Shown here: positions 1-64,000 of the stretch, piece by piece | Position numbering within the stretch: position 1 is the stretch's first letter | How the letters are laid out: every line of letters begins with the position of its first letter | Assembly (NCBI GenBank): GCA_951406725.2 | Contig: OX597818.1 | Location: 85,870,001-85,934,000, forward strand | Reading direction: 5' to 3' | Length of the DNA: 64,000 nucleotides | DNA from: Octopus vulgaris | Lineage: Eukaryota | Program-made: the position numbers and the translations under genes | The notes under the pieces: model-generated | Seen by the model: only the letters and a program-made list of their open reading frames with translations | What the model was told of the DNA's origin: nothing | Database searches by the model: none

Positions 1-117
1 GTTCAGTCCCACTGCTTTACACCCTGAGCAAGTGTCTTCTACTATAGCCTCGAGCCGACCAAAGCCATGTGAGTGGATCTGGTTGACGGAAACTGAAAGA
101 AGCCCGTTGTATGTATG

Positions 118-174
<57 letters not shown>

Positions 175-370
175 GCGTGTGCATGTTTGTGTTTGTCCGC
201 CCAACATCGCTTGACAACCGATGCTGGTGCGTTTACGTCCCAGTAAGAGACCGATAGAATAAGTACTAGGCTTACAAAGAATAAGTTCTGGGGTCGATTT
301 GCTCGACTAAAGGTTGTGCTCCAGCATGGCCACAGTCAAATGACTGAAACAAGTAAAAGAATAAAAGAAT
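1..370 (+). mobile_element. SINE-A (tRNA-like head, internal microsatellite), 5' end cut by the window edge
   Basis: GTTCAGTCCC B-box-like motif, GAGCAAGTGTCTTCTACTATAG, internal (TA)n and tail CAGCATGGCCACAGTCAAATGACTGAAACAAGTAAAAGA. The same blocks recur throughout the window (e.g. 1361-1700, 2281-2480, 11630-11780, 19367-19666, 32311-32670, 39160-39550, 47570-47770, 60780-61290, 61490-61750). Confidence 0.85.
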
Positions 371-564
371 ATCAGTTTGCTGCATTTTCTTTTAGCAGCG
401 AAATAAATGTAGCAGTCAACTTTAACTTGTATCTTCGTATTCCTTGATGCTCATTATGATGATTCGCTTGAAACTCGAAGATTTATAACATTACCAGGGC
501 CTGAGCTACATGCACCTTTTCTGTTTTTTTTAGCTCGCTAAACACTCATCCCACTATTCATAGA

Positions 565-1080
565 GGGTCACAGGGATAGCGTCCTCAGGCACCTCCTCAT
601 TAGGTTTCTAACAGAAGTAAACGTCATTATATATTCTTGCTGGATTCTCAAGCGTGACCAATGTAGACAATGGATATTATCCAACCATCCCGTTCTTGGT
701 CTACTTTTAGGTTTTCTGCTGGTTGACTAAACTTAAAGAAATCCGTCTCACGATTCTTTCCTGAGATATTCTAATCACGTGTCCGTAGTACCGGAACTAT
801 GACCTCTCAATGCGGAGAAGCAGCAGCAGCTAGAGAGAGAGGGGGGGGAGACTCCGATCTTCGAGCTACACACCTTGTCAGACAACGTTACTCTAGAGAT
901 CCTTCAAAAGAATCCTTTTTCGACCATTTGTTCTCGCGATCGTAGTCTTTCGGCCATGGTGCGGATAAGCACGGAAAGCGAATTGAAGTTTGGTTTTTAC
1001 AAACTGCTTTTATCTTGCGGATCGAACCCTGGAGCTGGCGCAATACTGTGCCAGCACCTGCAATTCTAGCGTCCATTTTA
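565..1080 (-). mobile_element. Decayed RTE-type LINE 3' fragment
   Basis: Minus strand reads GTAGACCAAGAACGGGATGGTTGGAT (RPRTGWLD, like the RTE C-terminal GRPRTRWLD). A homologous copy lies at 30030-30390. Confidence 0.55.
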
Positions 1081-1707
1081 ACCTCCTCTCTTCCACCACT
1101 CGAGCTGACCAATAGTCAATATCCACAGGCATAGCGTACCTTCGACTACCTTATCGAATCTGACCTTTTAATTTTTAAGACGGTGAGCGTGTTTCGAGAG
1201 TAATTCAACTGTTATTTTAGGAATTGTCGCCTTCGCAAATACTTACTTACAATGGCTAGAGTAGAGGACAGCCCGTCAAAATAAGAATAATTATTTTTTA
1301 TAATTAGAACCTGGAAATGCAAAAAAACCACGATACAAACAGTAAATATTTTGCAGACGTGACTGTGTATTAAAGAGCTTTCTTCCCAACCACATGGCTT
1401 CGGGTTCAGTCCTACTGCGTGGCATCTTGGGCAAGTGTCTTCTCTTATAGACCTGGGCCGACGCTTTAGTAGAGGACACTTGGTAGACAGCAAGTTGCAG
1501 AAAGCCCGTCGTGTATATATTCCTTTAGTCTTTATTTTACTTGTTTCAATCATCTGACTGCGGCCATGATGGAACACCCAGGACCTATTTTTTAAAGCCT
1601 AGTACTTATTCTATCGTTCTCTTATGCCGAACCGCTAGGTTACGGAACGTAAATGCACTACCAACGGTTGTCAAACAGTGATGCGGGGACAAACCCACAC
1701 ACACACG

Positions 1708-1814
<107 letters not shown>

Positions 1815-3246
1815 ATATATATATAGGCAATATTTATATCCAACTTAACGTAGATGCTTTGTTAGAACGCCGAATACCGCATTATTAGCGCTGAGAGAAC
1901 TTCTCATATAGGCTTTTGGGTCATAGAAGCACACTCGTACAGAAGAGACTCAACAGTTATTGGCCGCCGGATCTCCCATAACCTATGATTTCAGTCTACT
2001 GGACATCATCAGTTGGAGGCGTCCGGTTAAGTCTGCTACGATGTATGTGTGTGGTTTTATGCAGCGAATGCTTATAAGTGGGGTTCTGTCAATGCTAATA
2101 ACGTAATATTCGGTGTTCTAACAAGACATTCACATTAAGCTGGATATAAAGATTGCCTTTTGATACTATTATTCTGTCGTATGTATGTATGTATGTATGT
2201 ATGTATGTATGTATGTATGTATGTATGTATGTATGTATGTATGTATATATGTATGTATGTATGATGACGGGGTAGGCAAACACAGACACAAGTACACACA
2301 CACCCACACATATATATACGACGGGCTTCTTTCAGTTTCCAACTACCAAATCCACTCGCAAGGCCTTTGTCTGCCCGACGCTATAGTAGATACTTCCCAG
2401 GTGTCATGCAATGGGACTGAACCCGGAACAATGTTGTTGGGAAGCAAGCTTCTTATCACACAACCACGCCTACGTCTCTATGATAAAAAAAAGATAAAAA
2501 TAAACCCTGATAGAATAAATATTAAACTTTCAGGGCGGTACTCCAGCATGGCCGAAGTCCAGTGACTGAAGCGTAAAGGATAAAGAGTATAAAAGAAGCA
2601 GTAGAAGTAAAATGCCTGTCGAGTTTACAGGAGATGAGAGTTCAAATCCCACAGCAGATATCCAAACGGGTTTTAAACCCAATATTTACATGCTATTATT
2701 TATAGCTTATCTACTTCGAGTTAAACCGTTCCGAAAAAGAATTAATATATTAATTTTATTATTGTTGAAATAACTAAATCTCTAATTGGTTAGATTTCTT
2801 GTTTAAGGCAAGGGTTTTGTGGTTGGGAAGCTTGGTTTGCAAACACGTTGGTCTCAAGTTCAGTCCCATTGCGCGGCACTAAAGCCTCGAGACGGCCAAT
2901 GCCTTGACAGTAAATTTGGAAAACGGAAACTGTGTGGAAGCTCGCTATACACACACACACAGTGGAAACGTATCAAATTAATGTGTTTTTATTAATACTG
3001 CAGGTTTCTTTCTGACTTTGACACGAGGCCAGTTATTTTGAGGGGAGGGGAAAACCGATTACATCAATCCCAGAACTGAATTGGTGCTTATTTTTATCAA
3101 TGCTGTAAGAACGAAAAACAAATTCGATCTCAGCGGCATTTGAACTCAGAACGTACAGTTGCCACTAAGGTCGATTTTGTCTGTCCTTTCGGAGTGAATA
3201 AGGAAAAAAGTACCAGTAACGTATTGGGGTGATGGTATCGACTAAT

Positions 3247-3827
3247 AAGGCGGCGAGCTGGCAGAATCGTTAGCACGACGGGCGAAATGCTTAGCGGTAT
3301 TTCGTCTGCCGTTACATTCTGAATTCAAATTCCGCCGAGGTCGACTTTGCCTTTCATCCTTTCGGGGTCGATAAATTAAGTACCAGTTACGCACTGGGGT
3401 CGATGTAATCGACTTAATCCGTGTGTCTGTCTTTGTTTGTCCCCTCTGTGTTTAGCCCCTTGTGGGTAGTAAAGAAATAGGTATTTCGTCTGTCCGCTGA
3501 AATCGACTTTGTCTTTCATCCTTTCGGGGTCGATAAATTAAGTACCAGTTGCGTACTGGGGTCGATGTAATCGACTTAATCCGCGTGTCTGTCCTTGTTT
3601 GTCCCCTCTGTGTTCAGCCCCTTGTGGGTAGTAAAAGAAATAGGTATTTCGTCTGTCGTTACGTTCTGAGTTCAAATTCCACCGAGGTCGACTTTGCCTA
3701 TCATCCTTTCGGGGTCGATTAAATAAGTACCAGTCACGCACGGGGGTCGATATAATCGACTTAATCCAATACTCTGTTCTTGTTTGTCTTCTCTGTGTGT
3801 AGCCCATTTGTGGGTAGTAAAGAAATA
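3247..3827 (+). mobile_element. Nested array of three SINE-B units (Tx1-type tail), inserted in an older SINE-B copy
   Basis: Head AAGGCGGCGAGCTGGCAGAATCGTTAGCA and three tails ending GTGGGTAGTAAAGAAATA. Outer 16-bp TSD GATGGTATCGACTAAT at 3231-3246 and 3828-3843. Inner 15-bp TSD GGTATTTCGTCTGTC at 3480-3494 and 3643-3657. Confidence 0.9.
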
Positions 3828-4240
3828 GATGGTATCGACTAATCCCCTCCCTTTAACATGGCTGCTCATGTACTAAAATTTCAAGCAATTTTTTATTTAG
3901 GTTACACGTTGATTGCAATATTTCCTGTGGCTCAAGTCTTATTTTCCGTCACTCACAGTAATTTCCGGTCCTACTATGATGCTCACTTAATTATCCTATT
4001 TTTAAAAGCTAGAATTTTAGAAATAATTACAGTAAAAGAAGATGTGTTAATAATAAAATTTTAAATACTGGAGGTAGCTGTGAAGATGCTGGCAGACATA
4101 CAGGTAGTAACAACGGCAACAAGCAAATGGTTTCTATGGCGATATACTGTAGCACTTTTAGTGGTTATTGTGACACAACAAGTGACTTCCAGTGACACGT
4201 CTAATGTATGCTGGTGTACTTTCTGTAACGGGCATTTATC

Positions 4241-4757
4241 AAGGAGGAGAAGGGGGAGAAAGAAGAAGAAGAGTAGAAAGAAGAAGAGGAGAGGAAGGAA
4301 GGAAGAAGAAGGCAAAGAAGAGGAAGAAGAAAAGGAGAAAAAAGAAGAAGAGGTGTAGGAAGAAGAGGAGGAGAAGGAGAAAGAAGAAGAGAAAGAAGTG
4401 GAGGGGAAGGAGGAGGAAGAAGAAGAAGAATAAGAAGAGGAGAAAGAAGAAAAGGCGAAAGAAGGCAAAGAGGAGGAGGAGAAAGAGAAAGAAGAAGTGG
4501 AGGGGAAGGAGGAGGAAGGAAGAAGAATAAGAAGAGGAGAAAGAAGAAAAGGCGAAAGAAGGCAAAGAGGAGGAGGAGAAAGAGAAAGAAGAAGTGGAGG
4601 GGAAGGAGGAGGAAGGAAGAAGAATAAGAAGAGGAGAAAGAAGGCAAAGAGGAGGAAGAAGAAAAGGAGAAAGGAGAAGAGAAGGGGAGAAGGAAGAAGG
4701 GTAGAAGAAAGAAGACGAAAGGAGAAAGAAGAGGAGAAAAAGAGGAGGTGAGGGGGT
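4241..4757. repeat. Polypurine (GAA/GGA) low-complexity tract with internal higher-order repeats
   Basis: Almost entirely A/G on the + strand; repeated block GAAAGAAGAAGTGGAGGGGAAGGAGGAGGAAG. Confidence 0.95.
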
Positions 4758-5379
4758 ACGTCCTTCATGTGGCGAGGTTTACTCCAAAACGCAATTAACT
4801 AGTGATTGAATCTTGTTAAAAATTTTAATTAAAATTTCTTATGCAGCTTTGTGTAAGAAGGTTGCTTCCCGACTACATGGTTCTGGGTTCAGTCCTACTA
4901 CATGGCACCTGAGGCAAGTGTCTTCCACCCGTTGTTATTATGCAAAAGTGCCGTAAATCCAAAACGTTTTTTTTTTCAGAAAACGGAAAAATAGTTTCAC
5001 CATTCCATTTCTTTTTACATTAGCAACAGTTTCAGCTTAACAATGATACTTTTTTAGGTGCATAAAATCGGAATTCTATACATGCATGGTATTTTCAGTC
5101 AGAAATATTTTTGCAAAACTGTCGTATGTGGGGCTTACTACACTTTTGAAAAATGCTAAACCGTAGTACTACAATTTGACAATTTTCATCTGAAGAAGCT
5201 GGAGATACGACAGTTTGACAAAAAGAACCGGCTATTGCAAGCAAAATTAAATATTGGGGGAAAAAAAACAATAACAAAAAAAATGCATTTGACTAAATTT
5301 GGACATACGACAATTTAACATAATAGTAAGGCCTGATCAAAGTCTTGTGAGTAGATTTAGTAGACAGAAAGAAGCTCGT

Positions 5380-5456
<77 letters not shown>

Positions 5457-5458
<2 letters not shown>

Positions 5459-5662
5459 TTAATCCAAACAAGAAAACACAAAAAAACACAACAACGCGAG
5501 GACGTGGAACAAATATAGTATTATTGGACGCTCAGGAAAGAAGGGAAGAAGGAGGGTTTAACGTTTTGAGCGGAGCTCTTCCTCGGAAACATAGGAGAAA
5601 GGAAGATCCCGAGAAGGGAAGATAGGAAAAAAAATCGCCAACGGTACACACGAGGTCACATA
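5457..5662 (-). mobile_element. Small Penelope-like element with a degenerate hammerhead; same family as 27181-27383
   Basis: The reverse complement aligns end to end with 27181-27383. The core is mutated (CCGAGGA...AAAAC). Flanked by microsatellites. Confidence 0.75.
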
Positions 5663-6229
5663 TATATGCATACACACACACACATAAGTGTATGTGTTCT
5701 ACTATCGCTTGACAACCGATGTTGGTTTGTTTACGTTCCCATAACTTAGCAATTCGGTAAAAGAGAACGATAGCATAAGTACTAGACTTAAAAATAAGTA
5801 GTAAGGTAGATTTCTTTGACTAAACCCTTCAGGGCGGTGCTCCAGCGTCGCCGCAATCCAATGGGTGAAACCAGTTCATATATATATATATATATATACT
5901 CACACACACTTTCAGAGTAAAAGAAAGGGCTGATGGCGTAAATTTGTTTAAAGTGGATCTCAACTTACCAGAATGTGACCTACCACACTTGATTTTTATG
6001 ACTTCCTCTGCGGCACATATAGAACGAGATATGTAGGATCCACTTATGAAACTGCAATAGAATGCCACTGACAGTTGTAGTTTGGAGTGGCTCTTTCTGT
6101 AACATGTCCGTCATGCATAGCCCTCTTAATCCATTGGTTTCAAGCGCTGAGATCTGTTGTAATCACCATCCGTTTGTTTCCAACAATGGGGTCTTTGGCA
6201 GTTGTTCATGCTTCACTCTTACCGCCAAG

Positions 6230-6840
6230 GGTGGCTCCATCAGGAGTTTAGAACTCCTGACGGTATCGCCCTCAGAGTCACTGGTCCACGCAAGATCCTC
6301 CAACACGACAAGGAGCGACTATTAGAGGAGAATACTGTGACCAACAACAAAGTCCTGGAAAGAGCCAACAGCCAATGCACCGAATCGCTGATCATGGAAC
6401 ACCGTCTTCGATGGTCAGGGCATGTAGCAAGAATGGAAAAAAACAAGGATCCCACGCGAAGTCTTATTTAGGAAGCTCACTTCAAAGAAAAGACCACGGA
6501 GTTACTCTCTTCGAAGATACAAGGACCTAATCAAAACAACATTGAAAGCTGCTGGAGCCTAAATCATTTGAAACGCAAGCCCGAGACCGTACGAACTGGC
6601 AGTGTTTCATCATTATTGGAACCAAATATCTGAAGCCTCCAGAAGAGAAAACGAAGAAATCAAACAAGAGAGAAAGGGACGACAAAATCAACCTTGTCCT
6701 CCACCAACATTACCATACGATTAATACCATCGACTCTTCTATGGAAGAATTGGTCTAATTAGTCATCAACGCCATTACCATAAGAGAAGCGATCATCAAA
6801 AGAAACAAAATTTTCGGATTCGAGATAAAACTGACGACTA
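6230..6840 (+). mobile_element. RTE/BovB-type LINE 3' fragment (decayed ORF)
   Basis: Translates as VTNNKVLERANSQCTESLIMEHRLRWSGHVARME, a typical RTE C-terminal region; frameshifted. Confidence 0.8.
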
Positions 6841-7664
6841 TCTATAAATACACCTGTATAACATACATAATGCAAATACATTGCTGACAGGAAATTTACT
6901 GCGGTATTCGCCTAGGGATAACACCTCTCATAGATATGAAGTGTTTCAAAAGACAATATATATGGGAAGAAGACGAAAATCATCCAAACATCAGTGAGCG
7001 AGAACGTCAGATGGCATTTCTTTCTGGTTGGGCATTATCAATGGCGTGTACTCACCTATTGACAAAGCCCTTTAATACTGGTTCTTTTGCATGCATGAAC
7101 TCACACACCCATCTACCCACCATCCATCTCTCTGTCTCTGATATGTTTTAAATTTTCCCTGTTTCGTACTGAGTCAGTCAAAGTATTTCTTATGATAAAA
7201 GGCAGATTTTCTCTGCCTGTGACTATGTTTCTTTTTAATACAATTCTACAATATAGAATTTCTTCAATTGGAATTTACCTATGATTTTTCGAAGTAGGTT
7301 CGATTGTGTCATGGCATATACATTTTTTTCAATTTCACCCCCAATTAAGCAAAAATTCGAGAAAACTCAATATTTTACGATTTGCCTCTCTCATTTCAAA
7401 TACTTTACTCCTGCTATTACCACACTTTCTCCTACTTTCTCTTTGCAAGTGTATACCACTATCATATCCTCTTTTTGCAACTCTTATTCAACATCACACA
7501 TTCTGCTACTTTCTCTTATTAATGCTTAAACCAATCCTCAAAAAAAAAAAAGGAAACAGAGATCTGTCGCTAACTTTTGTTAGTATTCATTGGCGAGCGT
7601 ACTTCAGTTATCAATTGTTGAAAGAAAGAAATTGTAAGCTAAGAAGGTGTGTGTGTGTGTGTGC

Positions 7665-7739
<75 letters not shown>

Positions 7740-7815
7740 GGAAGTGAAGGATAAAAATATGGCAAGAAGTGGACAGATGTACATATATACATACATACAT
7801 ACATCCATACATACA

Positions 7816-7846
<31 letters not shown>

Positions 7847-7862
7847 TAATGTGTGCGTGTTA

Positions 7863-8251
7863 TCTCTCTATATAAAGCTGAAGTTGTCTGTGTGCGGCAG
7901 GTTTGGTAGCCTTCAACTAACACTATCTCTTCCGAGACCCTGCGGCGCAAGTTGACCAAAATTGAGAGTATGATAGAAGAAGGGTTGCTCTTCCTTCCGT
8001 AAAAGATAAAATTCAAATCGGACCATGTTAACACCAAAAATTATTTACATCAAAAAGGTGCTTTTTTCTATGAAAATCCATATTTTTTACGATTTTTTCA
8101 CTGCTGTGTCGCCACTTTTCGGTGTATTTCAACCAGAAAAATGTTCACTTGAAGAGAATAACAAGCTACATAATGCACAATTTTTACTTTTCAAAAATTC
8201 CAATTCCAGCGGGTCGAAACAAACTCGAGCAACGCCGGGTGATACTGCTAG
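7863..8251 (+). mobile_element. Non-autonomous Helitron
   Basis: A|TC start (TCTCTCTATATAAAG), 3' hairpin CTCGAGCAACGCCGGG, CTAG|T end, no TSD. Confidence 0.85.
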
Positions 8252-8637
8252 TGGGTAATAATCATTCATAGACCGAGAAAGAGAGTTCTGCAAATTCATG
8301 CAATATAGTGAACAGGTGCACGGTGTGCCACACGTCAGGTGTCAAAGTGATCGTCGAGCAACGTGAAACAAAGTGGTTTTCTCAAGAATACAGCGCATCA
8401 CTTAAGCCGGCGACACCCTCACCAATAGGCCATGCGCTCTCACAAGCATGGTACACACACACACTCACACTCGGCATTAAAGTTGCTATGCGCTTCCGGT
8501 CACCAGGTCTGGAGAGTTGTCAAAATTGTCTAGTGCAATATTCAGCGTGAAACCGACGGTAGCATTCTTTCCTATTCAAGGTACAAGGTCCGAAATTTTG
8601 AGAGTCCAATCGATTAAATCGTCGCCATCACTAGTGA

Positions 8638-8840
8638 TCACCCAAACACCATGAAGTTGACTGGATGTTTGATTTTCATCATTCTCTGTACATGCTTTGG
8701 GGACACAGCAAGCCAACGGTTGTTCTGTGTGTTCACCATCTGTTCGTATTGGAGCTTACGGCGCGAATGCCAAGAAGTACAACATGTCGTTTCCAAATTT
8801 CTCACAGATGGTGCCCAACTGACCATCCTATACTGTATAG
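8638..8840 (-). mobile_element. Tc1/mariner-superfamily (maT-like) transposase fragment
   Basis: Translation NTQNNRWLAVSPKHVQRMMKIKHPVNFMVFG resembles the N.QN.R.W...K.P..MV(F/W)G segment of these transposases. Confidence 0.6.
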
Positions 8841-8934
8841 TCGACAAAATGAAAAACAAATAATGCGCATATGCGAAATTAGAAATATAAAATGGCGACA
8901 ATTTACCCATTGCAACCTATTTGCGTATGTATAG

Positions 8935-9598
<664 letters not shown>

Positions 9599-10098
9599 GT
9601 TGTTGATGTTATAACTTCATAAACTTTTCCAGATAACATGAATAATTTGTTTTTGGAACAGTGGAACTCGAAACACATAAATCTAAAAATAGTATATAAA
9701 CATTGGATTGAATGACACTGTTGGAGAGAAAAAGTCAAGGGGCAGCCTTAAATAGAGCAATTTCTATAATGGGTAACAAAGCGTATCAAATCAGAACAAG
9801 TTATTATCTACAAGGGAGACTACTCAGATCCACTTTTATACGAGTTATTTAACTTGTTTTACATCGCGTAACGTGCCTTTTTCATTTAATCATCAGACTG
9901 CGACCATGCTGGAGCACCTACTTTAAAACCGAACGGATTTATCACAGTACTTATTCTTTGTAAGCCTAGTATCTATTCTGTCGGTCTCTTCTACAGAACC
10001 ACTAAGTTATGGGGACGTCAACATACCAACATTGGTTGTCAAGCGATGGAGGGGGGGGGGCAGAAAGACCCAAATACATACATACATACATACATACA

Positions 10099-10130
<32 letters not shown>

Positions 10131-10131
10131 A

Positions 10132-10185
<54 letters not shown>

Positions 10186-10187
<2 letters not shown>

Positions 10188-10438
10188 ATAGAAATGGTAA
10201 GACAACAAAAGAATGAAAGAGACCTCGATATTATGTAAACAGAGGAATTTATATCTGTAAATATAATATGTGACAATTGTTCGATAGGCATGATAAAATA
10301 TCGAGTTTCGGATGTCGGAGCGGAAACCTACGCCGGTATCTCTTCAGTTATCGGCCCATCGAAGAAAATGCCCCGACATCTGAAACTCGGAGTTTTATCA
10401 TGGCTACCGAATAATTGTCACATATTATATTTACAGAC
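10186..10438 (-). mobile_element. Penelope-like fragment: inverted repeat plus degenerate hammerhead, between microsatellites
   Basis: Arms of about 65 bp at 10254-10318 and 10373-10437. Minus strand reads GATAA-CTGAAGA-stem II-CGAAAC. Confidence 0.6.
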
Positions 10439-10466
10439 ATACATACATACATATACATACATATAC

Positions 10467-10518
<52 letters not shown>

Positions 10519-10643
10519 GTAAATATTAGAGAGCCAATACGGATAAATATGAATTTGTATCCCCGGTTTTTTTGTGCTAGGTCGCTTGGTGTTAAAATAA
10601 GGGTATTATTGAATTAATATCTATAATTTTATTCACCCTCATT

Positions 10644-10729
<86 letters not shown>

Positions 10730-10730
10730 C

Positions 10731-11270
10731 CAATAAAAAAATGGAGGGGATCAATAGGTGGTTCATCAAATTTTAGACATTATATTATGTTAACTTATTT
10801 ATTTACCAAACTGACAATTACAAGAATTACATTCATGTATAACATATTATGCTTTACATATAAGATATAAAATATATTAATATATACTAGTAATTATTAC
10901 AATGTTATGTTGTAATAGTTACTGGTATCTTTATATATTAACATATTTTATATCTTATATGTAAAGCATAATGTTATACATGTATATATATTCTTGTAAT
11001 TGTCAGTTTGGTAAATAAATAAATAAGTTGACATAATATAATGTCTCAAATTTGATGAACCACCTATTGATCCCCTCCATTTTTTTATTGATCTATAAAT
11101 TAATAGTAAAATATCTCTTTACCTTCCTCCATTTAGTACACTAGGTAATGTAATTGCAATGCAATTAAAACACTTGTGTATTAAAATAATTGGATATTCT
11201 ACCAGCAGTATATTGGATAGATATTATCTCTTAGTTGGTTGGATTCACAGCCTCTAACTTTCTTGAAGTT
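10731..11270. repeat. 360-bp palindrome (10731-11090) within an AT-rich element related to 32930-33420
   Basis: CAATAAAAAAATGGAGGGGATCAATAGGTGGTTCATCAAATT is the reverse complement of the sequence ending at 11090. The 3' part (CAGCAGTATATTGGATA, AATTGCA..GCAATTA) is shared with 33300-33420. Confidence 0.8.
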
Positions 11271-11590
11271 ATATATATCTCTCTTTACTCTTTTACTAGT
11301 TATTTGACTGTGGCCATGCTGGAGCACCACCTATTTTTTTAGTCGAGCAAATCGACCCCAGGACTTATTCTTTGTAAGCCTAGTACTTAGTCTATCCTAG
11401 TACTTATTCTATATATATTTATATATATATATATACATACACGCACACACGTATATTTATACATATATATACACACACACACATATATATACATATACAT
11501 GTATGTATATATATACACACATACATATATATATATTTATTTAAACATATACATAAATATGTATGTATATGTGTGTGTGTGTATGTATAT

Positions 11591-11632
<42 letters not shown>

Positions 11633-11778
11633 CGGGCTTCTTTCAGTTTTCGTCTACCAAATCTACTCTCAAGGCCCGAGGCTAAAGTAGAAGACATTTG
11701 CCCAAGGTGCCACGCAGTGGGACTCAACCCGGAACCATGTGGTTGGGAAGTAAGCTTCTTACCACACAGCCACGCGCC

Positions 11779-11925
<147 letters not shown>

Positions 11926-13146
11926 GTCGAGTTTCTTTCAGTATTTTTCCAAAGTATCACACAATAGGACTGAACCTGGAGCCATGTAGGTTGAGAAACA
12001 AACTTCTTACCACAGTCACGTCTATTGTTATTGTTTAATTGTTTTAATATCGGTAGTATTGATTGTTTTAAAAAAAGCTGCTTATCAAAAAATATATTTA
12101 TTCCTGACGTGTGGAAGGCATATGACCCAGTGGTGAGACTGTTGCACTAACGATCACAAGATTGGCGTTTCGATTCCCGGGCCGGGAGCAAAACATACAT
12201 TTCATGTTGCTCCAGTTTACTCAGCTGTAAAAGAGTCGCCACCCTAGGGGATCTCGGTTACCTAAACAACAAGGAAAATGGGCAACTGGCATGATGAGTC
12301 CTAGGGCTCGAAACAGACAGAATTATTATTATTCACCTTATTTGGAAATGCATATGTGCATGAGAAATGTTTTTCTTTCATTCCGTAATGTCCAGGTTTG
12401 GCTGTGTGATAGAAAGTTTGATTTCGAATTCAGTACTTTAGGCAGATGGGCAAATGTCTTGTACTATAGCTTCGGGTAGACCATGCCTTGTGAGAGGATT
12501 TAGATATATATATAAATAAAACCGTCATTTACTTCAGCTGTTAATGTAGAGTAACAGTTCCCGTACTCTTGTACTTTCTCTTGTTTCAGTCATTATTGAC
12601 TATGGCCAAGCTGGGGCACTGCCTTGAAGAATTTTTAATCAAATGTATTGACTCTAGTAAACGAGGCTTTGGTCGGCCCGGGGTTATATAGTAGAAGACA
12701 CTTGCCCATGGTGCCACGCAGTGGGACTGAACCCGGAACCATGTAGTGGTGAAGCAAACTTCTTACCACACAGACATGCGCCTATAAGGTTGTTAATTTT
12801 TATTCTTATACTTAACTTTCATTCTTATACTTGTTTGTCATCGGACCGCGGCCTTGCTGGGGCACAACTTTGAAGGGTTCAAACGAATCGTTCTTAGTAT
12901 CATATTCTGTCGGTTCTCTATGATCGAATATCTAAAGCTACACATAGACAAATATATATGTACAGTTATATACAGCTATGGGTTAATTAGCATGCGTGTG
13001 TGTGTATGTGTGTGCGCGCACACACGCGTGTATATATATATGTGTGTGTGTATATATATATATATATAGGGGTCGATAAATAAAGTACCAGTTTCCCACT
13101 GGGGTCTTGTCCCCTCTATGTTTAGCCCCTTGTGGGCAGTAAAGAA

Positions 13147-13177
<31 letters not shown>

Positions 13178-13776
13178 AACACACACACACACACATATAT
13201 ATATATACATATACACATACACACATATATCAAAATAAGGAAAACACAGGTCGGTCCAAGGCTATAACAGAAAACACCTGCTTAAAGTACGCGCAGTGAG
13301 ATAGCCCGAAACCTCGTGGCTGCAAATATGATAACAGCTAGGTAGGTGTCTATTTTGTACAAATAATGATAATAATAATAATAACTATATATATACAAGA
13401 ACACCAGAGTATATTCCGCGGTATTTAGTTCAATCAGCGATACAAACAATAAAACTGAATAAAGTGTCCGATGCGCTACATAAAGGTAAACAATTCCTTA
13501 AAATTTATCTTAGAGTAACCTCCCTTGAATTCTTTAACATAGTCATATAGTTTTGCAGCTGGCAGAAACGTTAGCACTCCGGGCGAAATGCGTTGCCGTA
13601 TTTTGTCTGTCGCACATGTGTTCGTGAAGTAAGAATTGCTGTTTCGTGGTGTTAATATTGTTAACAACTGTTGTTTCTTGTTAAACTGTTGAATAACTTA
13701 ACTGTTGGAGTTTTCAATTGAAAACACTTAGTGCTTGTGGTAGCACGCGTTGTTCATTCCCCCTTTGGGGGGAAGA

Positions 13777-15299
13777 ATGTCGTCTAGCATGGAGCCTACC
13801 GTTGGAGCAGAAATACTTGTTTCTCCTGTTGAGAGGAGGAAATACATGTCCGGCGAGGAGCCAACTACAGACAAGGAAATAGGGGTTTCCCCCGCTACAA
13901 GAAGGAATAGCAGAGAGGATAATATATTTGATATTTTTGGAGATGTGTCTGAGAGCTCGTCAGAACTTTCACCAGAAGAGTTTCCGACTTTGCCAGAGAA
14001 CAAAGGCATTGTGTCGAAGAGAATAATTGATGTGCCTAGCATCCAGATAGAACCAAAAAATGGGAAAAAAAGTTTTGCGTTGGCTGCTGGGTGTGGAACC
14101 CAGATACTGTCGACGAATAAAAGCGAAATTATGAAATACAGCAAAATGATGGAAATAACTGACAACGGTGTGAAAATTGAACCTCCGCAAAAGTTATTAC
14201 AGGAAGAAAAGCAAAAAACAATAATTTTCAAAACATATTGTCTACAAAAAAGAAAAATTGAAAGAATGTCAGAAGAGAAAATAGAAAAGTGCTTAAAGCC
14301 AATATTGGGCGACGTAGTATTTCTGAGAAGAGGAAAAAATTCGGAACGGTGGAAGTTAGGTTCACCAATAAAGAAATAGCACACAAGAACTCAGTTGAAA
14401 CGTTGAAAACGAACGACGTGGAGTTAATACCCTATTATATGGGGATGAGGACGTCGCGAATAAAAATTACAAGGGTCCCGCCAGAGGTCGAACCGATGTG
14501 GTTGTTGGCGGCAGTCCTAATCAAAGAGGTAGAAAAAATTACTCTCCTCCAGGCTACAGCTACGGAAAACCCACGCTGGGATGGTCAAACAATTAATCTT
14601 CTCATTCAAGCGGACCCTAAAATAATTCAAACAATTCCTGAGACAATTGAGGTAGGGGAGGAGAACCTCGTGGTGTTTGTTGAGGGCCGAAAACCTCGAT
14701 GTTTTTTATGTGGTCAATTAGGCCACATTCGAAGGAACTGCAAGGAAAATGAAGAAGAGGAGGAAGAGGAGAAAAAAGACAAAGAGGAAGAAGATAAAGA
14801 AGAAACAGATGAGAAAAAAACAACAAACAAAAGAAAAATACAACCAGCAACCCAGCCGAGAGCGGTGACTACTACAGAACAACGACAAAAAAAGACTGCC
14901 AGAAGAGAAAAAGAAGAAAAAGGCATAATAGCCGTTTACACTAAAGATACTGAGCTCATGAGAGACATTCAACTCATAAAGACTGTAAAAAAAATTGATA
15001 ACCTTTCAGAGGAATTTATCAATTACGACATATATGAAGTCTCAAATAAGACTTATAGAATTCTACAAAATAAGTACAGAAAGACTGAATCTTCATTGAG
15101 ATTAGATTTTAACAAGTCGATATTTCATGGATTACCAGCTCCGATCCCGCGAGAAAAGGAAAAGGTAGAGATTCCCCCTCCACCTGATAATTCTGTGTCG
15201 GTGGTGAGACGGGATTTTGACAAATCTATTTCCCAAGACCGTCCACCTCCGACCTTGGATAAAAAAGGTGGAGGGTCCCCCTCCACCGGACAATCCTAA
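13777..15299 (+). pseudogene. Tx1 ORF1 (gag-like nucleic-acid-binding protein), one -1 frameshift near 14334-14340
   Basis: ORFs 13750-14379 and 14289-15299 join as VVFLRRGK/KFGTVEVRF. Zinc knuckle CFLCGQLGHIRRNC followed by an acidic/basic tract. Confidence 0.85.
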
Positions 15300-15311
15300 T
15301 TAAACAGGTAA

Positions 15312-18300
15312 GTGATGGCTATTCACATTGGTTGTTTAAATGTTCATGGCCTGTTGTCAAGCTGGAAGCAAGGACGCTTTCTGAATGACATCAGGTCGAG
15401 AAATTTGGATGTAATTGTTGCAACGGAAACCCGGGTGAAGGGGCCAAGAGATCTGCTCCCCCTCCTGAACGGCTACGAGAAATACGTTTCTCCGAGTCGG
15501 GCGGGAGGTGGAGGTGGGGTGTTGGTCCTACTAAAAAGAAACCGGGTAGCCGAGAAAAAGTTGTTTTTTTCTGACCCAGAAGGCAGGCTGGTCGTTCTCG
15601 ACTTGACATTCAGTTGTGGCAAGACAATCAGGCTGGTCGCTATTTACGCACCAAACATTATTGGCCCGCAAACTGAATACTTTCGTGGCCTAGGAAAGTT
15701 CCTAGCCACGTCGCATTCACTAGTAGTGTTAGGAGACTCTAATACAATATGTGCAGCACACACAGATTGTGTTGGCTCAAACTCGAACATGAACAGAAAA
15801 TGTAACCTTAGGCTTTCGGGATCTGCTAAGTCAATTTCAGCTAGCAGATCCATATAGGTTGGAGCACCCGAACACTCCACATTGAACGTGGTCAAATAGT
15901 GACGGGTCTACCAGAACATATCTAGATAGGATTTTAATTAGAGAAAAAGATAAGTCCATAGTTGAGTGTCCACAGTTTTTTCTAGTCAGCTACAGTGACC
16001 ACAAGATGGTTACCTGTAAACTGACGGTAGATAAGTTGCATAGACAGGGATCTGGCTACTGGAAACTCAATACGTCCCTTTTGGCGATTGAGGAGTACAG
16101 AAAGCGGATCAAGATGTTAATACAGAGGGCATTAACAGGTACCATCATTAATAGCAAATGGTGGTACGCCCTAAAAAGAGCCATCAAATATGAGTCTATT
16201 AGGTTTAGCATAAGTTTAGCTAAGAAGGGACGTAAAATAGGAGATGGTCTAGTTAAGGAACTAGAAGAAGCCTGGAGGACTGGTAATACAGACCAAGCGA
16301 GGGTGAAAAGACTGGAGTTAAACCAGCATCTTGAAGCCCACCACATGGGAAGTATTACCAGAGCTAAGTTACGTGCAATGGGAAGTGAAGGAATCAAAGC
16401 CGCTGGATGGGCCCGAGTGGTGGAAGCTCGGCAAGGAAATAGTTCCTCTATTCGGTCTTTGACGAATCAAAATGGTGTCTTGATAAACGAACCCGAGAAA
16501 ATGTGTGAGGTCTTTCGGGAGTACTTCGCCCAGCTGTTCGGGGGTGACGGCGGTCCTGGTGGTGGGAGAGCCCTCGAGGACTTTCTTACCGGGCTGCCGT
16601 GCCTCTCGGGGTCGGATGCGGAGTCTTGCGAAGGGCCAATCACACCTGAGGAGGTGATGGAGGCTTTGGCCGATTGTAAAGCGGGTAAGTCACCGGGACT
16701 TGATGGTCTTCCGTACGAGCTGTATAAATGTATGCCAGACTTGTTCGGGCAACTACTGACTGACGTGTACGCGAACTGGAAACAGAATGGGTTTATCCCC
16801 AGATCTGTGCGCCGGGGAGTAGTGACGTTGGTCAGAAAGGACCCGGACAAGGGGGACGTTCTAGAGAATTTCAGGCCCATCACTCTGTTAAACGCAGAAG
16901 TGAAGATTTTGGCCAAGGTTCTAGCAAAAAGGTTGGCGCGTGTCGCGAATGGTATAGTCGGGGAGGTACAGACATGTGCCATCCCAGGCAGAACCATTCA
17001 GGATACCCTCCATCTTATTCGCTATACCATAGAGAGGTTTGGTAATAAATCTGGCAAAGGTGGGGCATTGGTGCATTTGGACCAGTCTAAAGCTTTTGAT
17101 AGGGTTGACCATCGATACCTAGCGACTGTACTTGCGCAGTTTGGCCTGGGCCTTGGCTTCCTCAGGTGGTTTATCGCTTTGTACCACAACATTGACTCGA
17201 TAGTTCGGGTGAACGGTTTCCTTTCGAAGCCGTTCTGCATCAGACGCTCGGTTCGTCAAGGATGTCCGCTTTCACCACTTTTGTATGTGATGGCTCTCGA
17301 GCCATTACTGCAAAGGTTGAGTGGCATCCCGAGAGAACCAGGACTAGAGGAGTTTGTTACGGCTTTCGCGGATGATATCACTATCAGTGTAACCACAGTG
17401 GCACGCCTACGTGAAGTAGGTAAGACTATTGAGGCTTACGAGGAGGTAGCAGGAGCAAAGATTAACCGGGAAAAGTCGGTCGGCTTGCAGCTCGGCACCT
17501 GGGTTGGCAAGTCGATGCCTTCAGACAGTGTTGTTAGGCGCTGGACGGAGGGACCGGTTAAGTTGCTGGGAGTCTGGTTTGGACCAGGCCTCCAGATAGA
17601 GAAGAACTGGACGGAGGTATTGAGCAGGGTGGCTGCAGTAGTCAAGACCTGGTCTTGGCGGTGGCTATCCCTGAAAGGGAGGGCGGAAGTGGCCAATGTG
17701 TTTATCGCATCGGTCATTACCTACCGCCTGACCGTCGTGCCCTGTCCGGATTCGTGGTTGATCAGGTTGGAGAGACAGCTCTTTCGCTTTTTGTGGAAGG
17801 GCAGGTCGCCACTTGTGAAACGCTCTGTCTGCTGTCAAAAGCCTTTAAATGGAGGTTTAGGGATGCCTTGGTTAATGATGCGCAGACATGCGTTGAGGTT
17901 GAGGCACCTCTGGATTCTCCTGGATAGTGAACGGGTGTGGTCTCCGCTGGCCAGACAAATGTTCCCTGAGTTCAAGAGTTTTTGCGAACAGGAAGCCTGG
18001 TGTTCTCGTAGACCGAGGTCGAGTGAGTGGCATAAAGAGTGCCGTAAGGCCCTCTTGCTGTTCCGGCGCTCGGGCAACGCCAGCGGTGGGGGTTCCACAC
18101 GGATTTTATATAGTGGGTTGGTAGAGTCTAAATGTGACGATGGCCTGGGGTCGACTCTAGGTCTCGGATTTATTCAACTGGACAGCTTGTTTCATCGTAC
18201 ATTCGGGTTGAGAACGTTGGACAACTTCCAAAAGTCCTTAACCTGGCAATGCTACAGAGGTGCCTTGCCCGTTTGGGATAAGCTCGCAAGACATGGTAAA

Positions 18301-18720
18301 CGTCAGTCGCCGACCTGTCCAAGATGCGGGGGGGGGGACAGGGAAACCGTCCCTCACGCTATTGTTCAGTGTCCGGAGATAACTGAAATGTGGGCTTATG
18401 CTGAACATCTGTTGTCCGGCGAAGGAAGAGTACGGCTGTCGACTGAGTCAATTATAAAAATTGACCCACCGGGAGTTCTAACGATCGAAGGTAAGAATTG
18501 TTTTCTCACGGTTGTAGCAATAGCAAAAGAGGCTGTATGGAAGACTAGGATAAAAGGAATTAAGACAGGCAACTTTATCTCTGGTGACAATTTACGATCC
18601 TTTTTTTCTTTTCATTTGAAAAGGAAACTGTGGCTGGAGAAGAGGTGTCTGTCAGAGTGTACGTTCCAAAAGAGATGGAAGTATGTTGCACGAGTGTTGT
18701 GCGTGCAAGGAACCGTGTGA
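15312..18720 (+). pseudogene. Tx1 ORF2 (AP endonuclease + reverse transcriptase); frameshift near 15800-15830 and TGA at 15883
   Basis: APE motifs LNVHGL, ATETR, IYAPN, LGDSN, TWSN, YLDRI, SDHK and WKLNTSLL. RT motifs KSPGLDG, FRPITLLN, LDQSKAFDRV, VRQGCPLSP, FADD. C-terminal CPRC...HAIVQC. Open for 904 aa from 16006. Confidence 0.95.
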
Positions 18721-19869
18721 ATAGACGAGGAAAAAAAGAAAAAAAGGAAAAATAAAAAGGTATCAGCGATAGATCGGGGCTTGTGGGATCGGAGCGTAAC
18801 TTGATCATCGCTTCATTTGTATTGTTTTTGTACTGTGTATTCCATTCGATTTTTATGTATTGTATTTTATTTTTGATGTCACATTTATGTAAAATCATAT
18901 CGATTCACTGATTCCATCAGTTGTACTGTCCATATCTATGTTTGGCCCCCGGTGGGCAATTCGTATTTTGTCTGCCGTTACGTTCTGAGTTCAAATTACG
19001 TCGAGGTCGACTTTGCCTTTCATCCTTTCGGGGTCGATTAAATAAGTACCAGTTACGCACTGGAGTCGATATAATCGACTTAATCCATTTGTCTGTCCTT
19101 GTTTGTCCTCTCTGTGTTTAGCCCCTTGTGGGTAGTAAAGAAATACATATAGTTTTGCAGTGTGTTTTCGGAGACGCTAGTGGTAGAAAAATGGATAAAC
19201 TCCAAAGCAGCTTATAGTTATGTCTCATTGCATTTCGAGTTCAAATCCTGCCAGTGTAGTAGACTTGGCTTCGTTCTTTCGGGATCAGTGAAGCGAATAG
19301 CAATTTGCCTGTTACTTGAACCTTGTGTACAAATGGCTATTATCAAAGAAAATATTTAAAATATTTAGGCGCAGAAGTGGCTGTGTGGTAAGTAGCTTGC
19401 TTATCAACCACATGGTTCCGGGTTCAGTCCTATTGCGTGGCACCTTGGGCAAGTGTCTTCTATTATAGCTTCGGGTCGACCAAAGCCTTGTGAGTGGATT
19501 TGGTGGACGGAAACATATATATGTATATGTTTGTGTGTCTGTGTTTGTCCACCCCACAACATCGCTTGACAACCGATGCTGGTGTGTTTACGTCTCCGTC
19601 ACTTAGCGATTCGGCAAGAGAGACTGATAGAATAAGTACTAGGCTTACAAAGAATAAGTCCTGGGGCCGTTAAGTATTTTGTCCGGCGTGCTAACGATTC
19701 TGCCAGTTCGTCGCCTTAATAATCTTTTCTACTATAGGCTCAAGGCCTGAAATTTTGGGGTAGAGGACAAGTGGATTACATCGATCCCAGTTGTCAATTG
19801 GTTGGTACTTATTGTATTGATCCCAAAACGGATGAAAGGCAAAGTCAACGTCGTCAGAAATTGAACTAG

Positions 19870-22200
19870 GCACGACGGTCAGGTGGTAACAGATAACAGA
19901 TGCAATCTAAGCATTCGCCATTTCCGCCTGGCTCTTCAGGGCTAGTTTTGTCTCAGTCCATTTTGGGGGGAGACTAGCCATCTTGTTTGTCATATCTTCC
20001 TAGATCTTGTCCAACGAGAAGTCTAGACCAAACCAATCTCCGAACAATTTAACAGGTTCGTCCATCCAGTGCCCTACGTCCTGCTGGATAGGATGGACCT
20101 ACCACTCCAGGTGCCAACATGCAGGACCATCAAATCCTCCTGATTAATTTTTGCTTCAGTCACTGCCTCGCAGTTCGAGTAGTGCCGATCGCCTCGATGT
20201 GTTTGGTGTATATACAAATACGGATCCTCCATATCCTAGTTCTCCCGAGTTGCCTTTCAAAACCTCCAACTTCTGCAGTATAGGCTCGAGAGTCAGTACG
20301 TACAGAAGTGGAGAGAGAGGAATCCTTGACAGACCGGGCGCATGAGACTAAACGGTTCTGTCAAGTGGCCATTTTCTTTGATCATGAGCAAATGTCGTAC
20401 ATTGCAGCGATCCAACTTTTGAAGGATCAGAAACCAGATGGCTTGAGGATAATCACCGTGGTCTACCTATCAAATGCTTTCGGCTGATCTGAGCCCCATC
20501 CATATCAGGTGGTTTACTCACCCTTACTATGATGCATCGCGGGAGGTGGAGGTTGTCGCTAATATCTCTGTTTGGTACAGCGCATGTCTGTGCCTCACCA
20601 ACCAGAGTCTCAACGAAAAGCGTCAACCTCTTAACTCACACCTTGGTCAAAATCTACAACTCTGCATTTAACAGAGTTATGACCCTGAAGTTGTTAAAAA
20701 TCACCCCCCGCTCTTTCAGGATCCACACTACCTCTATTTGTTGGGCAGTTGATTTTAGCGTTCTGCTGCCAGTTCCAGTAGACATCTACCAAGAGGTTTC
20801 CGAACAAGCCTGATATATAACGATAAAGCTGAATGGGCAGACATCCAGCCTCGACGACTTCGTCGTGCAACCCGTCATCGCATCCCGTATTTTGTCAGCT
20901 GTAATCAATGTTTCCCAGAAACCCACAACCCCAGTCGAGAGCCGTGGCAGGCCATTGAAGTAGGCGATAAAGTCCACCTCCGTTTCCAGTCTCCCATTCA
21001 CACCAAAGAGTTGGGCAAAGTGCCACTGAAAAGCTGCACACATCTGCTTGGAAGCGAGTAGCACGCGCACTTTCAAATCCATCAAAGATTAAATTGTGGA
21101 TTTGTTGCTGCGTTTCACCTCCTCCACCCGAGTTCATTGAATGGCTCTTTTTCCTTCATGCCTTACAGAACGTGTCTTCGCTATGACAATGCAACCTTCG
21201 TACTTAACATTGAAAAATAGATCAAGGGCCAATCTTACTGCCAGCACATCAGTGGCGATGTCATTTTCAAGTGCCCTTTATAAGTTACTACCTATCTTAC
21301 TCTCTACTCTCGAATTCCTTCTCTATTTCCTTAGCAGACCTTATAGGTTTTAATCGAATAATCCTTTTCAGGGATAACCACCTTGGTTGTTGACGATTGC
21401 CCTCGTGAACTCCATCTTAACTAGTACCCTAGTCTGGTCTCAAAAAACTTGGCGCACCGGGAAGGACGCGTTCAGTTTCTCTTTCTCTGCAGCCAATCTA
21501 GGTTGATCGTACAAATCACAAATTTGTGGTCTCTGTAGCCGACAATTTTGAACTGAGGATAACCTGTGCTATACCTGTCTACTAACCTACAGATTACTGT
21601 ATCTAGATACAATAAGGGTACTTTTTATCCATGTTCACATTGGCACATGAGGGAAAATCTAGTCGGTACCTGCTAGTCAGCTAGAAATGACTGACAGGTT
21701 TGCGAGGTTCTTAACGCCCCTCTCACATTAGCTAGCCCCACACAATCTACACGTGCATCCATAATGGCGTTCCAATCATTCACTAGCACTAAAGAGAAAG
21801 AGGTCCCAAGGAAAATCCCGACTACCTGAAGAAATCCAGCTGCTCCGATCCAGTGGGGGCATGCAAGGAGACTAGTCAAAAGACCTTCACTACTGTTGTA
21901 CGTGTCCAGGAAGATCAATCGTATCTCGGGGGGCCTAGGCTTTTCTAGAACAGCATCGCTACTCCCCCCCCCTCATTCCAGATCGAATAAGAGATGCGAT
22001 TATCTGAAAATCACCAAAAATGGGTGCCAAGGCGCATGTGTCGGAAATCCTGGTCTTGTTGACGGCCATTACATCCAAACTTAGCGACCCGAGGTCAGTT
22101 AGCAAGTGACTTTTTTTCCAGTCTGACGTGCATATATGTTACTCTCACTTAAGGCTGGTTGAATCGGAAACAGGTTACTTACCTGTCTGATGGTTCACGA
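19870..22200 (-). mobile_element. Second, heavily decayed Tx1-like LINE (ORF2 relic)
   Basis: Minus-strand relics match the intact copy: GYRDHKFV (SYSDHKMV), KLNAS (KLNTS), QMCAAFQWHFAQLFG (KMCEVFREYFAQLFG), NFRVITLLNAEL and HLTVVP. Confidence 0.85.
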
Positions 22201-23260
22201 GACCGGGTGACTCAATCCCCACGGGTTTTTGACTTACTGTGGTAAGTTCTTTAGTGCTGGCCATTAGGTTTGGACTATATATATCTATGTCCAGCCTTAT
22301 TACTTGAAATTATGTGACACTTTGAAAGTGCTGAAGGTCATTCTGCTTCGATGTCTTCCTTCTCTGCGATGAAGGACATCAGTTTTTTTTGTTTGTATTT
22401 CTTATTAGTTCAATGTTTGGGGTGGGTGTGTTTTGTGGTTGCTGTCTTCTTCTTCTTCTTCTTCTTCTTCTTCTTCTTCTTCTTCTTCCAATCAGGACTC
22501 ACGCCATTAGCCACAAAGAAACTCTAATTCGAGCCTACTCTAAGCTGCTAAGAATGTGTGTGGCAACTTGAAGATCCACCCACCACACGCGATAGACTGG
22601 CGGTTGCACGGGCGCGAAAAGCTACGTTGTTTTCCTCATTCCGTAAACGGTGGTTTTTAAAGGGTGGAAAGAGGAACCATCCTGGGCTACAGAGGATTCG
22701 CAATCTAGACTAGGGTCTGAAAGTTTACCACACCATAATGGGTTACACCACGGTTCTTCTGCTTTGTGGCAGAAGTAGGAAGAAAGAGTGAGAGAAAGTT
22801 GTGGTGAAAGAGTACACCGGGGTTCACCATCACCACCTAACAATAAACCCTAACAATGCCCGGTCTGGGAATCGAGACCGCGTTCGATTAGTGGTTAGGG
22901 TAGTCCGCTACCCTAACCACTGAACCATTGCACCTCCACTGTTGTTTCTGTTGTTGTGTGTCTGTTTGCTGTCGAGTTGTTTTTGTGGATTTTTCTGTCT
23001 TTGGTATGGCTGTGATTTCGTTAAGGCTGTTGTGGTGTCTTTTTATTGTCTTTATTTTTTATTAACTCGGTTTTACTTCCTCGAAAAATATTTCCTCGTT
23101 CGAAGGATCTGATGTGGGTAGAGGATCATGAAACACTAAAAGGAAAGAGGTGGTGTTGACATACGCCAGAATAGTTCTCCGAGAATGACAAAATAATTAT
23201 ACTCTGGGATATACCAATCCATACAGACAGTGGATATGATTCATCGAGAATTATCAAGTG

Positions 23261-23843
23261 CTGTATTTGCCGGCGTACATGATGCATCCTTATTTCTAAG
23301 TATATTTTGTGGAAAAAAGAAATTTACAATGATCATACACTCATTGAAAGATATTTGAAAGACAGGATGTGAAAATAGCATTCTGTCCGTGATGTTGCGT
23401 TTAACCGCATTCGGCTACCAGCGGAGTGCACCATAGCTATGGTTTTGTTGTCATCCATTCATTGCAAATAGGTAATAGGGGGATGAAACTTTAATATTTC
23501 TTTCATCGTTCAAGGTGAATTTTTCATTTAGACTAAAGAAGTTCTTAAAGATAACAAAACAATATAAGACACACATCATGTGTGAACTATATATACTGAA
23601 ATAAGAGATATAATGAGATGATGCCACTTCTCTGCATAAGTTTGCGTTTACAGACTGAGATGTTTTGGTTTTCAATATTTTATTATTTGTAACAATTATT
23701 GTGCCTAGCGAACTTATGCTAACTCGAATCCCAAGCGTACGGCACTCAGTCTCTCATCTGGAATATGGCTACATCAGACACTGAGTTATTTTTGGATACA
23801 TTTAAAAATATAAAAAGCGCGTCTTATACGCCGGCAAAAACGG
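23261..23843. mobile_element. pogo/Tigger-like MITE
   Basis: Imperfect TIRs CTGTATTTGCCGGCGTACATGATGC and GCGTCTTATACGCCGGCAAAAACGG; the right end is followed by TA. Confidence 0.6.
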
Positions 23844-24329
23844 TACCTTTCTCAACAGACGATAATACTGGATCTCTCAAAGAGAAGTAGAAATAATCCA
23901 AAGATAACTATTTGAAAATAGAGATAACCAGAATGTGAATAATGAAAACAGAAATATTTTCTATAATAATAATAAGTGTCTTGGGAATGGTAAAGAAAAT
24001 AGACAAATGCATATTCTAAACCCCAGGTCTCACAAATATGCACAACTTACAGAAAATAACTCAGATGTATCACTGCACATACATATTGCCGAAAGTACTG
24101 TCAAAGAGAGAGGAAATAAAGAAGTAAAACAAAATAATACTCGTACGCAAGGTATTTACGTTTTGCGCTCGGTAGTCAAGAGAAAGGGAAAGTCTGCAAT
24201 ACTAATGAAACTACAGAGCAGCAGTAACATTAGTAGTAGTAGTAGTAGCAGCAGTTTAGGTAACAATAACAAGAGCACTCAGAGAGTGCAAACCTCTGCC
24301 AAAGCACCACCAACGTCCTGTCAACGATT

Positions 24330-24640
24330 AGCCAGAGATGATTTTTAAAATGAGAATATCTGAAATAAACTCGACTGCACTCACAAACGAGAATACTGAA
24401 AATGAACCTGACCACTCTCAAAAATTAAGTAAAAAAAAAAAAATAGGAAAAATAATCCAGATTCCTTGTCCGGTACCGGATCGATCCCAAAATTTAATCA
24501 GTTCGTGCCAGTCACGAGGCCAAACATCCCTGAAAGTTTCATCCGAATCCATCCAGTGGTTCTTGAAATATCTTGTTCACGGACAAACAAACAAACACTA
24601 TTGAAAACAATACCTCCGCCTTTGCTAAGGCGGGGGTAAT
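24330..24640 (+). mobile_element. Short interspersed element with a terminal hairpin (possibly Helentron-associated)
   Basis: Ends ACAAACAAACAAAC...TACCTCCGCCTT-TGCT-AAGGCGGGGGTA (hairpin), then (AAT)n. The class assignment is inference. Confidence 0.4.
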
Positions 24641-25293
24641 AATAATTGTAGTAGTAATCCTTTCTATTATAGGCACAAGGACTGAAATTTTGGGAGAAGG
24701 GGCTAGTCACTTACATCGATCCAAGTGCTCCACTGGTACGTGTTTCATCGACCACGAAATGACAAAAAGCGAAGTCGACCTCGGAGGAATTTGAACTCAC
24801 AACGTAAAGACGGACGAAATCCCGCTAAATATTTTACCCGGCATGCTAACGATTCTGCCAGTGATAATAATAGCTTCAAATTTTGGTTCAAGGCCAAATA
24901 ATAATACTGTATTACATTATCATATCAACCACGCGAACAATCGGTTTCATACAAGGAGTTGAGATGGTCCTAGCAATCATTGGGAAAAAGCTGAAAGAAG
25001 TATAGTGTGAGTTCTTTGTTACTGGTAGTCTGAAAATTCCACTTTTGGTCAGTAGGTCTTAACAGATATTGTAAAAAGAATCGGAACAAAATAGTCCGAG
25101 TCAAAGCCGAAGGAGAATTTTTTTTAGTTCACTGGATTTATGCTCTTTGGATTAAGAACAAAAGGCCGTCACGGTATGGGAAATATTTGCTTGTAAGATA
25201 TGGGAGAGAGCTGGCTGGGAAAGAGATGTGAGGACTGTGCAGAGTGGATGAGGAAGGAGTAATTTTAAAACCATGTATGGTCGTGTTCATGTA

Positions 25294-25507
25294 CGAGGGG
25301 ATGATGAAAAGTTCCTGGCTTTAGGTAAAAGAAAATACATAAGGATCAGTTAATTATGATTTTGTTAAACATATTACCCTCTCAGATTCACACACTTATT
25401 GCAGTGGTCCTTCAGTTTTTCTAAAGCCCGTAAAAGAACTTGGAAGGTTGGGCTTCCAACCAGGGCTTTCATGATACCCTTAAAGCCAGGAACTTTTCAG
25501 CACCCCC
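25294..25507. mobile_element. mariner-type MITE
   Basis: TA|CGAGGGGATGATGAAAAGTTCCTGGCTTTA ... TAAAGCCAGGAACTTTTCAGCACCCC terminal inverted repeats. Confidence 0.75.
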
Positions 25508-25912
25508 ACCATCACACCTCATATATGTGTTTAACTCTCTCCGTCTAGGTACCTGTCTAAATTGTAAGAGTGTCGTTTTCTATTCCTGCTCTCATGAACG
25601 CAGATTTGTCCTAACATACTAGACGACCATATCATAAATTGGTGTACCCCCATCGTCCCTTTTTTCTTGTCAAATCTGAAGAATTAATATAAGACTTGCC
25701 ATGTTCAATAGCTTTTGGATTAAGAACGATATTCGTAACTCGAAAGGCATAACCTTTACATACTGTGTTACACCGGTTCTACCTGAGAATGAAATTAAAG
25801 TCGCACAAGGAATATCAGTCACTAACACGTTAATACAGGAGTAAGTAATTCAGGTGATTGAACAATTGATTCTTCCCCGTGGAACGAAAGTGATCCACCA
25901 CTACCACTATCT

Positions 25913-26141
25913 TATTTCTTTACAACCCACAAGGGGCTAAACACAGAGAGGACAAACAAGGACAGACAAACGGATTAAGTCGATTATATCGACCCCAGTG
26001 CGTAACTGGTACTTATTTAATCGACCCCGAAAGGATGAAAGGCAAAGTCGACCTCGGCGGAATTTGAACTCAGAAGGTAGCGACAGACGAAATAATGCTA
26101 AGCCTTTTGCCCGACGTGCTAACGATTCTGCCAGCTCGCCA
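25913..26141 (-). mobile_element. SINE-B, uninterrupted copy with Tx1-type tail
   Basis: Full head-body-tail match to the unit at 3247-3479. Confidence 0.9.
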
Positions 26142-26165
26142 TCCAAACATATGCATATATGTATA

Positions 26166-26800
26166 TGTTGCATGGTCGGGTCGTCGGTGACTAAACCGGC
26201 ACTTCCGCAAGGCTTGCCTGGTGAAGAGGGTTGCTAGAAAACCAACAAGACCTGTTAAAAAGACGGATGTAGGCTCAACGGCTATCTAGCAACAGTACGG
26301 GCTATCAGAAATTCCGGGCTGGTGTCCAGCATGCTGGAAAACCACTGGGAGTGAGGCACACCTCAACTTTTGTTACAGCATGTCTTTAGGAGAAGGTCAT
26401 TCCGATAAAAAGAAAAAAATAACAGATATGCAGGGAATGGCATTGAACATTTCGGATACCTTTTATTTGCACTTGAGATCACGGTGCTCCTACGTCCCTG
26501 AGCCTACGACCCATATTGGTACAGGATATCTTGTCCTGGCTTGGTTTTTGGATCATGTTTGTAGGGAGGAGAGGGCATGTGAGGAATTGTGCAAGCTTTA
26601 TTGAACCTAAAATTTTACACTGTACAATCACCGGTTGAGCCAGAGGGCACCGCGGTGAGCATGTAAGCCGCGGGCGCGAACTCGAGGGAAGTCAACCGCA
26701 GGTGCAATAACCCCATGCACAGGCATTGCTGGTATTTTGCACGAGCAATGGTCAGCGATGTTCTTCCTCGGTTACGAGTGGACAGCCTTCATCATCATCA
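26166..26800 (+). mobile_element. RTE-associated short element; shares its 5' block with 49790-50345
   Basis: GTTGCATGGTCGGGTCGTCGGTGACTAAACCGGCA is shared with the minus strand at 50261-50295. Ends in (CAT)n. The RTE link is inference. Confidence 0.5.
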
Positions 26801-26821
26801 TATTTGCGCAAGCGTGTGTGA

Positions 26822-27160
26822 TGGCGCACGCCTCAGTGGTTAGAGCATCAGGCTAACAATCAAAGAAATTAGTTCGATTCCCGGAACGGGCTATGTGTAG
26901 TGTTCTTGAGCAAGACACCTTATTTCACGTTGCTCCAGTTCACTCAGCTGTAGAAATGAGTTGCGACGTCACTGGTGCCAAGATGTATCGGCGTTTGCCT
27001 TTCCCTTGGATCACATCGGCAACGTGGAGAGGGAAGACTGGTATTCAAGGTTGTTTATGGTCTACCATAAACAAGCTTGAATGGACTTGTGGCTCGGAGG
27101 GTAAATTTCTAGGTCCAATCTCATGGTCATTCATGACCGAAGAGGGTCTTTACCCTACCC
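26822..27160 (+). mobile_element. tRNA-derived SINE (third family)
   Basis: A-box-like GCCTCAGTGGTTAGAG, B-box GTTCGATTCCC, core GTGTTCTTGAGCAAGACAC..TTTCACGTTGCTC. Relatives at 12115-12325, 28740-28975, 47064-47340 and 49045-49341. Confidence 0.8.
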
Positions 27161-27180
27161 ATTATATATATATATATTCA

Positions 27181-27379
27181 AAATGTGACCGCATGTGTAC
27201 CGTTGGCGATTTTTTTTCCTCCGTCTTCCCTTCTTCGGATCTTTCCTTTTTCTATGTTTCTGACGAAGAGCCCCGCTCGAAACGTTAAACCCTCCTTCTT
27301 TCCTGAGCGTCCAATAACACTATACTTGTTCCACGTCCTCGCGTTGTTGTGTTTTCTCTTTGTGTTTTCATGTTTGGAT

Positions 27380-27383
<4 letters not shown>
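27181..27383 (+). mobile_element. Small Penelope-like element in (TA)n carrying a hammerhead
   Basis: Flanked by (TA)n on both sides. Second copy at 5457-5662; related element at 47770-47930. Confidence 0.75.
27256..27290 (+). ncRNA. Minimal type-I hammerhead ribozyme motif
   Basis: GTTT-CTGACGA-A-GAGC(CCC)GCTC-GAAAC-GT-T-AAAC: stem I GUUU/AAAC, palindromic stem III ACGU, cleavage triplet GUU. Confidence 0.75.
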
Positions 27384-27434
<51 letters not shown>

Positions 27435-27826
27435 GACGCCATTAGAATCTCTGAACTTTAAGAGAACGTAGAATAATTCGTTTTTGGAACGGTGGATTAC
27501 AATGCCCATAAAGCTATAAATAATAGCGTGTAACTATTGGGTTAAAAACCCCTTCATGTAGAAAAAATAAAAACCTATGTTTACAGGAGATATGGGTCGC
27601 GTCCTACGAGGATCCTTCGACTTTATCATATACATATTTGAGTTTGCGCACTGAGTACGAACTGACGAATTCTTCTCAAGCAACTCGAACATTAAAAAAG
27701 GTAATTTTTAGCCTCTTCTACGAATTTGTCGGTTAGTAGTTGGCAACACGGTTTTTTGTTTTATTTTATTCCGTTTTATTCTTTCCTCGCATAGCCATAT
27801 GGTTTAACCAGAAACCCACCATTTGG

Positions 27827-27864
<38 letters not shown>

Positions 27865-28295
27865 TATATATTTTTGTGTATATACACATACAATACGGAT
27901 TAACACCAGCTTCCCTTTCTACTGAGAACAAACAAAACATAATACATAAATACTTGTTTCTAACCACATTCGTTCAATTTCCTCTTACCGTTTATCTTTG
28001 TGTGTGTGGAGAGAGAGAGAGAGAGAGAGAGAGATACATACCTGCGCGCGCAAGTATAAATCTACTCTTCGGGGATATTGCTTGCAGAAAACGGACATTA
28101 AAAATAGCTTTTAATTTGTTGAAATCATTAGTAGTTTCTCTATTTAAGTTGTTTTGATTGGCGACATTAGTAAACATTATCAAGAACGTCCCAGTGTACC
28201 TGCTGTTGGCAGTTCTCCAGTTTCTAGTGTGGTACTAACACATGTTTCAACTCAACTGATTCGGTTATTAATTATTTTCTCATGCACGGACTCAC

Positions 28296-28390
28296 ACCGT
28301 CGAGTAGGCGATAAATCCCGGAGATCCGAATCGGCGATCCGGTTTCAATTCTCACTTGGAAGTCTTTTTTAACTTCACATAAGCAACAAA
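28296..28390 (-). CDS. Candidate host-gene exon (95 bp), product unknown
   Basis: Acceptor TTTCCTTTCTCAG, consensus donor GTGAGT, non-repetitive sequence. Open frame CCLCEVKKDFQVRIETGSPIRISGIYRLLDG. Coding status uncertain. Confidence 0.35.
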
Positions 28391-29401
28391 CTGAGAAAGG
28401 AAATCGATATTCTATCTTCTTTCTTTTTCTTCTTTCAATCATAGTAACAACTAAATTATTTAATTTACTGTTGTTGCTGTTTAAATACATAATATACATT
28501 AAGTGAAGCTAAGATACAATAATTTAATCTATATACATTATAAGTTATTTATCTATTTATTTAATAAACATTTAAGTTAAATCTTATTTCAATTAAGTAA
28601 TATATACTAAAATATTCATGCTAACTTATATACATAATACTACTACAAACTATGACTACAAGAATTAAAAATATAAAAATGGCTCTTCAAATCACTTTTC
28701 GCTACAACCATTATATATATATATATATATATATATATGGACTCTCCTGTCGAAGACGACCTGCACAAATGATTTGTTTATAGTGATCGAATGTTCGTTC
28801 CGCGCATTAGCTCACTCCATCAAATCGACGTTGTTTGAACAAGTGCATAAGTGATCGCAGAATAACGTGAAATGAAGTGTTTTTCTCAAGAATACAACGC
28901 ACCACCCGATCTAGGAATTGAAATCACGATCGCTTGATTGTGTGTGCAACACCTTAACCACTAAGCTATGTGCCATCCCCCACCCACATATATTTGTACG
29001 GGTTCAAATCTGGGTATTCTCATCATTCGAACTTGACCTTGAAAATTTGCAAGTACTGACTTCGATACAATGCACAAATGTCCCTAAATATTATAGTAAA
29101 TAGAATTGGATGTTGCGGCATTTATGCTGTCCCCAATTACAAGAAACACATTAAGGAATGAAACGATTGATGCTAGACGATAACCCTTGGTTCATTTAGA
29201 TATCGCGTCCAGTTTTAGGTCAACCACGGCAGACATTTTATAAACCTCAATACCAGATTCTTTAAAACCCAGACAACATCTCTGTTAGACAGGCCAGATT
29301 AACTCACAGTAAGACGCCTTATAAGCATGCATAATCCTTTTGATAGTAAACTGCTTGTGAACGCCCCTGGTTCAATGATATAAATTTTCTGTAAAGTTAT
29401 T

Positions 29402-29945
29402 TAAAACCCTTTGATCATATTGCTTTATGACCCAAATACCAGCTTAATAATGACAGAGTAATTTTATTAAATTTTTCATTATTTTCAAAATTAATTGTTA
29501 ATCAACAGAAATATAGTTACAAAAGAGTTAAAGTGATCCGAAATCCTTCCATCAAGTTTTCATGTTAATTTTTGTTCCAAACTCAAGCTTGATAACGGCA
29601 AAAGTTGTTTTACTACATTCTTCATTATTTTGTTAATGTGATTTAAATTAAAACCTTCCATCAAATTTTCATCTTATGTTCCAAACAACCAGCTTAATAA
29701 TGATAAAGTTATTGTACTAAATTCTTTATTATCTTCAAAATTAATTGAAAGAACGGCAGCGTATTTCAATGGGAATTTGGTAGCAAAAAGGGATAAAGGA
29801 ATCTAAATTTAGTCTTTCCATCAAAATTTCATCTCCTGTTTCGAATACCACCATAATGAAGATAAAGTTATATTCCTAAATTCTCCCTTATTTCAAAATT
29901 AATTAAAATAAAGCAGAGTAGAAATATGGTAACTAAAAGGTTGAT
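29402..29945. repeat. Degenerate tandem array of ~100-160 bp units with piggyBac-like ends
   Basis: About four repeats of CCTTCCATCAAA..TTCAT..CCAAA.ACCAGCTTAATAATGA.AAAGTTATT. Bounded by AACCCTTT and AAAAGGGTT-like motifs. Confidence 0.6.
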
Positions 29946-30029
29946 TCCTTTATTATATATCCAGCCAGTCAATCATCTTCTCCGCCCACAATTTTTAAGA
30001 AAATCATAAGGGGTGAGTCTTTAGGTGCC

Positions 30030-30390
30030 TCCTCCATAGGGTCCTGTCAGAAGCAATCGCCATTAGACTTTCTGCTGGTTTCTCGAGTGTGACTGAGATT
30101 ATGATTATTATCCAACCATTTCGTTCTCGGTCTACCCTTAGATCTCCTGCCTCTTGGCTCGGACTGAAGAATCCCTCTTGCAATTCTTTCCTGAGTCATT
30201 CTAATCTCATGCTCGTAGTGCCGGAGCTGTCAATGCGTAGAAGCACTCGACTTGGAGAAATGCCCTGATCTCCGAGCAGCGCACCTTGTTGAAGAGTGTT
30301 ATTCCAGAGATCCTTCAGTGGAACCCCATTTTGTCCGCTTGCTATTGGAGCCGTATTCTTTTGGACAGTACCCAACATTTATGACCATAG
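30030..30390 (-). mobile_element. Decayed RTE-type LINE 3' fragment
   Basis: Homologous to 565-1080 (ATTATCCAACCAT...GTTCTCGGTCTAC). Confidence 0.55.
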
Positions 30391-30683
30391 ATTGATATGT
30401 CACGGAAACTGAGTTAAAGATTTCATAAACCATGGCTTCATATTTTGATACAAGGTCAACGATTCCAGTTTTGCCAGCTCAACGCTTTTATTTCTTATAT
30501 AATAAAAATGTGAAATACTCTTGGGATAGGATAGTCCCAAGTATTTGTTCATTAGAATACTATTGGGACATTTTTGTCCCGTGTTCAAAAATCATATGTA
30601 GCAATAAAAAAAGTTTAGGTTTTAATTATGGTAGATATAATGAAAGTCTAAAGAAGCGGAAAATGTGAAAAAATAAAATAAAA

Positions 30684-31121
30684 ATTAATAAATCTCTGAA
30701 CGAGATATAAACAGTAACCGCTCGACAACGTAAGGTGTACTAGCCATCTGAATGTGGCTAGCCACTGGGGGTGGGGTGTTACTGATGCTTTTAGCCCCAG
30801 GCGATCAACGTCACCAGATGGACTTTAGACACAACATTTCAGTGCCCTTGTGTTATTTGCAAAGGAGGTCATCCTCCCTCGAAAACCTAAGTGCTACATA
30901 CGGACTATAGTTTCAAGGTAATTGCCTCTCGTCAACGCATGGTAAACACCGGTTTTCGATGAAGGAGACCCTCTGCAAATAATATTTAACGTTTTTCACA
31001 GCAACCACAGTCACTGATTTAGAAAAACTGTCTGAAAGCATTAATAAATCTCTGAACGAGATATAAACAGTAACCGCTCGACAACGTAAGGTGTACTAGC
31101 CATCTGAATGTGGCTAGCCAC
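30684..31121. repeat. Identical 82-bp direct repeats flanking a 274-bp insert
   Basis: 30684-30765 equals 31040-31121. Confidence 0.9.
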
Positions 31122-32884
31122 AATAAAAATTGATTGTGCAAAAGTCGGAGCAAAAGGGTTAAATGTCACAAATGATATTCGAACATAAAGAAGGCACGTT
31201 AACTCTTTAGAAATATAAACATTTGCGATATAAGAATTAAAAAAAAAAAGCAACTCGAAGGATTTTAACATAATAAAACGTAAACGTACACCTACCACAC
31301 TGGCTGTTTCGTTCGCTAAGCTACGCACCATGGACATCAATAAAGTCTGTAATGTTGTAGCTGAAGGATATTTTTATGTGAATAACAGGACCATGTACAA
31401 AATAAATGGAACAATGTGAAGAGACAAGACAATGTCACAGCTAAAACATACGTTATGTCAGAAAACAGCTCTCCCGAAATTACTTCATCAAACCAACTAC
31501 AATGACTTCTTTCCGTATTTCTCTTCCTATTCAATACACCAAGCATCCGCTGCCACCACCACCCGTGTGTCCCGCGACCTGCTAGAGATAGCAGTCGAAT
31601 TTGTCATTAATCATATTCTCTAGTTTTACTTGTACCAGTCATTGGACTTCGGCCATGCTGGGGCACCACATTGGAAAGTTTTTGTCGAACAAATTAATCC
31701 CAGTACTTACGTTATTTTAAAAATATTGCACTAATCCTATTGGCGTCATTTTGCCAAATTGCTAAGATACGAGGACATAAATAAACTAACACCGGTTGTC
31801 AAAGGGGGAAGATAATTGTGATAAACATTGAAGCAAAGGTACACACACACACATGTATATATACGACTGGCCATCAAATTCATTCATAAATCACGGGTTA
31901 GCCTGGAGCTAGAGTAGAAAACACTTGTACAGTGGGATTGAACCCGAAACTAAGCGGTTGTAAAGCGGGGTTCTTAACTACGCAGCCATACCAGTGCCTG
32001 TTCTACAATGCGTCCAGTTTCTCTACAAGAGGGAGACTGGACGCATTGGTCTTACATATACCAATGTCAGGAAAAAAAATGAAATATTTGATCAAGTTAG
32101 GTTCAACTGTGGCTAAATAATAACAACAACAAGCACGGTTGTATGCTAAGAAGCTAGCTTCCCAACCACGCGGTGTCGGGTTCAGTCCCACTATGTGGCA
32201 CCTTGGGAAAATGTTTTTTACCCTAGCGATAGGCAGACCAAAATCTTGTGAGTGGATTTAGTACATGGAAACTGAAAGAAGCCCGTCATACACACACACA
32301 CACAATTATATAGGCGTGGCTGCGTGGCAAGAAGCTTGTTTCCCAATAACATGGTTCTAGGTTCAGTCCCACTGCGTAGCACTTTGGGCAAGTGTCTTCC
32401 ACTGTAACTTGGGGATGACCAAAGCCTTGTGAATGGATTTGGTTAACGGAAACTGAAAGAAGCCCGTATATATGTGTGTGTGTGCGTGCGTGTGCGTTTG
32501 CCTCACCACCGCTTGACAACTGGCGTTTGTTTATGTCCCAGTAACATAGCGGTTCGGCAATAGAAAAAACAACTACTTCAGTTGATTCGTTCGACTAAAA
32601 ATTCTTCAAGTCAGTGCCTCAGCATGGCCGCAGTCTAATGATTGAAAGAAGTAAAAAGTAAAAGAAAAGATAATATATATATATATCGTAAGGCAGTGAG
32701 CTGGCAGAAACGTTAGCACGCCGGGCAAAATGCTTAGCAGTATTTCGTTTGCCGTTACGTTCTGAGTTCAAATTCCGCCGAGGTCGACTTTACCTTACAT
32801 CCTTTCGGGGTCGATTAAATAAGTACCAGTTACGTACTGGGGTCGATGTAATCGACTTAATCCGTTTGTCTGTCCTTGTTTGTC

Positions 32885-32927
<43 letters not shown>

Positions 32928-32929
32928 CG

Positions 32930-33418
32930 TGAAAAATAAGTAAATATAAGTATAGATATAGACTACATCTTACAGCTGTTTCGGCCATGCAGATAAGTAT
33001 GTCTCGTAGTTATAAATGAGCTCATATATTTACTTATATTTACTTATTTTTATATTATCTTATGCATATTGTACTTACTGTATAACATTACTCCTTTATG
33101 TACACTCCTTTATGTACACTATTTTGTTCTACTTTATTATGTTTGTCCTTACAGTTTCTTATGTGGTAGTTTAATAAAGTATGTGATTGGGTATTATCTG
33201 GTAATCGATATTTGATTTAGATGTATTTCTCCATTTTCTTATTTTGTATTATGAATTTGTGGTAAAACATTTTACATTTGCCCATATAATACAGTAAGTG
33301 AATTAATTGCATCGCAATTATTAACATTTATGTATTAACTTTGTTGGGTACTTAACTAGCAGTAGATTGGATATATGTTATCCCATGGAGGGTTGCATTT
33401 ACAACCCCTATCTCAATT

Positions 33419-33420
<2 letters not shown>
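32930..33420. mobile_element. AT-rich Penelope-like fragment in (TA)n with partial hammerhead
   Basis: Minus strand GGCCGAAACAGCTGTAAGATG (GAAA plus palindromic stem III), a short inverted segment, and (TA)n on both sides. Confidence 0.5.
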
Positions 33421-33466
<46 letters not shown>

Positions 33467-33788
33467 CATGTTGTATATTTGTTTCTTTGTGTTTGTGCAA
33501 TGTTTGTCGTCCCTTTGACAACTGTTGTTGGTTTGTTTGCGTCTCCGTAACTTAGCGGGAGTTCAAATTCGGAGAATTTATATTCCGTTGTCTCTAGTCG
33601 ATCGTGAACATTGTAGAAAACAACCAGTAATATCCTGATGTCAATCAGCTCTATTCCACTATGGCTTTGTTCCTAATGAAGCCAAATATATATATATATA
33701 CACATACATACATACATACATACATACATACATACATACATACATACATACATACATACATACATACATACATGCATGCATGCATGCA

Positions 33789-33819
<31 letters not shown>

Positions 33820-35920
33820 GTGTGTGTATGTGAGTGTTTGTGTGTGTGTTTGTGTGTGTTTGCATGTATTCACTTATATATCTATGAGTGTGTCTTTGTA
33901 TCTATGTTTGTACTCGCCACCACCCGTTCCACCTGCGCGTCCTCTCCGCATATTCCAATGACTGAGCGGTTTGACAAAAGAAACTAATAGAACAGCTAAC
34001 AGATCAAAAAAGAAACAAACAAAACCAGAAGTCCTGGTGTCGATTTGTTCGACTAAAACCCTTCAAGGCGGTGCCCCAGCATGGGCGAAATCCAATGAGT
34101 GAAACAAGGGAAGCCTAGTTGTTAAGTCCATCAATAGTTACCCCACCTTTACTTGCCACACACAAACACACAGATATACACATGCATACACAAACACACA
34201 AACACACACACACATACACACACATACACATATAGAAACGCATGCACATACACGCAATATACATATATATGCGTACACAAAGACACGCTTATAACAACGC
34301 ACATATACTTATACATACACACACATAACGCAGCACATGCATGCATTTACATACACGTACACACGTACACATAACACTGCACAAACACAAACATAATGCA
34401 GCACACATATACATATGCTCAACCAAACACACACACCATGTCAAACTACATCTCACACACATTTACATATTAGCACACTATCATAAACTCATAATCATAC
34501 ACATATATACACGCACACTACTCGCAAATAGACACACATTAATGAACACCCAAACACGCACGCACGCACACGCACACACACGTGCGTGCGCATTCTGATA
34601 TACAATCTCTCTGACACAATCTTTTTATATCTCTCTCTCTTTTCTTCTCTCTCTCTGTCTCCCTCTATTCTCTCTTTCTCGCACACTCTCTGACACACCG
34701 TCTCTCTTATACACACAATCTCTCCCTTCCCCTCCCTCTTTTTCTTTCTCTCTCTCTCTCTTTCATACACACACACATATACACATACACACATATACAC
34801 ACACATATACGTACATACATATATATACACACATATACACACACTCTCTCTTTCTCAACTCTCCATACATTTTCTGTCACAATTTCGCTCACTTTTCGTC
34901 TCTCTCTCTCCCTCTCTTTTTTTTCTCTCCCTCCCACTCACTCTTTCTCTCTCCCACTCACTCTTTCTCTCTCTCTCTCTCTCTTTCTTTCTCTCTCTCT
35001 ATCTTTCTCTCTCTCTCCCTTTCTCTCTCTCACACACACACTGTCATTCTTCCTCTCCCTCTCTGCTTCACACAATTTCTGTTTCTTTCCACCTGCCCCT
35101 TCCCTCTCTTCTCTTTCTCTCTCACTCACACACATTCTCTCCACCTCTCCCATGAGACACACTCCCATGAGACGTCAAAGCGCCCCCTGTCATTAGTTGT
35201 CGGTATTTTTCTTGCCAAGTAGCCATTACATTTGTTTGACAGGAAACGAAAAGATAATAATTTGGGCTCGAAATTATCGGAAGACGTGTAGAACGAAACA
35301 ACTTAACAACTTCGAAATCCCACATTTCTTCATCTCCAGGAAACGGACCATTTTCCATTAGTTAGGGAGCCTGTTTGCTGCATTCGAAGTAATCTGGATT
35401 CTGTTAAACTGTTCTAGATTAAAAGATACAATATCTGATTCAAGAGTTCGGTTCCTGCTGCGAAACATTCGATTGTTTCCATGGACAAACAAAACGAATA
35501 ATTTCTATTGGCATTGGTTTATCATGCAAAGAATTCGGCACCAATGTGTCTGAGAAAGACAAGAGCTACATCAAACCAGCGGTTAATATTTCAGTAGCCA
35601 GAACCAAATACACATTTCTCATGCTATTTATGATTTCTAAAGTTGCCTTTTATCCTCAACGCAAAATGATAAGAAGTCTATTTATTTTAGGTACTAGGTC
35701 TGAAATTTTATGAGGAGAGGCAAGTCAATTACATCGAACCCAGTGCATAACTGGTACTTATTTTATCGAACCCGAATTTGAACTCAGAATGTAAAGACGG
35801 ACGAAATATCGCCATACCTTTTGCGAGAGATTCTTGCAGCTCATCACCTTATCAGCAACAGCAGCAGCAATGATAATAATAATAATAATAATTCTAGTAA
35901 ACAACAACTATAATAATCCT

Positions 35921-36462
35921 AGTTAATTTATCGACTCTAAAAGGATGAAAGACAAAGTCGACCTCGGCGGAATTTGAACTCAGAATGTACCGACAGACGA
36001 AATACCTATTTCTTTACTACCCACAAGGGGCTAAACACAGAGAGGACAAACAAGGACAGACAAACGGATTAAGTTGATTACATCGACCCCAGTGCGTAAT
36101 TGGTACTTAACTTATCGACCCTGAAAGGATGAAAAACAAAGTCGGCCTCGGCGGAATTTGAACTCAGAACGTAACGGCAGACGAAATACGACTACGTATT
36201 TCGCCCGGCGCGCTAACGTATCTGCCAGCTCGCCGCCTTTAATAATAATCCTTTCTACTATAGGCATAAAGCCTGAAATTTTGGAGTGAAGAGGATAGTC
36301 GATTGCATCGACCCCAGTGCGAAACTGGTACTTATTTTATCGACCCTGAAAGGATGAAAGGCAAAGTCGGCCTCGGCAGAATTTGAACTCAGAAAGTAGC
36401 GACAGGCGAATCTCCGCTAAGCATTTCGTCTAGCTCACTAATGATTCTGCCAGCTCGCCGCC
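35921..36462 (-). mobile_element. SINE-B cluster including a self-nested unit
   Basis: On the minus strand the tail ...AAAGAAATA is followed directly by GGTATTTCGTCTGTC (35992-36006) and a second body. A copy with the alternative (ATT)n tail lies at 36240-36462. Confidence 0.85.
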
Positions 36463-36464
36463 AG

Positions 36465-37080
36465 GGTCAAACTTAGGAATGAGCAAGTGTCTCCGCTGTG
36501 CCGCATCTGCAACAGAGTGGATGAAACCATTGCCCATATCACGATCGAATGCCCTAGACTTGTCCGAAATAACTACAAGGTGTGGCAACAGGACCAGGTA
36601 ACAAAGGTGCTACATTGGAAATTGTGCGAAACGTGGTGGATGGAGAGAGGCAAGACGTGGTATGAGCACAAACCGCAGAGATTGGCGGAGTCGGAGAGTA
36701 GCAAAATCCTCTGGGATTTCCCAATCCAAACAGATCAGGTGCTAGAGCATAACAGACCGGACCTAGTGGTGGTGGACAAGGTGCACCACATATGCTATAC
36801 AGTTGATATTGCATGCCCCTTTGACCCAAGAATAGTCCAGAAGGAAGGCGAAAAGATAGATAGATACAACCCTCTTAAGTAAGAAATAGGCCGGCTATGG
36901 AAAATGAAGAAGATGAACATAGTGCCAATTATTGTTGTCTTTGGGAACAGTATCAGAAGGCATCAAGAAGAATATAAAGGAAATTGGAATAGAGTGCTCA
37001 GTAGAACTGTTACAAAAGGCTTGCCTCCTTGACATGGCCAGAATCATCAAGAAAGTATTAGATAACTGAAAAGAGCGAAT
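36465..37080 (+). mobile_element. R4/Dong-like (restriction-like endonuclease) LINE 3' fragment
   Basis: CRICNRVDETIAHITIEC (CCHC), HNRPDLVVVDK, DIACPFD, KEGEKIDRY (PD..D..K endonuclease), followed by (AAT)n. Confidence 0.85.
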
Positions 37081-37420
37081 AATAATAATAATTATAATAA
37101 TAATAATTATAATAATAATTAGAAGAAGAAGAAAAAGAAGAAGAAGAAGAAGAAGAAGAAGAAGAAGAAGAAGAAGAAGAAGAAGAAGAAGAAGAAGAAG
37201 AAGAAGAAGAAGAAGAAGAAGAATAGTTTCAAATGTTTCCACAACGGCAGCCATTTTGGGGGAGTAGATGCATCGATTACATTGACCCCAGTGTTCAACT
37301 GGAACTTAATTTGTCGACCTCGGCGTAATTTGAACTCCGAACGTAGCGACGGGCGATATACCGCTAAGCATTTAACCCGTCGTGCTAACAATTCTGCCAA
37401 CTTGAGCCTTAATAATAATG

Positions 37421-37460
<40 letters not shown>

Positions 37461-37469
37461 TAATAATAG

Positions 37470-38030
37470 ATGCCCTGATGCAGTACCAGACAGTGGCTCT
37501 CATGGCTTCTGATCTTAACTAATTGGAAGTGTTATCACGTACATTGTTTGGTCTTCGTATAACAGATGGGATACAGCAAATATTCTGCTCAATTACCATA
37601 GATTTGCTTGTCAGTTTTTTGACCATAACAAGTTGAGCATGTCCCTTAGTGGAAACGATATGTGCATCTCTGATCATGAGTAGCAGTAGTGGGGGAGCAT
37701 CATAGCCGTGTGTTGAAAGGAATTCTTAGAGGTTTGGATAATTCACCTTTGGAAACATAGGTGTTTCGTTCAACATCCTTAAACAACCCTTATTCAGGGA
37801 CCTTTTGAGCGGGATGGGCTACTCGATTAGAAGAAAATTCTAGCTGGGCCCCCACCTGCAAGGTCATGCGCTGTTTATCTTGATATGAGATCACCATGTC
37901 ACACACCACAGGGTTGTGATGCATGTGTCTAGTGTACCCTTATCAGACGGGTAGTCATGATAGGTATACTGGGCTTCGTATATTTTACCCCAGTGTCACT
38001 TTGATGGCATGCACTGCTTTCTCACTCAAT
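37470..38030 (-). mobile_element. ~560-bp SINE-like element embedded in (AAT)n
   Basis: Complex sequence bounded on both sides by (AAT)n. No ORF. Strand and class are inferred. Confidence 0.5.
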
Positions 38031-38061
38031 GATGATGATGATGATAATGATAATAATGATG

Positions 38062-38116
<55 letters not shown>

Positions 38117-38510
38117 TATCTAGAACGATTTTAAAATCGTTAGATATAATTACTTTAGCCTCTTAGTGTTATATAGATTTTCAAAATCTAGATAAACTTG
38201 CCGCATCTATTAATCCATTTTGTTGTTTGTACATCCGCTACAATAAAGCTAACATCAGCCGGCTATTTATTTCGTAGTCAATGTATGTTATTCGCTGCTT
38301 CATTTCAACAGCACCACCATTCCATCACCCCCATCGCCGTTAGAATATAATCTATAGAATTTCATCAAATATCTAGCAACACCGTAAGAATAATAATCTA
38401 TATTTGTTCTATTTGATATATACATACACGCCTACTCGTATATGTATATACGCAATGAAACTTTTTTTCGCACATATACAAATATATGTGTGTGTGTTTG
38501 TATATGTATG

Positions 38511-38590
<80 letters not shown>

Positions 38591-38806
38591 ATATATATAT
38601 ATATAATTCTGTACATACACATGTAATTATATTACGTCTTTTTTCCTTTGTTATTTTTGCGGTTTATCCGGCAATTGAATATACAAGATACAAAGATTTT
38701 GAACTAAGTGTGACTGTATACACTGCGGACATATATAAAAGAACCAAAAGCGAGTTTGTGGCCATTCATATATACGTTCTGTATTAGCAGCCAGGTTTAA
38801 TGCAAC

Positions 38807-38967
<161 letters not shown>

Positions 38968-39256
38968 TTTCTGAGTCATATTTTTGGCAAGTGATTTGAT
39001 CTGAGATCGTGTGTTGGAACTAAAGAGATTATATCGTGGTAAAAATCATTGTAGCCGTTGAATCACTCATACATAGTGTGTGTGTGTGTGCACGTGTGTG
39101 TGTGTGTGTGTGCGCACGTGTGTGTGTGTGTGTGTGTACATATATATAGTTGTGGCTATGTAGAAAGACGTTTGGAACCATATGGTTCCAGGTTCAACCT
39201 TGGGCATGTGTCTTCTATTAGAGCCCCGGGCCGACCAAAGCCTCGTGAGCAGATTT

Positions 39257-39327
<71 letters not shown>

Positions 39328-39566
39328 CTGTGACGTTCGCACGCGTGTGTCAGTATTTATCCCCCTAGACAACCGGTGTTTGTGTGTTTACGTTCACGTA
39401 TCTTAGCGGTGCAGCAAAAGTGACCGATAGAATAAGGACCAGGTCTTAAAGATAAATAATAAGTACTAGGGTCGATTAGTTCGACTAAATATTCCTCAAG
39501 GTGTTGCCCCAGCATAGGCCACAGTCAAATGACTCAAGTAAAAGATAAAACATATATACATGTACA

Positions 39567-40081
39567 TCTCTCTATATATAAACGGCAGTTTGTCTGTCTG
39601 AGTGTCTGTCAGGTTGTACCCTCACTCTGACCACGCCTTTCAACCGATTCTGATGAAACTTGACACACACACAGCCCAATGTCATAATTCAAAACTAACG
39701 CAGCGAAAATTTTGAAATGTTCCCCCAGTTCTGAAAAAAATTGATAAATTCGACATGGGGTCGAGATTCTAAGCTTTTTATTTGCAACACATTTTCTGTT
39801 GTAGTTTTCGCAACTTGCAATCGATTTTGACCAAACTCATGGTGAAGCTTAATGTTACCCTAAGAAACTTAATTCTGACGTTAGTTTTCCATGAAATACC
39901 TTACCATCAGAAAAAATCGATAAAATCATGCCATTTTGGGAAATCGCGTTCAAAATCAAGATGACATATTTTCGACAATATCTTTCACAAATTGGCAGGA
40001 ATTTTTTAAAAATTCACAGCGAACATCATGTCTGCTCCAGGGGCTCTTACATACCCGGGCAATGCCGGGCTATGCTGCTAG
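39567..40081 (+). mobile_element. Non-autonomous Helitron, deletion derivative of the 52081-56530 family
   Basis: A|TC start TCTCTCTATATATAAACGGCAG; end TACCCGGGCAATGCCGGGCTATGCTGCTAG|T. Matches the reverse complement of 56000-56525 and 52081-52123. Confidence 0.92.
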
Positions 40082-40785
40082 TAAACATATAAGATGCCAT
40101 ATATACAAATCGGTGTTTTATCCACACATAAAGCGCACCGGTGTTTAAAAGATCTATAGAGCTAAGAGTCCGCAGCTAGCTTTTTTGCTGTTGACGTGTA
40201 TGTAGTTTCAAAATGCCTTATTTTACAACTATGTGATGTATTGCTATTGTCATGATTTCATCTTACTATAATCAACAACAAACACATTTCGTCAATATAA
40301 AAATCTTTATTAAATTAAGAATAACATTAATCAAAACATGAAGGTAAAACAAAACAAATAACGGCTTATACACTGTAAAATACAGTAATTGTAGTGGCAG
40401 TGACAAGTTCGCTCGCTAGTCACTAGTCGATAGTGTAGAAGGGAGGGAAAGGCTACAGAGTGCACGGTGCTGACTAGAAAGGAAGAAAGGATAAAAGTGG
40501 CATCGTCTCCGCTTGACATACGAATAGAAGAGAGTGGTAACATTTAGTAGAGATGACCCGGAAGTTGTTCCCCATCGATTACTATCACAAACAGCAGTAG
40601 CTTTCTTCAACTGAATACACGTCGTACAAAATTTTGTCAAAAGTGTTGAAAGTAAACCGTGTTATGCTTGAGACATTCCACCAGTATACGAAATTTCAAA
40701 CTGTCAAAAAAATTAATTAAAAAATCTGTGCGCTAAACTGAACAGATCCGTTATATGTGTGTGTGTGTGTGTGTGTGTATGTGTG

Positions 40786-40817
<32 letters not shown>

Positions 40818-41144
40818 AGTGCGTATGCGCGCGTGTATGTAAGTATGTATTATAGATAGCCTGTGTTGTGAATAGTAGCATAGGTGCGCAATAGACATCG
40901 ATAAAGTACATTCTTAAAAAAACTTTATCACTATGCGACAAAAATATGTTGACAGGTAAATTTCTTACACACATACACATGTGCACACACACACTCACAC
41001 ACACACATACTCACGCACATGCGCTCATACATCCATGCGCATATACACGTGCATGTGCTTGCGTGTGTATACATACAGACGGCTACAGTATGAACAAGAA
41101 GCTAGTAAACATTGCACCATCGTATGCATGTCAATAAACAAGCA

Positions 41145-41197
<53 letters not shown>

Positions 41198-41315
41198 TCA
41201 CACATATATATACATGTATATATATGTATATATCTATGTATATATATATATATACATACATACATACATACATATATGTTTATGCATATATATGTATGTA
41301 TATACACACATATAA

Positions 41316-41346
<31 letters not shown>

Positions 41347-41961
41347 CATATATATATACACACATATATTTATGTATATATGTGTATGCATATATACATA
41401 CACATATGTATACATATATATGTATGTATAAATACACACAACCACGCACACATACACACACACAAACACACACACATATATAGTATATTTGTGAAACTAT
41501 ACAACATAGCAAATAGATACTTGTATACACATACACTCATGCATTGTGCAATACAGATACATACACACATGTATACATGTATGTATGTTTGTATGTATGT
41601 ATGTATGTATGTATGTACGTACGTGTTTACATATGTATAAGCATCAATATTACTAATTTATACACTCAGAAGAACTAATGCAGTGTCTCTAAAATTTAGC
41701 TCAATCGGTAGAGGCCAACAATGCAAACGTTACGCACACACTGCTCTTAAATTATAAATTCTCTGAATTATATATCGAATTTTGAGCATTTAATTAGCAT
41801 TTTTGTAATGAATTGGAAAACATTTACTTCTTTTTAAATGTTTAATAATTAATATTGATAGTCTGGGTAAGTGGTGTATAACTTGCCTACCCAGAGGATA
41901 CCTTTCCCGTATCTCTCAGGCTCTCTCTCTCTCTATCTCTCATTCTCTTTCTCTCTCTCGC

Positions 41962-42003
<42 letters not shown>

Positions 42004-42026
42004 AGTGCGAGTGTGTGTGTGTGCGA

Positions 42027-42090
<64 letters not shown>

Positions 42091-42093
42091 GGA

Positions 42094-42370
42094 GCCACAT
42101 GGCCTAGTGGTTAGAGCAGCGGACTCGCGGTCGAGGGATCGCGGGTCCGAATTTCAGACCAAGCGATGTGTGTGTTTATGAGCGAAACACCTGAACTCCA
42201 TGCGGCTCCGGCAGAAGGTAATAGCCACAACTTTCTCTCACTTTTTCCTCCTGCATCTTGCAGCTCACTTGCGACAGACCGGCGTCCCGTCCAGGTGGGG
42301 AACCTACACGCCAAAGAAACCGGGAATCCGGCCCTTATGAGCCAGGCGTGGCTCGAGAAAGAACAAACAG
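42094..42370 (+). mobile_element. tRNA-derived SINE with V-domain-like segment
   Basis: TGGCCTAGTGGTTAGAGC...GGGTCCGAATTTC head. GCGACAGACCGGCGTCCCGTCCAGG resembles the V-SINE domain (from recall). Confidence 0.7.
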
Positions 42371-42924
42371 CAATATATATATACTAGCTGAATAGCTCGT
42401 CGTTGCCAGGCAATTTTTTACAATAGAATGTCTTACATAAAGTTTTGATTATTCCATGTCAGACCAGGTCTATATAGTTTCCATTTTTTTGTAGTACCTC
42501 CTATACATAGGTATAATCAAACGCGGATTTTACCTTATATGCAAGATGTAGTTTGTCTAATTTTTGCTGAGGAAAGAAAAGATGAGTTAACATTCGTTTT
42601 ATTTTCGTCTCTATTTTTATTTCATTATTATTTCATTTTTATTTCGTATTTGTTAATTCGCAATTCTTTATTTGTTATTCGGAACCTTTATTCGTAATTT
42701 TTACTCGTATTTTTTCTCTTTAAAAGTTTTTCCTTAAATGTTTTTTTCCTTAAATGTTTATTCCTTAAGTTTTTTATTCCTTAAATTTTTAATATTCAGT
42801 GATTATTTTTATTTATTATTTGTATTTCTATTCATTTGTACATGTTAAGTAAGATTATATTGAAGATATAGAGTATCATGGAAGTATATAAGAGATAGGG
42901 GTAGTGAAAAATCTTGAGGAATCC

Positions 42925-43024
42925 AGACCTGAAGATTGGGAGTATGTCGACCCGAGTAAGTATTGAAACTAGATACCTCGTATCTTATCAATACCGACGT
43001 ACTTTCATGAAACACGTGTAGTCT
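42925..43024 (+). ncRNA. Type-I hammerhead motif with a long stem II
   Basis: AGAC-CTGAAGA-[T-TGGGAGTATGTCG...CGACGTACTTTCA-T]-GAAAC-ACGT-GT-A-GTCT. Stem II pairs using G-U wobbles, with a T-T mismatch at its base. Confidence 0.65.
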
Positions 43025-43623
43025 TATAAACGGAAAATACAGGATTCAGAATAGATATAGCTAGTATAAGATTTAATTTTTAACATGTTATGGAGTGGTC
43101 GGGTATAAAACCTTTCAGTGTTGATTGAGTTGAAGGTGGTTCTGTCTCTAAAATTACTTTCATATATATATATCAACACTGAAAGGTTTTTTATATATAT
43201 ATAATGCAGACTTTCTGGCATATATTGCATTGAAAGGTGTACACAGACATATAGACAGAATAGTTGGTGGAGGTTCTTTTTCCATGGATTTGCAAATAAG
43301 ATTTGAGCCCAGCAAAAGAAAAGCATGGTTTGTTACAAACTGTACACACGTAACGGTCATTGTGATTCACCTTCTGGACCGTAGCATTTAAATCTCTCTT
43401 AAAACAGTGATGGACATTCACTGTGCAGGTGTAGCTCAACAGAATATGTTTCAGAAGCAGAGCATCCTTCAAATGTATGTGCATTACATCATAATGTAAA
43501 GGCATCCCTATCCACGTCAAGCATGTGACAGACAGCTGATAACAAAGCCGATTGGTGCCTACATTTGGACCCTGCAGCCATACATGCATTTATTTATTTA
43601 GTTATATATATATCAGCTGTCTG

Positions 43624-44188
43624 TTCAGTCAATGAGACTTTTTCAACTGTAAGTATGGAAGACAATTAAATTTTGGAAAAATTAGAAGCAAAGTTTTTTA
43701 AAAGAATATTTGCATAGTATTCAAATACAAGGGGAATTTTCCTTGTTTCTGCCTGTCTCTGTCTCTCTTGTTTACTCTTGTGGGTTCGAGGTCGTTGTGA
43801 ATTCTCGGTGGGGAAGAAGAAGAAGAAGAAAAGGAGAGTGCCATGATAGTAGTATGCTAAATGGTCAAGTGCCCTGAAAGTGACCCGTTGTGGATGGTAG
43901 TAGTGATTGAATTCTTGAGACATCTTTTTTTAATGTTTTCCTTATAAAATTTGCGTAGGTGTTATTCTAAACAGCAATAGTGGTAAAGTTAAGAAGGAGG
44001 TGGCGGAGAGGAAGAAACAAAGAAAATGCCCCTTGTATTTAAATACAATGCAAATATTTTTTTTAAAAAACATTTCTTTTAATTTTTCCAAAATTTAATT
44101 GTTTTCCATACTTACAGTTGAAAAAGTCTCAATGACTGAAACCGGTATTGAAATGTTTTTTATAAAATTATTTTAGCACTTTTTTTCC

Positions 44189-44190
<2 letters not shown>
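43624..44190 (+). mobile_element. Penelope-like fragment with ~125-bp inverted arms and a hammerhead-like end
   Basis: 43624-43750 is the approximate reverse complement of 44010-44140. CAGTTGAAAAAGTC-TCAAT-GACTGAAACCGGTA; (TA)n flanks. Confidence 0.6.
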
Positions 44191-44276
<86 letters not shown>

Positions 44277-45551
44277 CATTTCCAACTTGTACTGTTCTTT
44301 GTTACTGTAACACATTTATTAAAGCTACAAGTGTCTTATTATCGAAATTCGGATGAATATATCAAGGTTAGTGTTGTTAACAAAGATAATCGTTCGTGAG
44401 GCGTCGGTGCTGTTGATGTTGAAGATGATGATGATGATAGCGAGGACGACGATGATTATAATAGATAACAGACAAACAAAATAGGAAGCAAACTACAAGA
44501 TAAATCGTGAATGTTTAAAAGCGAAGCAAGAAATAGATATATAAAAAAATAAGCAACAATAATAAAATGCTAATTGATGAAATCGTTAAAGGCGATGTGA
44601 AGATAATGAAGCGTTAGTTTATTAAAATTCTAGTCAGCTGATCTGTGTGTGTTTGTGCTTGTGAACGTGAATCTGTGTGTGCGTGTGTATGTGAGCGTGT
44701 GTGCGTGCGAGTGTGTGTGTGTATGAGTGTGTGTATGTGAGTTTGTGTGAGACTACGTGTGTATGCATGTATGTATGTGAGAGTGTGTTTGTGTGCGTGT
44801 GAGTCTATGCGTGTGTATGTGTGTGTATGTGTTTGTGTGTGTGTGTATGTATATGTGTATGCATATGTCCTTGTTTGTGTCTCTGAGTGTGTGTTTGTGT
44901 GTATATGTGTGAGTCCGTGTGTGTGAGTTTGTGTTAATGAGTCTGTGTGTGTGTGAGTCTGTATATGAGCTTGTGTGTTTGTGGTATGTGCGTCTGCTGC
45001 GTTTGTGTATGTATGTGTGTGCGTGTGTGTATTTTCTGTGTGTGTCTTTGTGAGAGAGAGAGAGAGAGAAGTGTGTGCGGCGTGAAAGAGAGAGAGAGAG
45101 AGAGGTGGAAGGCTTGTGTGTATGAGATAGATAGATAGGTAGAGAGAGGGGGAAGGAAGGATGTGGGGGAGGTGTAGTTTGAACAATTATGTTGCCATCC
45201 AATGGATCTCCGTGCAAAAATAGGAAAAAATATGTCAGGTATGTCAGATCGTATTAATTACTTTCTGCGAGAAAACTACGAAAAACTAGGAATTCTATGG
45301 AATTGGTTTAATGTAGTTCAGCAAGTAAAAGAAAGAAAGAAAGAAGAAAAAAGTAGGAGAAAAAGAAAAAGAAAAAAAAAACCATTTATTAAAAAAGATA
45401 TGTTAAACACGTTGTATGTCTACGTGTCTTGAGTACGTACGTACATTGGGATATACGGAATATATATGCAGACATACAACGGATGTACATATGCATGGTG
45501 TATATGGTAGACGTGTGTGTACTTGCTTAATTTTGCATGTGTGTATGTATG

Positions 45552-45583
<32 letters not shown>

Positions 45584-45892
45584 TGTATGTATGTATGTAT
45601 GTATGTATGTATGTATGCATGGATTATATGCGAAGATGTTCGATATTTGAAATTGTATGATTGTGTGGTGTGTGTGTGTGTATGTATGTGTGTGTGTAAT
45701 GTATAATATATACTGATTCTTTTATTCTTTTAAACGTTTCACCCATGTGGCTGCGGTAATACTGGAGCACTACAGAGGAGTATATATATATATATATATA
45801 TACACACACAAAAATGTGTGTATGAATACATGCACATATATGTATGTGCATGCATATGTGTTTCCATGCAAATGTATATGATATATACATAC

Positions 45893-45928
<36 letters not shown>

Positions 45929-46015
45929 GCATCATGAATATATATATATATATATGCAATTATACATACATATATGTATATGTATATATATATATACATA
46001 ATGCATATGTATATG

Positions 46016-46049
<34 letters not shown>

Positions 46050-46179
46050 CTTTATACATATATATATATGTATATCCATATATCATGTGTATGTATGTCT
46101 GTATATATATATATATATCATACAATTAAGCATACACACACACATATATATATATTTCATATATTCTTTTACTCTTTAT

Positions 46180-46221
<42 letters not shown>

Positions 46222-46721
46222 TCCACATACACTCATGCATACACACACCCACACACACACTTGCGCGAACGCACGCACACAGAAACACACACTTACATAT
46301 GCGCACACATATACGCACACACGCAGACATGCGATTTACATCAATATTGATTTCTTTTTGTTTGATTTGGCAAAGACACGTCTTTTGATAACGAGAGGCG
46401 GAGTAGATTAACGTGATTGGTTCGTAATCTATTGACCTTGGGAATATTCAGAATTAATCGAAGAGGTCGTTAACTCTAAGCTGGATTTTTAACACCCGAA
46501 AATGGAGGACCAAATTGAAAGAGAGAGAGAGAGAGGGGGAGAAGTAAAGGGAAAAGGCGCAAATGTGGCTGTGTGGATAAGAAGCTTGCTTTCTCACCAC
46601 ATGGTTTCGGGTTCAAGCCCCACTGCGCATTATCTTGGGCAAATGTCTTCTCCTATAGTCTCGAACTGACCAATACCTTGTCAGAGGATTTGGTAGATAT
46701 AGACACTGAGGAAAGCCCTTA

Positions 46722-46778
<57 letters not shown>

Positions 46779-47020
46779 TCGCCATACTAATATGGCATTC
46801 TTATAAAAATAAGAATAAAGCTGTCCGCTTATTAGCTCCATGAGACTTAGTAATTTTAATATTTCTATTATATATATATATATATATATGTGATAAATAA
46901 AAATATATGCATACATACAAACATATATGTACGTACCTACATCTACATGTATATATACATGCATATATAAATAATTATACGTGAGTACAGGACACCACAA
47001 TAAGACGTAGAAACGGGAAA

Positions 47021-47064
<44 letters not shown>

Positions 47065-47475
47065 GACTCTCCCGTCGAAAATGCCGTATAAACATTCGGC
47101 TTTTGTCGAACGTATTGCACAAATGATTTGCTTATAGTGATCAAAAGTCCGTGTTGTACGTCAGCTCGTTCTCTCCACTGAATCGACGTTGCCTGGACAG
47201 GTGCACAGTGTCGAAGTGATAGCGAGCAATGCATGATGAACTGTTTTGCTCAAGAATACAACGCACCACTCGGACTAGGAATTGAAATTACGATCGCTAA
47301 ACCGTGAGTGCAGCACACTAACCACTAGACCATGCGTCCTGAATGAATCGATGTCATTAATTTTGTATTTTTTGAAGCCTGGTGCTTATTTTATCGGCCT
47401 GGTACTTATTTTATCGTGCACGCAGAAACTGAAAAAAACTCGTCGTATACACACGCACAAACAAACGCGCGCACG

Positions 47476-47553
<78 letters not shown>

Positions 47554-47806
47554 CACACACACACATATGTATTTGTGTCTCTGTGTCTGTCTCCACACCG
47601 TTGCTTGACAACCGATGCTGGTGTGTTTACGTCCCCGTAATTTAGCAGTTCGGCAAAAGAGACCGATGAATAGGTACTAGGCTTACAAGGAATAAGTCCT
47701 GGGGTCGATTTGCTCGACGAAAGGCGTTGCTCCAGCATTGTCGCAGTCAAATGACTGAAACATGTAAAGCATTTTTTATTCTCTCGCTGTTTATTTTCTC
47801 GTATTC

Positions 47807-47842
47807 CTTTCTGTTGAAGAGCGTATGCTCGAAATGTAAAAG
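47807..47842 (+). ncRNA. Variant hammerhead motif in a small element ending at (TA)n
   Basis: CTTT-CTGTTGA-A-GAGC(GTAT)GCTC-GAAAT-GT-A-AAAG. Core deviates from CUGANGA. Confidence 0.5.
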
Positions 47843-47924
47843 ACTTTCTCTCCTTCCTGAGCATTATACTAATACACCTGTTTGTTGTTTGTACACCTGC
47901 CTTCGTCGTTTTTTTTGTAAATTC

Positions 47925-47978
<54 letters not shown>

Positions 47979-47985
47979 TATGCAT

Positions 47986-48077
<92 letters not shown>

Positions 48078-48224
48078 TTTATTTGTGGGTTAACAAGGCT
48101 ACCAATAGGTCCATGGTTTACCCACAAATTAAGAATCTTTATCCATGAATGCGGTATTGAGCACTCATTCTCTCTCTCTCTCTTTCTGACATACACACAC
48201 ACATATATGTGTGTGTGTGTATAT

Positions 48225-48279
<55 letters not shown>

Positions 48280-48983
48280 TACATACACGCACACGCACAC
48301 ACGCACGCACCCGCAAACACGCACGCACCCGCACGCACGCACCCGCACGCACACACACAAAGATGTAGTTGTCGACATTTACTCAAGATACTGCGCGGTG
48401 GGACTGAACTCGAACACAGGTGGTCACAAAACAAATTTCTTAACTACCTAACCATATCTACAACGATATTGACTTAACGATCGATGTCGCTAATTTCTTT
48501 TGTTTAAAGTATAATTTCATGAAATCAAAGAAAACCTTTATGTACCTTACAGTATTTCAAAGGTTCACCAATTGGAGCTTATAATAGAGTGTATATACAT
48601 ATACATACATACATACATACATACATACATACATACATACATACATACATACATACATACATGCATATATATATATATATATATATGGCAATCCAAGAGG
48701 TCGGAAAGGGTCACCCAGAAAGCGTCCAGGATTACAGGAAGATGATTTAAACAAATTGGGTCAAGATGGAAAAGAATGGCACCATCAAGAAAGAATTGGA
48801 AGAGCATTGTGACCAGCGATGTATAACAACATTTGATATTTGCGTTGTGTTCTTGAGCAAAGCACTTCATTTCACGTTGCTCTGCGATCATTTCGATATC
48901 AGAAATGTGGCACCCGTTGCCCCTGTACAGGTAATGTCGATCTGATGGAGGGAGTGAGCTTATGCCAACACATTCCGAAATAT

Positions 48984-49048
<65 letters not shown>

Positions 49049-49789
49049 ACTCTCCCATCATTAGACGTCGTTTGAGGGTTCGACAATTTCTTGACGAGCA
49101 ACCAAACAGATGATTTGTTAATAGTGATCAAATGTTTGTGTTGGCATAAGCTCACTCCCTCCATCAGATCGACATTACCTGTACAGGTGCAACGGGTGCC
49201 ACATGTCTGATGTCGAAATGATCGCAGAGCAACGTGAAATGGAGTGCTTTGCTCAAGAACACAACGCAGCGCCCGCTCTGGGAATCGAACCCATGATTTC
49301 GCAATCATGAGTGCAATACCTTAACCACTAAGCCATGCGCTTATATCTATATCAGAGTGTATAAGACCCATGTTAGGAATATCATCACCGAAATAAAGTA
49401 GTTCAAGAGCAGAGCGGAGAGAACGACGCGATCGCTGGATACCGAAAGCAGAAGTTCCGCTTAAGTGAACATGTAGTAAGATTTATCGAGAACAGGTGGA
49501 CTCATTCAGTTACAGGGTTGCAATCCAAGAGGTCGGAAAGGGTCACCCAGAAAGCCTCTAGGATTACGGGAAGATGATTTAAACAAATTGGGTCAAGATG
49601 AAAAAGAATGGCGCCATCAAGAAAGAATTGGAAGAGCACTGTGAACAGCAGTGTATAACAACATTCGATATTTCAGTCGATAAAGTGGTACAATGATAAG
49701 AGTATACATACATACACGCATACATACATACATACATACATACATACATACATACATACATACATACATACATACATACATACATACAT

Positions 49790-50345
49790 ACATGGTGGCT
49801 GCCCCCTCGTTATCGAGTATGGCCATTGCACGAAGCTTAATCAATGTTGTTATCGTGCAATGCCTGTGCAAGAAGATTTTTTAAAGTGAGGAAAGGCAGT
49901 GCACTGAGTCAATCCCACTCACTAAGCAACAGCAGCCATAATCCGAAAAGAAGAACAAGTCAACATCATCGATAACCACTGAGCCGCAGGTTTTAATTCG
50001 GAGTTATCCCAGTTACCTGAGTTACCTTCTCCTAGAAGGATGCCCTAACAAAGGCTAGGAGTCGTTCACTCCCAATGGTTTAACCGCGCGATCGGGTATT
50101 CAGTCCGATTATTTCTATGTCCCCGCGCATGATAGAGCCTTCAGACATTTATTTGATGGCCGTTGACTCTCAAGAGTTCCTCCGCCATTTGACGGGTTTT
50201 ATTTTTCATCCCGCAGGGTGACCAATAAACACCCTCCTCACCAAGCAAGCTTGGTGGGGTTGCCAGTTTAGTCGCCGACGACCCGACCATGCAACAGGTT
50301 GTACTGGGTTACATGTTACCAGTAGCACTCGAAAGTGACCTGACA
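49790..50345 (-). mobile_element. RTE-associated short element inserted in (TACA)n
   Basis: Bounded by (TACA)n on both sides; 5' block shared with 26166-26200. Confidence 0.55.
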
Positions 50346-50391
50346 TAAATATACATACATACATACATACATACATACATACATACATACA

Positions 50392-50427
<36 letters not shown>

Positions 50428-51920
50428 TATATAGGTAAATAACATTGTGTTTATCCGAGGAAACTGACAAACTTATTGAACTTACAACACTGAAGGATTT
50501 TGTCATCGTTTTAGATGTTTCAGCTTATTTCAACAATTTGGTAAAAAAAAAATCAATAACAAACGTTCATTAGTACATTAACATATTAACTAGTAATAGA
50601 TATTGAAGTAAATGAGGGAGTCTCTACGTGGTCACCCGGACTGCAAGAAATAGTAATCAAATCGTTTGAATCACATCCTTTTAAAACACAAAGAAGGACG
50701 TATTGTCCAATGTGGTACTAGATCACTGGAATGTTTTCTCAAAGAAATGCGATTGGTATTGAAACCAACTTTGGCTTTCCAGTGCCTTCAGGCACTTCCG
50801 ACCAACTCATTTTTCCACTTCATCTTATCCTTGGTGCGTCATCCCACTCTCCAATTCACCTGCGTTAATCACTATGACTTATCATTCTTCCCCAGAACAT
50901 CGTCGCTCTGAAATCTTCTCTGCGCTCAAGTATTGTATTGCGAAACAGTTTAAACTGATCATTAACGGCATCAAACTCACCAGTATTTGAAGCCTTGCGA
51001 GGCTCATGGGCTCTGCCCCTTCACTCTGAACCACCAAGTAAAATATACACACTCACACGTACCCATGCACATACAATTCGCTTCCCTTTATTGTCTACGT
51101 TTCACATCAAGCTATCTATCTTTGACAAAAGTAATTCAGCGAAATAATTTCTTTTTTTTCTTTATAGAATTTAAATTTTATTTTCTAATCAAGAGACAAA
51201 CAAAAACTAAATGTTTCGCAGGAGACTAATTGGATATTTTCACCTGAGTGGTTCCTGCTGAATTGATTTTTATTACATTTCCATTCACTATAAAAAATTT
51301 TTTAAATAAAAAAAAATTGAAATTCAGAAAAATATTGATTTTTTGAAAAATGGTGCAAAGCCACAAATTTTTCGGTGGGAGGGAAATAACCATTTTAAAT
51401 CGATTTTACACTTTGACTGTTTAGTGAATTTATCGACCCCTGGAAGGATGAAAGCCAAAATTGACCTTAGCAAGTTTTGAACTCAGAAATTAAGGAGATA
51501 TAACAAATTAATTATTGTTGTTATGGTTTAGTTTCAAAAGGGTGGTGAGCCGGCAAAGTCGTTAAGACGTCGGACACAATGTTTAGTGGCATTTCGCACG
51601 TCTTTACGTTTTTGAGTTCGAATTCCGACGAGGTCAACTTTGCTTTACATTCTTTTGGAGTCGATTAAATTAGTACCAGTTATGCAACGGAGACGACATA
51701 ATCGACTTAATCCCATCTCCAAAATTTGAGACCTTGTGCTTCCAGTAGAAAAGATTATTATTATGTATGAATGTGTGAGTGTGTCTATGTTTGTTCTGAA
51801 CCACTGCTTGACAACTGGTGTTGCTGTGTTTCCATGATGGATCAAAACGGTTTTTATCCATACATGTGACTCCCAGCAAATTGGTTCAGTGCCCTTCTTT
51901 CGTGTTTGCCCATTCACTCG

Positions 51921-51996
<76 letters not shown>

Positions 51997-52001
<5 letters not shown>

Positions 52002-52068
52002 CTTTACTGCCCACAAGGGGCTAAACATAGAGGGGACAAACAAGGACAGACAAAGGGATTAAGTCGAA
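51997..52068 (-). mobile_element. 5'-truncated SINE-B tail in (TA)n
   Basis: TCGACTTAATCCC...GCCCCTTGTGGGCAGTAAAGAAATA. A similar fragment lies at 13068-13149. Confidence 0.85.
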
Positions 52069-52201
52069 TATATATATATACTAGCAGCATAGCCCGGCGT
52101 TGCCCGGGTATGTAAGAGCCCCTAGTAGGCAACGACTAATCCCAATGTAGTCCTTTCCTCCAGGGAACGAAGGTGCATGTGGACGTTGCAATGTCTTGTC
52201 T

Positions 52202-55200
52202 TCACAGGAATACTTCTGTATATACGATGTTCCTAGCTGTCCGTTTGGGCGAAAACATGAAAACATCATTGCGCCTCCCAACGCGTGAACAGCCCACGTA
52301 GAGTTGACCGTGGGCGAAGCACTGTTCGCCCAAATGTAACCCAGCGACTTGTAGCGTTTGGCCTTGGGATTTATTGATGGACATTGCGAAGCAGAGTTTA
52401 ACAGGAAACTGAGAACGCCTGAAGTGGATTGGTAGGTCAGCGCCCGACGGTTGAAGGTGCATCCGTGGAATGAAGACGTCCTCTCCGTTCCCACAACCGG
52501 TAAGTATTGTGACCGTTATTAAATGTGGTGCCAAATGTTTCACAACCAAACGTGTGCCGTTGCACTGTTTAGGTGGAACCAAATTCCTGATGAGCATAAT
52601 GGGCGCACCGACTTTTAACTTCAGGATGTGTGGTGGCAGGCCTGGCGGTTCAAGTGAATTCAGGAATTCAACAGGATAATCGGCAAGCTGGGCGGGGTCT
52701 GCTATCCTATCTATAGATTTGTAGACGTGGACATCACCAGGAATAGCTTCAAGTAGCTGGATATTGATGGAGTTGACGGTTGTATTTTTGGGTGCGAGAA
52801 TAGCTCTGCCTCCCAGCCATTTTAGGTCGCGTAAATTGTTTTGTAGGTCGTGGAAGACAGCGTCCCGGAGGCTAGCAGGGGTGTCGACAATGGTGCAAAG
52901 TGAGTCCAATTGAACGTAGCCATCCGCATCAGACAGCATCCTATTTTCACCGAGCGATAAGAGGTCCCTGGAGAATGCAGCGGATCCGCTGTCACCAATT
53001 AACTGCGCGCGCATGTTAGTTTGGAGGTGCAAGGGCCGCACATGTGCCCAAAGAGCTGACGACTTAAGGCACGCGCGCACGGCATCGGCACGGGTTCCTT
53101 TTGGAATAACAGGTAGAGTCTGCCTGAAGTCTCCTGAAAGAAGTAAAGTTAATCCTCCCATGGGGGCCGTAGAGTCTCTGATGTCTTGCAGGGACCTGTC
53201 CAGTGCCTCAAGGGCGCCTTTTAGTGCCATAGTGCACTCGTCCCATACGATGAGTTTGCATCTGCGCAGAATGTCGGCCTGTTCTGAGTTCTTGGCGATG
53301 TTGCAGATAGGTGACTCGGACTTTGCCAGATCGAGCGGCAGTCTGAAGGCAGAGTGGGCGGTTCTGCCACCCGGAAGCAACGTGGCCGCGATACCAGAGG
53401 AAGCTACAGCCAGGGCAATGTCCGTGTTGCGTCTGACCTCTGCCAGAATTAGTTTAGTGACGAAGGTTTTGCCAGTGCCGCCGGGTGCATCAAGGAAGAA
53501 AATCCCCCCACGTTGCTGTCTGACAGAGTCTACGATGGTGTTGTAGGCTATGCGCTGGTCTGGAAGCAGCCGTGGTTCATTATCTTGGACGTACTGGTGC
53601 AGTTCCTCAATGCAGTAGGATGTTTCGCGTAACAATTCAGCAGACATAACATTGGCGTGTTCACGTGTGGGTGGTGGAAGGCCGTACTCTGTTAAAGCAG
53701 ACCCACCCATATCGATGACAGCGTCTTCGAGTTGAATGAGCGCAAAATTGTAAATGAAGTTGGTGAACGTGATCTCGGCGGAAGGGCAGTGTTGCTGAGC
53801 CGAACGTAAGAAGTCGTGCGACATGTCATCCCTGTATTTCATCCAGAGACTTAGTGGATCACTAAGCTGACATTTTTGAAGAAGGATTGCGAAAAGATGT
53901 CGTAGGGCCGAATGCGTTTGCAGTAAAGCACCCTCTGCCATCGTGGCGTCCCACTGGGAGTCATCCTCTAGAAGGCCAAGTCTCATACATGCTTCCCTGA
54001 AGGTGTCGCACAGAACCCCATTGACGGTACGTATATTGGCGAAACCTGTTGGACCAGTGACCTCATGTAGAAGGAGACGGAGGTAGAAGCATTCTTGCTG
54101 GTTTGGCGGGATGTTGTAAACTCGACCCAGGCAGGAGTCAAACTTGACGCCTGGGAAGCTTTCGACGTTTTTGCCGGATTTCCGTCGAACCCAGGTGTTT
54201 TTAGACCACACGAAGTACGATGGGACCTGTGGGTACAAAAGCGTTCGAGCGAAGTCATCACGTTGGCATAATTTGAAGAAACCAGTCAACGTTGTGTCTT
54301 TAGGGCTGGTGGCTATCTGCACAGCAATTTGCTCTGTGAAGTAAATCCGCTGTCCATTTTCCAAGTGTACAGCAAGCTGCACCACAGCCGGGTGTCTCTG
54401 ATGGAGCGGGAAGCCGTAAATGCGCCAAAACGCTTCGTTGCTGCTGAGGTACCGGCCAGCCAAGTAGTTGGACACTTCGTTGCGACTGGTGGTCCTCTGG
54501 ATGCTGAACATGGCAGCATCGCTGCCTTTGTTGATATATTTGCAGACATATTGTATTGACCTGATGGAGCTGCAGAACTCAACGTTGACGTGGGCTTTGA
54601 ATATCTTCGACAGGAGAGGACAGTAGGGGACAATGTAGCTGTTGTCCACTTGATGTCGCCCAACCGTAATCGTGCGGCCTCCATTAGCTGGACTCCTTCG
54701 TTTGTACAGCGGATACCCATCGCCGCCTGTTTGAGTCTCCAAAGTGAACCGTTTAGGGAATCCCTTTGAGCAGGCTAATCCGTTTTTGTAGCATGGTGTG
54801 TTGGCATAATTTGGTCCACAGGGCCCGTGTACCATGGTAGTGCGGACAATTTCGTAGAGTCCGGGGTCCTCATCGGGGTCAGGAATCTCGGCGGAAATGA
54901 ATTTGTCAATGTCATTAGTCTCGATTTTATGAGTGAGCCAAATTAAGATGTGAGCATGTGGCAAGCCCCTCTTTTGCCACTCGACCGAAAACATGTGGCA
55001 CCTGACATGCCCGAAAATCTGACCCTTAACTATCAAATCCTTCATTTTGCCCAAATTCAGAGGGAAAACCCTAGCAACGATGTCGTGTCGATGGGTGTGA
55101 GATTGACCCGGGAAGAGTTCGCGAGTGATTTCGTCGCAGCTGGGATTGCACGTGTAGGTGATAAAGAGGTCCGGCCGGCCGTAAATGCGCACGTAGGTCA

Positions 55201-55378
55201 AGGCGTCTTGGGTCCTTTCACGCATATATCGCGGTCCTCCCGTGAAGGTGGAGGGTAGAATGCATGGCGAGAGGCGCAAGGCGGTTTCCTCGTGGGTCTC
55301 GCGTGCCTTTCTAGCCCTAGCAGCCGATGCCTTGGCCGTCCGAGGGCTGAGGAGGGTCCTTCTCTTCTTGGGTGGCAT
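52202..55378 (-). CDS. Helitron RepHel (HUH-Y2 Rep + PIF1-family helicase), 1058 aa from MPPKKRR
   Basis: Rep motifs LPSTFTGGPR, DLFITYTCNP, VEWQKRGLPHAH (HUH), YVCKYINKG (Y2). Helicase motifs LDAPGGTGKT, WDECTM, GDFRQTLPV, SINKSQGQT, HGQLYVGCSRV. No stops. Confidence 0.92.
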   Translation of the reverse strand: MPPKKRRTLLSPRTAKASAARARKARETHEETALRLSPCILPSTFTGGPRYMRERTQDALTYVRIYGRPDLFITYTCNPSCDEITRELFPGQSHTHRHDIVARVFPLNLGKMKDLIVKGQIFGHVRCHMFSVEWQKRGLPHAHILIWLTHKIETNDIDKFISAEIPDPDEDPGLYEIVRTTMVHGPCGPNYANTPCYKNGLACSKGFPKRFTLETQTGGDGYPLYKRRSPANGGRTITVGRHQVDNSYIVPYCPLLSKIFKAHVNVEFCSSIRSIQYVCKYINKGSDAAMFSIQRTTSRNEVSNYLAGRYLSSNEAFWRIYGFPLHQRHPAVVQLAVHLENGQRIYFTEQIAVQIATSPKDTTLTGFFKLCQRDDFARTLLYPQVPSYFVWSKNTWVRRKSGKNVESFPGVKFDSCLGRVYNIPPNQQECFYLRLLLHEVTGPTGFANIRTVNGVLCDTFREACMRLGLLEDDSQWDATMAEGALLQTHSALRHLFAILLQKCQLSDPLSLWMKYRDDMSHDFLRSAQQHCPSAEITFTNFIYNFALIQLEDAVIDMGGSALTEYGLPPPTREHANVMSAELLRETSYCIEELHQYVQDNEPRLLPDQRIAYNTIVDSVRQQRGGIFFLDAPGGTGKTFVTKLILAEVRRNTDIALAVASSGIAATLLPGGRTAHSAFRLPLDLAKSESPICNIAKNSEQADILRRCKLIVWDECTMALKGALEALDRSLQDIRDSTAPMGGLTLLLSGDFRQTLPVIPKGTRADAVRACLKSSALWAHVRPLHLQTNMRAQLIGDSGSAAFSRDLLSLGENRMLSDADGYVQLDSLCTIVDTPASLRDAVFHDLQNNLRDLKWLGGRAILAPKNTTVNSINIQLLEAIPGDVHVYKSIDRIADPAQLADYPVEFLNSLEPPGLPPHILKLKVGAPIMLIRNLVPPKQCNGTRLVVKHLAPHLITVTILTGCGNGEDVFIPRMHLQPSGADLPIHFRRSQFPVKLCFAMSINKSQGQTLQVAGLHLGEQCFAHGQLYVGCSRVGRRNDVFMFSPKRTARNIVYTEVFL

Positions 55379-55500
55379 TTTGGTGGATAGCAATGTGTTT
55401 GGCAAAGGTATAATAAAAAGGAACACGTGGGGTAAGTATTTTGGTGGATAGCAATGTGTTTGGTAAAGGTGTAATAAAAAGGAGCTCGTGGGGTAAGTAT
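55379..55500. repeat. Two-copy 61-bp tandem repeat just upstream of the RepHel ATG
   Basis: TGGTGGATAGCAATGTGTTTGG...CGTGGGGTAAGTAT at 55381 and 55442. Confidence 0.85.
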
Positions 55501-56534
55501 CCGAAAATCTATAAAAATGTACAAAAACGGCCAAAAAGCTGGCAGCAATGTGAGTGACAACAACGAAAAAGTCAAAAGTGATCAAACTGAACAAACGAAA
55601 GGAAAAGTTTTTTGATGCACACGACAAAAGTGGTTTATAATAAACCAAGAGTTTGCAAGTAGCGTCCGAGGACCGTTAGGGTACGTCAAAAATTGAAGGT
55701 AAAACGTTTGGGGTGGTAGTTATAAAGAAAGTTTAAACAAAAAAAGTATTCGAATAACTTGCGGCTGCAGCAGCTATTAGCAGAAGTGGCGGTGTTGGGG
55801 GTAAAGTCTCGAATGTAATTTCTTCCTGGTAGGAATTGGTTGGATCGAATTATCGATAGCTAAAAAGGTCAAGTTGCGTCCCCTAGACAGTCTGGTTTGT
55901 GTTTAATACACAAATTTGTTTGCTATGTGTGCCACATATGATTAAATTAACCGATTTTTTCCAATAATGTATCCTATTGGAATAAAAAGGGCTATATAGC
56001 TCCTTGGAGCAGACATGATGCTCGTTGTGAAAAAAAAAAGATTCCTGCCAATTTGTGAAAGATATTGTCGAAAATATGTCATCTTGAATTTGAACGCGAT
56101 TTCCCAAAATGGCATGATTTTATCGATTGTTTCTGATGGTAAGGTATTGCATGGAAAACTAACGTCAGAATTGAGTTTCTTAGGGTAACATTAAGCTTCA
56201 CCATGAGTTTGGTGAAAATCGATTGCAAGTTGTGAAAACTACCATAGATAATGCGTTGCATAAAAAAAGCTTAGATTCTCGAGTTGCGTCCCCTAGACAG
56301 TCTGTGGTTCGTGTTTATGGTTCTCGACCCCATGTCGAATTTATCAATTTTTTTTCAGAACTGGGGGAACTTTTCAAAATTTTCGGTGCGTTAGTTTTGA
56401 ATTATGACATTGGGCTATGTGTGTGTCAAGTTTCATCAGAATCGGTTGAAAGCCGTGGTCAGGGTGAGGGTACGAGAAAACAGACACACAGAAGCACGCA
56501 CAGACAAACTGCCGTTTATATATATATATATATA

Positions 56535-56906
56535 CTAGCAGTATCGCCCGGCGTTGCTCAGGTTTGTAAGGGAAATAACTATAAAGCATTTTTAGAGAGT
56601 TATAGCCAAAAAATAGCAAAAAAATGGAAAACAAATGATGGTAAATTTTTTTGAGAGTTAAAAAGGTAGAGTTGCGTCCCCTAGACGGTCTGTGGTTTGG
56701 GTTTCTAATTCTCGACCCCATGTCGAATTTATCGATTTTTTCAGAACTGGGGAACTTTTCAAAATTTTCGCTGCGTTAGTTTTGAATTATGACATTGGGC
56801 TATGTGTGTGTCAAGTTTCATCAGAATCGGTTGAAAGCCGTGGTCAGAGTGAGGGTACGAGAAAACAGACACACAGAAACACGCACAGACAAACTGCCGT
56901 TTATAT

Positions 56907-56911
<5 letters not shown>
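56535..56911 (-). mobile_element. Non-autonomous Helitron, head-to-tail with the RepHel element
   Basis: 5' TCTCTATATAAACGGCAG at 56911; 3' GAGCAACGCCGGGCGATACTGCTAG at 56535. Confidence 0.9.
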
Positions 56912-56963
<52 letters not shown>

Positions 56964-58572
56964 AGATCCTTTTAATTTCCGTCTATGAAATCCACTCATA
57001 AGGTTTTGGTTGGGCATGGGTCTATAGTAGAAGACATTTGCATAAACTGCATCACATTAGAACCGAAACCATAATCATGCAGCAGTTAAATAAACTTCTT
57101 ACTTCACAGCTACACCTGCGCCTTAAAAAAAAGTTCGTTGTGTATACTCTTTAGTCTTCGATGCAAATTCCAGACTTTCAAATCCGCCTAAACTTGACTT
57201 AGTCTAGAATAGATTGCCTCCCCTACTCCCCTATATTGTTGACCACCAGGGGTACAACACATGTACTAATATCACCTTTTGTTTTGTCTCCCACCACCAC
57301 CTCCATTTGTTTCTTCTTTTCTGAACCGTCCACAAACGACGGCGATTCTTGCCAAGAGACAAAATAAACTTGGTGTTATTACATGCTCAACTAACTTCGA
57401 AAACAGCTGTTGAAATGTCATTCTATTTTCACCAAACCAGATGGCTGCGTTTGTCGATTTATATTAACAAATTTCTCTGTTGGTTTATTAGTAAGTAGGT
57501 CGGCTGTAACAGATACACTCAAACATTTGTATATCTTATGAATAGACGGAGCAGAGATGGATATGTGGTTAAGAAGCTTGCTTTCAAACCACGTAGTTTC
57601 AGGTTCAATCCTACTGCGCGCACACCTCAGGTAAGCATCTTCTATGATAGCCAAGGGGAAATCAAATTTTGTGAGTGAATTTGATGGACGAAAACAGAGT
57701 GGAAGCCCGTCATATATATAATCAGCACTCCACCCGGATTAACACAAGATCTTCGTAATCTTTCGGACCCTACCTCCATAGATCTTACCGGCTCCATTTA
57801 ATTAAGTATTAGATCAATTTGAAATACACAGCCATCTTCGGATGCAAAATATAGGCTTTCAACAGACAAGATACTCCATTATAATTTTTAGCAAATATTT
57901 CATCAGAACTAGAGAATGAAAGAATTCCATGCTGCTACTATTGTAGCAGAATAAACTTAGAAAAAGAAAAGTACCCCAACTATAATTTGGAGTGGGGATC
58001 ATGAGATGACATTTTAGCTACAATTTTTATCTATCCCCTTATCACCATCAAAAGATATAATGCAGTTAGTATACTGCGTCTACTAAGAATTAAAACCAAT
58101 AGAAATAATCTTAAACGGCCGTAATGCAGCAATACCTTGACATCTTTGTTACTTATTTGATTTTTATTCACCTTACTTCGAGCTGTGCGGATAATACCTG
58201 ACTGGCTAGGTGCCTCAACAAATTATCTTCGCTTCTTATAGCCGTTTCAATTAATGCTCAATAATTTAATTACAAATTTGTACATTAAATTTGAATTTAT
58301 GTGACATGAACATAATTTCATCAGAGAAAAAAAAAAGATGTACCTTGAGATATTATATGTGGACCTATCAATTCATTTCATCAGACGCAATTTGTTAATA
58401 ATGAATAATTGTTAACTACCTTATCTTCATTGTCTTCTCTTCTTTTAACTGGATATAAACTATATGCTTAATATATACCTATTATTTTTATGCATTTTCA
58501 TTCACCAACAATACTAGATATTGAACCAGTATTTCCTTGGATGCAGCTATCCCTTCACGAGGTTAACATATC

Positions 58573-58653
<81 letters not shown>

Positions 58654-58714
58654 GTGTGTGAGTGTGTGTATGTGTGTGTATTTGTATATATATGTGTGTA
58701 TATATATAAATGAA

Positions 58715-58766
<52 letters not shown>

Positions 58767-59455
58767 CATACATACACACACATACACATGCAATTATATG
58801 TACATAGATATTATATAATTATGTACGTTGGTGCGTTTGTACAGGGTTGCTAAGTGTAATGAATGCTTTATAAATATGATTGAAAGGTCTTAAGGAATCA
58901 TGGAATATTTAAAGGAAGAACAAGAGGTGAGAAATGTCGACTTCAATTATAAAGAGTGTGAACCCGAAGTCTTGGACTATTGAGATTTCTGGTGCCAGTA
59001 TGTCTTATGTTCTTATAGAATACACTGCTTAACACACACTGTTTAGTTGATCGTTCGTGAACTTTCACATTGGAAAGAAAATACCACAATTGGCACGAAT
59101 TTATATTTCTTTGAGTGTTTATTCATTTGCAGGGCATTCGCGAACGACCATTTTAAACATATTTGGTTCAATTTCGGTGCCAAAAAATCAGCGATATCAT
59201 ATATTTTTGCACTTGAATTTGTATCGAATTTACAAATGGTAGTGATTTTATGTAGATCTAATAACACATAAATACATACTCTCCCACGCATACACACATG
59301 TACATTGTATGTATGCATGTATGTATGCATGTATGTATGTATGTATGTATGTATGTATGTATGTATGTATGTATGTATGTATGTATGTATGTATGTATGT
59401 ATGTATGTATGTATGTATGTATGTATGTATGTATGTATGTATGTATGTATGTATG

Positions 59456-59492
<37 letters not shown>

Positions 59493-59662
59493 GTGTGTAT
59501 GTATATATATATATATATCGAGAGAGAGAGAGAGAGAGAGGGAGCGAGAGAGAGAGAAAAGTACTGAGAGAGAAAGAGAGAAAGATAGAGGGCATAAATA
59601 GTTAGGTAGATACATGTGTATGTATGTATGTTATGCATGTTTGCAAGCATACATGTGCATGC

Positions 59663-59707
<45 letters not shown>

Positions 59708-59709
<2 letters not shown>

Positions 59710-60310
59710 AGGGTGTACCCAAAAGAAACCGTAATTTTGCAGTATTATTTATTCACTTAGTTTTACATGTTTACACTTTTGCCACCTTTAAAGTATTCTC
59801 CACTCGAAGCAATGCATCGTACTAGGCTCGTTTTCCACTGTTCGAAGCAGTCCTAGAACTCTTGCAAAATCATGCCTTTTAACGCCTCCGTGGTTTTTTT
59901 GGTTTTCTTCACCTCTTCTACATCTACAAAACGTTTTTCTTTAAGGATTTTTTCCATTCGAAGGAACAAAAAAGTGTTGCAGTGAGCAAGATCGGATGAA
60001 TAGGGGCGGGGGGGGGGTAGGTAAGCGAGGTCATGCCAATTTTTTAGTTTAAAACTGTCTCGCACTGAAAGCGGTGTGCGAAGGTGCATGGTCGTGATGA
60101 AACCACGAATCTCCGCTTTGCTACTGGTCGAGGTGTTTTCGTCTCGCTGGGTTTCGCAAACGCTTCAGAACTGTCTGGTTAACAGTTTGAACAGAAAGAA
60201 CAAATACTGTGTGGACAATTCCTTTCGTATCCATGAAACAAATCAGTATCGTTCTGACATTATGCAAATGTTTGCAAAAGCGCCAGGAACGATCACACGA
60301 TGAGTCGTCA
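59708..60310 (-). mobile_element. mariner transposase relic with one TIR
   Basis: TIR CGAGGGTGTACCCAAAAG. Translation PRPYSSDLAHCNTFLFLRMEKILKEKRFVDVEEVK corresponds to the YSPDLAPxDFxLF motif. Confidence 0.85.
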
Positions 60311-60947
60311 GGATGGAATCATGACTCTTATCGGTCTCGCATCGGAAAAAGAACCCTTTGTTCGAATTTGTCTTACTCAGTGAGCATATGATAGATACGA
60401 TGCATGATACGGATGTTCCCTGCAACATTATCTAATCCCTAATAGCAAAGGATATCAGCGTAACGATCACACCGCAACATTCTTCATATGAATCGTACGA
60501 TAGGTACCACATGGAATACATTGGGGATGCTTGTCCTTACAGTGAAACGAGGATGTCGGCAATTCATCCATATTTTTAAAATAATCAAAGGCGGCCGCAG
60601 GTATGGTCTACCAGGTTGTGATCTGCTCAATGCTGAAACAATTTGCAGCATTGAGTCATTTTTGCACCGCACGCAAAAAGGAAAACATAGAAAAGTGCTT
60701 GAAGCGTCTTTTCGGTCTATTTAGACGGCCAAAAGTTACTGTATCAGGGAACACACCTAAATTTAATAAAGATAAAAGGCGTAGCTGTGTGGTAAGAAGT
60801 TTGCTTCTTCACCATATGTTTTCAGGTTTAATCCCAGTGCTTGGCATCTTGGGCAAGTGTCTTCTACAATAACCTCGGGCCGGCCAAAGCCTTTCGTGTA
60901 GATTTGGTAGACGGAAACGGAAAGAAGCCCATCGTATATATATATAT

Positions 60948-61088
<141 letters not shown>

Positions 61089-61292
61089 TGTGTGTGTCTT
61101 TGTATCAGTGTCTATACTCCCAGTACCGCTTGACAACCGGTGTTTGCGTCCCCCGTAACCTAGCGGTTCGGCAAAAGAAAACCGACAGAATAAGTACTTA
61201 GGCGTTAAAAAAAATAAGCCCCGGGGTCGATTAGTTCAACTAAAGCACTTCAAGGTGGTGCCGCAGCCAAATGACTGAAACAAATATAAAAA

Positions 61293-61350
<58 letters not shown>

Positions 61351-61391
61351 AATGTATGTAAATATATTTACATGCCTATCTATCCATATGT

Positions 61392-61460
<69 letters not shown>

Positions 61461-61745
61461 GTGTGTGTGTGTGTGTGTGTGTATGTATACTCTTTTACTT
61501 TTTCAGTCATTTGACTGTGGCCATGCTAGAGCACTGCCTTTAGTCGAGCATATCGACCCCAGGACTTATTCTTTGTAAGCCTAGTACTTATTCTATCGGT
61601 CTCGTTTGCCGAACCGCTAAGTTACGGGGAAGTAAACACACCAGCATCGGTTGTCAAGCGATGCTGGAGGGACAAACACAGATACACAAACGTGTGAACA
61701 TGGAATCATGTGGACGGTAAGCAAGCTTCTTACCACAAAGCCACT

Positions 61746-61834
<89 letters not shown>

Positions 61835-61859
61835 TATATATATATAAGTAGTTGAATGA

Positions 61860-62105
61860 ATTATCTTAGTATGGATAATTCGGTTAACCGATACCTGGGT
61901 AGCAAATTTACGTCAGAAAAACACGGTTGAAGCTACATGCCAAGGGCAGAGATCAAAATTCCTTTATTCTCGACATATGTTTCGAAGACTGCATATTCCT
62001 AATTTCCGCCTTCTCATCAGGAAAAACAAGGAACTTATGCAGCCTTCGAAACATATGCCGAGAATAAAGGAATTTTGTTAAATCGTCGTTCAACTCCATT
62101 CTTTC

Positions 62106-62108
<3 letters not shown>
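61860..62108 (-). mobile_element. Small Penelope-like element in (TA)n with inverted repeat and hammerhead
   Basis: 42-bp arms at 61954-61995 and 62036-62077; (TA)n on both sides. Confidence 0.7.
61967..62025 (-). ncRNA. Type-I hammerhead ribozyme motif with canonical core
   Basis: TTTTC-CTGATGA-GAAGGC(loop)GTCTTC-GAAAC-ATAT-GT-C-GAGAA: perfect CUGAUGA/GAAA core, GUC triplet, palindromic stem III. Confidence 0.8.
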
Positions 62109-62151
<43 letters not shown>

Positions 62152-62152
<1 letters not shown>

Positions 62153-62400
62153 AAGAATCTTACTTAGAAATGGATGCGTGCGTTCCGTCATATAATTTCA
62201 TCTACTTCACGTTCCGAAGGTCATCGAAACGTGGAGTAGATGAATTTAAGGCGACTGAAGAAGGGGATTTTTCCTTGTTTTGTATGTCCTGTACTCTAAT
62301 TTTTCGTTGTTTTAAAAAAATGTCCATTTCCTTGGTTTTGTGTTTATGTTTTCGTTTCTCATTGTGTTCAACGTTTTTTTTTTGGTGTCCTGTACCCATA
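62152..62400 (+). mobile_element. Penelope-like fragment with hairpin and split hammerhead motifs
   Basis: Hairpin AATTTCATCTACTTCACGTTCCG / CGAAACGTGGAGTAGATGAATT, followed by CTGAAGAAGGGG. Adjacent to (TA)n. Confidence 0.45.
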
Positions 62401-62486
62401 TATGCATGTATATATACATGTAGAGGTAGGTACGTACATATATGTACGTATATATGCATATGTTTTATTAATTTATTATATATATG

Positions 62487-62524
<38 letters not shown>

Positions 62525-63081
62525 TACACACATACACACATACATCCGCATACATATTTCCTATATACATGTAGAGACGACATCATTCATGAATTGCTTC
62601 TAATTTTGGCCAAAGGATAACAGTTTCGAAGGAAGAAGGTTAATCGATATCACCAACACCCAAAAGTAGATCAGCGTTTCATTTTATCGACCTCAGAGGA
62701 ATGAAAACGCAAAGTTGACCTTGGTGGAATGTAAACTCGGAACGCTCCCCCTACCCCTACCTCCACCCCACCGAAAGTAAATAAAACAAAAGAAAAACAC
62801 ACACAAGTACACATATAGCATATTCTTTCTTTTCTCTCCTTGATTCGGGTGGCTGGCTTAAGTTGCTACCCGACAGAAATATTCTGTGCATGATGTGTGC
62901 GTATGTGTGTGTATAAGTATGTATGTATGTATGTAACGCTAACGGAACCTATTTGATCCGTAAGCAGCAGCTTGCTCGCACTTAATGACACTTTAGTCAC
63001 GTGACTAATTAATTATTATTATTATTATTATTATTATTATTTTTTTCTCTGAGGAGTCAAAGAGAAATGTAAAGGACAAAC

Positions 63082-63180
63082 CCGTCTGTTGCATGCTTCA
63101 ACAAGTCATAAAGTCTATTTTTGATATATCGAGCCCAGTCGCAGTTCCGACAAGTTAGATCTCGAGATAAACCAGATATG
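63082..63180 (-). CDS. Candidate host-gene exon (99 bp, phase 2-2), product unrecognised
   Basis: Acceptor ATTTGTAG, donor GG|GTTTGT. Open frame ISGLSRDLTCRNCDWARYIKNRLYDLLKHATDG in a unique island between simple repeats. Confidence 0.5.
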
Positions 63181-63194
63181 CTACAAATAATACT

Positions 63195-63280
63195 AGTGGT
63201 GGTGATGGGGGTGGTGGTGGTAATGATGGTGGTGGCGTTGATGGGGGTGGTGCTGATAGGGATGTTGGTGTTGGTGGCGA

Positions 63281-63315
<35 letters not shown>

Positions 63316-63400
63316 ATGGCGGGGGTGATGGTAGTGGTGGTAATGATGGTGGTGGTGTTGATGGGGGTGGTGCTGATAGGGATGTTGGTGTTGGTGGCGA

Positions 63401-63441
<41 letters not shown>

Positions 63442-64000
63442 ATGGCGGGGGTGATGGTAGTGGTGGTAATGATGGTGGTGGTGTTGATGGGGGTGGTGCT
63501 GATAGGGATGTTGGTGGTGGTGGTGGCGATAGTAGTAGTGGTGGTGGTGATGGTGGTGTTAATGGGGGTAGTGCTGATTGGGATGTTGGTGGTGGTGGTG
63601 GCGATAGTAGTAGTGGTGGTGGTGATGGTAATGGTGGTGGTGGTGGTGATAGTGCATGATGATGATGGTAGCGGTGTTGGTGGTGCTGCTGATAGTAGTG
63701 GGTTGGTGGTGGCGATAGTGGTGAGTGATGATGGTGGTGGTGGTGGTGGTGGTGGTGGAGGAAGTGATGGTGGTGGGTGTGAAGATGGTGGTAGCGGTGG
63801 CGGTGATGATAGTGGTGGTGGTGGTGGTTGTGGTGGTAGTGGTGTTGGTGGTGTTGGCAGAGGTGGTGTTGGTGGTACTGGTAATATGGTATGTGGGGGG
63901 TGATATTTATTTATTTGTGTGCTCCTTTCCACCATCACCTCCTCACCACCACTACCGCCACAGCCACCACCACCACCACCACCACTACTACCACCCCCAG
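63195..64000. repeat. (GGT/AGT/GAT)n triplet tract with ~120-bp higher-order units, switching to (CAC)n at the end
   Basis: ATGGGGGTGGTGCTGATAGGGATGTTGGTG recurs about every 120 bp. Confidence 0.9.

Follow-up and report, generated by a model that had tools for sequence, protein, structure and literature searches.

How does a dispersed SINE come to stand three times in a row, with short copies of one sequence between the units and a perfect duplication around all of them? The question is raised by positions 3231-3843 of the window, the 64-kb stretch of microsatellite-rich Octopus vulgaris DNA analysed here. We consider it probable (roughly 0.75) that the array arose through site-preferring insertion into the SINE's own head, with mobilization by an L1/Tx1-like LINE partner, the SINE carrying both the tail and the target of that LINE. 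All of the junction evidence comes from this one window, with one LINE copy and three loci.

Layout of the array and identity of the SINE

The SINE tails of the array end at 3479, 3642 and 3827, and the 15-mer GGTATTTCGTCTGTC stands directly after the first two (3480-3494 and 3643-3657), letter for letter as an earlier sequence-only reading had reported. Around the whole lies the 16-bp duplication GATGGTATCGACTAAT (3231-3246 and 3828-3843), which is perfect, has no further occurrence on either strand of the window and adjoins both element ends apart from 2 nt (AA), which agree with the beginning of other copies. Of 52,554 non-microsatellite start positions, only 301 (0.6%) have an exact 16-mer that returns within 700 nt, even when element boundaries are not required, and the presence of the outer duplication at both element ends is therefore not a matter of chance. 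With SINE positions numbered from 3249, the features are as follows.

3161..3246, + strand: 5′ part of the older host SINE, a 5′-truncated copy of a sister family (core only, 72-75% identical to SINE positions ~90-166) that ends in the first copy of the outer duplication
3231..3246, + strand: outer 16-bp target-site duplication, left copy, at about core positions 153-168 of the old SINE
3247..3479, + strand: unit 1, a complete long-tail SINE in colinear order, its head containing A-box-like and B-box-like motifs and followed by the core and a LINE-like tail; 1 private change in 85-231
3279..3308, + strand: 13-bp head hairpin, the first base of whose 3′ arm is the insertion point 47/48 (z −3.5, 1/200 shuffles)
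3296..3311, + strand: in-register target copy, SINE positions 48-63, with C at position 61
3480..3494, + strand: target copy, positions 48-62, after tail 1
3495..3642, + strand: body of unit 2, SINE positions 85-231, without the B box, of the unit 1 subfamily, with 6 private changes
3643..3827, + strand: unit 3, SINE positions 48-231, of another subfamily, with 11 private changes; probably the body of the first-inserted (host) copy
3828..3843, + strand: outer 16-bp duplication, right copy
3844..3893, + strand: remainder of the older host SINE, with the short tail of the sister family

The array had been read as lying, with its 16-bp duplication, inside an older copy of the same SINE. The duplication and the old host stand, but the shared family does not: the host (about 3161-3246 and 3844-3893) has its core in common with the array SINE and ends in a different, short tail that belongs to the sister family, and we rejected the assignment on that account. 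Directly upstream of the array, two 5′-truncated old SINE copies (3009-3160 on the − strand and 3161-3246 on the + strand) lie back to back in opposite orientation. At 3471-3486, tail end and target start together form a short inverted repeat over the junction (GAAATA / TATTTC) that resembles the head hairpin.

The SINE is 231-233 nt long and has 30 profile matches in the 64 kb, fragments and sister families included. Unit 1 has an A-box-like motif at 3259 and a B-box-like motif at 3321, unit 3 has the B motif only and unit 2 has neither, as judged by the polymerase III A-box and B-box consensus patterns. A tRNA origin of the head was sought with ARAGORN, which returned 0 genes, and with Rfam, which returned no tRNA match in 3000-3950 at E values up to 10; a search of Rfam for a ribozyme or known RNA family in the unit produced only one chance match, and folding of the whole unit was not significant (z −1.5). 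The core presumably resembles a Deu/Nin-type domain. Ohshima and Okada reportedly described the tRNA-derived octopus SINEs OK, OR1 and OR2 in 1994. The SINE is probably one of the abundant octopus families (OK/OR1/OR2 or tRNA-Core/tRNA-Deu) or a sister of these. The available text on the octopus "tRNA-Core/tRNA-Deu" SINEs mentions neither nesting nor targeting (PMC8967140). SINEs account for 11.6% of the O. vulgaris assembly, whose recently active LINEs include L1-Tx1 families (PMC13282606); the words "nested" and "target" are absent from the accessible text of that annotation. Among 10 elements of the window tested for target duplications, 2 had them in complex sequence (16 and 15 bp), 3 in (TA)n and 1 as a low-complexity 10-mer, and 4 had none. 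The window also holds an uninterrupted 1157-aa Helitron Rep/helicase frame at 52202-55675 on the − strand (Helitron_like_N, PIF1, Pif1_2B), suggestive of a young Helitron.

What the 15-mer can say is limited by its origin. It corresponds to positions 48-62 of the SINE itself, and unit 1 contains the same word, with one base different, at 3296-3310; it would therefore recur in any repeat that starts there and proves nothing alone. The sequence-only reading took the perfect copies at 3480 and 3643, which bracket 3495-3642, as the mark of target-primed insertion rather than unequal crossover. The copies are real, but we rejected them as standalone proof because the 15-mer belongs to the SINE. Unit 2, like unit 3, starts at position 48, after which it is missing 22 nt between two TC dinucleotides, so that a truncated insert with its target-site duplication and a start at 48 followed by a 22-nt deletion at TC microhomology yield identical letters.

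The same nucleotide at other loci

The insertion point recurs in a second SINE copy of the window, which is interrupted by a LINE.

13544..13558 and 19146-19160, + strand: 15-bp duplication of the LINE-hosting SINE, left and right copies, 15/15 identical
13559..13612, + strand: head of the host SINE through position 63, with 13597-13612 as the left copy of a 16-bp duplication
13613..18961, + strand: L1/Tx1-like LINE at SINE position 47/48, 5,349 bp, with a 241-nt 3′ UTR
13744-14379 and 14262-15299, + strand: LINE ORF1 with zf-CCHC, in two frames
15312-15857 and 15886-18720, + strand: LINE ORF2, with the endonuclease in the first segment and RT and zf-RVT in the second
18927..18958, + strand: 3′-terminal segment of the LINE resembling the SINE tail (best 21/24)
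18962..19145, + strand: body of the host SINE, positions 48-231, with 18962-18977 as the right copy of the 16-bp duplication (15/16)

The LINE sits between SINE positions 63 and 48, and 48-63 is duplicated (15/16), with the single mismatch at a position that varies among SINE copies. Both flanking target copies carry T at position 55, a state present in 2 of the 14 copies examined, which indicates that both derive from one target molecule. The LINE belongs to the L1 group: it has two ORFs, and ORF2 combines an APE endonuclease, an RT and a C-terminal zinc-binding domain. Its Pfam domains are zf-CCHC, Exo_endo_phos, RVT_1 and zf-RVT, and each ORF is split over two frames. Matches in the PDB are to L1 and R2 alone, the better being human L1 ORF2p (E 7e-51 over 650 aa, against 1e-20 for R2), and the best named relative of its protein, 58% identical, comes from Argonauta hians. 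Its protein matches bore no family name or were annotated as "hypothetical". A CCHC-type ORF1 has been described as consistent with Tx1 in animals (PMC5203782), and architecture and targeting, rather than a tree, suggest placement of this LINE in the Tx1 clade. A second, decayed LINE of the same group lies at 19868-22138 on the − strand, with 28-42% amino-acid identity to the LINE at 13613-18961; it is broken off inside the RT and joined to a short-tail SINE body, not at position 48.

A second SINE-SINE junction at the same site lies at 35920..36240 on the − strand, where a full-length long-tail SINE (36240-36007) is joined at 47/48 to a unit comprising positions 48-134 (36006-35920). The 10-nt duplication around this locus is of low complexity, and the unit downstream of the junction could also be a short-tail copy with a deletion. 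The surrounding interval (35670-36465, − strand) contains four SINE units in a row: a short-tail copy, a long-tail copy, a partial copy from 48 and a further, deleted short-tail copy. At 19667-19716 (− strand), a SINE head breaks off at 49, near the same hairpin loop, and joins an apparently different repeat.

Counting the array once, three separate loci share the oriented nucleotide, a coincidence with a chance of about 2e-5 for 3 of 4 random events in a 231-nt element. The tail profile has 10 matches in the window: the LINE end, one tail interrupted by (TA)n and eight tails that are complete. Position 48 comes next after the LINE end and after 3 of the 8 complete tails; of the other five, two run into (TA)n, one into old SINE core and two into unique sequence, and the site preference is thus real but loose. 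A published criterion for a target-specific Tx1 family is that more than 20% of copies are flanked by one type of target (PMC4494074). At position 48 here stand the single LINE copy whose 3′ end is intact (1 of 1) and 3 of the 8 complete SINE tails, far too few copies for the comparison. After 8 of 9 junctions comes the 4-nt motif N-R-T-R (background 10%), which serves as a lead only since it was picked post hoc and two of the junctions are (TA)n. Long-tail SINEs are also embedded in (TA)n at 13069-13149, 51997-52073 and 32692-32897, possibly a second preferred target, and the tails of the copies at 13069-13149 and 51997-52073 are of the variant most like the LINE 3′ end. An exact scan for the 24-nt junction in bacterial and archaeal genomes gave 0 matches, which has no bearing on its frequency in octopus. 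A 43-codon open frame runs over the second junction; protein searches with it found 0 proteins of near length and 0 among longer ones, and an exhaustive search gave 1 match, to a protein of 675 aa (E 6e-5), without a passing aligned stretch.

The hairpin at whose 3′ arm the junction falls is a conserved feature of the SINE head. Its z values in three copies were −3.5, −4.3 and −2.8, 3 of 8 copies form all 13 pairs and the others 10-12, and the loop-closing pair is T-G, G-C or T-A. Such a covarying pair would be a sign of selection on RNA structure.

The LINE and the SINE are also alike at their 3′ ends. For 7 of the 8 long SINE tails, the best alignment along the whole 5.35-kb LINE is to its last 35 nt, and 5 of the 8 score above all 1000 dinucleotide shuffles. 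The array's own tails are weaker, with the real score reached by 4 shuffles in 1000 for unit 1, 38 for unit 2 and 546 for unit 3, the last not significant; none of 4 short-tail controls resembled the LINE 3′ end. These alignments relate the tail of the SINE to the end of an L1/Tx1-like LINE on its 3′ side. The match is only ~24-30 nt long, this LINE copy does not have the SINE's last ~9 nt, and the unit 3 tail is not significant, so the true partner may be a relative of the LINE seen here. A common 3′ stem-loop of LINE and SINE received no significant support from folding (no z-score below −1.7; a 4-bp stem with a 5-nt loop in 2 of 4 folds).

Ancestry of the units and rival accounts

The three units are not copies of one monomer. 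Of 8 shared variable sites, 6 set unit 3 apart from units 1 and 2, which have the same state there, and at all 6 unit 3 matches the LINE-hosting copy. A tree with the three units as one clade fails the AU test (p = 0.022; 7 copies, 147 columns), and unit 3, as a member of another subfamily, requires at least two retrotransposition sources. Pairwise differences among the units amount to 8, 15 and 20 of 114 positions. Because the units fall into two subfamilies with differences of this size, we rejected pure tandem duplication into a homogeneous satellite. The sequence-only reading's main claim, repeated target-primed insertion at one site, draws its support from the LINE at the identical nucleotide, the second SINE junction and these subfamily differences rather than from the argument originally offered for it. 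The accompanying proposal that the duplication regenerates the target is retained in altered form, as the target is better described as a site in every SINE head than as a junction of tail and 15-mer.

In the reading that we prefer, the LINE machinery would favor the SINE head site, nicking the bottom strand at 47/48 and leaving a 15-16-bp duplication. A full-length SINE, whose body is now unit 3, would have entered the old sister-family SINE and produced the outer 16-bp duplication. A 5′-truncated copy of the other subfamily (unit 2) would then have entered position 48, duplicating 48-62 and joining through 2-nt microhomology, and unit 1 would finally have entered the upstream, head-proximal target copy, joined in register by homology with the resident head. 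Pairing of its cDNA with that head would let unit 1 read as one intact SINE. The model needs such a homology-guided join since unit 1 is intact and yet the target copy in it and those downstream are not identical, with differences at position 61 here and at 48 and 61 in the second SINE-SINE locus, and the join would explain why the upstream target copy holds the newcomer's bases at both loci. The upstream copy would keep its native head context after each insertion, and every full-length newcomer would add a new target. Private changes fall from 11 in unit 3 to 6 in unit 2 and 1 in unit 1, as the proposed order predicts, although the counts may partly reflect unsampled subfamilies. Enzymes would be supplied in trans by the LINE family.

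The origin of unit 2 has another possible explanation. A single nested insertion could have made a dimer of units 1 and 3, with unit 2 added by local unequal crossover or slippage that copied positions 85-231 of unit 1 and the next 15-mer through TC microhomology. We regard this account, which is itself compatible with self-targeting, as possible but doubtful. It gives exactly the letters seen, a 15-mer like that of unit 3 and a body like that of unit 1, and it agrees with the grouping of units 1 and 2 (branch support 82/85, in a tree where no branch reached starred support) and with their common states at 175 and 195, which are absent from the other 5 copies compared. However, a local duplicate should age evenly with its source, and derived changes number 1 in unit 1 against 8 in unit 2 (p = 0.039), or 1 against 5 (p = 0.22) when the first 8 junction bases are left out. 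The 15-bp length moreover agrees with the duplications at the LINE and at two other insertions, the four lengths being 15, 16, 16 and 15. A separate third insertion for unit 2, truncated at its 5′ end as the sequence-only reading had it, is thus weakly favored over a deletion or local duplication that would give the same letters, and for the separateness of our second and third steps the odds are only a little better than even.

The whole trimer might instead have been made as RNA or cDNA and inserted once, either by template jumping, in which the reverse transcriptase passed from RNAs cleaved within the hairpin loop, with 48 as their 5′ end, onto other SINE RNAs at their 3′ ends, or from a multimeric master that was transcribed. 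This would suit a junction that coincides exactly with the edge of the loop in a conserved 13-bp hairpin and the single perfect 16-bp duplication that brackets the array; a multimeric transcript is also feasible in that the array has no run of 4 T, the polymerase III stop, and R2 is known to jump between templates (PMC3414825). G48 and T61 occur in all 3 junction copies, which would fit one source, but they are also the commonest states among 14 copies. Both the upstream and the downstream units differ between the array and the locus at 35920-36240, which argues against a single master. The LINE, with its same nucleotide, 16-bp duplication and shared private base, would be left unexplained unless there were two jumps and an RNA whose end lay at 63, and we think a preformed trimer unlikely. 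That a single monomer was simply duplicated in tandem where it stood, without targeting, as in the beginnings of a SINE-derived satellite, is very improbable: Tandem Repeats Finder does call a 162-nt, 2-copy array at 3341-3657, and SINE-derived satellites and SINE multimers are known (PMC10702118, PMC11481361), but unit 3 is of another subfamily and the same breakpoint occurs at two other loci, one of them with the LINE.

If insertion into the SINE head is the correct reading, a SINE that carries both the tail and the target of its LINE would send its RNAs often into earlier SINE copies. We lean slightly toward the wider proposition that the loop is closed, with the octopus SINE as the LINE's main safe landing site and a SINE lineage that has taken up the LINE 3′ end, presents its own target and forms head-(body)n arrays genome-wide. 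The long-tail lineage may itself have been born by such an insertion, the outer site of the array (3231-3246, core ~153-168) ending just about where the LINE-like tail begins in the long-tail family (~171), a possible trace of the family's origin. In RNA read through an array, the tail would be followed by the target, which could sharpen re-targeting. If true, the model offers a concrete route from a dispersed SINE to a tandem array without recombination, would explain local clustering of SINEs and warns that "multimeric" consensus sequences may be serial insertions. It would also represent a hyper-parasitic strategy of the safe-haven kind: by mobilizing the SINE, the LINE would enlarge its own supply of targets.

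Comparison with known systems

Zepp inserts into itself. In Coccomyxa and Chlorella it forms clusters of nested elements (PMC3446292), and it has been placed with the L1s (PMC5203782). An L1-clade element with nested self-copies is common ground with our case, but Zepp is an autonomous LINE with one large cluster per chromosome, in contrast to a non-autonomous SINE with small dispersed arrays. In Xenopus, Tx1L inserts into Tx1D (PMC4494074, PMC1950540), and here the likeness is that an L1/Tx1-type endonuclease has its fixed site within a repeat that is non-autonomous; Tx1D, however, is a DNA transposon that moves without Tx1L, and the targeting of Tx1L is strict whereas the octopus preference is loose.

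Tandem arrays of transposable elements through double insertion have been described for R1 in rDNA and for P-element dimers, with target-site duplications at the junctions and 5′-truncated units with intact 3′ ends (PMC5932611). The octopus array shares with double insertion the target copies of 15-16 bp between units and the independent origin of units, unit 3 being of another subfamily by the AU test cited above. The R1 and P elements are autonomous and the duplicated sequence is host DNA, whereas in octopus it is part of the SINE. In SINE arrays of molluscs and reptiles, a complete head likewise comes first, and the units after it are truncated at one fixed 5′ position. These arrays differ in having been ascribed to unequal recombination, as the clam SINE multimers were to recombination (PMC11481361), in that the consulted accounts report no LINE at the breakpoint and in that clam units are also 3′-truncated.

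The literature compared also covers PMC4758252, PMC3747384, PMC5804259 and PMC11121367. Within the texts reached, with most subscription papers and the repeat databases beyond its scope, the search returned no report of a SINE targeted by its own partner LINE or of this octopus case. Repbase, Dfam and SINEBase may already contain these families or mention the target. Target-specific Tx1 elements and SINE tandems separated by target-site duplications are already published; their closure into a self-targeting loop appears to be new.

The closest system is that of the crocodilian SINEU-3 and Tx1-Mar, which both prefer Mariner-N4_AMi; tandem SINEU-3 copies sandwich a target-site duplication and were read as sequential insertions (PMC4494074). 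There a Tx1 LINE, and here an L1/Tx1-like LINE, has a preferred site within a repeat in common with a SINE. Unlike that of SINEU-3 and Tx1-Mar, the proposed octopus partnership rests on similarity of the 3′ tails as well as on the site. The SINEU-3 target, moreover, is a third element, a DNA transposon, whereas the octopus target lies in the SINE's own head, so that full-length copies add targets.

Follow-up and report, generated by a model that had tools for sequence, protein, structure and literature searches.

A LINE within a SINE

The window, that is, the whole 64-kb stretch of Octopus vulgaris DNA analysed here, contains a 5,352-bp L1-group (Tx1-like) LINE that splits a copy of a short interspersed element, SINE-B, and two further places at which SINE-B units are joined to one another. 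The features are given below; SINE positions (e.g. 39) are counted from 13559, and G-type and C-type denote the two variants of the target site.

3249..3827, + strand: SINE-B trimer with a single head, its units joined tail to position 39 at 3480 and 3643 through G-type junctions
13544..13558, + strand: outer target-site duplication of the host SINE-B, 5′ copy (15 bp, exact match)
13559..13609, + strand: host SINE-B head, C-type variant, without its first ~9 bases (BLAST against other copies in the window)
near 13560-13570, + strand: box-A-like stretch of the host SINE head (by eye, against the consensus)
13597..13609, + strand: inner target-site duplication, 5′ copy, corresponding to SINE positions 39-51 (exact match)
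13610..18961, + strand: full-length L1-group (Tx1-like) LINE, young subfamily, both ORFs frameshifted
13744..15299, + strand: ORF1 in two frames (13744-14379 and 14262-15299), with a CCHC zinc knuckle (PF00098)
15312..18720, + strand: ORF2 in two frames (PF03372, PF00078, PF13966)
15312-15857, + strand: apurinic-type endonuclease domain of ORF2 (PF03372)
15886-18720, + strand: reverse transcriptase and C-terminal zinc-binding domain of ORF2 (PF00078, PF13966)
18914..18961, + strand: 3′ tail of the LINE, resembling that of SINE-B
18962..18974, + strand: inner target-site duplication, 3′ copy (13 bp, exact match)
18962..19145, + strand: host SINE-B body and tail
near 18988-18999, + strand: box-B-like stretch of the host SINE body (by eye, against the consensus)
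19100-19145, + strand: host SINE-B tail
19146..19160, + strand: outer target-site duplication of the host SINE-B, 3′ copy (15 bp, exact match)
35920..36237, - strand: SINE-B with a C-type head and a G-type junction at 36006 into a second, partial SINE unit

An earlier note on this DNA had described a SINE-B with its own 15-bp duplication, split by a LINE with an inner duplication, and all parts of this arrangement lie where they had been placed. Each duplication occurs exactly twice in the window, the outer one at 13544 and 19146 and the inner one at 13597 and 18962. The 5′ copy of the inner duplication forms the 3′ arm of a 12-bp hairpin predicted in the SINE head (fold of the head of the copy at 3246-3330, z -2.86). 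The SINE-in-SINE junctions at 3480 and 3643 (+ strand) and at 36006-35992 (- strand) do share the register of the LINE insertion, as had been noted. The LINE is full-length, as claimed, but not intact, since a frameshift interrupts each of its two ORFs; among 17 other full-length copies, 4 have an ORF2 that stays open over 1,101-1,134 codons. The tail of the window LINE has 8 bases fewer than other copies carry. A repeat search of the whole window was dominated by microsatellites.

The LINE displays the domain order of the L1 group, with an N-terminal apurinic-type endonuclease, a reverse transcriptase and a C-terminal zinc motif. Compared with solved structures of two clades only, its reverse transcriptase scores 176 bits with human L1 ORF2 and at most 76 bits with R2. 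ORF1 contains one zinc knuckle (PF00098), and a CCHC knuckle in ORF1 is typical of the Tx1 clade, unlike mammalian L1. A further Tx1-like trait of this LINE is that it inserts at a specific site in a multicopy repeat and duplicates a short stretch there, as is common in that clade (PMC4494074, available in part). Protein searches, a cluster look-up and the Atlas matched no named Tx1 reference except a coral protein (35% identity over 420 aa, E 3e-68), whose name, 'Transposon TX1 uncharacterized 149 kDa protein', is an automatic label. Judged from its sequence, the LINE is likely a member of the Tx1 clade.

SINE-B is ~231 bp long, is represented by 37,820 exact tails in the genome and has the traits of a tRNA-type SINE, being short, interspersed, high in copy number and flanked by variable duplications. 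It contains box-A-like and box-B-like stretches, recognized by eye against the consensus, and its head is predicted to fold into a cloverleaf-like structure. Neither ARAGORN nor Rfam matched anything in the window or at 10 sister-family loci, or in the SINE head even with a relaxed threshold.

Position 39 as a landing site

The LINE-in-SINE arrangement is confirmed and holds genome-wide. SINE position 39 follows 64 of 68 exact LINE tails, at one nucleotide and in one orientation, and 2 further tails are followed by a target-like motif in non-SINE DNA. Position-free mapping places 56 of 60 distinct LINE tails at SINE +39 and none elsewhere in the SINE. A SINE head precedes the LINE 5′ end in all 30 cases examined, and LINE insertions in the SINE carry target duplications of 13-15 bp. 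The window contains 25 target-like sites, a background of ~2 per 10,000 strand-bases, and the clustering of LINE and SINE tails at position 39 exceeds chance. Tabulation of 3′ junctions, set beforehand as the refutation test, returned one register and one orientation and did not refute the proposal. The aligned junctions establish the site, its register and its orientation, and support specificity of the LINE for one SINE nucleotide. Contigs from four sequencing runs show that other runs, too, contain this LINE family together with its two junctions to the SINE; no locus-specific empty site was found in these contigs, where joints that skip the LINE are short-sided and attributable to any SINE copy.

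LINE copies are 98.8-99.1% alike, while host heads and bodies are 89-91% alike (105 pairs). Because the LINE copies are so much more alike than their hosts, the alignments indicate that the hosts were present before the LINE. An outer duplication of its own is found at 11 of 18 host SINEs, and LINE and host-body distances are weakly correlated (rho 0.17, from pairs that are not independent). If instead the SINE head and body were part of the LINE, moving with it as one composite without any targeting, both SINE halves should accompany the LINE, and they do so in every full-length copy examined; two copies even share host-body variants (L095, L096). Yet divergence among the hosts is about tenfold that of the LINE, the distal head is of the same age as in plain SINEs (6.4% vs 6.7%), hosts span different SINE families and variants, and inner duplications are present. 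A composite of this kind is extremely improbable, and the divergence contrast largely refutes a SINE body belonging to the LINE.

Targeting might also reside in RNA, with transcripts that run on into a downstream SINE pairing with the target, picking the site and re-templating it. The 25 bases around the nick beside LINEs are indeed as young as the LINE (1.5% divergence vs 4.5% in plain C-type heads), although strict choice by the enzyme accounts equally well for this low divergence. The two bases preceding the LINE start are often unlike the host's 3′ copy, and co-transcription with the target is said to strengthen specificity (PMC4494074, available in part). However, off-target and unique-DNA insertions show the short motif only, and in the upstream genomic copy; first-base mismatches are few (5/36); the SINE almost never uses C-type hosts; and short 5′-truncated young LINEs also lie behind C-type heads (L108, L114, L122, L128). 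Guidance by RNA is unlikely.

SINE-B lands at the same nucleotide. A G-type target site follows 16,869 of the 37,820 exact SINE tails (44.6%). In a sample of 256 tails, 145 had inserted into a SINE; 129 of these lie at +39, and none is in antisense orientation. Where SINE-B is flanked by non-SINE DNA, 39 of 95 cases show a duplication, with 9-22 bases matching. Insertions in unique DNA share the motif N-R-T-A-T with the position-39 site; in 36 SINE insertions in other DNA the motif lies in the upstream duplication copy, with T, A and T at positions 3-5 in 26, 29 and 23 cases, respectively. Full-length SINE-in-SINE insertions with duplications on both sides exist (L146; 17 of 18 loci viewed), and some inserts show a private variant in both duplication copies or lie in old SINE-A hosts (L146, L202, L203, L204). 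Going by sequence divergence, SINE-A is older than SINE-B: the 27 units that follow a SINE-B tail are 84.7% alike and 16 solo SINE-A units 81.8%, compared to 91% for SINE-B. SINE-A-type starts occur 2,298 times after a SINE-B tail and 807 times after their own head, which requires either that occupancy is very high or that composites themselves have spread to some extent.

Some of these junctions are duplications rather than fresh insertions, since 32 of 74 neighboring pairs of SINE-B units reach an identity of 96% or more, compared to 4-5% of control pairs. In a sample chosen by tail, 1 of 42 headed junctions has two heads, so the textbook double-head structure is rare. Both observations would be expected if SINE arrays were multimeric masters transcribed whole and extended by local tandem duplication, with site-specificity restricted to the LINE. 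Such masters would also fit the 41 of 58 first units without the T4 run that would stop polymerase III, and the inserts that are dimers of identical units (L204). Opposed to this are the full-length insertions duplicated on both sides, SINE-A partners as diverse as solo SINE-A, the same upstream motif at unique-DNA insertions, and the 42 of 74 adjacent pairs below 96% identity, mostly in the range of unrelated copies. A single dimeric master behind the SINE-B/SINE-A composites was rejected. As a full account, transcribed arrays are improbable; in either case this route probably accounts for a real share of the junctions. The proposal that the SINE head carries the target and that its copies serve as landing pads stands insofar as LINE and SINE both use position 39, but not for those junctions that are duplications.

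Target variants and the probable mobilizing lineage

The G and C variants of the head differ by a two-base change that keeps the predicted RNA hairpin paired (U-G to G-C). C-type heads make up about one third of SINE heads (31/101), SINE junctions are G-type in 134 of 141 cases, and double-head SINE matches comprise 83 G-type vs 2 C-type. The single C-type double-head locus was rejected as a clean insertion, being a triple-head array without a matching downstream junction. The aligned LINE copies demonstrate a split by age, with G at the target of 11 of 15 older copies vs 0 of 42 young ones (Fisher p 7e-9); the older copies, at 84-93% identity, are roughly coeval with SINE-B (91%). Templating of the junction G by SINE RNA was rejected, because C-type hosts are almost unused by the SINE. 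The window LINE had been put forward as the mobilizer of the SINE. The same nucleotide is indeed used, but the young subfamily takes the C site and the SINE takes G, and this subfamily is probably not the main mobilizer. The likely mobilizer is instead the older part of the lineage, which shares the use of G with the SINE, or else a sister family that is unseen.

The shared 3′ tail proposed earlier to link LINE and SINE is present, but it is clade-wide and closer to two sister families. The SINE-B tail matches this LINE at 37 of 46 bases and the two sisters at 39 and 41, and the final base differs (...ATA in the SINE vs ...ATT in the LINE). At least four related LINE families (this lineage and at least three sisters) have the tail in common. 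As controls, three sister families are found at position 39 in 0/30, 0/20 and 0/3 cases, the flanks of the third being taken from 20 of 40 matches plus L110. The tail does not single out this LINE, because sister families carry it and insert elsewhere. The SINE-B tail variant closest to the tail of this LINE is at position 39 in 0/14 cases, and the commonest, less similar variant in 99/152. Searching for a LINE whose tail is identical to that of SINE-B yielded 4 matches, namely one SINE and three LINE-like copies with other flanks, none of them at position 39. When 5 tails were folded, a common 4-bp hairpin was predicted in 4 of them, and no tail beats its shuffles (z -0.2 to 1.0).

These tails raise the possibility that a G-target sister family, unseen or extinct, mainly moved SINE-B and that the present lineage merely shares its landing site. 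The clade-wide tail, the use of C by the young subfamily beside G-type SINE junctions, and the mapping of SINE-B tail variants to different flanks, which suggests several partners, all favor such a sister. Older copies of this lineage nevertheless occupy G at the same nucleotide and are roughly coeval with SINE-B, and position 39 is unused by the three sisters examined. We regard a sister as the main driver as possible but doubtful.

The best explanation as a whole, with a probability of roughly 0.78, is that a Tx1-like lineage targets SINE position 39, that its older members, or a close sister, moved SINE-B, and that the same site is re-used. We infer the following for the nick and its enzyme, the family that mobilized the SINE and the origin of single heads. 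The L1-group (Tx1-like) endonuclease would nick the bottom strand immediately 5′ to a short motif with the core N-R-T-A-T-T, whose best match in the genome would be SINE position 39, which lies between the two box-like stretches. Target-primed reverse transcription at the nick would then leave a duplication of 13-17 bp. The LINE would be strict, with nearly all of its landings in SINEs. SINE-B RNA, which has the tail shared by the group, would be copied by older G-preferring members or by a close sister with the same target. It would land at looser versions of the motif in unique DNA and, very frequently, within SINE-B or the older SINE-A, so that every new copy adds a target. Single heads probably arise by pairing of the cDNA with the homologous host head or by later collapse of two heads, and arrays then grow further by local duplication. 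The youngest LINE subfamily takes the C variant, nearly untouched by SINE insertions.

A more tentative extension is a closed loop of escape and chase, in which the SINE is both cargo and a self-multiplying safe harbor. A LINE hit would split the internal promoter of the SINE and a SINE hit would bury it in arrays; a variant that escaped the G machinery would have piled up uninterrupted and become the sole target of the youngest LINE. If true, this loop would represent co-evolution of target specificity between a LINE and its passenger, legible base by base in old vs young endonucleases, and would shape a sizeable part of the 2.8-Gb genome.

Comparison with known systems

Site-specific retrotransposons are thought to persist by means of harmless multicopy targets. 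To our knowledge, the known targets of such elements are fixed host genes, microsatellites and unrelated transposons. In the octopus, the machinery that inserts at the target would also multiply it. The resulting feedback loop would explain why nearly half of the exact SINE tails lie within SINEs. One parasite, the SINE, keeps making landing sites for another, the LINE. Such nesting bears on how the repeats of this genome are annotated, counted and dated. The G-to-C change from old to young copies, together with same-tail sisters that have other targets, provides a natural series for the endonuclease residues that set the target, a long-standing question for apurinic-type LINEs and one useful for programmable insertion tools.

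Ohshima and Okada (1994; listed in PMC3531059, with a mention in PMC4758252) reportedly described the octopus SINEs OK, OR1 and OR2 as abundant tRNA-type elements with a shared head and different tails, and the present SINEs would fit such families. The eel UnaL2 and UnaSINE are a LINE-SINE pair sharing a 3′ tail. As in stringent pairs, the octopus SINE ends in ~46 bases resembling the LINE 3′ end (PMC3747384, available in part). In contrast to such pairs, at least four LINE families that differ in their targets share this tail, so the partner is identified by the target register and not by the tail. Dimeric and complex SINE families in SINEBase likewise consist of units joined head to tail (PMC3531059, available in part), whereas the octopus junctions arose again and again at one set position inside the SINE, in hosts of varied ages and families, with no single dimeric master.

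Within the Tx1 clade, Xenopus Tx1L inserts into Tx1D, Keno into U2 snRNA genes, and Kibi and Koshi into microsatellites. These resemble the octopus element in being LINEs with an apurinic endonuclease that are strict in their choice of a multicopy repeat and leave a short duplication. They go, however, to a DNA transposon, to RNA genes and to microsatellites, and no target in the available part of that account is a LINE-dependent SINE (PMC4494074). No prior description of a SINE that is itself the LINE target was found in the literature searched. A target-specific Tx1 LINE with a co-targeting SINE is already known from crocodilians, where Tx1-Mar LINEs and SINEU have a common target inside Mariner-N4_AMi (PMC4494074, available in part). 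There too, Tx1 LINEs and a SINE share a target within another repeat, tandem SINE insertions flank a duplication, different families use different sites, and a common target and age are the grounds for inferring the partnership. As far as the available text describes it, the target of Tx1-Mar and SINEU is a third element and the SINEU head is U1/U2, and it is the octopus system that combines a one-base target shift with age and a shared 3′ tail. The octopus target lies inside the passenger SINE itself, and targets therefore multiply with the passenger.

LINE insertion at one nucleotide of a SINE head

The window contains a copy of SINE-B, an abundant tRNA-type SINE, split by a 5,352-bp LINE at position 39 of its head (counted from 13559; nucleotide 48 of a complete copy). 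The earlier note had described a SINE with a 15-bp target-site duplication interrupted by a LINE with a duplication of its own. This anatomy is correct, and both duplications are confirmed as words present only twice in the window:

13544-13558 and 19146-19160: outer duplication of the host SINE, 15 bp
13597-13609 and 18962-18974: inner duplication of the LINE, 13 bp

By its sequence, the element belongs to the L1 group and is likely a member of the Tx1 clade. ORF1 encodes a CCHC knuckle, and ORF2 an apurinic-type endonuclease, a reverse transcriptase and a zinc motif; the closest named protein match is from Argonauta hians (62%). Both frames are shifted in this copy, and its tail is 8 bases short. 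Among 17 other full-length copies, ORF1 is open in two, ORF2 in four and both in none. An ancient, degraded relative within this LINE group lies at 19868-21609 on the minus strand (28% protein identity over 597 aa), its 3′ side cut by an element of the type of SINE-A, an older SINE family with another tail, near 19676-19867. Elsewhere in the window, 52202-55675 on the minus strand reads through 1,157 codons without a stop and encodes Helitron_like_N and PIF1 helicase domains; it is a Helitron whose reading frame is apparently open. A 247-bp inverted pair 16 kb apart (39761-40007 and 56036-56282; 94% alike; not SINE-B) is probably another repeat family.

LINE family 1, which comprises the young subfamily of the window copy and its older relatives, is site-specific for one SINE nucleotide. 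An exact 33-base pattern of the LINE tail occurs at 68 places in the 2.8-Gb genome, two of them neighbouring duplicates, and all 68 flanks were read. As the earlier note had predicted, the 3′ junctions are enriched in one register and one orientation: SINE position 39 adjoins the tail in 64 of the 68 (63 by an automated count, which missed one host with a short deletion). Two tails are followed by a target-like motif in non-SINE DNA (L058 and L111; at L111 a second copy of the motif lies upstream of the LINE), and two go elsewhere. Rather than being spread along the SINE, insertions mapped without an assumed position fall at +39 for 56 of 60 distinct tails and at no other SINE position. Target-like sites occur about twice per 10,000 strand-bases of the window. 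At the 5′ end, the LINE is preceded by a SINE head that stops at the target in all 30 loci fetched (of 40 scored, the window's own included).

Short, truncated LINE copies of the young subfamily are also found behind heads carrying C at position 39 (C-type). At L019 / L128, the 5′ part of a short copy is inverted, as expected from twin priming. Many 5′-truncated LINEs (L093, L097-L099, L101, L102, L106, L123, L124) have a SINE body downstream and no upstream head, through target deletion during insertion or subsequent loss. At L013 and L014 (G000:C3:153112107-153123905), a full-length LINE-in-SINE unit is present twice, 6,450 bp apart and with identical flanks, which is a local tandem duplication.

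Sequence divergence indicates that the host SINEs were in place before the LINE. Across 15 young full-length copies (105 pairs), LINE ends are 98.8-99.1% alike versus 89-91% for the flanking heads and bodies, and divergence over the distal 26 head bases is 6.4% in 34 LINE hosts versus 6.7% in 40 plain SINEs. An outer duplication of their own is visible in 11 of 18 hosts, which include various SINE variants as well as SINE-A. Next to LINEs, the 25-base stretch spanning the nick diverges by 1.5%, versus 4.5% in plain C-type heads, a contrast consistent with stringent target selection or with RNA-templated copying. LINE and host distances are weakly correlated (rho 0.17, from non-independent pairs). 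Several rare SINE variants are common to unlinked or distant hosts (L095/L096 and window/L121), the LINEs of which show no special closeness; these variants may represent SINE sub-subfamilies or conversion.

SINE insertion and array growth at the same site

At 3480, 3643 and 36006, SINE-in-SINE junctions share the register of the LINE insertion site, as had been claimed. Genome-wide, a site with G at position 39 (G-type) follows 16,869 of 37,820 exact SINE-B tails (44.6%). In a non-random set of 256 distinct SINE tails, chosen via LINE, tail or double-head patterns and drawn in large part from a single chromosome end, 145 have a SINE as their target: 129 at +39, 8 at +6 and 8 elsewhere, none antisense. 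A duplication was detected for 39 of 95 tails lying in other DNA. The upstream genomic copy of 36 such duplications (at least 10 matches) carries the motif, with T 26, A 29 and T 23 at positions 3-5 and a first base of G 16, T 10, A 6 or C 4; the SINE preference is therefore for pre-existing DNA. Textbook SINE-in-SINE insertions exist. The target-then-new-head pattern has 83 matches (~65 loci once neighbours are merged), and the target is repeated after the inserted SINE in 17 of 18 double-head loci viewed, at one of which both copies share a private base; several of these insertions sit in old SINE-A hosts.

Some SINE junctions are not insertions, and the arrays are partly duplicative in origin. 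Identity reaches at least 96% in 32 of 74 adjacent SINE-B pairs versus 4-5% of control pairs, so that local duplication or copying of multimers enlarges arrays. The T4 run is absent from 41 of 58 first units. Among 77 junctions of a tail-chosen sample, the upstream unit is headless in 35, and 41 of the remaining 42 have a single head. Eleven of these 41 combine a C-type head with a G-type junction, near the overall C-type share, which suggests that the near-nick head usually comes from the incoming copy. Single heads could form if the cDNA pairs with the host's homologous head, or if two heads subsequently collapse. Short head arrays with a period of 64-67 bp imply that SINE heads recombine; head-only tandem arrays of up to at least 8 units are found at G000:C10:17996023-17996501, G000:C5:87874181-87875487 and L275. 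SINE-A-type starts occur 2,298 times after a SINE-B tail versus 807 times after their own head, an excess explained only in part. A single dimeric master for these composites is opposed by the diversity of their SINE-A units: identity among these is 84.7%, close to the 81.8% of solo SINE-A and below the 91% of SINE-B.

Candidate LINE partners of SINE-B

The tail common to LINE and SINE, to which the earlier note had pointed, is present but does not define the partner, since three sister families (2, 3 and 4) carry it as well; of the 46 bases of the SINE tail, 37 agree with family 1, 39 with family 2 and 41 with family 3. Position 39 was entered by 0 of 30 copies of family 2 (other repeats were entered instead), 0 of 20 of family 3 and 0 of 3 of family 4. 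These families are the best control: abundance alone does not yield the position-39 pattern. The 3′ flanks of family 2 (L221-L250) reveal at least two other repeats entered at fixed positions, split by subfamily, and ten of its loci gave no Rfam match. Family 3 weakly prefers an AGAA start and used SINE position 6 in two cases. This second site (L110:5050-5130; L253; L104) also received some SINE-B copies, and at L110 both families lie in one SINE head. The LINE-like family 4 (L271, L273, L274) has the tail closest to SINE-B in pre-hairpin spacing; its flanks differ. The main SINE-B tail variant is at position 39 in 99 of 152 cases, another in 0 of 14 (AGAA in 5 of 14), making more than one LINE partner likely. 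We infer a partnership between LINE family 1 and SINE-B from their nucleotide-exact common target.

SINE heads have two variants at position 39, coupled to a change five bases upstream (TG 49, GC 31; 101 heads); both bases pair in a predicted head hairpin (U-G or G-C; fold z -2.86). Of 141 SINE junctions, 134 carry G and one carries C, and double heads are G-type in 83 matches versus C-type in two, which are both one locus and not a clean insertion. Among in-SINE LINE copies with at least 100 aligned bases, the target is G in 11 of 15 that are <95% identical to the window copy versus 0 of 42 at >=95% (41 C, 1 T; p 7e-9). With young copies at C and SINE junctions at G, the window's subfamily, proposed earlier as the mobiliser, is unlikely to have moved most SINE-B; by their G target and similar age to the SINE, older family 1 relatives appear the best candidates. 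The C variant may have spread through escape from insertion.

Mechanism and comparison with known systems

Apurinic-endonuclease LINEs nick their target and then use target-primed reverse transcription. The host SINE promoter would be lost when the LINE parts the box-A-like from the box-B-like stretch, both read by eye against the box consensus; ARAGORN and Rfam gave no match for the SINE. Site, register, orientation, duplication, host age and G/C split are documented across these loci. In LINEs of this kind the endonuclease is the main determinant of target (PMC4494074).

LINE-in-SINE targeting is real, extends through the genome and exceeds in strength what the window by itself had indicated, with its partner corrected. 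In the literature searched, no report was found of a LINE that has its passenger SINE as target, nor was such a case seen in the main-text portions consulted of PMC4758252, PMC3747384, PMC3531059, PMC8967140, PMC4640811 and PMC9115989. In an annotation of Octopus vulgaris, 13 L1-Tx1 families are listed as recently active, with 421 insertions, and SINEs make up 11.6% of the genome; 'nested' and 'target site' do not occur in its main text (PMC13282606). Tx1L, Keno, Kibi and Koshi have other targets, as described in PMC4494074. The closest known parallel, from the same paper, is the pair Tx1-Mar and SINEU, the common target of which lies in a Mariner element.
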